A stretch of 63,984 bases of DNA, filler included, from Octopus bimaculoides (GCF_001194135.2; 6 parts of 6 records of this genome joined end to end with filler, not necessarily neighbours in it), one strand, 5' to 3'; shown: positions 1 to 63,984, counted from the whole stretch's first letter. The notes: a model not told the origin generated them from the letters alone. Numbers and translations: made by a program.

Positions 1-39
<39 letters not shown>

Positions 40-534
40 TGTATATAGGTATACATATATATATATATATATATTATATAATATAATGTGATAAATGCGA
101 AAACTAATTCCTGTGTAACAGTGTGTCTCACATTGACCCCTCTCTCACTATTCTATGGCACTTCTACTATTCCTCGTGCTAAGTTGAGGGTAATACTTGA
201 TGAGGACGGTGGCGAAGACAGAAAGAGAGAGAGAGAGAGAGAAGAAAAGAGAGGAATACAAAGAGACAGACAAAGGAATTTGGGAAGAGTTGATGATGTT
301 TCATTAAAAGTAGTAGTGTTGATGATGGAATTGGGAGTAATAATATGAGAGAGAGAAAGAGTGGGTATGTGAGTCAAAGAGACAGATGATATACAACTTT
401 GTTTAATAAAATCTCTTTCAAAGAAATTCCTGTGGACAACATACTGAACACTATCATCTTTGTTTTATTTTTTGCTTTCTTTAATATATATTTATTTATT
501 TATTTATTTATTTATTTATTCGTTCTTTTAAAGT

Positions 535-650
535 CAAGCCAGGCTCATGGGCCCGGTTTCCCGGTTTCTAATGCGTATGTGTTCCCCACCCCAGCTGGAC
601 GGGACGCCAGTCCATCGCAGCTTTACTCAAGAGACAGGAAGAAAGACTGA
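535..650 (-). mobile_element. 3' fragment of a tRNA-derived SINE (same family as 16931-17190)
   Basis: The reverse complement (ctggcgtcccgtccagctggggtggggaacacatacgc..gaaaccggg) matches the tail of the SINE at about 17130-17185. Confidence 0.6.
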
Positions 651-1987
651 GAGAAAGTTGGGGTAAAAGAGTACAACAGGAGTCGCCACCCCACCCCCTT
701 GCATGTATGTATGTATATGTATATACGTATATACTGAGTCACTGACTGAGATGCAAGTTTGTTTTATATATTCGTTTATTATGAAGCATAACCAGTTTCA
801 AATATGAAACTAATTAATTTTGCCTGAAAAGTTACCAGACTATCATAGAACAGACAGTGATTTTATGTATAAAATAACCTCTTCAAAAATCTTTGATAAA
901 CAATATGGAGTATGTACTCTTTTATGTTCTTTAAAAATTTCCTGAAGTTTTCTATGACGTGGTTATAGATCAATAAATGTGAATATCACAGGCATTTTAA
1001 GAATCTTTGAACAATTTACATCAGGCATTCCAGTTTCGCCATCTTTACTGATTATATGCAATAATGTGACCCGTAAGGAAGAATTATGTGATGCAAATAT
1101 TTGGTAGACTGAATACAAAACCATAGTTATCAACTTTCTTGTGCATGGATAACATTAGCGAAGTGTGTTAATTACTTAGATGTGTTAATGTCTTTTGTCT
1201 GATATTAATTAATATTAGTATCTCTTAAAGTGAGGAGTTGGTTTCTAATATTTTCAGAAGTATCTCAATAAAACCAATTACATTCTATATTTTATGCATT
1301 CCCGTAGTCTAGTCAAAAACTTCACTTTCCTGATTCTCAGCCCAGTAGAAATTGATATATTTGAGGGAAAAAAACAATATCAAATGAAAAGTATTTTTAT
1401 ATACGCATATTTGTTGTATCCGTGTACATGTGTTTGCTCTTTTCACATAATGGGCAATACAATTGTGCCTCATGGCATGTAATTGTAGACAACGATAGGT
1501 TCTTTTCTTAAATAATTACGTTTACTACATAATTTTGTTTACTAAAAATAATAATAGAAGCTGTAATGTAGAGACCGCTAATGCAACAGAACTTTAATCT
1601 TCAACGAATACTGTTTTCGTATATTTCAGAAATTTTACTAAGGAGAATAACTGATAGTTCTTGAGTATAGAATCTGAGAATGCTAGAATAAATTGCTCCT
1701 TTAATGTAAGATATGTTTAGTTTCAAAAATGTGAGTAGCGGTATGCGTGAAACTGTTCATATACCTAATAAAAATAAAGATTAAAACTACAAATATGTTG
1801 AAGAAATTGATCTTATTTCACTTGTTGACCTGAAGAAAAAATTTGTCATAGTTACAAGTGCAAACATTTTCATGGAACATATTTTTAACATAACTCTTAT
1901 AGGATTACTAAGGGGAAAAAAATCAGATAAACGACTGCATTAGATACATCGAATATTAAAAAAATAAATATAAGCACAACCTAGATA

Positions 1988-3450
1988 CAGCTTTGGCCAA
2001 AGTTATGGAGCATGTATGAAAAATATACAGAGAATGCTGGAAACTCTCTGAATAATTGAAGACAGTATAATAAACATTCTAGATTCTATCCCATCAAAAA
2101 TTAGTATTTGATGTGTTCTCCTTTGTTTTATAACCACTTTCATGCGTTTTCGCATCGTATATTTGAAAGTCGGCGCAAGTGGCTGGATCAAATTTCTGCT
2201 ACTCATTGCGCATTTATCCTATTTTTACAATGAATATTTTATTGATAACTTATCAGTGGTTAATATTTGTTGAAAATATCTCCGAAGAAACATATTCCTA
2301 AGGCTAAAAGGGCTTAAATCATTGCATTATCCAGTGAAAGATTCTCGCAAGTTGAAATTGCAAGAAAATTGAAATGCTTGAGAAAAGGTGTCCAATCAAC
2401 CATCAAAACGTACAATGAGGTCAATTGTTTTCAAAAACCATAATAGGTGAGGTGTCAAAACGTGTTTAACCACGAAGGAAGACAGGCTGCTGGCCGATAA
2501 GAAAAAATATCTTCTGACGCGGCTGCTGAGGTTCGGGTGGCAAAACAATAAACTTTTATGCATTCCTGTAGTCTCGTCAAAAACCTCACTTTCCTGATTC
2601 TCAGACCAGTAGAAGCAGTGAGAAGCTGGTCATTAGAAGCTGAGTTCAAACTATGTAAAGGCAGACAAAAGTCGTTGCTGTCTGGGGTGAATATCAAGAA
2701 GTGGTTGTCTTAGGCAAAAGAGCATGAAGATTGGACTGATGATGAATAGGCTAAAGTTGTTTGGTCTGATGATTGTAACTTTGAGGTAGGTATCCCATAT
2801 TTATTTCCACTACTTTAGTTGGCATAAATGAAATTCTTACACGTGTTAATAGTTTTAAATGGATGCCAAAAGTGATCAGTAATTTTTTCTACTCAGATCT
2901 TTAGAACCCCTGGAGCTGTTTATGTTCGCCATAAAGTTGGAAAGGCTTATCATCCTAGATGTGGGGTTTCAACAGCCAGATTTTTGGAGGAGGAAGCGTA
3001 ACAGTTTGGAGCTGAGTGTTGTCTTCATGTCCAGGAAAGTTGTTCACTTTTGAGGGAAGAATGAATTCCAACACTTACACCAGCATGTTAAATCAAGTGT
3101 ATCAACCTTCCTTAGCTAAAGTTTTCAATGAGAATGTACCAGATGACGTAATCTTTCAACAAGTCAGTTTTCCATACAACACATCCAGTCTCGATGGCGT
3201 GATTTGAGGAGAAAAGGATGAGGGTGAAGAAATGGCCACCTCAGTTTCCAGACCTCAATCCCATTGAACACTTATGGTCACGCTTAGGTACAAGAGTGAG
3301 GATGTAAAAATGTCCTTCAAAAAGCGAATTAGAAGCCGAAATTTATAAAGAGTGGCAGACAATTGTCCCAGCTGTTTTGCCGACTTAGTCTCAAGTATGC
3401 AATGATGCAAGGCATAAAAGAAGTTATAACGTATAAAAGATGACTATGAT
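1988..3450 (+). mobile_element. Decayed Tc1-family DNA transposon with an intron-containing transposase
   Basis: TA followed by CAGCTTTGGCCAAAGTTATGG (Tc1-like left end) at 1986-2008. Translated pieces: HTH SPKKHIPKAKRA*IIALSSERFSQVEIARKLK from 2279, LTTKEDRLL, AKEHEDWTDDE*AKVVWSDDCNFE, GGGSVTVW, IFQQ, KWPPQFPDLNPIEHLW (about 3230-3277). Contains stops and frameshifts; right TIR not found. Confidence 0.9.
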
Positions 3451-5853
3451 GCTGATGCTGATGGTTATGAGAAAGTCGAGTGATATTGTAATGAGGTTTA
3501 TTGAGATGATGGGATTAAGCAGGATGCCATTACTACGTGCAAATGAGTCTCTGATTTCAGAAAGTGTTAGTAGATCATAAAACCGTAGCATAATACATTT
3601 TATCCTCCCTGCAGATATTATAAATACATGGCAATAACTACAGGAGAGCAGTGTTTTAGTAACAATAAGCTATTTTAAAAGTAAATTAACAATAAATTCA
3701 ATCTCTGAACAAATTTGTAAATAGTTATTAGTTAGTTCTTTATGCCCACTTAATCTTATTCGCATGAATGTTATGTTTTTTTCTTCTCATATTTGCTTTT
3801 AACATGTTATACAACTGATGCAATGCTTCACTCTGTTCATTACTTCATTCCTAACTGTTCAAAATATTAAAGCTGTATGAGATATGCTTTCGAATAGGTT
3901 TTATGTATATATATCCTTGTACGCTATCTGAAAGTTTAGGAGAGGTATCGCCTACTGAATAATATAAACCATATGAACTATACGCATGTTCAGAAGTTAC
4001 AAATGTTAAGCAAAGGATTTTATCGGAATCAGCATCAAACAAATGCAGCAATTGTGTGATGGAATATTAGTTGTATTTAAGAGCACGGAATGCTATTATA
4101 TTCAATTTGCAGATATTTTTTTTAACAGAAAGCCGTTTTTTATGTAGTGTCCAAAAGTTTCTTATAGCGCTCCAAATCATGATTGATGGAATTGTGATTT
4201 AGGATTGTTTACAAGCTTCTATAACTCTATGTCTCCAAATAACTCATGAAGTATCACGACATATTTCCGACAATAGGTGTGTCTTATATGGCCGCACGCT
4301 CCAAATTTTCTAGCCTATACAATCTATTCCCTTTATGCGTTCATATAAATTTCTGGGTATTAAATCGGATGCTTGTAATTGTCAATCGGTCATGTAAATA
4401 ATCAAAACTCCAATTTTCATACGAGGTAATATTAGATTTATATTGACTCATACACTAGTCATGTATGCAAAAGTTTTGCACTAAAATGCAAATCTGCCGT
4501 TATTTTTTGCAACATTTTCTTGGATGCAGAGCGCAATACATTATAAAAAGCAGTCCTTAGATAAACACCTGCAAAGTGGTCCAATTTTATTCTCACCAAG
4601 ATATTACTATATCACTGTTTCCTTCGTTTCACAACCTGCAGTGAAAACTGTATATGACTACATCGCAGCATGTGACCAATTATTTAGCTATTTGAAGCAG
4701 GTTTTAACATTAAATCAAGAAAACAAATTTTATGTTTTGTGTGTGTGATTAAACGTCAAAAATGAATTGTTCACTGTTCAACAGTTGAATATAAACGTAC
4801 GCTTAATTGATTTTCAAATTCTATGCCAGGCAATGATTTAGAATTAATTCAAAACTACTAGTTCAAAACAATTATATCATCAAGCATATGGAATGTCATC
4901 ATATTAGAATTTACGAAATGAATTTAAACACAGACACACACGCATGTACATACACACACATACACACGCACATACACACATACATCATTCCACCCACACC
5001 CCATATGCTGTTGCTTCCTTCAATCTCAATAACTCCGAGTTCTCTTTTGATTTGTTTCTTTCCACGCCATTAACACCAAGTACGCAATCATTTGCTTTCG
5101 ATTCTTTCGAATCTGTCGTCTCTATATCCGTATTAATGCCATGATTCTATATCCCACATACACACAAAATTTCCAATGTGCTACCGAGCCGTTGTCCTTA
5201 TTTAGAACTATCATGTCCCACTTATTTCTTCTTTCTGGGAAGAACTGCGAAGTAATGTGAAGAACTATTAATTGCAAAAAATTTACAGGTAATATTCTTT
5301 GCGCATTTCCGTCACGTAATCACATATGAGAATATCGATTATAGGCAACTAACTTCACACCCATATTCATGCAATGTTAATTATGATATAATNNNNNNNN
5401 NNNNNNNNNNNNNNNNNNNNNNNNNNNNNNNNNNNNNNNNNNNNNNNNNNNNNNNNNNNNNNNNNNNNNNNNNNNNNNNNNNNNNNNNNNNNNNNNNNNN
5501 NNNNNNNNNNNNNNNNNNNNNNNNNNNNNNNNNNNNNNNNNNNNNNNNNNNNNNNNNNNNNNNNNNNNNNNNNNNNNNNNNNNNNNNNNNNNNNNNNNNN
5601 NNNNNNNNNNNNNNNNNNNNNNNNNNNNNNNNNNNNNNNNNNNNNNNNNNNNNNNNNNNNNNNNNNNNNNNNNNNNNNNNNNNNNNNNNNNNNNNNNNNN
5701 NNNNNNNNNNNNNNNNNNNNNNNNNNNNNNNNNNNNNNNNNNNNNNNNNNNNNNNNNNNNNNNNNNNNNNNNNNNNNNNNNNNNNNNNNNNNNNNNNNNN
5801 NNNNNNNNNNNNNNNNNNNNNNNNNNNNNNNNNNNNNNNNNNNNNNNNNNNNN

Positions 5854-7290
5854 CTCTAAATACCTGAACCGTGTTCTTTCCCCCTAGTGGCTTCCCTCCC
5901 TTCACACATCCACGAAACTAACCATACTCTTCATCTTTTCAACTCTTTCTCCTTCTCTCCTGGCCCCTCTAAAATTCTCTTCAATCTTGATATCAAGAGA
6001 CTATATGCGGTGATCCTAAAGTACGAAGGACTCCTTGCCCTCAAACACTACCTAGACCTTCGACCAAACCCCCAACCTGACACGTCCACACTTCTTCGTC
6101 TGGCCGAACTTGTTCTCTCTCTCTCTCTCAACTGCTTCGTGTTATCCACCATTGTTCGGGATTCGCCATGGGAACGAGAATGGGCCCCAACTATGCACAC
6201 CTATTCGTTGGCTATGTTGAGGCCCAAATATTTTCAAGATTCACTGATCCCACTCCCGAAATATATGGTCCTTATATTGATGAATGAATAAGCAAGACCT
6301 CGCTGTCCCACAAGCAACTAGACTCCTTCTCTCTTGTGCAATCTTTCCATCTAGTCCTCGAATTATCCTGCATCATTTCCAACACTTCTGTCACCTTTCT
6401 TGACATTTCGGTCAAGATACACCACTCCACTCTCACCACCTCCATCCACTACAAACACACCAACTCACACTCATGCACCAACTTCTATTCCTTCTCGCAG
6501 TCTACCAACACCAAGCTCTCTATCCCCTCACCACTATCCACACCGTCCTTGCCAGAGCCTCTGCTCTCTCTCTCCGTATCCACCCCACCGGTACCCTTTC
6601 CTGTTTCTTCTCCCCTACCACCCTTCCAACCTGCCTCTCCAACGCACCAGTCTCCGAGCCTTCCGGTGACACCAGTCCGACCACCCCACTTCGGACATCT
6701 TCACCAACCTATTCTTCCTCTCCTTCAAACGAGCCTACAACCCATGTGACTTCTTGATCTGCGGTTTCTTCTTTTACTCCACATCCCAACCTGGCTCGTT
6801 ACTCTGCTCCCGCTCACGCTGCCGCACTTGCCCCTACCTCTCAAATATCACCATCCTCACAGGCACCCATCACCTATGGTAGTGACCTCCCATATCATTC
6901 TGTCTCACAACTGCTTCGTGTTAGCAGCCGAGTTTTACCATACATACGTCATTTACTACATCTCCTGTCCTTTCTGTCCTTCTCTGTACATTGGTCAAAC
7001 GGGATGCCACTTGGCTGTCCAGTTCGTGGAACACCTCCGAGATATTAAAGTCGGCAACGACACCTCGGTCTCCCACCACTTCCTCTCTACCGGTCATTCA
7101 TTACAACACCTGTCTGTGTTTGGATTGTCTTTGCACAGAGGTCATCTGGACCCCAACCTTCACCTTGAACAGGAATTAATTTTCTCTCTTTGCTCTTTTG
7201 CGCCACATAGGCTCAATTCCCCTACCCCTTCATCTTACTCCCCTACTCTCTCACTTTATCATCTGACACCTATTTCCTCTCTTCACTCAT
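5854..7290 (+). mobile_element. Penelope-like retroelement relic (RT + Cys motif + GIY-YIG endonuclease), Neptune-like
   Basis: RT motifs LFNLDIKRLY, GFAMGTRMGPNYAHLFVGYVE, YIDE (6273-6284) and VTFLDISV; linker CSRSRCRTCP (about 6805-6835); GIY-YIG VIYYISCPFCPSLYIGQTG...EHLRDI...HF...EQELIF...LN. Frameshifted; 5' part lost in the gap. Confidence 0.9.
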
Positions 7291-10200
7291 GACAACCTTC
7301 TCCTTTAGTCGTTGCCCTCTCCATCCACATCACAACCCTACACATCCCAAACCTACACATCCCAACCTACCATCCCAACACATGCAAACCACAATACCCC
7401 AACCCCCAAAATGGCACTCCCACATGTTTCCCACCGACATATCCCACTCCCACATACCTCACCCGTTACCAACATCCTCACTCAAAACTGAAACTCCATC
7501 CTCACATCCCCACACAAAACACTCGCCTCCCAATACCCCAACACCACCACCGCACACCACAGACCAGAATACCACATCATGCGACATCATACCACATACC
7601 AACACAACACACTACCACACCGCAATACATCAACGCTCCAACACCATACCACCCCACCACAACACAATACACATCACCCACCACCACACCACATCACATC
7701 ACCCCGCACACTAGCACTGACCATTTCCCAGCACCCACACCATCATCTACACACCCACACATTACAGACGCACACACTTACAAACACACACATCTACACG
7801 TCAATGTCACCAGCCATTATTCACATGCAGGCAATTATATACTATTACATACACACGAACGCGCACCTTTGTTTGGGATCACGAATAATTTATTATTTCC
7901 CCTTCTTNNNNNNNNNNNNNNNNNNNNNNNNNNNNNNNNNNNNNNNNNNNNNNNNNNNNNNNNNNNNNNNNNNNNNNNNNNNNNNNNNNNNNNNNNNNNN
8001 NNNNNNNNNNNNNNNNNNNNNNNNNNNNNNNNNNNNNNNNNNNNNNNNNNNNNNNNNNNNNNNNNNNNNNNNNNNNNNNNNNNNNNNNNNNNNNNNNNNN
8101 NNNNNNNNNNNNNNNNNNNNNNNNNNNNNNNNNNNNNNNNNNNNNNNNNNNNNNNNNNNNNNNNNNNNNNNNNNNNNNNNNNNNNNNNNNNNNNNNNNNN
8201 NNNNNNNNNNNNNNNNNNNNNNNNNNNNNNNNNNNNNNNNNNNNNNNNNNNNNNNNNNNNNNNNNNNNNNNNNNNNNNNNNNNNNNNNNNNNNNNNNNNN
8301 NNNNNNNNNNNNNNNNNNNNNNNNNNNNNNNNNNNNNNNNNNNNNNNNNNNNNNNNNNNNNNNNNNNNNNNNNNNNNNNNNNNNNNNNNNNNNNNNNNNN
8401 NNNNNNNNNNNNNNNNNNNNNNNNNNNNNNNNNNNNNNNNNNNNNNNNNNNNNNNNNNNNNNNNNNNNNNNNNNNNNNNNNNNNNNNNNNNNNNNNNNNN
8501 NNNNNNNNNNNNNNNNNNNNNNNNNNNNNNNNNNNNNNNNNNNNNNNNNNNNNNNNNNNNNNNNNNNNNNNNNNNNNNNNNNNNNNNNNNNNNNNNNNNN
8601 NNNNNNNNNNNNNNNNNNNNNNNNNNNNNNNNNNNNNNNNNNNNNNNNNNNNNNNNNNNNNNNNNNNNNNNNNNNNNNNNNNNNNNNNNNNNNNNNNNNN
8701 NNNNNNNNNNNNNNNNNNNNNNNNNNNNNNNNNNNNNNNNNNNNNNNNNNNNNNNNNNNNNNNNNNNNNNNNNNNNNNNNNNNNNNNNNNNNNNNNNNNN
8801 NNNNNNNNNNNNNNNNNNNNNNNNNNNNTTTTTACCAACAGGTAGATTTAGGACATATTCTCTTACACCTAAGATGCAACCAGCCCGCGATCTAACAACA
8901 CCCATACATTGTGTATCTTTGTTCAATTTAGTTTATATAGCTCGAACTGCTTGTAATTCATAATGTTTATACATGTATATGTGTGCGTGCGCGAGTGTGT
9001 GTGTGTTTGTGTGTGAGTGTGTGTTTGTGTATTTCTCATTTTCTCCGCTGTGTGTGTGTGTATTTCTCATTTTCTATAGTGGCTATCCATGCATGCATAC
9101 ATACATACATGCATACAAATGACCTAAATCAGGTTGTTACAGTGGAAATAAATTTAAATAGAACTTGTCTTTGTCTTTTGAGCAATACATTTAAAACGGT
9201 TATTCTGGCCTATTACAAGGCTGCTTCGCTCCCTTATGAGAATAAGCATCTAACATAGTTTGATCTATTACATAGTTAGATAGAAAAGTCCTTGTGAGAT
9301 GAGTGAATTGTTATTCTAATTTTTATCAATTGCATTCAATTACGTCAAATTCAAAACGAAACTGAAATAGGTGAGAACACATTCACTGGTAACAAATACA
9401 AAATAGACCAGACAATTTTATAAACTTTCCATTGCCTTACATTTCAGCTTACAATCAGTATATTTTTGAAGTACGGATCGTTTTATCTAATCAGAAGATA
9501 TCTCATGAAATGTAATATATTACGTAAATTTTTAGACAAGATTAATAGAATTACTACGTTTCAACCAGTCTTTTTATCATCGCATAAGAAAAAAAGAACT
9601 TTATTTTGCTTTATGTTTATTTTTTTGTTTTTCTTTTTTTTTTATATCATCCTTAATATGTATCGCGGAGATGATAGCAATTNNNNNNNNNNNNNNNNNN
9701 NNNNNNNNNNNNNNNNNNNNNNNNNNNNNNNNNNNNNNNNNNNNNNNNNNNNNNNNNNNNNNNNNNNNNNNNNNNNNNNNNNNNNNNNNNNNNNNNNNNN
9801 NNNNNNNNNNNNNNNNNNNNNNNNNNNNNNNNNNNNNNNNNNNNNNNNNNNNNNNNNNNNNNNNNNNNNNNNNNNNNNNNNNNNNNNNNNNNNNNNNNNN
9901 NNNNNNNNNNNNNNNNNNNNNNNNNNNNNNNNNNNNNNNNNNNNNNNNNNNNNNNNNNNNNNNNNNNNNNNNNNNNNNNNNNNNNNNNNNNNNNNNNNNN
10001 NNNNNNNNNNNNNNNNNNNNNNNNNNNNNNNNNNNNNNNNNNNNNNNNNNNNNNNNNNNNNNNNNNNNNNNNNNNNNNNNNNNNNNNNNNNNNNNNNNNN
10101 NNNNNNNNNNNNNNNNNNNNNNNNNNNNNNNNNNNNNNNNNNNTATATATATATATTTGTATGTATGTATTATGTATGTATGTATCTATGTATGTATGTA

Positions 10201-10809
10201 TGAATATGCATTTATATCGAATTTCTCTGAGTAAAATCCTATGGTGCGTTTTTAGTAATCTATCTTCAGCTGTCATCCGATATTCCAGTTTATTTCTTGG
10301 CTATTTAGAATGTAATGGACAATATAAAAATGAGGAGAATGAGGAATTTTGAACATGCAAATTTTATGTTTATTGTAAAGAATAAAAAGTTTTGAATGGT
10401 ACAACAATGCACTATAATAAAAAATGGACTATATACTTGTTGTAATTTAGTTATCCATAGTCCGATGATATTTCGGAATACAATTCCTTCTTCAGATATT
10501 CTTAGATGGACTCGCTGCTATAATCTGTTTTTCAACGGCTTTTCTTTTTTCGGAAGTGTCTCAGCAGTGGTCACACGAAGCTCCTTCCGGAATTCCTCAT
10601 GAGAAGTGCGTGAGGTCGGCTATGTCTCAATCTCGTGTGTATTGGAACATCTATAGCGCTGCTTCTAAGTTATGTATTATACGTGCAGCTTCCTTTTTTC
10701 CCCTTTTATTCCTGTTCTCTTTTTTTTTTTGTTATAAACAATAGATGAGCATATCAAAAAGGAACCTACTTCCATCCAGATGTAGCTAAATATTATATTC
10801 ATTACCAAC

Positions 10810-11130
10810 CTCCAGCCTGTTGTTAATTTGGGGTCCTAGTCTGTGTATGATTATAGCTTCCTTAATTCTTAAATTACCTAAATTTCTTTCATTGGCCTCA
10901 ATTGTTAGGCTTTTGTCAGTGTTCCGGCATCAGTCTAGATGTTTTCTGAAGGAGGAGGCTCTCGTATTTAGATGTTCTTTGATGCGGACGTGTAACGGCC
11001 TTGTTGGGCTACCTACATAGAACTTGTTACATTTGTTACATTCTATTCTATACACAAAATTTACCCGTTGGCATAAATCTGTGTCACGGATGGGATAATT
11101 TGTGAGTGGACAATTGCTAATCGGTAAGAA
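10810..11130 (-). mobile_element. Penelope-like GIY-YIG endonuclease fragment (second subtype)
   Basis: Minus strand reads NFVYRIECNKCNKFYVGSPTRPLHVRIKEHLNTRASSFRKHL...LRIKEAIIIHRLGPQINNRLE. Confidence 0.8.
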
Positions 11131-11359
11131 ACACGTGGTTATTAAAAAAGAAATATTCAGTTATATTTTTAATTCTTCTGACATATTTTTTATTTATATG
11201 TTTTAAAGTGCTTCTAGGTTAAAATATATATAATATAATCCTAAAAATCAAAATTTAATTCTTATATTCTGAATATGCGTCTTAATATTATAGTTAATAT
11301 ATTTAGGTTTCGAGAGAAGGTTTATGGATATTATTTAAATTAAAGCATTCTATTATTAA

Positions 11360-13045
11360 AATTTTAATAAGAAAGTGATTTGTGTAAACAACTAAAACTT
11401 TTCTTGTCTAGTGTTAACTAAGTTATGTTCCGAAGTAAATATTTAGTATAATTCGCCGTTGATATAAATTTTCTCCCCACTTTTATAAAGTTTAGCAGTA
11501 CTAATGATTTCCCATTTTAATGAATATTGAATTTTTTATTCTTCACATAGCATATGAGTTTACTAAGACCTGATGAAAATGTTTGGTATTATTTCTAAAC
11601 GAAATTTCATGATTTGCTATATTTTGTTTTAAAAAGCAAGAAGTAGCACATCAATAGTAATATTTATTTTTATCAGTGATGACTATACACTTCTAGACAG
11701 TATTTCTTACTTTACAGTTATTTTAAAATTTACATTGCGTTCTCCTAGCGCACTCACATTTTCCGTGTATAGAGTTATCTACATTTTGTTATAGATTCAA
11801 TAATATTTGTGTTTGCTGATTATCTATTTTATTTCTGTTATAAAAGTCAGTGTTCTTTTTAGTTACCATGTATGATTGTTTATTAGTTATAGAATCTATA
11901 GAATTGTTTACATGAATGCTTTCCCTTTGATCATTATTTATTTTCTTAGTACTGTTTTCAATAGAGTTTGAATTAATGATCTTGTCGCCGTTTTTAAAAT
12001 TAGCCGTATCATATCATAATTATATTTAATTTGGTTTTCATTATTATTTACCTTATTAATGTCATTTTTCTGTTCTTTCCTAATTCGTTTGGCGTTGTAG
12101 GTAGCTATAAATTGAGTTAAATTTTTAGAGTTCAAAAATGCGATTCTCATTTTTCGTTTATTAAATAAACGTTATTCAGTGTTTCGTAGAACATTCAAGG
12201 TATTTTGTTTTTATTTAACTTGCTTAGCATAAGCGGATTATCTTTAGAAACGTTTCTTAAATTATGGCTTAGATTGCAATTATTGTTTAAGGTCGGAGTG
12301 AACATTTTACTTTTCGTTGTATTAAATTTTTTGTGTTTAATGATATTGTTTTTAATTATATTGTTTCATTATATTGTTTTAGTAGTTCATTTAGGTCGGG
12401 TGTTAAAGTCGCTGTTATAGCTTTTAGCATTATTAGAATGTATTTTTTAATCATTTGTCAGATTGTTATGCTTGTTATACATTTGTCTCCTGTTATTATG
12501 ATTATAGTTTTTATTTATGTTTATTACAATGCTTATCTGCATCTTTATTTCTAATTCTTACATCGACAATAGTTTTATTTCTCTGGTATTAAGTTTTGTT
12601 ATAGGAATTATCTATCCTAGTATTATCATTGGTTCCCTGGTTAATTTGGGCCGTATTATGTTTATTTTCAATGCTATTAGTTTTACAAAATTTCAATTTT
12701 TTCCGATAACCCATTTTTCTAGAGCTTAATTGAAATAATCCATATTTAGTTTACAAATTTCTTCATTATCAGAGGGATTGGAGATTCGGGTTGAGATATT
12801 TTCTACTAATTTGTGCGTTATGTTAGGCGGATGGTCAGTATTTACGTTTATATATCTGGGGTTTTCGTTTCGTTTGCGGTAAGGTTGGTAAGTATTTGCT
12901 TTAAGATCTAGTACTATATCTAGGAACTTTACTACCAATCATTCTCCTTTTCAATTAATATGCTAAAAGCTAAATTTTTGAAGAATGTGAAGAATTTCTC
13001 GGTATTTTTCTAAATCTCTATTTGAAGCATTATTCTGTGGGAATA
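11360..13045 (-). mobile_element. Penelope-like retroelement relic (RT C-terminus to GIY-YIG)
   Basis: VVKFLDIVLDLKANTYQPYRKRNENPRYIN...DHPPNI (12726-12938), then CECARRTQCKF*NNC..NTV*KC...YYY*CATS, NHEISF, SGLSKLI, KWEII and NTRQE..SC.HK. These are typical PLE motifs; many stops. Confidence 0.8.
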
Positions 13046-13235
13046 GTGCACCGCCTCTATATAGATGTCCTCTACTTCTCATGAACTAGACCATGGTTTT
13101 AGTCTAATGGTGTTCACATACACACACACGCACATACACATACATACACACACACGCACATACACATACATACACACACATACACCTATATNNNNNNNNN
13201 NNNNNNNNNNNNNNNNNNNNNNNNNNNNNNNNNNN

Positions 13236-13247
13236 TTAATTAATTAA
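13236..13247. other. Artificial scaffold spacer TTAATTAATTAA flanked by N runs (also 23221, 41948, 58231, 62881)
   Basis: The identical 12-mer is embedded in N runs five times (44 N on each side, counted at 13236) and carries stops in all frames, so it is an assembly marker. Confidence 0.95.
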
Positions 13248-13523
13248 NNNNNNNNNNNNNNNNNNNNNNNNNNNNNNNNNNNNNNNNNNNNTGATTAAAG
13301 TTAGTAGTAAAACGAAGGTCACTTGAAATGGTGCGCACACAAACAAAAAGAAAGAAAGAAAATCGGGGATAGGCGTTAGTAAGAATGTTAAAAGTCTTTA
13401 ATTGTTGGTTGCAAGCGACAAAATCGTACAGAGAATGGATATATGAAAATTACGACACCAGCGGCCGGGCGTATTAGAATGTTAATTCTATTATATAATT
13501 TCATACACGCATACACATACACA

Positions 13524-13577
<54 letters not shown>

Positions 13578-13869
13578 TACACACACACTCACACACACAT
13601 GCTCAAATATAATTTTAGATTGTGAACTCCTGAAGATTTGCCAGATATACTGTAAGTGCCGAATTACAAGCCGCTTTACAATTTCCGTAAGTGCAGAATA
13701 TATTATATAACCAGAGTTTCCTTAATGCAGAAGAACGTTACCTCTTTCCCTCTTTCTGCAATTCCTTCATGATTAACATGACAACCAATTCCTCATATCC
13801 ATCATTAGCAACATCACTACCATCACCATCATCATCATCATCATCATCATCACGAGCAACATCGCTGAC

Positions 13870-16412
13870 ATTGCCATCGTCACCACCAGCAGCACCACCG
13901 CCATTATTATTGATGCCAGCGCCGTCATCGTCATCATGAGCTATTACTACTGTCTCCACCACCACAACTCTTACCAGTGTCCTTCACCGTTACAACCCAG
14001 CAATATGATGACTAACATCTCAGCCCAACCAAGTTCACCAGGAACAACCCTTACCACATCATTCCCAGAACCATGCGCCTCTAACTCTTCCGTAAACAAA
14101 CAATTGCCACATATCCAACCCTCAAAAGCAAAACGAAACCCCTAATTCTGCCGTTATTGCCTCCGTGAGAGGATGTGTTTGCGACGAGACTGTCTTTTCA
14201 CTCACCTCCCAGGAACTAGACGCACCAACTATAGAACATCCATGAACAAACAACCACATCACACTCCTCTTACACAAACAAAACAGAATCTCAATATCTG
14301 CCGCTATTCTCTTCATGACAGAATATGTTTGCAACAAAGCTGCCCTTTTACCCACCTACCGAGAACTAGACACTCCATTAGTAAATAAAGTGGCACTTGG
14401 AAAAGTGATAATATTGAGAGTGCTCCCCACAACAGATGCAACCACGCCAAACCTGCTAATTATCCCAACTCCACAAAGTCCAATCACCACAATAACTGTA
14501 TCGCCTACAACGAAAAAAATGGTTTCTTTCCCCTATATAAACCGGGGAGCGGGAAACCAAGCCGAAAAATCAAATGTAATAATGAAATTATTTGCGGCCG
14601 CATCCAGCAGTGCAACAACAAGTGTAGCGACTCGAGAAACTAAACTTATTTTTTAGCCATGTTGAATCTGGTGAAAGAACTCCAGAGAAGCATTCAACTT
14701 CTACTACCAACCCAAAGCGAAAAGCACCCTTGCTACTGCGAATGGGTAGCAACAACAACAACAACAGCAAAAACAAACATGATGGGCGGTTCCTGACGAA
14801 GCGCAACGAAGCTGCTGCCTTAACAACGACGTTCCCCTTAATGCCCAAAGTATCAACCCAGCCACCAGGGCTCAAAAATGGAAGATACCCTACATTGACG
14901 GATGGATTGCAGCACACTCACATCCAATGACTTTATTTGTCCCAACTGAGACCCACCTAAACGACCGTCATTTAGAGGCTGAACTGAAAATCAGAGACTT
15001 CACTGCCATTCGCGATGATCAGGCAGGCCGAAGAAAGGGTGGGGTTGCTCTTTTCCTTCATGATTCTTTCAGCGCAGATGTCAAGGTCATTTTCTCCAAC
15101 GGCTACTGCGAATCAGTCTCTGTACACAACAAGGTTAAAGACCCTGTCTGTGATTGGGATCTACAGCTACGCCCGCACCCACAACCAACCTCACACTATT
15201 TCCAAGAGTGCCTTGAGAAAATCAAATCTTTTCTGCTACAATGTAACCCAGGAAATATTCTGATGAAGGGCGACTTCAACCTACTCCCTGTAGATTGGTC
15301 CACTAATATTGCTAGACCAAGAACTTACACCTCAAGCTGAGACAAAGTAGCAGTGGAGTGACTTCTTTAATTAATGGATAATTTTTTTCCTGTCACAACT
15401 CATCCATGAACCAACCAGATACAACCAAAGTGTCTTGGATCTAGTGCTAAGCAACCATGCTAACACTATTCATAATATCACAGTGGAAAGAACCCTCCTG
15501 CCTGATCATGACATAGTAACCTCAATCTTCAGCATCCAAAAAAATTGCCATAAACCACTAACTCCAGTGCACCTATTTGATAATATGAATTCACAGAAGT
15601 CAAACTGGAATGCGGTCACTCAAGACTTATCGCAATTGGACTGGTCTTTCACCCTTGCTTCCACAACAAACACAAACGCATGGCAGCTATTTGGGGACAC
15701 AGTCACTCACATATGCTCAAAGCACACCCCTCACGAATCATAAATGACAGTAGATGCAGGATTCCGAAACAGAGAAAAGCGCTCATTAGGAGAATAAAAA
15801 AAATAAACCATAAATCAATACTCTAAAATACAACCATCAGCATCACCCTCAATTGGGAACATTAACAACCTTGAAATCAAAGAAGCAACAACTTCAGGAC
15901 AGTATGAGAACCCTCACAAACGACCAAAGAGCTGCAGAGGAAGCCTGGGTTATTAAAAACATCAGGAATAATCCTAAGGTCTTTTACTCCTTTGCAAAAA
16001 CACAGAGGACCACAGTTTCTTCTATCGGCCCACTGGTTGACGGAAACGGCATCCTTCACAGTAATGCCAAAGACATGGCTGAGATCCTGCAGAGTCAATA
16101 CTGCTCTGTTTTCAGTGACTCTGATTCAGCTGACTCAAGCAGCTTTGCTTCTGGGAATCCTCAACATGTCCATTCCGACATAATCTTCGATGCCACTGAT
16201 ATCTTAGCAGCAATAAAGAAATCAAACCTGATTCAGCAGTGGGTCCGGATAGGTTCCCTGCTAGAGTGCTAAAGGAATGCAGAGAGCAACTTGCAGCTCC
16301 TCTTGCAAATCTCTGGAGGAAATCACTGGATGCTGTTTTTACCCCTCAAAACCTTCTCTCCCAGTCAGTCGTTCTTATCTTTGAAAAGGGGAGTAAATCG
16401 TTCCTTGTAAAC

Positions 16413-16416
<4 letters not shown>
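13870..16416 (+). mobile_element. 3'-truncated CR1-group LINE (ORF1 with CCCH fingers, APE endonuclease, start of RT)
   Basis: APE motifs TETHL, RKGGVALF, KGDFNL, LDLVL and PDHDIV (14927-15510); IKNIRNNPKVFYSFAK; AEILQSQYCSVFS; GPDRFPARVLKECREQLAAPL...IFEKGSK...NY, ending in (TA)n at 16416. Stops and frameshifts throughout. Confidence 0.9.
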
Positions 16417-16449
<33 letters not shown>

Positions 16450-16796
16450 AATAATAATAATATTAGGGATAAAAATCCCAAATTACAGGTAAAAACTCAA
16501 TTAAAATCAATTTTATATATATATATAAATATACTGTATATACCACGCTCAAACAACATATATCTCAAATCACATCGCAACGACACACCAACCATCAGAA
16601 TCACAACAGACCACATATACACCTTGACAGAACCCCGGAAGAACTCGTTTTATTATCATTATCGACGTTTTATTATCATTATCTTATCTAATTTTTCTTC
16701 ATATTTATCGATTAAATATAAGAGTTCTTTATAATTTCCATGATTATTAGATTCTTCAGACTCAAAATGATCCCGAAATGATAATTCTTGACGACT

Positions 16797-16829
<33 letters not shown>

Positions 16830-16930
16830 ACATCGATCAATCGTTGCAGAATGGATCTGTTTCGTCTAACTTCCTCTTTATGATGTTGTATGCTCTGTTT
16901 TTTTTTACACGCTTCTAATTGTAAATCTGT

Positions 16931-17190
16931 GGAGGCACATGGATTAGTGGTTAGAGCAGCAGACTCACGGTCGAGGGATCCCCGGTTCGAATCTCAGACA
17001 GGACGATGTGTGTGTTTATGAGCGAAGCACCTAAGCTCCACGTGGCTCCAGCAGAAGGTAATGGCGAAATTCTGCTCTTTCGCCACAACTTTCTTCACGC
17101 TTTCCTCCTCCATCTAGCAACTCACCTGCGCCGGACCGGCGTCCCGTTCAGGTGGGGAACCTATACGCCAATAAAACCGAGAAGGAACAA
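16931..17190 (+). mobile_element. tRNA-derived SINE
   Basis: A-box TGGATTAGTGG and B-box GGTTCGAATC (16984-16993) are followed by a non-tRNA body; a partial copy lies at 535-650. Confidence 0.8.
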
Positions 17191-19010
17191 ACAACAATGG
17201 TAAGTCTATGTGAACCATTCTCGAATGTTTTAAGATCTATCAAGGGTTTTATATGCCTTTGAGAACGTTCATGTTTTAGCATAGCCATATATAAATTATT
17301 TAAATCATTATAACCTTTATCATTCCAAACAGTTTTTTTCTAAACAAAGCAACACGCATGGCCAGCAGAATAACTTATTATGCGTAGCAATACCAGTTAA
17401 CCATTTTTTCTTCTCATACAAATTAACCTGAAATTGTCACGTGAATTTCTTGCTGTAGCTTCGCAAATCAGGTAATTTCGATGTTGGAAGACCACCATTT
17501 ATAATTAATTGTTTCCCTTCAAAGTCTTGTTTTGAAAAACTATTTTTCATAAATTTTTCTATAGCACACATTCCAGTCATTTGGACAAATATTTTGAAAA
17601 TCCTAGAGATCTTATGAAAGTAAAAGTGCACGTGTGTGGGAGTGTGTGCGTGAATTACAAATCAGTTTCAACAAAACGGAAAGATAATTTTAGTACATCA
17701 ACGAAAGATTAATTAGCTATATTATATTTCTGATTTCAGAATTTTTGAAAATTAGTTTAACACTGAGGATGGTTAATGATAATAATTTTAAAACTTACGA
17801 CAGAACGAAATAGATATCCCAAAGTTACGGCAATATTTGAACTGACTAATTAAGAATTATGGGGTTGTTAATATGTTTGGGTCAGAATTTTTACGGTTCA
17901 AAAAGTCAAACCCATTTAACTATTTAACCTGTCGCATCAGCGACATCAATTACAGAGTTCTTGATAAAGCAGAACTGATAGAAAAAGAGGAGAGAGAGCC
18001 AAAGCTGTAACATTGGTTTTTCTCAAAGCATGCCTTCCGTTGTTAGTGTATCGAGATTAAAGAATCATCCAGGCAGGCATTGACTTTACAGATAGGCAGG
18101 AGAAAAATGATAGCTATTGAAAAATAGGAAGGGGAGGACAGAAAATTTCAAATGCGTAAGAAGAATAGAGCATGTAAATAAAGCAAAGTATCGAATCTAG
18201 ACGGGTTTCTTTTAAAACAAAGTAACTATTTTAGCTCAGTTTCCAATGATTTGGATAACTTTTCAATGTGGTTATAAATACATTACGTTCTTAAAATGAT
18301 TTTTGAGTTATATAAAAATCAAGAAACATGCAGTGCATGACTTGCATGTCTGAACTGCACGCCACTGGTATATATATATATATACATCCATCTTCGAAAC
18401 ACCTAGTTTAGAATAGAGGCAGCTGATGAAGGAAAAGTTCCATAAGTGGCTCGTCTGTTTTCCTATCTGTTCATTCTGTTGTCTGTAAAGAAGTCCGTTT
18501 TTTGTGCTTTGTTTATGTTCCCGTTCCTTTTTGACGTCCTGTACCCGGATATACATCTATATATACATGTAGATGTAATTATGTACATATATGTATGTAT
18601 ACATGCATATGCTCATATATCATTTGTATTATTATCCATATATATACATATATATANNNNNNNNNNNNNNNNNNNNNNNNNNNNNNNNNNNNNNNNNNNN
18701 NNNNNNNNNNNNNNNNNNNNNNNNNNNNNNNNNNNNNNNNNNNNNNNNNNNNNNNNNNNNNNNNNNNNNNNNNNNNNNNNNNNNNNNNNNNNNNNNNNNN
18801 NNNNNNNNNNNNNNNNNNNNNNNNNNNNNNNNNNNNNNNNNNNNNNNNNNNNNNNNNNNNNNNNNNNNNNNNNNNNNNNNNNNNNNNNNNNNNNNNNNNN
18901 NNNNNNNNNNNNNNNNNNNNNNNNNNNNNNNNNNNNNNNNNNNNNNNNNNNNNNNNNNNNNNNNNNNNNNTATATATATATATATATATATATACTGTGT
19001 ATACTATATA

Positions 19011-19092
<82 letters not shown>

Positions 19093-19149
19093 CATCTATC
19101 TAAACACACTGCTGATACTGCATATATATAGTACAGTAGAAATGCGCCC

Positions 19150-19830
19150 CATACACTTATGACAGTGTGCAGACCTTGAATCTCATTTGTCAAGAAACTT
19201 CAAAAGAGGTCATCAAAAGCAGATACCGGTTCCCTGCCAAGTGTTTTTTCCTGTCGGAGAAGAGATGGTAGTAATATAGTGTCAAAGTAGAATAGAGACA
19301 GTGATCAACCATTGCAAAGCAACAGTCACGCACATCAGCCGTTGAAACCAACGGTTTGTGCACTGTTCCGATGATACAAGTTCCCTTTCGTCAGTTTTCA
19401 TCGGCGTCTGCTCTTGATGGCTTTTCGTAACTGCCTCAACAAGTTGGCATAGAACTCACCACTGATGGTGTAACCCTTTTGAAGTGAGCCAATAAACACA
19501 ATGCCTTATGCATCCTTCAAAACTGAGACCACCACTTTCCCTACAGATGAAACGACCTTGGTTTTTCTTGGAGTGGGTGAGGAGAAGTGTTTCCAATGCA
19601 TGGATTGTCTTTGTCTCTGGTTCAAAGTTTTGAAACCAACACTCATCCCGGGTTAGGAAATGTTCAAGGAAACCAACTGGTTCTGCCTGAAACAATATCA
19701 GAGTTTCCTGTGATGTATCCATTGTGGTGCACTTTTGATTAGGTGTCAGAAAATGTGACACCCACCGAAGAGAAGCCTTCGTCATGTCAAGTTCATTGTG
19801 CTGAATATTCTCAATTCTCTTATAGGATAT
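19150..19830 (-). mobile_element. Decayed mariner transposase fragment
   Basis: SLRWVSHFLTPNQK (WVP motif), FLTRDECW (first catalytic Asp region), FEPETK, YANLLRQLRKAIK, KKHLAGNRY. Confidence 0.9.
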
Positions 19831-20158
19831 GCTAATAGTATTGGCTATTTGATTTATAGTTAATCACCCATCATTTATCAGTTTATAGTGAAAACGATAG
19901 ATCCTTCCCTCGGTGGTGGCAGTTGCAGGACGTCTAGATTTTGGCTCATCTTCAAGACTCTCCACCCCACCTCTAAATTCAGCTGCCCACTTTTGAAGTA
20001 TTCGTTGAACAGTGAGAGAGAAACGATGCAGTTATTGTTAACAAGAAAAGTTGAAATTAACGCATGCGGGATTCACACCTGTAGCATCACATCTTGATAG
20101 TCATCCTACGAACTTTTCAGCGCATTCCTATTTGTAGCTACACACACAAACACACACA

Positions 20159-20196
<38 letters not shown>

Positions 20197-21040
20197 NNNN
20201 NNNNNNNNNNNNNNNNNNNNNNNNNNNNNNNNNNNNNNNNNNNNNNNNNNNNNNNNNNNNNNNNNNNNNNNNNNNNNNNNNNNNNNNNNNNNNNNNNNNN
20301 NNNNNNNNNNNNNNNNNNNNNNNNNNNNNNNNNNNNNNNNNNNNNNNNNNNNNNNNNNNNNNNNNNNNNNNNNNNNNNNNNNNNNNNNNNNNNNNNNNNN
20401 NNNNNNNNNNNNNNNNNNNNNNNNNNNNNNNNNNNNNNNNNNNNNNNNNNNNNNNNNNNNNNNNNNNNNNNNNNNNNNNNNNNNNNNNNNNNNNNNNNNN
20501 NNNNNNNNNNNNNNNNNNNNNNNNNNNNNNNNNNNNNNNNNNNNNNNNNNNNNNNNNNNNNNNNNNNNNNNNNNNNNNNNNNNNNNNNNNNNNNNNNNNN
20601 NNNNNNNNNNNNNNNNNNNNNNNNNNNNNNNNNNNNNNNNNNNNNNNNNNNNNNNNNNNNNNNNNNNNNNNNNNNNNNNNNNNNNNNNNNNNNNNNNNNN
20701 NNNNNNNNNNNNNNNNNNNNNNNNNNNNNNNNNNNNNNNNNNNNNNNNNNNNNNNNNNNNNNNNNNNNNNNNNNNNNNNNNNNNNNNNNNNNNNNNNNNN
20801 NNNNNNNNNNNNNNNNNNNNNNNNNNNNNNNNNNNNNNNNNNNNNNNNNNNNNNNNNNNNNNNNNNNNNNNNNNNNNNNNNNNNNNNNNNNNNNNNNNNN
20901 NNNNNNNNNNNNNNNNNNNNNNNNNNNNNNNNNNNNNNNNNNNNNNNNNNNNNNNNNNNNNNNNNNNNNNNNNNNNNNNNNNNNNNNNNNNNNNNNNNNN
21001 NNNNNNNNNNNNNNNNNNNNNNNNNNNNNNNNNNNNNNNN

Positions 21041-21071
<31 letters not shown>

Positions 21072-21080
21072 CACTTACTT

Positions 21081-21215
21081 GTTTTAATCATTAGACTGCA
21101 GCCATGCTGGAGCACCGTCTAGAGTAGTTTTTAGTCGAATCATTCGACCCCAGTGCTTCTTTCTTTTTCTTTAAGCCTGTTACTTATTCTATCGGTCTTT
21201 TTGTCGAACCGCAAT
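21081..21215 (-). mobile_element. SINE family A, 3' fragment
   Basis: Reverse-complement match to the tail of 30104-30484 (ggtgctccagcatggc, cgatagaataagtac). Confidence 0.75.
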
Positions 21216-21280
21216 GCCAGGAGGAAATAGATACACCAACACCAGTTATATATGTGCGTGTTTGCATATAGCCGCAAGCG

Positions 21281-21782
21281 AGGCATGTTGTAAGAACCAT
21301 GCTTCTCAACCGCACGCTTCAGTCTCGGTGCGTGGCACCTTAGGCATGTGCCTTCTACTTTAGGTTCGGGCGAACCAAAGGTTTGTGAGTGCATGTGGTA
21401 ATCGGAAACTGAAAGAAGCCCGTCTTATATATATANNNNNNNNNNNNNNNNNNNNNNNNNNNNNNNNNNNNNNNNNNNNNNNNNNNNNNNNNNNNNNNNN
21501 NNNNNNNNNNNNNNNNNNNNNNNNNNNNNNNNNNNNNNNNNNNNNNNNNNNNNNNNNNNNNNNNNNNNNNNNNNNNNNNNNNNNNNNNNNNNNNNNNNNN
21601 NNNNNNNNNNNNNNNNNNNNNNNNNNNNNNNNNNNNNNNNNNNNNNNNNNNNNNNNNNNNNNNNNNNNNNNNNNNNNNNNNNNNNNNNNNNNNNNNNNNN
21701 NNNNNNNNNNNNNNNNNNNNNNNNNNNNNNNNNNNNNNNNNNNNNNNNNNNNNNNNNNNNNNNNNNNNNNNNNNNNNNNNNN

Positions 21783-21844
<62 letters not shown>

Positions 21845-22020
21845 TCCCGTCCACCGCTTGACAATCGGTGTTCACGTGTTTAAATCTCCGTAACATAGCG
21901 GTTCGCCAAGAGATACCGATATAGTAGGTACGAGGCTTTAAAAATATTTTGTCCTGCGATCTATTTGTTGGACTAAAGTTCTTCAAGCCATGGCCGACGT
22001 CTAATGATTGAAAAGTAAAA
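21281..22020 (+). mobile_element. SINE family A copy with an internal microsatellite and gap
   Basis: Shares ggaaactgaaagaagcccgtc, tttgtccc..cgcttgacaa and gcggttcg blocks with 30104-30484. Confidence 0.8.
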
Positions 22021-22572
22021 GATAAAGTCTACATTAATATCTATTGTATACGCAAAGTTGGCGAGATGGCATCATCATTAACATGCCGGACAAAATGCTT
22101 AACGGCATTGCAGGGAATAAACATGGTTGCCATTTCTCAAACGTACTTTTCCAGAGTTCGTCTCTCTAATAGAGTTGCAGAACTGGGTCCAGTAGAGACC
22201 GTGACAAGGCACTTGGCATCTAGATTATTATCAGGGTATGCTCAATGCACTCTGCCAGTCCTTCAGTGCGATAAATAGAATTTCTCCAAAGGATTAATAG
22301 TGAGCAAAAGTGACGACATTCGCAGAAAAGATCTAAGTATCGGCAGAAAACAAGCAGTTGGTCTGGTCCAGAGGACTTCCGGATCGAGGCCCATGGATGA
22401 TTTTCAGAAACCCCTTGACTGACAGAGCTACCGGTAAGCACTGTCGGTTCGAGTCAACTCTATAGGAACGGATGTGCTGTCAGTTGGGTATTTCCGAAAT
22501 GTGCGCAGAGCGACGAAATTGTCCAGTGCCCCGAATATCATAACTTGCGGAGTTATCTCTTATCGTTTAATT

Positions 22573-22735
22573 GTTTTAATCATTAGACTACGGCCACGTT
22601 GGAAAAAACACTTTGAGATTTTAGTGGAATCAATCGACTGCAATACTAAATTTTCTTTAAGCCTGGTGTGTTATTGGGACGTAAACACACAAACACTAAT
22701 TGTCAAGCGGTGGGCAAACACAGGCACAAAGACAC
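22573..22735 (-). mobile_element. SINE family A fragment
   Basis: tcattagactacggcc...ggacgtaaacac...tgtcaagcggtgggcaaacac is the reverse complement of the family A tail. Confidence 0.7.
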
Positions 22736-23899
22736 ATGTCCAAAATGTACTATCACTCGTAAAACACATTCGGTTGTTAGTTGAGTCCATTGTGAAGAAC
22801 GCTCCACTGCCTTTCTTTGGATACAAAGGTCATGAAATGATTTATCTGTCTGGAAAGTTTGGCAAAAGGTGTGTGGTGGACGACATTGAAAGGTTTGAAG
22901 ACAGACACTTTCCTCTTTGACCAAGTTCTGAATTTGTGTTTTTAAGTTTATAAAAGGATTATATCTGGATGAAGATTGCAGCTTCTGGCTTTTAAACGAT
23001 ATACATACATTAAGTATATTATATAAAGATTTTACTCTAGAAGTGCTTGTATTGCATAATTTACACATATACGTGCATCCATCCATCCATCCATCCATCC
23101 ATCCATCCATCCATCCATCCATCCATCTATCCATCCATCCATCCATCCATACATACATACATACATATATATATATNNNNNNNNNNNNNNNNNNNNNNNN
23201 NNNNNNNNNNNNNNNNNNNNTTAATTAATTAANNNNNNNNNNNNNNNNNNNNNNNNNNNNNNNNNNNNNNNNNNNNATATATATATATATAAATACATAC
23301 ATATATACACACACAAACATACACACACAGACACATATATGGTATAAGTATTATGTAATACATAAACTTGCTATCAACGTACACTCATGTATACATATAT
23401 AAACACACACGTACATAGAGTCATACACATACATACACACATACTTATATATGTGCACATACATATTTACACACTCATACAAAGCATAGATATGTACATA
23501 CATACATATATATACACATACATACACACATACACACATCTATTCACAAGTACGTGCATACGTACATATATATACATGCATGCGAGTGCACATACAAAGA
23601 GTCGTGTAGGCATCAATAAATATATAGAAAAACAGGTGTGTGTATACACATTCGTACATACAGACGTATATTGCTTATGCATACCTTAGCTATGGATACG
23701 AAGATATTATGGCAGTATGTATACTATATACGTGTATTTGTGTAACGTTCACCGTTTTTTTTTCCGTCCTTGTTTTCGTATACATTCGCTGCTTTCTTCC
23801 AAGAAATCTAATGCTCTTAGCTTAGTTTTTCCTTGGGGCTGGCCAGATTGGAGCAATCTCGAGTATAACCAGCCGAAATTACAAAGATAATCTAGAACT

Positions 23900-24352
23900 C
23901 GGTTACGTCGATAAGCGTTCAACGGAACAAGCTGCTCGTGAAATTAACGTACAAGTGGCTGAGTACTCCACTGATATGTGTACCCTTAATGTAGTTCTTC
24001 AGGGGATTAAGCGTGATATAAAATGTAACAAGGCTGGTCCTTTGAATTACATGTACTACTCATTTTCACTAACTGAGTGGATTGGAGAATAACATGAAAT
24101 AAAGTGTCTTGATCAAAGACACAACCGGGTATCGATCTCAGCCAGGTATCGATCTCAGCCAGGTATCGATCTCAGCCAGGTATCGATCTCAGCCAGGTAT
24201 CGATCTCATCCAGGTATCGATCTCAGCCAGGTATAGATCTCAGCCAGGTATCCATCTCACAGCCGCGTATCGATCTCAGGACCTTGCGAATACTCAAACC
24301 TGTAAGCTACGCGCTCTAACGACTCTACCAATTCACAGCCTTAAATTTCTAA
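23900..24352 (-). mobile_element. SINE family C copy with a B-box minisatellite
   Basis: Shares cgtgaaattaacgt..gtggctgag..ctcca with 58798-59077 and 62088-62415; A-box-like tggtagagtcgttagagc on the minus strand at about 24316-24333. Confidence 0.75.
24128..24278. repeat. 17-bp minisatellite (GGTATCGATCTCAGCCA), about 9 units
   Basis: Direct tandem units from 24128 with period 17; the last two are degenerate; there are no spacers. Confidence 0.95.
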
Positions 24353-25195
24353 AACCAGCAGAGAATCGAAAATTCTGTGGCACATGATTGATTAAGTTTA
24401 CCCCTGTGTTTTTACTGGTATTTCATTTTATCGACCACGCAAAAGTGAAAACAAATTTGACCTAGGTAAAGAGTTGGAACAACTGCAGCAACACATTTTG
24501 TCTTTCTCGTTTACAGCTGAATGGGCTGAAGTAACGTATAACGAGGTGTCTTGCTCAGGAACATAGCGCACCGTTCGGTTCGGGAAGCGAAACCGCTATA
24601 TAGCGATCACGAGTGCAATGTATACGTGTTTGTGTGTACGTGGGGTGTACCCTTGTCCGGACATCACTTGATGGTTGTAAACGGGTGTGGACGTCATACA
24701 AGCAATGGTGTTCGTTTTCAGTCTTCTGGTAGAAAACATATCTAGACGTGGGGAAATATTACCTTGCTTTGAAATGAGTGAGGGTTGGCGACAGAAACGG
24801 CATCCGGCTACAGAAAATCTACGTCAGAAAATTCTGTCTGACCCATGCAAGCATAGGAAAGTACATGAATAAAACAATGCTCGTTCTGTTGCTGATGATA
24901 GTATAGTCACAATAGAGACTCTACAGAACGTGGTAGCCTTTTTGTAAGGTAGGAGAGGTAATCTAGTTACAGTACGGACCATATGGAATGTGGTGTTTGA
25001 TGTCAGGTGTTGTATAATTGTAAATCATGTGGAAATGTCATATTACACGGTCGATTACACAGCAGTCATTTCAGTTTCATATCTCGGATCTGTATACATA
25101 CACTTATATATATATATGTATTAATACTTCATATATTGCTTTCAAATTTTGACACAAAGTCAACAATTTCTAGGGTATGGGTAAATGGATTGCGT

Positions 25196-25331
25196 CAATC
25201 TTAGTGCTCAACTGGTACTTATTTTTTTGACCCCGGAAGGATAAAAGACAAAGTCGACCTCGGCGGAATTTGAACTCAGAACGTATAGACTAACGAAACG
25301 CCGCTATGCATATTGCTCGGCGTGCTATCAA
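25196..25331 (-). mobile_element. SINE family B copy
   Basis: actggtactta...gtcgacctcggcggaatttgaactcagaacgta is shared with the copies at 35088, 40800 and 61843. Confidence 0.8.
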
Positions 25332-25491
25332 TTCTGCCGGCTCGCTGCTTTATTAATGCTACATTTATTAGGATTTTTTTTCCTGTTCGTCCATCTGAGT
25401 GATGAGGACAATCTAGTCACCCTTAAGGGTGACTCATAGCTTGCATGGTGACAGAGACTTTGTTTAAAGTGAAGAAGAGTTGCGCACCCTC

Positions 25492-25585
<94 letters not shown>

Positions 25586-25819
25586 TCCGTGACCACCTTC
25601 AATACAGTGGCCAGACCAATATCCATCAGGTCAATAAGTCCTGGGGTCAATTTCTTCGACTAAAACCCTTTAAGGTAGTGCTTCAGCATGACCGCAATCT
25701 AATGAATAAAACAAGTAACAGAATAACAGGATAACAAAATATATTGACACACATACAAGTATCTGAAGAACTGGTTGTGGCGCGGAAACTCCAGAGTAAC
25801 AGGTCACTGGACCAGTATG

Positions 25820-26215
25820 TATGTCACTGTTCCGTTTTATTTCAAGACTTCTTGCCAATAGAGAAGGAACCAGCTTCTAACCTAGATCCAAGGCTTTTTC
25901 ATTGGAATTTCAACAACATCAACAGGGTATTTTTATATGTATGTATATATGCAGATTTGTATGTTTTGTTTTATGTAAGTATTCTCATGGATATACTTGC
26001 ATATCTAGACATGCTCATATGTACTTAGAAGTTAAACTTCTGGGAAGTTTTACAGGTTCTTACAGTTCCAGTGATGACTTGGATCTGTAGTCTTCAAATC
26101 AGCCTTCTTCTTTCTGGTTTTTGAGAAGCCTAATTTCTCAAGATTGCTATTTAGGCAGTATGTTACATATCCCAGTGCCTCAATAATTACAGGTATAAAC
26201 CTGAACTTGTAATCT
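25820..26215 (-). mobile_element. 3' end of a restriction-like-endonuclease LINE (R4/Dong-like)
   Basis: Minus strand reads FIPVIIEALGYVTYCLNSNLEKLGF, followed by a 3' UTR that recurs inverted at 59085-59195. Confidence 0.65.
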
Positions 26216-40799: not shown

Positions 40800-41226
40800 A
40801 TATTGGTTTCAAATTTTGACAGAAGGTCAGCAAGTTTGGCGGGAGGGGAAAATCGATTACATCGACTCTGGTGCTCAATTGGTACTTATTTTATCGATCC
40901 CGAAAAGATAAAAGGCAAAATCGACCTCAGTAGAATTTGAACCCGGAAGGTAAAGACGGACGNNNNNNNNNNNNNNNNNNNNNNNNNNNNNNNNNNNNNN
41001 NNNNNNNNNNNNNNNNNNNNNNNNNNNNNNNNNNNNNNNNNNNNNNNNNNNNNNNNNNNNNNNNNNNNNNNNNNNNNNNNNNNNNNNNNNNNNNNNNNNN
41101 NNNNNNNNNNNNNNNNAAAAGGCAAAATCGACCTCAGTAGAATTTGAACCCGGAAGGTAAAGACGGACGAAATACCGCTAAGCATTTTTGCCCGAGTTGC
41201 TAACGATCTTGCCAGCTCGCCGCCTT
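40800..41226 (-). mobile_element. SINE family B copy split by an assembly gap
   Basis: ggtacttattttatcgatcccgaaaag...aatttgaaccc...ccagctcgccgcctt. Confidence 0.8.
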
Positions 41227-41304
41227 ATCGAAATGAAGCTGAATATAACAGTGCGTGTGTTTGCTTTATTGATTACCATGACTCTATCTCGATGTGCCTT
41301 CGCA

Positions 41305-41640
41305 TTGGTGAAGGCACATGGCTTAGTGGTTAGAGCACCGGACTCACAACAATGAGGTAGTGAGTTCGATTCTTGAATCGGGCTGTGTGTTGCATTCTTG
41401 AACAAGATACTTTATTTCACGTTGTTCCAGTTCACTCAGCTGCAGAAACGAGTTGCGATATCACTGGTACCAAGCTGTATCGGTTTTTCCTTGGATAACA
41501 TCTTTGGTGTGGAGAGGGGAATGGGGCTGATATGCATGGGCGACTACTGGTCTCCCATAAAGTACCTTACTAGGACTTGTGCCTCGGAGGGTAACTTTCT
41601 TGATGCGATCCCATGGTCATTCATGACCGAAGTGGGGTTT
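41305..41640 (+). mobile_element. tRNA-derived SINE (head shared with family C, different tail)
   Basis: A-box TGGCTTAGTGG, B-box GAGTTCGATTC, then ttccagttcactcagctg core. Confidence 0.75.
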
Positions 41641-42249
41641 CACCTTTACTTTACTTTATCCCGATGGAAATAGTTAATCTATTTTATCGGCCCCGGAAAA
41701 GACGACAGGTAAAATCGGCCCCGTGATACTGGAACCCAGAACACAAAAAACAGATGTGAATATATACCGCCATGGCATTCAATTTAGCTTTTTCTTTTCC
41801 TCTACCTTTTTTTTTTATTTGTTTACATGGTTTTCTTGTACATCTGTTGTTTTCGTTTCTGTTTTCTTCATATCCTTCTTCCCCACTCCTCGTCCCTCCC
41901 CCCNNNNNNNNNNNNNNNNNNNNNNNNNNNNNNNNNNNNNNNNNNNNTTAATTAATTAANNNNNNNNNNNNNNNNNNNNNNNNNNNNNNNNNNNNNNNNN
42001 NNNATGCCATCGATCGAGTTTTGTTTTAGCTGTCATCTACTTAGGCTTCTAATCCCATTTTAGTCAAACAACTACGCTTTACTCTTTTACGCTTTTACTT
42101 GTTTCAGTTATTTGACTGCGGCCATGCTGGAGCACCAACAATGCATTGTAAGCATTGCGATAAGAATTATCTGCAGAGTATGCTTCGTCTCTCTGATACC
42201 TTGTTATTATTATTATTATTATTGTTGTTGTTGTTGTTGCTGTTAAAAT

Positions 42250-42440
42250 GGTAAGGTGGCAAAATCGGTAGTACTAGTGACGAAATGTTTAGCGGTTTTT
42301 TGTCCGCCTTTACTTTCTGAGTTTAAATTCCACCGAGGTCGACTCTGCCTTTCATCCTTTCGGGGTCCATAAATTAAGTACCAGTGAAACAGTAGAATCG
42401 ATGTAATCGACTAGTCCCCTTCCCCAAAATTTTCAGGGTC
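42250..42440 (+). mobile_element. SINE family B copy
   Basis: ttctgagtttaaattccaccgaggtcgac..cctttcatcctttcggggtc..taaattaagtaccagt. Confidence 0.8.
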
Positions 42441-42443
<3 letters not shown>

Positions 42444-42510
<67 letters not shown>

Positions 42511-42600
42511 CACCATCATCTTAATCATCAGTCATTATTATTGTTATCATTATTATTATTGTTATCATTATTGTTATCATTATTATTATTATTATTATTA

Positions 42601-42647
<47 letters not shown>
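42444..42647. repeat. (ATT)n microsatellite
   Basis: Direct inspection. Confidence 0.95.
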
Positions 42648-42649
<2 letters not shown>

Positions 42650-42873
42650 ACATTCATAAGGTAGTGGATTAGCAAATGCATCAGACGAAATTCATTACTG
42701 TATTGTAAGACTCCTCATTATGTTCATCCTTCTGCGTTCAGTAGTATGATATAGCAATCGAGAACTAACGTCTACTAACTATGCCCCATCACTGCAAAAC
42801 AATATATATTTGAGTTTATGTATGTGGATGTTGGAAATCATTATTGTTATTGTTGCTGTTATTGTTATTGTAG

Positions 42874-42988
42874 GCAGTGGCTGCTCTATTACACTACTTC
42901 CTTCTGACATCTCTCATGTGGATGGCTGTTATTGTATTTAAAACATATCAGTCACATTTTATCTTGAAGAGTTCAATTTTGGCCTGGG
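42874..42988 (+). CDS. Adhesion-type (7tm_2) GPCR exon, TM3 to start of TM4; may be a pseudogene
   Basis: ttattgtag acceptor and G|GTAAGT donor. Encodes AVAALLHYFLLTSLMWMAVIVFKTYQSHFILKSSILAW(G), which contains the LLHYF..W and WG signatures of adhesion GPCRs. Ends in phase 1, matching the next exon. Confidence 0.8.
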
Positions 42989-43513
42989 GTAAGTAGCTGA
43001 AACGAGATGTAATATTTATATGTACAGAATAAACATAAATTATAAAGAAACAGATTCTCAGGTTCGCCACAGGGCAACATAAGATTACTTTCATTTTCAA
43101 GCATATAGTTTCAGTCTAATCTTATCGCTAGAAAAAAGCTAAGAGTTATTCATTTTGTACTTTCACCCGATGCGGCAAGTAATTTGTGAAGTGGTGCGTG
43201 AGAGCGAGTTGTTGTTGTCTTTATACGATTGTGCAGAAGTTGCAGTAATTTTTAATTTTTGTTCACCTGTGAAACATATCGTTTATAGAATGCACGATAT
43301 ATACTAGTCGTACTGATTTCTAGAAGTGAAAGACGTAATGGTAAAAAGTGACATATGTATACATCAAAATAGATAGTGATTTCTTTTGAACGAGATATTT
43401 TGTCTCGAATAAAACATCGTCAACTAAATCGATCTGAATGTCACATATTTATGATTTTAAATATTGACTAATATCTACATATGTTTCTTCCTTTCTATAA
43501 ATGTCCTTGTCAG

Positions 43514-43592
43514 GTCTTCCAGCTGTCGTTGTCATAATTACTCTGGCAATTAACTACACAAACAATTACATCAGAATTGAACGTGCACAAGT
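43514..43592 (+). CDS. Adhesion-type GPCR exon, TM4-ECL2
   Basis: Polypyrimidine tract + CAG acceptor and GTAAGT donor. The 79 nt encode (G)LPAVVVIITLAINYTNNYIRIERAQ(V), joining the previous exon in frame as AWG-LPAVVV. Confidence 0.85.
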
Positions 43593-44165
43593 GTAAGTAT
43601 TTGTATGCTTTTTTTACCGAATTTTCTCTGCTCTCCACAACTAATATTTTGTGAAATTTCTTTATGATTTGAATAACGAAGNNNNNNNNNNNNNNNNNNN
43701 NNNNNNNNNNNNNNNNNNNNNNNNNNNNNNNNNNNNNNNNNNNNNNNNNNNNNNNNNNNNNNNNNNNNNNNNNNNNNNNNNATATATATATATATATATA
43801 TATATACAGAGAGAGAGAGAGTGAGAGAGAGTGAGAGAGAGAGATAATACACACATGCACACACATATTTGTATATGATGTAAGTTTACGTATAATATAT
43901 CAAACAGTGAAACAGGGCAAAGAAGAGGTATCGGGTCGGATTATTACATATTTGTACGAAAAAAGACTGAGAGACAAACATGGGGTGGGTTCACGTGCCT
44001 CAGAAATAAACCTGGATATCCTTCTGTCAAAGTACCAGGTCCTGACCACTGAGGTACAGACGCTAGGGCATATATGTTTACATAGACAGAGAGGTACACA
44101 CACACACACACACATACACACACAGACGCGCGCGCAAGCATAAGTTTATATTGGCGAATTGGGTA

Positions 44166-44200
<35 letters not shown>

Positions 44201-44204
44201 ACAT

Positions 44205-44380
44205 AAAAAGGTGATTGCTCCATCTTCACAGATGACTGTCGCCTCCTTGTGCTTCCTCTTTGTCAATGGTATTAATGGGTTTCCATTCATGACCTTTCAG
44301 ATGACTATTTAATCTCTCTGCCGATCTGCATTCTTTGGAGCAATGGCAATAGACGAATATTGTACCTTATTGTTCGCGTC
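44205..44380 (+). mobile_element. Possible CR1/L2 RT fragment
   Basis: CSIFTDDCRL (FADD-like) and LSADLHSLEQW; short and degenerate. Confidence 0.4.
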
Positions 44381-44394
44381 CACTCTTCCATCAC

Positions 44395-44572
44395 GGTAGG
44401 ACGGTCAGTAAATTCTCAGCAAAAACTGAATAGTACTGTATTACATCGGGACAGCCTTGCCACACCCTTTGTCACGCTGAATCTCTCTGAGAACTGCGTT
44501 AAGGACACACGTGTCTGTAGAGTGCTCAGCCACTTGCATCCTGATTTCGTGAGCAAGCTGTCCTGTTGATCG
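44395..44572 (+). mobile_element. SINE family C copy
   Basis: gagaactgcgttaaggacacacgtgtctgtagagtgctcagccacttgca. Confidence 0.8.
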
Positions 44573-44904
44573 TATTANNNNNNNNNNNNNNNNNNNNNNN
44601 NNNNNNNNNNNNNNNNNNNNNNNNNNNNNNNNNNNNNNNNNNNNNNNNNNNNNNNNNNNNNNNNNNNNNNNNNNNNNNNNNNNNNNNNNNNNNNNNNNNN
44701 NNNNNNNNNNNNNNNNNNNNNNNNNNNNNNNNNNNNNNNNNNNNNNNNNNNNNNNNNNNNNNNNNNNNNNNNNNNNNNNNNNNNNNNNNNNNNNNNNNNN
44801 NNNNNNNNNNNNNNNNNNNNNNNNNNNNNNNNNNNNNNNNNNNNNNNNNNNNNNNNNNNNNNNNNNNNNNNNNNNNNNNNNNNNNNNNNNNNNNNNNNNN
44901 NNNN

Positions 44905-44932
<28 letters not shown>

Positions 44933-44935
<3 letters not shown>

Positions 44936-45122
44936 TTATATATATGTTAAGGGTATTACTATACATAAATACCTCACGCCAGGAGGGACTCTTAAAGTCA
45001 AAACTACCATATTAAACACATTGTACCGGTACAAGGTGTTTATTATGGTAGTTTTTACTTTAAGAGTCCCTCCTAGCGTGAGTCATTTATGTATAGTAAT
45101 GCCCTTAATATATATATAAATA
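44933..45122. repeat. 190-bp loopless palindrome
   Basis: Two 95-nt arms centred on GTACC|GGTAC (45027/45028); 87 of 95 positions complementary by hand count. Confidence 0.95.
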
Positions 45123-45753
45123 AATATATTTAAAGGGAATAATTAATAAATTTTTCCCTTATGAGGTTTTTCACGCTAACTACTTCATAAATTCTTATAA
45201 AGATTTTATCCTAATTTTAAATCTTATATATTATATATATATATATTATATATGTATATATATAGTATATATATATATAATATATTACACACACACACTC
45301 ACACACACACACACACACACACTCACACACACACACCCACACACACATATATGAATAGAAGCGAATAAGACTTTGTGTCACAAAAGAGGCGGTTAGAGGT
45401 GAAATCTATTGAGAAACCCAATTAAAATTATGCACAATTCATAAAAATGCTTAGTAACTTCGATTGATTGAGAATAGTCAGATCCGGTTGACGGAGGTTT
45501 ATTTTTAAAAACATTATTTACATTTCTTTATTCTTGATGAAAGAACCGAAAGCACACCATCGGTGTAAGTATGAAATATATGACTAGCTCGACATCAGGT
45601 AAGTCTCTAGTTTTTTTTCTCACTCTATTCTTGTCATATGTCACAATTTTGATGTACTAATGGAAAGAGATGTCTTCTATTACGATTGACAGATTGATAT
45701 ATCCTTTACTCCGAAATTTAAGGCCTTGTACCTTTTGTAGAAAGGATTATTAC

Positions 45754-45807
<54 letters not shown>

Positions 45808-45839
45808 TATTATTATTATTATTATTATNNNNNNNNNNA

Positions 45840-45848
45840 ATAATAATA

Positions 45849-45884
<36 letters not shown>

Positions 45885-46385
45885 GCCTTTGCACAGCTTC
45901 TAACGCTGGAGATGTACTAGAGTGTCCGCTGTTCACTACTAGTGCTAATGTAACACCTCTTATTTTTCGAGCACCTTTCGGACTATTCGAGCAGTTCCAA
46001 GAGGTGCTGTTTTCTGCAAGTGCTCCACCCTTATTGCAGCCCATATTTGTTCTACGTACGTCTCGAGATTTTTGCTCACTGTTCCCAGGGCACCCACAAT
46101 TATTGTTACTACTGCTACCTTTTTCATCGACTACAACTGCTTAACTTCCAAGCTAACCTGTCATATCTCTCGACTTTTCTTTCTTCCTTATCGCATACCT
46201 TGTTGTCCGCTGGGCATGCTATGTCTATGATCCGGCATAGTTTGTTGTCTTTCTCAATTAAGACTATGTCTGGCTTCCTATTCTCTATCTCATGGTCGCA
46301 CTGAATCAAAAAATCCCATAGGATCTTTGCATTTCTATTTTCGACGATGCCTTCAGGTGTGTGGTCGTACCAAAAACATTGTTAT
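45840..46385 (-). mobile_element. R4/Dong-like LINE 3' end (restriction-like endonuclease)
   Basis: YDHTPEGIVENRNAKILWDF, IQCDHEIENRKPDIVLIEK..CRIIDIACP, IVGALGTVSK; ends in a (TAA)n tract. Confidence 0.85.
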
Positions 46386-46800
46386 TATCAAATTTATGCA
46401 TTTCTAATCAATTTGCAGATATTTGGTATCGAGTTGCAGATTTTTAACAATGCAGTTGGTGATTATTTGCTTTAGTTCTCGGACAAAATTTACAACTTAG
46501 AATAAAAGAATGAAATTATTATTTCATTCAGAAATTGATGAGCTTTGTTTTTAGTGATGACTTGAAATGGTAAATATTTTTTCTAACTGTATTTGCTTGA
46601 AGAAAACATACTTTTCTTTATATTAAGCAATTCATTATAATTATGTGCCTAAATAAAAACCATCGTTATAGATCAGCATTTCTCAACCTTGGACATTGAA
46701 AAAATTTATTTCGGCTCCCCTGTGTTGATGAAAAATTTAATCCAGCTTCCCATGTATCTGAGCTAGACTGGCCGGCCCATGACAAATCTAACAAAAGGGG

Positions 46801-46970
46801 GGACCCGCAGAACCACCAGCTCACGAACTGCATCTGAAAGTTGGCGCGCCAATCATGCTGCTAAGGAATTTAGATGCTCCAATAATGTGCAATGACACGC
46901 GGATGATTATCAAAAAATTGTGCTCCCGAGTTCTGTAGGCAACAATCTTGAATGAACCGGCCGCTGGGCT
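46801..46970 (+). mobile_element. Helitron PIF1-like helicase fragment 1
   Basis: PPAHELHLKVGAPIMLLRNLDAPIMCNDTRMIIKKL...ATIL. Confidence 0.8.
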
Positions 46971-47602
46971 TAATGATTGTATACTTGTCAAACGATGAAC
47001 GATGATTGCCGATGATATAGTCAGTTTTATTTATTGTAAATTCAGATAACATCAGCAATAATGAACATGAACAAGTTGCATCCTTCGATTTACATAACTT
47101 ACATTGGGAATCTACCTGACTGCGCTGACTACGAAAGTTAGTGAAACACTGAACCTTAACAATGGCATTCTGCGGCTCATATACCGGGTCTAACAAAAGA
47201 ATATAAAAGCAATGATTCGATAATTGTGATGATGATGACGCTGACGACGACGATAAAGACGCTGTTGACGAGGACGAAGATAGTGATGATGATGATGATT
47301 GTGAGGATAGGATGATGATGATGATGAGGAGGAGGAGGAGGAGGATGGTAAGGATTATCAGGATCAAGATGATGATCATTATAATGATGAAGATAAGCTA
47401 TAAATTTTCCAGTGGAGATTTTAAATGCACAAAATCCAAGTTTCGCGTATTATAATGTGCGAACGAAACCTCAGACTCCCGAAGAGTTTACTAAATAGAA
47501 CAGGAGCAACAATTAAAGAAACGTGCACCCATTTTTCTTTATGCAGCAGAAAGATTTACTAGCAACAGTTAAGAAGAAAAAGTCTTCATTTCACGAATTT
47601 AT

Positions 47603-47800
47603 TTGTCACATCGCGAGACAAATCTACTTTTTCAACATAATCGCAGACAGTTCCCCTTCATACTATTCTTTGTTATTATCATAAATAAAATTCATGGTCA
47701 GTGTTTTAACAGAGTGGGAGTACAGCTACGCGAACTCGTATTTAATACTGGGTGGTTACGTGTAGTTCTAAGTAAGACTAAAAATAAAGAGCACCAAGAT
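47603..47800 (+). mobile_element. Helitron PIF1-like helicase fragment 2 (C-terminal motifs)
   Basis: RRQFPFILFFVIIINKIHGQCFNRVGVQLRELVFNTGWLRVVLSK is a degenerate form of RRQFP..LAFAMTINKSQGQ..VG....VF.HGQLYVALSR. Confidence 0.75.
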
Positions 47801-48963
47801 GGACAGTTTTCCCTCCCATGTAACAAGAGCATCTCCTACATGAGGACCGTATATTCACTAAATATGCCCCATAAATGAGTCAATGTAGAATTGTAGACAA
47901 AAATATAAACACAACACACTTCTGAGGGAAAACAAGAAAGGCGGATTGTAAAAAATAACATTTCTATAGTTATATAACCATTATTTTGAGTGTATATTCA
48001 TGGGTTAGTGTACATCGTTTTGTTTCAGTCTATGTTTTGTGCTTTGACTGTGCAGCCATACACATCCTATGCGTGTACATGTACACATACAAACACTACA
48101 CTATACACACGCACACACACACATACACACATACACGCACGCATACATGTATGTGTATATACATGTCCATGCATATACACATAAAAGCCCTAATGTACAC
48201 ATATTTGTGTGCACATTCTGGTCGCATACATCCTATTGTGGAGTTTCACTTATTCAAAAAGTATTTTATATTATCCTTATAATTTGTGGAATTTTACGTA
48301 TCTTGCGCATATATTCTTTTGCATGTCTATTACATATTCTTACTCGTATCTGAATTTGCAAGGTTTTGAGATTGCTGAATGATAAACTGCAAAATTCGGA
48401 CACCAAAACTTTTGACAAATGCTTGTCAACCAGGTACACATACATGTAAATACAAAGTTTTAAGTGCATAAATAAAAAAATTTAAAAAAATAAAAAAATA
48501 AAATTTCGTGTAGTTTAAATATTAATGCAGTTATGCGTGTACAAAAACGTGTTACAATTTTCCCGAAGGTCGAACCCAACAGAGATAATTATACACGAGT
48601 CGTGCATATATAGGCTATCGGTGGTGGTGGTGGTGGGGGTCTGTCTTTGGGTAGATCTTTTTCCTGTGAACCTTCTCCAGTCCTCTCTGTACGAACTAAG
48701 AGACCCACATCCTGCCCTGCCAGCGTTAAGTAGATTACAAGAACAATGGCTACAATGACTAGACTTGGGATGAATATTAGTGGGGTTTCTCGTTGCCTTC
48801 TCAAAACAGGTGGGATTTAACTTCTATATGCAGAGAGCCAGAAAATATACGGTAAACCGTTTCTGCCGACGCACCAACGATTTAGCATTCGTGAGTGCAA
48901 CACTCTAGCCACTGAAGGCATATAGATTGAAAGATAGACTCTGTATGTGTGTATGTATGTGTG

Positions 48964-49002
<39 letters not shown>

Positions 49003-49364
49003 NNNNNNNNNNNNNNNNNNNNNNNNNNNNNNNNNNNNNNNNNNNNNNNNNNNNNNNNNNNNNNNNNNNNNNNNNNNNNNNNNNNNNNNNNNNNNNNNNN
49101 NNNNNNNNNNNNNNNNNNNNNNNNNNNNNNNNNNNNNNNNNNNNNNNNNNNNNNNNNNNNNNNNNNNNNNNNNNNNNNNNNNNNNNNNNNNNNNNNNNNN
49201 NNNNNNNNNNNNNNNNNNNNNNNNNNNNNNNNNNNNNNNNNNNNNNNNNNNNNNNNNNNNNNNNNNNNNNNNNNNNNNNNNNNNNNNNGCTAGCGATCTA
49301 TCCTAACGAAAAAACTTGTGGATTTCAGCAGTCCTACATGGCGAAATCTATATGCATACATACA

Positions 49365-49399
<35 letters not shown>

Positions 49400-49534
49400 G
49401 TGTGTGTGTGTATATATATATATATATCTCTATATGTATATATCTTGTCCCTTGTGTTGTATTGTCCTTTTCTGTTTTGTGTTCTGCTCCTGTGGCTAAT
49501 AACGAAATAACGAAAATATTTTTATTGTGAATGC

Positions 49535-49745
49535 GGTGAAATGACGAGTCTGTTAGCACGTCGGACAAATAGAAGTAGTGACATTTTGTCCGTCTTTACG
49601 GTTTGAGTTCAAAATCGCCGAGTTTGAATTAGTCTTTCATCCTTCTGGGATTGATGAGATGACAATATAGCACTGGGGGTCGAAGTAATTGACAAACACC
49701 TCCCCTAAAATTGCCGGCATTGTGACAAAATTAGAAATAATTATT
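49535..49745 (+). mobile_element. SINE family B copy (diverged)
   Basis: gttagcacgtcggacaaat...gtctttacggtttgagttcaaa...ctttcatccttc...actgggggtcga. Confidence 0.7.
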
Positions 49746-50899
49746 ATTAGGCATCACACATGACATCTAAGCTTGAAATATCGCTGGTAGTTTTCTCTAA
49801 ATTTACTTTCTTTATAGTATTTCCGAGAACTGAAATTGTAACTTTTGTTTTGCGGATGCATCCAGATTTCTACTGAAGATTCTCCAATCTCCAATGATGG
49901 AACTGGCATCAGCTTGTTCCGAGAATTTTTCCCATACATATCTTCTATTAATTTCTTTTCCTAAAAATTTAAATAGAGGAGTATTTTTAGGAGGAAATGT
50001 ATTTGCCTCACCACTTAGGTGGTACTTGAACGACCTGCCATAGTAGTCGGCCATACGAGGCAGTTGCCACTCCCATTGAAATCAGCAAAGAAACGACGAA
50101 CAATAAAACCCACAGCAGTAAATAACATCCGCGACGAAGACAACGACGACGACGACGACGACGATGACAATAACAACAACACTAATATTAGTGTGAACTA
50201 CGACTACTCCAACAACAACAACAACAACAACAACAGAGCTAACTAAACAACAGCAACGATGATAGTGTAATCAGCAGCAGCAATAAAGCTCTCAACAATG
50301 GCGCTGATAGTTTAAGCAGCAACAATAACAACAACAACAGTAACATAGACATCAGCAGCAGGTGCTGCAGTTAAGAAAATAGCAACAGTAACATGAAAAT
50401 AGAGCAATAATCTAATCTACACGGGCAGTAGCAGCAACAGCAGCTACAACAACAACGATGAAAATCTATAAAGAAAAGTCATTCTTCGCGAACGTCACAG
50501 ATCGGGGAAACGTATTATTACTTGAAGAATAAGTGGATATCACTACAAAGCACAGGAAAAATATCGTTCAGCCTGGTGTCATTTCACTCCCAGAAAGGGG
50601 AATGGTGTACACCATGAAAATAACAATAATCTATAAGAGCATCAATCGCCCAGAAACGAAGCTACAATTCCCTTCCCCAACCGAAATAGGAAAAAAAAAT
50701 TGGAAGATGTGTAGCGTTCCGTAGTGTATATCTTCCAAGGAATGCAACAGGGGACCGTGGTGGCCAACTGTAGCAATAAAGTGGATGTGCGTACGATGGA
50801 TGCAACGAACTGCACCTTCCTGCAGTTCGCGATGCTGCCCTTAGATATAGAACGTCATGTGACGAACTCAGGGTCACAAATGTACCCCCTCATAGGGAC

Positions 50900-51150
50900 C
50901 AGGTCAGAGAAATAGCTGCGATAAAGGATCAAGGGGAAATAGCATTAAATCAAACCCCTAACAATATACAAGAGTAATGGCAGTCCAAGTTTTGGTTGTT
51001 TCCAGAAGACGCAGCTAGCATACCAAACTTTTTTTTCTATTTCGGAGATTGCGGGGTAGATGCGGGTGGTCATAAAGGGTAGAAACCCCAGATGTCATAT
51101 TTGTGGCACACTAGATCACCTCAAAGATTTCTACTTCAAAGTGGTGAAAT
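50900..51150 (+). mobile_element. Possible decayed LINE ORF1 with a zinc knuckle
   Basis: VVIKGRNPRCHICGTLDHLK (CX2CX4H, last Cys missing) at about 51067-51125. Confidence 0.35.
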
Positions 51151-51869
51151 TGAAAGGAATGAATCGCCCCGCATCGCTGCTTCAAGCGCAACATCTACTG
51201 CAATTAAAAAGGTGGTAGCAGCACCCACCACAGCAACTATAAACCCAACAGCTTTCACTCAGGGAAAAGCGTGAAACAAGTCTCCTGAACACCTCCACAA
51301 ACCCGACCACCGCTAGCAACAGCAAACGATATGGAAGAAACTAAATGCAAATCCAGTCTACTCTTCGGATATAGAAGTGACCTCGGAAGTCACCAAAGTA
51401 CCCTAGTGGTTAAGGAGGGCTTGTGAAAATACTGACTTGACCCCTAAATCCTCAAAATTTGTGAGCACCAAGTGCAATAAGTTGGAAGACAGAGTGCCTA
51501 GTCTCATAAGCAAAGCGATAGAACAACAAATACAATACCCACAACAATAACAACTTCACCAACAGCAGGCAAACTTTAAAACAGCAACATCAATAACAGA
51601 AACAAACAACATTCTCAACAACAGTGAGAGTCACATCGGATGTTCGATGACTCGTACAAAGGCCTCGAAAAAGTGTTGTTAGACCTGGCCGGTAGGTGGC
51701 TGGTCTTGGATATGAGCAGTAGGGAAGGAAACAGTGGTTAGTGGAGAAGTGCAGCTTAAATTGTCCACGGTTTCAGATCATTAGCTCCTTAGAACTCAAA
51801 CTGGGGACCTTTATAGTTAACATAAACATCTATACATATAAATTTGACACGGGCGATTCTTTCATGCCT

Positions 51870-52620
51870 TGGGATTCACGGTCAAACGGCTGGGTGGAAC
51901 TGTGCGAAAAATTACACAGATGTGTAAAATGATCCGAGCTGGTGTAGACCAGAAGCACACGCATCAATGGCTACAGACCTCAGGGCAAAAGGTAGAGAGG
52001 GAAAGTTTTATCTTGGCTGACCAAGATCAGAGATTATTGACCCGAAACTATCAAGTCAACATGATGAAAAATAATGCAGACTCAAAGTGCCGATACTGCA
52101 ACGAAGGGATGGAAACAGTCGGCCACCTAATCTCTGGATGTAAGGTTTTAGCACCTGTAGAATGCAAATGAAGACATGACAGAGTTGGCCAATATCCACA
52201 TTGGATAATGTGTCGTCATTATAATATTAAATCTGCTGACAAATGGTACAAGCCCCACCCTTAGGCTGTAACTCCCAGTATGTACAGATCGCACCATCAA
52301 GGCAAATAATCCAGATATTGTTGTGAAAGACAAAAGCAATAGAGTATGTTTATTGATTGACATAAGCATACCCTGTGACCATAATATCTCGGCAAAAGAA
52401 TTTGATAAGCATAGAAAATGTAAAGATCTGCTAATCGAAATCGAAAAAATGTGACACCTCAAGACGGTCACAATACCAGTGATTGTAGGAGCACTTGGAA
52501 TGATCAAAAATGGAACTGCAAATTATTTAGGAATGGTCTCTGGCGTACTATACGCGCAGGAAGTGCAGAAGATTTTCTTAACCGGTACATTACACGTGTT
52601 GAGGAGTGCATTGTCGGCAT
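51870..52620 (+). mobile_element. R4/Dong-like LINE 3' portion (CCHC + restriction-like endonuclease)
   Basis: CRYCNEGMETVGHLISGC, RHDRVG, NNPDIVVKDK..CLLIDISIP, IPVIVGALGMI. Confidence 0.9.
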
Positions 52621-53025
52621 AAATTTTCTTTCCTTTTCCCCATTTATTTTATTTGTTTACTTTACTATTTTTTTTTCTTTTTCTCTCTGTCATTACATAC
52701 ATACACATGCACTCCGCATATATGTATAATGTGTGTGTGTGTGTCTGTGTTTGTGCGTGTGTAATCAGGGGCGATTTACGTTCTGTTTATCTTAGACATT
52801 ATCATTCATTAAAGCTATAGCTTATTATGTTTTCCACATTGGATTATCATTGAATTCAGTTTGGAAAGTTTAAATATGAAACTGAAAATGAAATCAAAGA
52901 TAAATCCATCTCATAGAACAGGGGACAATGCTTGTACTACGAAGAAACTTCAATAGAAAAGAAACGACATTGAAGTTTCTGATCTTTTATATTTTCTTCT
53001 TTTACAGATTAATCTACGTCTAAAA

Positions 53026-53207
53026 ATGTTTTATCAATTGAAATTGAGTTCTGTATTGGTACTCTTTATGAGATTATGTTTGGAGTCTCATGCTGCGTCA
53101 GACATTTGCAGCATATGCAAATGTCAATATTCTAAGACAGATATAGATTGCTCATCTCGGGGACTGACGTCGGTCCCACAACCCATTCCACCGAATGTTG
53201 AATCTTT
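53026..53207 (+). CDS. LRR-gene coding exon 1: signal peptide + LRRNT cap
   Basis: MFYQLKLSSVLVLFMRLCLESHA (signal-like), then CSICKC...IDCSSRGLTSVPQPIPPNVES(L). Acceptor ttttacag ends at 53007; GTAAGT donor at 53208, phase 2. Confidence 0.9.
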
Positions 53208-53773
53208 GTAAGTATTAGACAATTTCTACATATTTTCCACATTCAGTGGTTTAAATTCTCGTTAGTTATGTTCTTAAATAATACCTTATTTTTTTGACCT
53301 CAGTTTTCAAACATGATGTTATGTTGGAGTAAAAAGTAAACTGTTTCTCTGTACATGTTGATTCAAACGGAGTCTATAATTTACAATATTGCACACGAAG
53401 ATGGTATCAGACCAATATCTGAACCAACATTACATCAAAATTCCTTAAGACAATATTCAGGGAACGGAAAGTATGAAAACTGTTGGTGTTAGCATAACGT
53501 GTTGCATATATTGTTGTTATGAAGGAGAGTATAAAATGGAAGAAATATTCTGATAGATATAATTCTAAATGGTACTACTGGAAATCAAAATACTGTTCTG
53601 TAGTTCTACAAAAGAAAACCAATAATGGATCATAATTCATTCTAATGAGAAATAATGTTCACGATCCCGTGATTGATGTAAAGCATACCACACGTTCCTG
53701 TGTACGTTTTTACTGTAGGGTGGACAATTTGAATTAGGGATGGAATGCGTGGTGTCGGTCAGTTAACGACGTG

Positions 53774-53925
53774 AGTTGGGTAAGTGAAGAGTTAGGCGTT
53801 GTGAAGAGTTGGGCAATGTAAAGAGCTGGGTGATATGAAGAGTTGAGCGATGAGAGTTGAGATTTGAGTAGAGCTGTAAATGAGAGGTAAGTGATGTGAA
53901 GATTTGGCGATGAGAGGTAAGCAAT
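53774..53925. repeat. Degenerate 14-17-bp tandem repeat (GTGAAGAGTTGGGCGAT-like)
   Basis: Four clear 17-mers at about 53784-53851, then shorter variants. Confidence 0.7.
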
Positions 53926-54369
53926 GTGAGCAGTTTATCCCAGATCAGGTGATGGGGAACTACATTCAGTGTCAAGATGGTAACGAACACAGTCGGAGAA
54001 AAGTTGGCGATGTGAACAGGGAGGAGAAAAGTCAGTGTGAATTTGGTAACGAAGACATTCTGTGAAAAGATGCGATGTGACCAGTCGAAGTGAACAGGGT
54101 GACGAAGAACGATATCACGCAAGACATCCGGCCGGCTTCTACTAATTCTTCCCCTCTAAGTAAGTTGGCTTGCTGGGCAGGCTTGCGGTTTCCCAGCTGC
54201 TGGCTTGACTGTTGGAGTTGTGTTGGTGTTAGGATGCCACATTTCGCAACATTATTTCCTAAATTGAAGATGTTTATAGTTACAGTTGTATTGATAATAG
54301 TTGATTTAGTATTAGTATGACAGTTAAGCATGTCTATATTATGTTTACAATCAAATGTGATACTGTTAG

Positions 54370-55077
54370 ACTAATTTGTTGATAAAGAGTGTCAAATGTA
54401 TTTGGAGTGACAATTGTCGGGCCGCGTTTGAGAAAGTAAAAGCCATACTCATGAGTTCTCCAGTTTTGATAGCACCAGATTTTGGGAAACCATTAAAGGT
54501 TTCTATTGATGCAAATGACGCTGGTGTCGGCGGTGTTCTGTTTTAATCAGATGCAAAGGGTGTTGATCATCCTGTTTGTTATTACTCAACCAAATTTGGC
54601 AAACACCAGCGAAATTATTCAACCATTGAGAAAGAAATCCTTGCTTTGTTATTGTCATTGCAACATTTTGACGTATATTTGGGAACCACCAAGTATTCCA
54701 TTGAAGTGTTCACCGACCACAATCCGCTGACTTTTCTGCGCAAGGAGAACAAAAATCAGAGATTAATGAGATGGGGTTTATCTTTGCAAGAATTTAATCT
54801 CAATATTCAACATATTAGAGGTAAAACAATGTCATTGCGGAAGCACTATGTCGAGTCAGCTGATTGTGACAGGATGTTACATGTATTTGTGTGACTTATG
54901 CAGTTCTCGTATTTTGCCATTGTAAATAAGAAAGTTTTCACTGCGTTTAACTTTCTTCCTTTAAGGAGGAGAATGTTATGTATATCTATAATATAATTAA
55001 ATGAGAGAACTTACAATGTTTTCTGAATGTGGCGAGATAAACGTTTGTCAACGACCTTTTGGTAGAATTGAAATGAC

Positions 55078-55119
<42 letters not shown>

Positions 55120-55414
55120 GAAGTGAGCATGGGACAAGATAGGTATTCTTGTTTACTTCCTGTTAAAAAGGTGAGTTAAGAAGACAGGAGAGCTTGGCGT
55201 GGATGGTACAAAATACGAGAGAAAGCTGCATACGGTTCGGACCGCTCACCTCCTACCTTTAAACAATTGAATACTGGACATTAATTTCTTTGGGTATTAT
55301 ACCTGTTGTCACATAATCCCAATCTTTGAATATTAATTCCCTGTTTGAACAATTCCTGTTGTTGCGATCAGAAATTTACCCCTTTTATGCATAAGAATTT
55401 GCCTGATCGTAACA
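54370..55414 (+). mobile_element. 5'-truncated Gypsy LTR retrotransposon: connection/RNase H, PPT and 3' LTR (Gmr1-like order)
   Basis: AFEKVKAIL..PVL.APDF, DANDAGVGGVL, NYSTIEKE, FTDHNPL, RLMRW, NVIAEALCR, stop at 54861-54863. Purine tract AAGGAGGAGAA at 54963-54973; LTR TGTTATG(54974)...CGTAACA(55414). Confidence 0.9.
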
Positions 55415-55534
55415 CTTCTTTTTCCTCATCAACAGTTTCAAATTCCCACCCATACCATCGTCTAATTGTTGAGTAAAAAATCCGTTACAAATATGTTCTA
55501 TACATTTTCTTATTAACTCCATTTTATGTTCCAG

Positions 55535-55606
55535 AAACTTGAATTTTAATAATATCAAGGAAATCCAATCAGTCACCTTCAAAAATCTGTCAAGTTTAAT
55601 AACTCT
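55535..55606 (+). CDS. LRR exon 2 (72 nt)
   Basis: ttccag acceptor and GTAAG donor, phase 2-2; NLNFNNIKEIQSVTFKNLSSLIT(L). Confidence 0.9.
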
Positions 55607-56187
55607 GTAAGTTGAACTGGTTTTATTTTTAAGTATTTCATTGACGATATATCTCGAAATCTATATCGTGCCACTCTTCATTGTAAGCACCGGCACTAGT
55701 CTTTCCAAAGATGTGGTTTATTGTTTGTGATATGGGGTATATGAGAGCGTGATAGATCAGGAGAACAATTTGGTGCTTGCATTGTTATGTCTACATGTAT
55801 GTGTAAACTCTGTCTTGGCTCAAAATGCATTAATGTTTGTGAATATATGTGAGTGCCTGTTCTTCAGGCTTGGTGTAAATGAGTGCGTGACAATTAACGG
55901 TAACAGTTAGTGCAAACATCATTATATGTATATAGAAGCTGTTTGTCACTGTGTGCCTGTGAATGTGTGCCTGCAAGTGTATCGAAATGTATATCATGTA
56001 TGCTGTTTTCGTCTACATCACAACTGATTAGCAACCTCTTCTTCTTCTTCTTCTTCTTCTTCTTCTTCTTCTTCTTCTTCTTCTTCTTCTTCTTCTTCTT
56101 CTTCTTCTCCTCCTCCTCCTCCCCCTCCTCCTCCTCCCTCTTCAAAATAAAGATGTTTATCTACCTTCTCCTCTACTTATCTTGCAG

Positions 56188-56259
56188 ATATTTGGATAAT
56201 AATAATATCGTAAAACTTGAAGCAGCTGCTTTCCGTGATCTTCCCAGTTTGATAACACT
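56188..56259 (+). CDS. LRR exon 3 (72 nt)
   Basis: cttgcag acceptor and GTAAGT donor; YLDNNNIVKLEAAAFRDLPSLIT(L). Confidence 0.92.
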
Positions 56260-56496
56260 GTAAGTCTGTTAATAATATGAATATTGATAATGGATTGCGA
56301 AATCTTTAAAACCTTCCCCTTCTTTCTCTCTCCACGTTTTTGTCCTTCCCTACATCCTCACTCGCTTTCTATGCTGTTCTGTGATACTTTGTGAGTGTCT
56401 GTAAATGTGTGTGTCTGCGCGTGTGTAGCTGAATGTGTTCGCATGTATACTTTCTGTTCTGGCCAATCCGGCTTTATCTTCTTATCCACTCTGGCT

Positions 56497-56568
<72 letters not shown>
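56497..56568. repeat. (CTA)24 microsatellite in an LRR intron; related (CTT)n/(CTA)n tracts at 56038-56140, 56982-57095 and 57468-57520
   Basis: Direct inspection. Confidence 0.95.
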
Positions 56569-56981
56569 GTAAATTCTTGGTTTTCTTCCTCTCCCTTTTT
56601 CCTTTATTTCTTATTCTTGCTACCTTCCTTCTTTTCGTTTTTATGAGCATCCCGATATTCCTTTACTTTCTTCTTCTTCTTCTTATTATTTTTTCTGTGT
56701 TATTCAATTCTTTTTAAATGGTTTCTTCGTATTTCGTTTTCCCTCTATTATTCGCTAGTTTATTTTTCGCCTCAATCCTCTGTTTTTTCTTCTTCTTCTC
56801 CTCCCTTCTTCATTTTCTTCTTCGTTTTGTGTTTCTCTATTTTATCCTATTTTTTTGTTTGTATTTCATATAATCTACTTCCTCCTTCTGTTCCTTTTTC
56901 TTCTCTTCTGATTTTGATACAGTGGTTGTTGTTCCTCTTTCTAATGTAGCCACCTCATCCGTTCTTTCCGTGCTTGTCTTT

Positions 56982-57028
<47 letters not shown>

Positions 57029-57030
57029 GC

Positions 57031-57062
<32 letters not shown>

Positions 57063-57140
57063 CTTCTTCTTCTTCTTCTTCTTCTTCTTCTTCTTCAACA
57101 TAATGAATTTTGTTTACCCTCTCCTCTTTTTATCTTACAG

Positions 57141-57212
57141 ATTTTTGAATGATAATGATATCAGAACAATTGAAGTAGGGGCCATCCAAGATCTGTCCAG
57201 GTTGACAACACT
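57141..57212 (+). CDS. LRR exon 4 (72 nt)
   Basis: cttacag acceptor and GTAAGT donor; FLNDNDIRTIEVGAIQDLSRLTT(L). Confidence 0.92.
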
Positions 57213-57800
57213 GTAAGTTGGAAAAGTCTTGTTTATAATATGAAATTGACAATGAATTACTAAATCTTTAAAACCTTCCCATTCTCTTTCGCTCCACGTC
57301 CTTGCCTCTTCCTACATGCTCTCTTTCTCTCTCTCATTTTCAATTTCTTCTTTCTCATTTTCTTTCCCTTTCTCATTTTCGTCTTTAGTTTTCTTATTTT
57401 GTTTTTCAACTTTCTGTTTGTCCTGTTTCATCGTTTCATTCTAGTTTCCGCTCTTTTTCTCTTCAATTTTCTTCTTCTTCTTCTTCTTCTTCTTCTTCTT
57501 CTTCTTCTTCTTCTTCTTCTAGATCATTTTCACTTCTTTCCTTGTTGTCGATGTTGTTCATCTTCTTCGTTTTGTGTTTTATCTTAATTTTTGCTTTTGT
57601 ATTTTACGTCACCTACTTCTTCCTTGTTTTCCTTTCTATTTTCTTCTGCCTTTGATGTAGTGTTTGTTGCTCCTCTTTCTTTTCATCTTCTAATGTAGCC
57701 CCTTCATTCTATCCCTTCGTATTCTACTACTTTCTCATCGTCTCCTTCGCCTCCTTCAACATCCTGATATTGTCTACTTTCTCCAATTCTTATTTTACAG

Positions 57801-57872
57801 ATATTTGCATAATAATAATATCGGAAAACTTGTAGCAAAAGCCCTCCATAACCTGCCAAGTATGAGCACACT
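57801..57872 (+). CDS. LRR exon 5 (72 nt)
   Basis: ttttacag acceptor and GTAAGT donor; YLHNNNIGKLVAKALHNLPSMST(L). Confidence 0.9.
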
Positions 57873-58797
57873 GTAAGTTGAATGAGTCTTGATAATATTT
57901 CATTGACAATATATATTACTAAATTTTAAACTCTTCCCGTTCTTTTTCGCTCCAAGTCCTTGTCCATCCCAACATGTTCACACTCTTTCGATAGAACTGC
58001 GTGAGTCTTTTCGCGTGCCTGTAAATATGTGTGTCTGTGCATGTATTTACTTGAGTATGTGTTCGCATGTATAATTTCTCTTCCGGTCAACCCTGCTTCA
58101 CCTTTTTATCACTCCAGCTCTTCTTCCTTTACGCCCCTCCTCCTCCTCCACTCCCCTCCTCCTCTACTCCCTTCTTCTTCTTCTTCNNNNNNNNNNNNNN
58201 NNNNNNNNNNNNNNNNNNNNNNNNNNNNNNTTAATTAATTAANNNNNNNNNNNNNNNNNNNNNNNNNNNNNNNNNNNNNNNNNNNNGTTCAGCGTCACAG
58301 GACGGGATAAAGGTTTGGGAATATTCGGGGAAGCATAATAACATCTTCCACTTTCGTATTCAGCTCACCTAATCCCGATATTTTTTATTGATAGGTTTTG
58401 AAAGAAGACTACAAAAGTATGGCCATACAGCGCATACGCATACGTCCACGGAAGCATACATTGTCCAATGTATACGCTTGCCCGCGCGCATGCACGTACC
58501 CGTTCTCGCTCAAACACACACATACACACACATATGCAACGCACACATATGCAACGCACACGCTCGTTTTCTTTAACGAACGTGAAATAAAAGAAGTAGT
58601 GATATTCAATAGTTATTGTAGAATTCGCGTGTTATCAAAATGTGATATAATTTCAGATAAATTTCTTTATTAGCCACGCACGACCGAACACAGAACGGAC
58701 AATACAATGTAGAATTTTTCTTTTCGAAAACGATCAAAAGGGACTTGTACACAAGGAGATAATCTCGGATATTAACATTATGTTATGTTCATATAAA

Positions 58798-59077
58798 GGA
58801 GTATTCCGTCGGTTACGACGACGAGGGTCCCAGCTGATCCGATCAACGGAACAACATACTCGTGAAATTAACGTGGAAGTGGCTGAGCACTCCACAGATA
58901 CGTGTATCCTTAACGTGGTTCTCAGGGAAACTCATCGTGACACAAAGCATGGACAACGCTGGACCTTTGAAATACAGGTACTACTCATTTTTGCCAGCTG
59001 AGTGGACTGGAGCAACGCGAAACAAACTACCTTGCTCCAGGACACAACGCGTTGCCGGGAATTGAACTCACAATCTT
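58798..59077 (-). mobile_element. SINE family C copy
   Basis: Reverse complement of 27830-28052 plus a tRNA-like head (gagttcaattcccgg). Confidence 0.8.
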
Positions 59078-59084
59078 ACACGCA

Positions 59085-59195
59085 TATATACAAAAATACC
59101 CTGTTGATGTTGTTGAAATTCCAATGAAGGAACCTTGGATCTAGGTCAGAAACCGGCTCTTTTTCTACTGGCGGAACATCGTGAAATGAAACTGA
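59085..59195 (+). mobile_element. Isolated 3' UTR of the LINE at 25820-26215
   Basis: aaaaataccctgttgatgttgttgaaattccaatgaa..ccttggatctagg is the reverse complement of about 25868-25935. Confidence 0.75.
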
Positions 59196-59625
59196 ATAAT
59201 AGCACACATTCATACACAAACAGTAAATGTTTAAGTGATAATGTCGAAAAGCTAGTGATTTTGAGTAAAGAATGCGATCAGCTAACATGCATATTAGAAG
59301 AACAGCCAGTAAGCGGAACAGTAAAAGTTGGCAAGACGTTTCTGAAGTTCCTGTAACAACGTGTCATATTTGTTGTTAGTGGAATGGAGCTTTATTTCTT
59401 TGTTAGAAACAAAAACAAACTCGTTCTTTGTAGGAAGAATTCACATGGCTTAGGAAGAAATATTCAGACATACGTTTCAAACGTACATTACATACATATA
59501 GTTCATACAAACATTTCATACATGCATTACAGGCATATATACATTTCATACATACATTACATACCTATGTACATATAATTCATACATACATGTCAGACAT
59601 ATATTGGATACATATTTTTTATATT

Positions 59626-60009
59626 CTACTTGATTCAGTCATTTGACTACGGCCATGCTGGAGGATTTCTGTCGAACTAATCGACCCCAGGAACTAATTT
59701 TATTTCAGCCTAGTACTTATTCTATCGGTTTCTTTTGCTGAACAGCTAAGTTACAGGGACGTAAACACACCAACACACCGGTCGTTAAGCGATGGTGGAG
59801 GAAAAACACAGACACAAAGAAAGAAAGAAACACACACACATATATACGACGGTCTTCTTTCAGTTTCCGTCTACCAAATCCATTCACAAGGCTTTGGTCG
59901 GCCCGAGGCTATAGTACAAGACACTTACTCTACGTACCACGCAGTGGAACTAAACCCGGACTATGTGGTCGGGAAGCAAGCTTGTTACCACACAGCCACG
60001 CCTGCGCCT
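59626..60009 (-). mobile_element. SINE family A, near full length
   Basis: Reverse complement of 30104-30484. Confidence 0.85.
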
Positions 60010-60089
60010 GCATATATACATTATTTGATACGTACTTTACATACATATATGCATACATTTCATGCTTTGTCCTAATTAGTTTTTATTAG

Positions 60090-60158
60090 GAAACTGTCAT
60101 TTACCATAGAACAGAGCTACACTTTAAGTAAATTACTACCAACCAACAATTATACACT
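60090..60158 (+). pseudogene. Candidate decayed LRR exon (69 nt)
   Basis: ttttattag acceptor and ACT|GTAAG donor as in exons 2-5, phase 2-2, starting KLSF. The LRR pattern is recovered only by assuming indels, which introduces a stop. Confidence 0.4.
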
Positions 60159-60329
60159 GTAAGATAATGTATAACACAGTCTTTGTATGTCCTACGCCTA
60201 TACAATCACAGCGATGGAAGCAATATCACCTCAGCCAAAGAAATAACTCATAAGAAAGGAATTTGAGATGTGTTGATCAGCTTCTAATTAACTAACAAAA
60301 CAATGTCAGATATGCGACGGTATGGGAAG

Positions 60330-60930
60330 AATTTTTTTAATGTTTGGCTGGGTTACAAGGAATTACTTGATTCTGTTCTGCACTCGCGGATTCTCGTACT
60401 TCTGATAAAATTCAAAGCTAGAGACAGTCTGGAATCGTCAAGGATCACGATTTTTAATTTTAAATGCAAGAAGTGATCGCATTGACTCTAAGAGGATAAG
60501 TTATAGTAGGAATATATTTTAAAGGAATATTGTATGATGTTATTTATACTTGCGATGGATCATTGGATGGATCTGAAGAGAATGCAAATGGCTGACAGGA
60601 GGAAAGATGCATCACAACGTATCATAATGTATTTTATGGAACAACCGAAAATATATATACTAAAAATATGGATATGAAGGATCTTGATCTGATTAGAGCG
60701 TTGCAAAGGATATAGGAATGGAGCTTGGCAAAGATAAATGTTTCAAGCTTAGGAAAAAACTACAAAGAACTACAAACCTGTGTAGCAGCATCTCTATCAA
60801 TGGCCTGATATTCTTCCAGCATCCAACAAGAAACACTGCACATATCTTGGAGTGGATGCAAATGTATCACATGATGCCGTTTGTCAGAAGGAACGCATCA
60901 CTGAAGAATGGATAACCGATTAATAAATGT
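60330..60930 (+). mobile_element. Highly decayed R4/Dong-like RT fragment
   Basis: KDIGMELGKDKC and TYLGVD...KERIT in shifting frames. Confidence 0.5.
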
Positions 60931-61842
60931 GATATACAAGTGTCCTCAAATGTTGTTAGTTTACTATTTAAGTGTGAGGTCGGATTTGTAGTCAAAACAT
61001 TATGCAAGGAAGTTAGGATTAGGTGTAACCTTGAAGATGAATATAAATATGGCCGCAATGATGTAGGGTGTATAGCCACTTATAATATGGAAGAATACTA
61101 GTGGACTTCTCCTACAAAGCACAACAGACAAGACAAAATGAAACAGAAAGAGACAGACTTGAATCTTGCGAAAAGGAAAATACATACAAACACTAAAATG
61201 AAGATATAACAAAACAGACGTTACAATGTGGGACTAAAAATCAAACCAAATAGAACCATTTGTTTATCATTCTTAATGCTAATATATCGTGGTAGGCAAA
61301 TTTACTGTGGAATTCGTCCTGAAATAATATCTCATATAGACGTGCTGTTCTTAGATCACAATATGTATAGGAGGCAGACGAAGGTGAGAAGGTTTAATAC
61401 ATATCTTCCTCATTAGGCTTTGTCAACGGTTTGTAATCACAGCCAGTTACATGCCAGGAAGACACCTATCGCCTCTCTTATACGAAAACTGAATTAAAAT
61501 TCCTTGATGTTGCAAATAACCCGCCCCCGACTAATTAAACTTTCGATATATGCGAAAATAAAAGTATTAGATTAAAATAGCCATTTGTGTATCATACTTA
61601 ATAATAATACGTCGTTGTAGACAAATATGCTGCATTATTCGTCCAGAGATAATATACTGACGTACTGTTCTTAGAGTCAAAGACATAGAATATATAGAAT
61701 GTAGACGGAAATTCTTCTCTGCTGGTTACTACGCTAGATGAATTTCTGCCTTAATGGGCCTTACCTGTAGTACGTACTTACAGGTAATCACATGCCAAGA
61801 ATAAAGAACTTTTATTATTCAATAACTAGCTGCTAACATAAT

Positions 61843-62055
61843 GTTCTTTTCTACTCTAGGCACAAGGCTCGAAATTTTTGGGGAGGTGACCAGTCGATTA
61901 GATCGATCTCAGTACGCACCTGGTATTTAATTTATCGATCCCGTAAGGATGAAAGGCAGAGTCGACCTCGGCGGAATTTGAACCCAGAACGTAAAGACAG
62001 ATGAAATACCGCTAAGTATTTCGCCCGGCGTGCTAACGTTTCTGCCAGCTCGCCT
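61843..62055 (-). mobile_element. SINE family B, near full length
   Basis: Complete reverse-complement match from ctcgcct (head) to aggcacaagg (tail). Confidence 0.85.
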
Positions 62056-62087
62056 CATTGCTGCTAAAATAATGTTACAATAAAACT

Positions 62088-62415
62088 GACACTCCGTCGA
62101 TTACGAAGACGAGGGTTCCAGTTGATCTGATCGACTGAACAGCTGGCTCATGAAATTAACGTGCAAGTGGCCGAGCACTCGACAGACACGCGTACCCGTA
62201 ACATAGTTCTCAGGAAAATTCAGTCTGGCACAGAATGTGACAAGGCAGGCTCTTTAGATTACGGGTACTACTCGTTTTATTGTCAGCTGAGTGGATTGCA
62301 GTAAGGTGAAATAAAGTGTCTTGCTCAAGGACACAACGGGACGCCAGGCATGAACGCCTGACCTTACGTACGATCAAGATCTGAATACTCTAACCACCAA
62401 ACCACGTGCCATCAC
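62088..62415 (-). mobile_element. SINE family C copy
   Basis: tgaaattaacgtgcaagtggccgagcactc...cagctgagtgga...ttgctcaaggacacaac. Confidence 0.8.
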
Positions 62416-63193
62416 AATATTGTAATAAGGGAAAAAGAGAATATATCAATTCTGAACTAATGAGAAATCTCTACTTACTCCATGCGGGTTACTAGCTTTG
62501 GATTATACCAGTAATTATTGGTAGACTTGGTTATGTAACCAAAAGCGGTTCATTTCACTCCAACCTACTCGACTGACATAGGTCCCGGCGAAGATTTCTC
62601 TCACTCCATCCCTAACACGATCGATGTTCGGAAGGGTGAAAGACTTGAAGTATCACGAGCGGGTTTGTGTCAGTCTGATCATGAATGCACGGAGCGGGAA
62701 ACGTTTAGAAAAATATAGACAAATTACCTATCATACTCGCTTGTAAGTGACAGCCGTAGATTGTATATGTATGTATGCATGTATGTATGTATGTATGTTT
62801 ATGTATATGCATATATATATATACATACATATATATNNNNNNNNNNNNNNNNNNNNNNNNNNNNNNNNNNNNNNNNNNNNTTAATTAATTAANNNNNNNN
62901 NNNNNNNNNNNNNNNNNNNNNNNNNNNNNNNNNNNNATCTATCTATCTATCTACCTTATACTAATCTATGTATGTACCCATTCGAGTGTCTGTCTCTATT
63001 GCGGACCGTATGTCTGTCTGTCTGCCTTTTTGTCTTTTTATCTGTCTATTCATATTCCTATCTATTTACATATCAATGAAAATATCTCTCTACTTGATAT
63101 CACACACCCTACATACATACACGAATGGATAGAATCACACACACATTAAACACACTCTAACCATTCTTCTTTATAGTGCTGTAGTGGCTACCA

Positions 63194-63270
<77 letters not shown>

Positions 63271-63984
63271 GTATCTCTGTGTGAGTATGCGCGATTGGTC
63301 TCTAGTTGAATGTAACTGTTTCTACCCCTTAATTTAGTACCGTCCATACACGCATAAGAATGTATGTGTGTGTATGTGTGTGTATGTGTGTGTCGATATA
63401 TATATATACATAAAAACAGATTATATATTCGTCTTTTACCCAACCATGTATATGTTTATATGCCAATATACACCTACCTATCGTTCCCTTTGTCTATCTT
63501 TATAGCTATACATACACTCATGTATATAAGTCTTTTTTGCGTATGTATGCGTGTACCTACGTATGTATTTATGTATTTATGTATGTATGTGTCTGTCTAT
63601 CTGTGTCTCTCTCTCTATCTATATAACTCTCTGTCTATCTAGCCATCACCACAACTTTTCTTCTCTTAATCTTCCCCATTGTATTTATTATATAATTTTC
63701 GTATCCTTTTTCTTTTATCTCTCTTCGCCACACCCCCACCGTCTCTCTGTCTATCCACCTCTCTTTCACACCTTTTTTGTGCCTTTGTTTTACACATTTT
63801 GCAAAGACAAAAGAATTATATTTGGTTCTTCAGAATATATGACACCTACTGATTCTACCGCTCCTCGTGTATATCATTTTCTCCTCAGCATGGTCGTTGT
63901 TTTGTTCTGCATCGGTGTAATTATGATCCTGAACATCATGGCCACAGTTACCGTTGTCATGATAGTCGTCATCGTAACCATCAT

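What the first reader, a model, noticed from the sequence alone, without database searches (positions are those of the whole stretch)
42874..57872. Possible tandem cluster of LRR-bearing adhesion GPCR genes
A 7tm_2 gene remnant is followed about 9.4 kb downstream, on the same strand, by a new signal peptide + LRRNT + LRR array. If the downstream gene ends in GAIN/7TM beyond the window, the two are head-to-tail paralogues of an LRR-adhesion-GPCR family, with one copy decaying and the other expanding its ligand-binding array. This resembles birth-and-death receptor clusters in immunity or cell recognition. Only co-orientation and proximity are observed; the link is hypothetical.
Basis: inference. 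Interest (0 to 1): 0.7.

Follow-up and report, generated by a model that had tools for sequence, protein, structure and literature searches.

The report
Octopus LRR adhesion-GPCR cluster junction
This stretch of Octopus bimaculoides DNA holds two membrane-helix exons of one adhesion GPCR and the start of a giant leucine-rich-repeat gene of the same family; the family is an already published octopus-specific expansion, and the "decaying copy" look is largely produced by assembly gaps.

Summary
Exons 42874-42988 and 43514-43592 (+) encode TM3 and TM4 of an adhesion GPCR and match NCBI model XP_052833999.1 exactly. About 9.4 kb downstream on the same strand lie a signal-peptide/LRRNT exon (53026-53207) and four 72-nt LRR exons.

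The piece is Octopus bimaculoides chromosome CM046629.1. Both parts belong to an octopus-specific family built as LRR, LRRCT, three-finger-like module, HRM-like module, GAIN/GPS and 7TM. More than 60 annotated proteins carry it in three Octopus species. Ritschard et al. 2019 published it as a tandemly clustered expansion.

The LRR gene is annotated as two models: 805 aa (61 + 31x24 aa) and 784 aa. The gapless O. vulgaris counterpart continues into GAIN/GPS and a complete 7TM.

"One copy decaying" is weakly supported. The only visible lesion is a 30-nt in-frame deletion in TM3. The missing TM5-7 exon coincides with a 100-N gap, where alignment with O. vulgaris stops. The 7TM block and the LRR block match complementary parts of one O. 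vulgaris gene. So two tandem genes, or one gene with mis-ordered scaffolds, cannot be told apart.

This is an ordinary member of a known family.

The parts
42874..42988 (+). Coding exon for TM3 and intracellular loop 2 of an adhesion GPCR. It starts in phase 0 and ends in phase 1. It carries a 30-nt in-frame deletion relative to the O. vulgaris counterpart, removing VEALHVCLAA.
   Evidence: AG acceptor and G|GTAAGT donor. PDB hits are all adhesion GPCRs. Family profile 32.7 bits. 100% match to XP_052833999.1. The DNA alignment shows a clean 30-nt gap between GCTGT direct repeats.
43514..43592 (+). Coding exon for TM4 and the start of extracellular loop 2 (GLPAVVVIITLAINYTNNYIRIERAQ + GT). The GTAAGT donor is intact. 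The NCBI model reads through it into a TAA stop.
   Evidence: Sequence. Family profile 27.6 bits. tblastn to 10 family members. O. vulgaris P0065 has the same IRIEHAQV|CWL junction.
43682..43781 (.). 100-N gap, the conventional length for a gap of unknown size. Alignment with both O. vulgaris copies ends here. The TM5-7 exon expected downstream is absent from the sequenced DNA.
   Evidence: L002 versus L006 and L007 alignments stop at window 43680. After the gap, only dispersed repeats match. The 100-N convention is my own knowledge of the AGP format.
43782..53025 (.). Repeat-rich spacer between the two coding parts. It holds microsatellites, a SINE-like repeat (44436-44575), a LINE 3' end (45746-46381, minus strand), a Pif1-helicase fragment (46792-46935) and a LINE with zf-RVT (about 50000-52700, plus strand). 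It contains three further N gaps. No TM5-7 exon was detected.
   Evidence: Pfam hits on the fragments. Repeats recur in other loci. Profile and tblastn searches for TM5-7 were negative apart from a 3.9-bit hit at 48231-48407.
53026..53207 (+). First coding exon of the LRR gene: ATG, signal peptide, LRRNT cysteine knot and the start of LRR1. It ends in phase 2.
   Evidence: Sequence. It coincides with the start of the annotated 805-aa gene. 79% identical to O. vulgaris P0086 and 74% to the O. sinensis P0001/P0003/P0004 models. 78% nucleotide identity to O. sinensis L001 over 52731-53752.
54370..54891 (+). Gypsy-type retrotransposon fragment (reverse transcriptase / RNase H) inside intron 1 of the LRR gene. 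It is not part of the gene.
   Evidence: Pfam RT_RNaseH E 6.8e-31 and RT_RNaseH_2 E 6e-28.
55535..55606 (+). LRR cassette exon 1: 72 nt, phase 2 at both ends, peptide NLNFNNIKEIQSVTFKNLSSLIT.
   Evidence: AG...GTAAGT flanks and open frame. Part of the LRR_8 hit.
56188..56259 (+). LRR cassette exon 2: 72 nt, peptide YLDNNNIVKLEAAAFRDLPSLIT.
57141..57212 (+). LRR cassette exon 3: 72 nt, peptide FLNDNDIRTIEVGAIQDLSRLTT.
57801..57872 (+). LRR cassette exon 4: 72 nt, peptide YLHNNNIGKLVAKALHNLPSMST. The gene runs on past the end of the piece.
   Evidence: The annotated gene continues to record position 10,410,492.

Best explanation
The piece is a junction inside the octopus-specific cluster of LRR-type adhesion GPCR genes, on O. 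bimaculoides chromosome CM046629.1 (record position = window + 10,304,858).

Family members are built as: signal peptide, LRRNT, a variable run of LRRs with one 72-nt exon each, LRRCT, a three-finger (Ly6-like) cysteine module, one to three SEA/HRM-like modules, a GAIN domain with a GPS site, and a 7tm_2 domain.

The left part of the piece holds the TM3 and TM4 exons of such a receptor. Its GAIN, GPS (CSCNHL|TSFALLM) and TM2 exons lie just upstream of the piece.

The right part is the first coding exon and the first four LRR cassette exons of a very large gene, more than 115 kb. NCBI annotates it as two models: 805 aa (61 + 31 LRR exons), then 784 aa (14 LRRs, LRRCT, three-finger module, HRM-like modules).

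The inferred product is a cell-surface receptor. The LRR arc binds a ligand. The GAIN domain cleaves itself at the GPS site and exposes a tethered agonist, and the 7TM domain signals through G proteins. This mechanism is inferred from the family, not shown here.

The 'remnant' look of the 7TM part comes mainly from the assembly. TM1 falls in an N gap. The sequence ends at an unknown-size gap 90 bp after TM4, where the TM5-7 exon would follow.

I cannot decide whether the 7TM block belongs to an upstream neighbour (a true tandem pair) or is the mis-ordered or collapsed 3' half of the LRR gene itself. I rate these about even.
For: Identity of the piece: it matches CM046629.1 with 0 mismatches in 11,593 bases.

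7TM part: see the scores in the observation check. A composite of the GAIN, GPS, TM2, TM3 and TM4 exons passes Pfam GPS (55.5 bits) and 7tm_2 (41.7 bits, profile positions 28-141).

Family:
- 67 hits at E <= 1e-10, nearly all Octopus proteins, many carrying LRR_8 + GPS + 7tm_2.
- Full-length examples are P0031, P0037 and P0049.
- The expansion, with LRRs in some members and tandem co-location, is published (PMC6408891).

LRR gene:
- The gene table gives an 805-aa product starting at window 53026 and ending 183 bp before P0070.
- 805 = 61 + 31x24.
- 22 further 72-nt LRR exons lie in L005.
- L005 46300-72512 is colinear with the O. vulgaris P0041 gene (L007 688-45165). That gene continues into GAIN, GPS, TM1-4 and a TM5-7 exon.

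Assembly:
- TM1 is expected about 1.26 kb after the GPS exon, exactly where N run L002 6178-7094 lies.
- In paralogue P0071, TM5-7 is a single 393-nt exon. In O. vulgaris it lies 2.45 kb after TM4.
- Colinear alignment ends at the 100-N gaps at window 43682 and L005 72514.
- A misplaced duplicate contig sits between two other 100-N gaps in L005.
Against: The 30-nt deletion in TM3 is real in the assembled sequence. It removes ten residues that every relative examined keeps, apart from a 2-residue-shorter TM3 in P0071. So the upstream copy may indeed be defective.

No TM5-7 exon was found anywhere in the 9.2 kb after the gap, nor in any O. bimaculoides locus fetched.

NCBI built no protein model over the GAIN/GPS exons upstream.

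The GAIN/7TM end of the LRR gene was not found in the O. bimaculoides assembly. Its receptor nature therefore rests on orthology and family resemblance.

The O. vulgaris model P0086, which links this exon type to 7tm_2, is itself messy: it lacks GPS and TM1 and has a frame-shifted tail.
Confidence: 0.7

Rival explanations
1. One gene, wrong order. The GAIN-to-TM4 block that ends at window 43681 is the 3' half of the same gene that starts at 53026. Hi-C/Chicago scaffolding placed it about 10 kb upstream of exon 1 instead of after the HRM exon about 125 kb downstream. Alternatively, it is a collapsed consensus of near-identical 3' halves of several paralogues.
For: - The two O. bimaculoides blocks match complementary, non-overlapping stretches of a single O. 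vulgaris gene: L005 to L007 45165, and L002 from about L007 48.8 kb to 60986.
- Both colinear runs end at 100-N gaps.
- No LRR gene start lies within 10 kb downstream of the 7TM exons in either gapless O. vulgaris copy.
- Window 43782-53025 does not match those O. vulgaris downstream flanks.
- In O. vulgaris, the 3' halves of two paralogues are 92-96% identical. That similarity would invite collapse in a short-read assembly.
- L005 holds an evident misplaced duplicate contig between 100-N gaps.
Against: - The DNA upstream of L002 could not be fetched, so it is unknown whether the 7TM block has its own HRM and LRR exons.
- The TM2 motif NLRKL matches the other O. vulgaris paralogue (P0065) rather than P0041. 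This is weak evidence, because the O. vulgaris 3' halves are homogenised.
- O. vulgaris has several same-strand copies, so tandem neighbours are expected anyway.
Confidence: 0.4
2. One reading: two true head-to-tail paralogues. The upstream one is a decaying pseudogene (TM3 deletion, loss of TM5-7). The downstream one has expanded its LRR array.
For: - The 30-nt deletion in TM3 is absent from the O. vulgaris counterpart and from all relatives.
- No TM5-7 exon was found.
- There is a very weak TM6/7-like stretch with a stop at 48231-48407, on the right strand and in the right order (3.9 bits).
- NCBI models only 78 aa here.
- The downstream gene is annotated with about 45 LRR exons, against 2-15 LRRs in full-length relatives.
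Against: - The deletion is in frame, and the splice sites of both exons are intact.
- The GAIN, GPS and TM2 exons are open.
- The truncation point coincides with an unknown-size gap and with the end of synteny.
- The 48231-48407 hit is at noise level among other spurious hits.
- LRR exon counts in this gap-ridden region may be inflated by duplicated contigs.
Confidence: 0.25
3. The LRR gene is not a GPCR at all. It encodes a secreted or single-pass LRR protein of the Slit, TLR or LGR type, as the NCBI names suggest ('toll-like receptor 5', 'LRRC4-like', 'slit-like').
For: - The annotated products (805 aa and 784 aa in O. bimaculoides; 157/133 aa in O. sinensis) contain no GAIN or 7TM.
- No GAIN/7TM exons lie in the 82 kb of L005.
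Against: - Each of these models ends by reading through an LRR-exon donor (CT|G TAA). Their lengths are exactly 61 + n x 24 aa.
- A fifth LRR exon lies beyond the annotated end in L001.
- P0070 carries the family's LRRCT, three-finger and HRM-like modules, and is colinear with an O. vulgaris gene that continues into GAIN/7TM.
- No TIR, 7tm_1 or Slit EGF/LamG domain was seen.
- NCBI splits other family members in the same way: a 251-aa LRR model sits next to P0071 in L004.
Confidence: 0.06

Closest known systems
Octopus-specific adhesion GPCR expansion ('group 3' of Ritschard et al. 2019, Proc Biol Sci, PMC6408891)
   Same: Adhesion GPCRs with GPS and an adhesion-type 7TM, confined to octopuses. 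Some members carry LRRs (5 of 22 sequences). [quoted passage not shown] The proteins found here are O. bimaculoides, O. vulgaris and O. sinensis 'ADGRG6-like' proteins with LRR_8 + GPS + 7tm_2.
   Different: I did not check the paper's gene list for this locus. The paper does not describe the 72-nt LRR cassette arrays, the split gene models or the giant gene size seen here.
Vertebrate ADGRA2/ADGRA3 (GPR124/GPR125)
   Same: Overall order: N-terminal LRRs with LRRCT, then an HRM-like module, GAIN/GPS and 7tm_2. Several family members hit Pfam GAIN_ADGRA3 (PF26588).
   Different: No Ig domain. A three-finger (Ly6-like) cysteine module and SEA/HRM-like repeats take its place (weak Toxin_TOLIP hit). 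There are far more LRRs. Orthology was not tested.
Vertebrate ADGRG subfamily (ADGRG3, G6, G2)
   Same: These are the best solved-structure matches for the TM3 exon, and the source of the NCBI names.
   Different: ADGRG receptors have no LRR ectodomain. The similarity is confined to the 7TM core and is modest (E 0.0045 for 39 aa).
LGR / glycoprotein-hormone receptor genes (class A)
   Same: One LRR per roughly 72-nt exon, so that repeats can be added or skipped in frame. This is from my own knowledge of FSHR/LHR/LGR gene structure, not tested here.
   Different: LGRs end in a 7tm_1 domain without GAIN/GPS. Every relative of this gene that has a membrane domain has 7tm_2.

Membership tests
Adhesion GPCR (class B2): 7TM-bearing unit, window 42874-43592 plus upstream exons | Seven-helix 7tm_2 domain | tested here: inconclusive
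   TM2, TM3 and TM4 are present. The composite scores 41.7 bits on Pfam 7tm_2 (cut-off 20.6), but only over profile positions 28-141 of 250. TM1 falls in an N gap, and TM5-7 is not in the assembled sequence. TM3 lacks 10 residues.
Adhesion GPCR (class B2): 7TM-bearing unit | GAIN domain with a GPS autoproteolysis motif directly before TM1 | tested here: met
   Outside the piece, at L002 4773-4925...CSCNHLTSFALLM. Pfam GPS 55.5 bits against a cut-off of 22.5. GAIN subdomain exons lie at L002 2163-2378 and 3840-3953. Cleavage itself is not testable here.
Adhesion GPCR (class B2): LRR gene starting at 53026 | The same transcript carries GAIN/GPS and 7tm_2 | tested here: inconclusive
   Not found in 82 kb of L005; the colinear run ends at a 100-N gap after the HRM-like exon. 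The O. vulgaris counterpart (L007) continues into GAIN, GPS and TM1-7. O. vulgaris P0086, with a 79% identical first exon, has LRR + GAIN + 7tm_2 in one model.
LRR ectodomain with N-terminal cap | Tandem LxxLxLxxNxI repeats preceded by an LRRNT cysteine knot and a signal peptide | tested here: met
   LRR_8 E 6.5e-23. LRRNT scores 22.4 bits, just under its 25.8 cut-off, but the CxxCxC...C pattern is present and conserved in relatives. The signal peptide is inferred from the hydrophobic leader; no predictor was run.
Octopus-specific aGPCR expansion (Ritschard 2019, group 3) | Octopus-only clade of adhesion GPCRs, some with LRRs, in tandem clusters | tested here: met
   67 hits at E <= 1e-10, all Octopus apart from one unnamed Logan-assembly protein and one whitefly LRR protein. 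Several members lie on the same chromosome and strand. Presence of this locus in the paper's own list was not checked.
LGR (class A LRR-GPCR) | 7tm_1 domain after the LRR ectodomain | tested here: not met
   No 7tm_1 in the piece or in any relative. Relatives with membrane domains carry 7tm_2.
Toll-like receptor | Single transmembrane helix and a cytoplasmic TIR domain after the LRRs | tested here: not met
   P0070, which NCBI names 'toll-like receptor 5', has LRRs followed by the family's LRRCT, three-finger and HRM-like modules and no TIR.

The most novel reading that the evidence does not exclude
The long arrays of 72-nt, phase-symmetrical LRR exons (4 in the piece, about 45 annotated for this gene) may be used as cassettes. 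Alternative splicing would then give one adhesion GPCR gene many ectodomains of different length and surface, a Dscam-like or VLR-like way of diversifying recognition in octopus nerve cord, suckers or skin. Any subset of these exons splices in frame. The O. sinensis isoforms X1-X3 differ exactly by skipping single LRR exons. Annotation names run up to 'isoform X13'.
Probability: 0.25. Interest if true: 0.75.

Novelty: new member of a known kind. Interest (0 to 1): 0.3.

Why it matters
The locus adds little new, because the family and its tandem expansion in octopuses are published and both parts are already annotated at NCBI.

Its practical value is as a caution. In the O. bimaculoides chromosome assembly, these giant repeat-built genes are broken at unknown-size gaps, split into several misnamed models ('TLR5', 'LRRC4-like', 'ADGRG3-like', 'slit-like') and possibly mis-ordered. 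Counts of genes, pseudogenes and LRR-bearing members in this expansion are therefore unreliable.

If the LRR cassette arrays are combinatorially spliced, this would be a second large recognition-diversity system in octopus neurons, alongside the protocadherins.

Tried and rejected
- Pfam on the 39-aa TM3 exon alone gave nothing.
- Regular-expression motifs for TM5-7 and the Stachel found nothing beyond TM3.
- A TM6/7-like stretch at 48231-48407 (E 0.015 by tblastn, 3.9 bits by family profile, one stop) was judged noise. Other clearly spurious hits score similarly.
- An apparent colinear match after the gap (44406-44575 to L006 46256-46427) turned out to be a dispersed repeat present in four other loci.
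- O. sinensis contig L001 has no 7TM exon in the 9.3 kb upstream of its first exon. It neither supports nor excludes the head-to-tail spacing.
- No signal/LRRNT exon lies within 10 kb downstream of the 7TM exons in L003, L004, L006 or L007.
- Look-ups of P0002, P0085 and P0087 found no record.
- The P0086 locus was too long for its DNA to be returned.
- P0019, on a 2.3-kb unplaced contig, was considered as the missing TM5-7 piece. It was rejected because it has its own, different TM3.

Full report
WHAT THE PIECE IS

The piece 42004-58186 is AT-rich, microsatellite-laden animal DNA. It is identical, with 0 mismatches in 11,593 overlapping bases, to Octopus bimaculoides chromosome CM046629.1 of assembly GCA_001194135.2. 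Window position + 10,304,858 gives the record position. The piece begins directly after a 1,544-N gap.

THE 7TM PART

An exon with an AG acceptor and a G|GTAAGT donor lies at 42874-42988. It reads AVAALLHYFLLTSLMWMAVIVFKTYQSHFILKSSILAWG.
- Against all solved structures, its nine hits are all adhesion GPCRs (ADGRG3, G6, G2, G5, L4, G4). They align at TM3 and intracellular loop 2, and every alignment needs a 10-residue gap in the query.
- An exhaustive profile-free search of 1.84 billion proteins found a 78-aa protein that contains the exon exactly, and about a dozen relatives at 68-77% identity.
- The 78-aa protein is XP_052833999.1, 'adhesion G protein-coupled receptor G3-like' of O. bimaculoides.
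- It also contains a second exon of the piece, 43514-43592. This reads GLPAVVVIITLAINYTNNYIRIERAQ(V), is TM4, and has an intact GTAAGT donor that the model reads through into a TAA.
- A profile built from 25 family members scores the two exons 32.7 and 27.6 bits. Nothing else in the piece, on either strand, scores above 4 bits.

Upstream of the piece, in the same record (locus L002), lie open exons for the GAIN domain, the GPS motif (CSCNHLTSFALLM) and TM2. Put together with TM3 and TM4, they pass the Pfam thresholds for GPS and 7tm_2.

THE LRR PART

At 53026 an ATG opens a 182-nt exon: MFYQLKLSSVLVLFMRLCLESHAASDICSICKCQYSKTDIDCSSRGLTSVPQPIPPNVES. This is a hydrophobic leader followed by an LRRNT-type cysteine knot.

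Four exons of exactly 72 nt follow at 55535, 56188, 57141 and 57801. Each is open, each is flanked by AG and GTAAGT, and each encodes one LRR. All introns are in phase 2. The joined peptide hits LRR_8 at E 6.5e-23.

The public gene table puts the start of an 805-residue product exactly at 53026. That gene ends 52.6 kb later, 183 bp before the next model, P0070 (784 aa, named 'toll-like receptor 5').
- 805 = 61 + 31x24. The model is therefore the first exon plus 31 LRR exons, and it stops only because reading through a donor (CT|GTAAGT) gives Leu-stop.
- The O. sinensis relatives found first (157 and 133 aa, 'LRRC4-like') are built the same way: 61 + 4x24 and 61 + 3x24.
- On their contig a fifth LRR exon lies beyond the annotated end.
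- P0070 begins inside an intron. It carries 14 more LRRs, an LRRCT, a cysteine-rich three-finger-like module and two SEA/HRM-like modules.

THE FAMILY

A search with the O. vulgaris relative P0012 returned 67 proteins at E <= 1e-10. Nearly all are from O. vulgaris, O. sinensis and O. bimaculoides. Many combine LRR_8, GPS, GAIN_ADGRA3 and 7tm_2.

Full-length examples are P0031 (1022 aa), P0037 (1091 aa) and P0049 (1298 aa). They read: signal peptide, LRRNT, 2 to about 15 LRRs, LRRCT, three-finger-like module, HRM-like module, GAIN/GPS, 7TM.

The first exon of the window's LRR gene is 79% identical to the N-terminus of O. vulgaris P0086. That gene spans 119 kb, and its model carries LRR, GAIN and 7tm_2. 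The same exon is 44-48% identical to P0037 and P0031.

This is the octopus-specific adhesion GPCR expansion described by Ritschard et al. 2019. Their 'group 3' has LRRs in 5 of 22 sequences, tandem co-location on scaffolds, and expression in axial nerve cord, suckers and skin (PMC6408891). No 7tm_1, TIR or Slit-type domain was seen, so the LGR, Toll and Slit readings fail.

NCBI often splits these genes. In L004 a 251-aa LRR model sits directly in front of P0071, which is an HRM-GAIN-7TM model.

IS THE UPSTREAM COPY DECAYING?

Two gapless O. vulgaris loci carry the closest relatives: L006 (P0065) and L007 (P0041). Both have a complete exon series. TM1 lies 1.26 kb after the GPS exon, TM3 has 49 residues, TM4 follows, and a single TM5-7 exon lies 2.3-2.45 kb after TM4.

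In O. bimaculoides:
- TM1 would fall exactly in the N run L002 6178-7094.
- TM3 lacks 30 nt (VEALHVCLAA). The deletion is clean, in frame and lies between GCTGT direct repeats. The exon and its flanks are otherwise about 93% identical to O. vulgaris.
- TM4 shares even the unusual IRIE(H/R)AQV junction with O. vulgaris.
- No TM5-7 exon exists in the sequenced DNA.

However, colinear alignment of L002 with both O. vulgaris loci (71-82% identity) runs up to window 43680 and stops exactly at the 100-N gap 43682-43781. Only dispersed repeats match after it. A run of 100 N is the conventional way of writing a gap of unknown size (my knowledge of the AGP format). The visible truncation therefore cannot be separated from the assembly. 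The one solid lesion is the in-frame TM3 deletion.

ARE THESE TWO GENES OR ONE?

The Ly6-to-HRM part of the LRR gene (L005 46300-72512) is colinear with L007 688-45165 and ends at another 100-N gap. The GAIN-to-TM4 block (L002 599-16787) is colinear with L007 49433-60986. So the two O. bimaculoides blocks are complementary, non-overlapping parts of one O. vulgaris gene, but in the assembly the 3' block sits in front of the 5' block.

L005 also contains a small duplicate contig between two 100-N gaps. Joins in this region are therefore not trustworthy.

In O. vulgaris, the 3' halves of the two paralogues are 92-96% identical over more than 25 kb, while their ectodomain halves are only 72-78% identical. 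That pattern would make a short-read assembly collapse or misplace the 3' half.

Against this, O. vulgaris has several same-strand copies, and more LRR exons follow on the same strand in L005. True tandem neighbours are therefore also expected. I could not fetch the DNA upstream of L002 to see whether the 7TM block has its own ectodomain exons. I rate 'one mis-ordered gene' and 'two neighbouring genes' about even, and 'upstream copy truly decaying' at about one in four.

HOW IT PROBABLY WORKS

This is inferred from the family, not shown here. The product would be a surface receptor whose curved LRR array binds a ligand or partner cell. Its GAIN domain cleaves itself at HL|T and holds a tethered agonist (TSFALLM...). 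Its 7TM domain couples to G proteins.

The LRR exons are all 72 nt and phase-symmetrical, so any subset splices in frame. Predicted O. sinensis isoforms differ by skipping single LRR exons. Whether this is used to diversify the receptor is unknown.

VERDICT

The family assignment and the cluster idea are supported. The decaying copy and the 9.4-kb head-to-tail spacing are not established. The locus is an ordinary, already annotated member of a published octopus-specific expansion, sitting in a poorly assembled region.

Noticed in passing
L006 31280-56744 versus L007 49413-74796 (O. vulgaris OX597842.1): Two paralogous LRR adhesion GPCR genes lie about 330 kb apart. They are 92-96% identical from mid-GAIN through TM1-7 and at least 7 kb of 3' flank, but only 72-78% identical in the three-finger/HRM part. 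This looks like recent duplication or gene conversion of the signalling half only.
   Followed up: partly
L005 52634-53193 and 47076-47571: Both stretches match the same O. vulgaris segment (L007 1271-1835). The second copy sits between two 100-N gaps, so it is probably a misplaced or haplotype contig in the O. bimaculoides assembly.
   Followed up: partly
window 53026 onward; L005 1-42880; L001 9296-36089: NCBI gene models of 133, 157 and 805 aa all equal 61 + n x 24 aa. They end by reading through an LRR-exon donor (CT|G TAA). The names 'LRRC4-like', 'toll-like receptor 5', 'slit-like', 'chaoptin' and 'decorin-like' are given to fragments of this one family.
   Followed up: yes
L005 53929-62636 and 63342-72512; P0041: The SEA/HRM-like module is duplicated in tandem inside the gene: two copies in O. 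bimaculoides P0070 and three in O. vulgaris P0041.
   Followed up: partly
window 54370-54891 (+): Gypsy-type RT/RNase H fragment inside intron 1 of the LRR gene (RT_RNaseH E 6.8e-31).
   Followed up: yes
window 45746-46381 (-), 46792-46935 (+), about 50000-52700 (+): The spacer is built of transposon debris: a LINE 3' end that recurs in L001, L003 and L004 at 79-87% identity, a Pif1-helicase 2B-domain fragment, and a LINE tail with a zf-RVT motif.
   Followed up: partly
window 42254-42412 and 44436-44575: Two short dispersed repeats, SINE-like, occur several times in every octopus locus fetched. One of them mimicked synteny across the gap.
   Followed up: yes
window 56030-56120, 56500-56570, 56990-57100, 57490-57530: Long pyrimidine-rich microsatellites (poly-T, CTT/TTC runs) sit in the introns just upstream of the LRR exons. 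The exon-plus-intron units are 67-76% alike across the array, which is consistent with growth by unequal crossing-over.
   Followed up: no
window 48231-48407 (+): Weak resemblance to the TM6-TM7 region of the family (E 0.015, 3.9 bits, one stop), on the right strand and in the right order. Probably chance, but it could be a badly decayed exon.
   Followed up: partly
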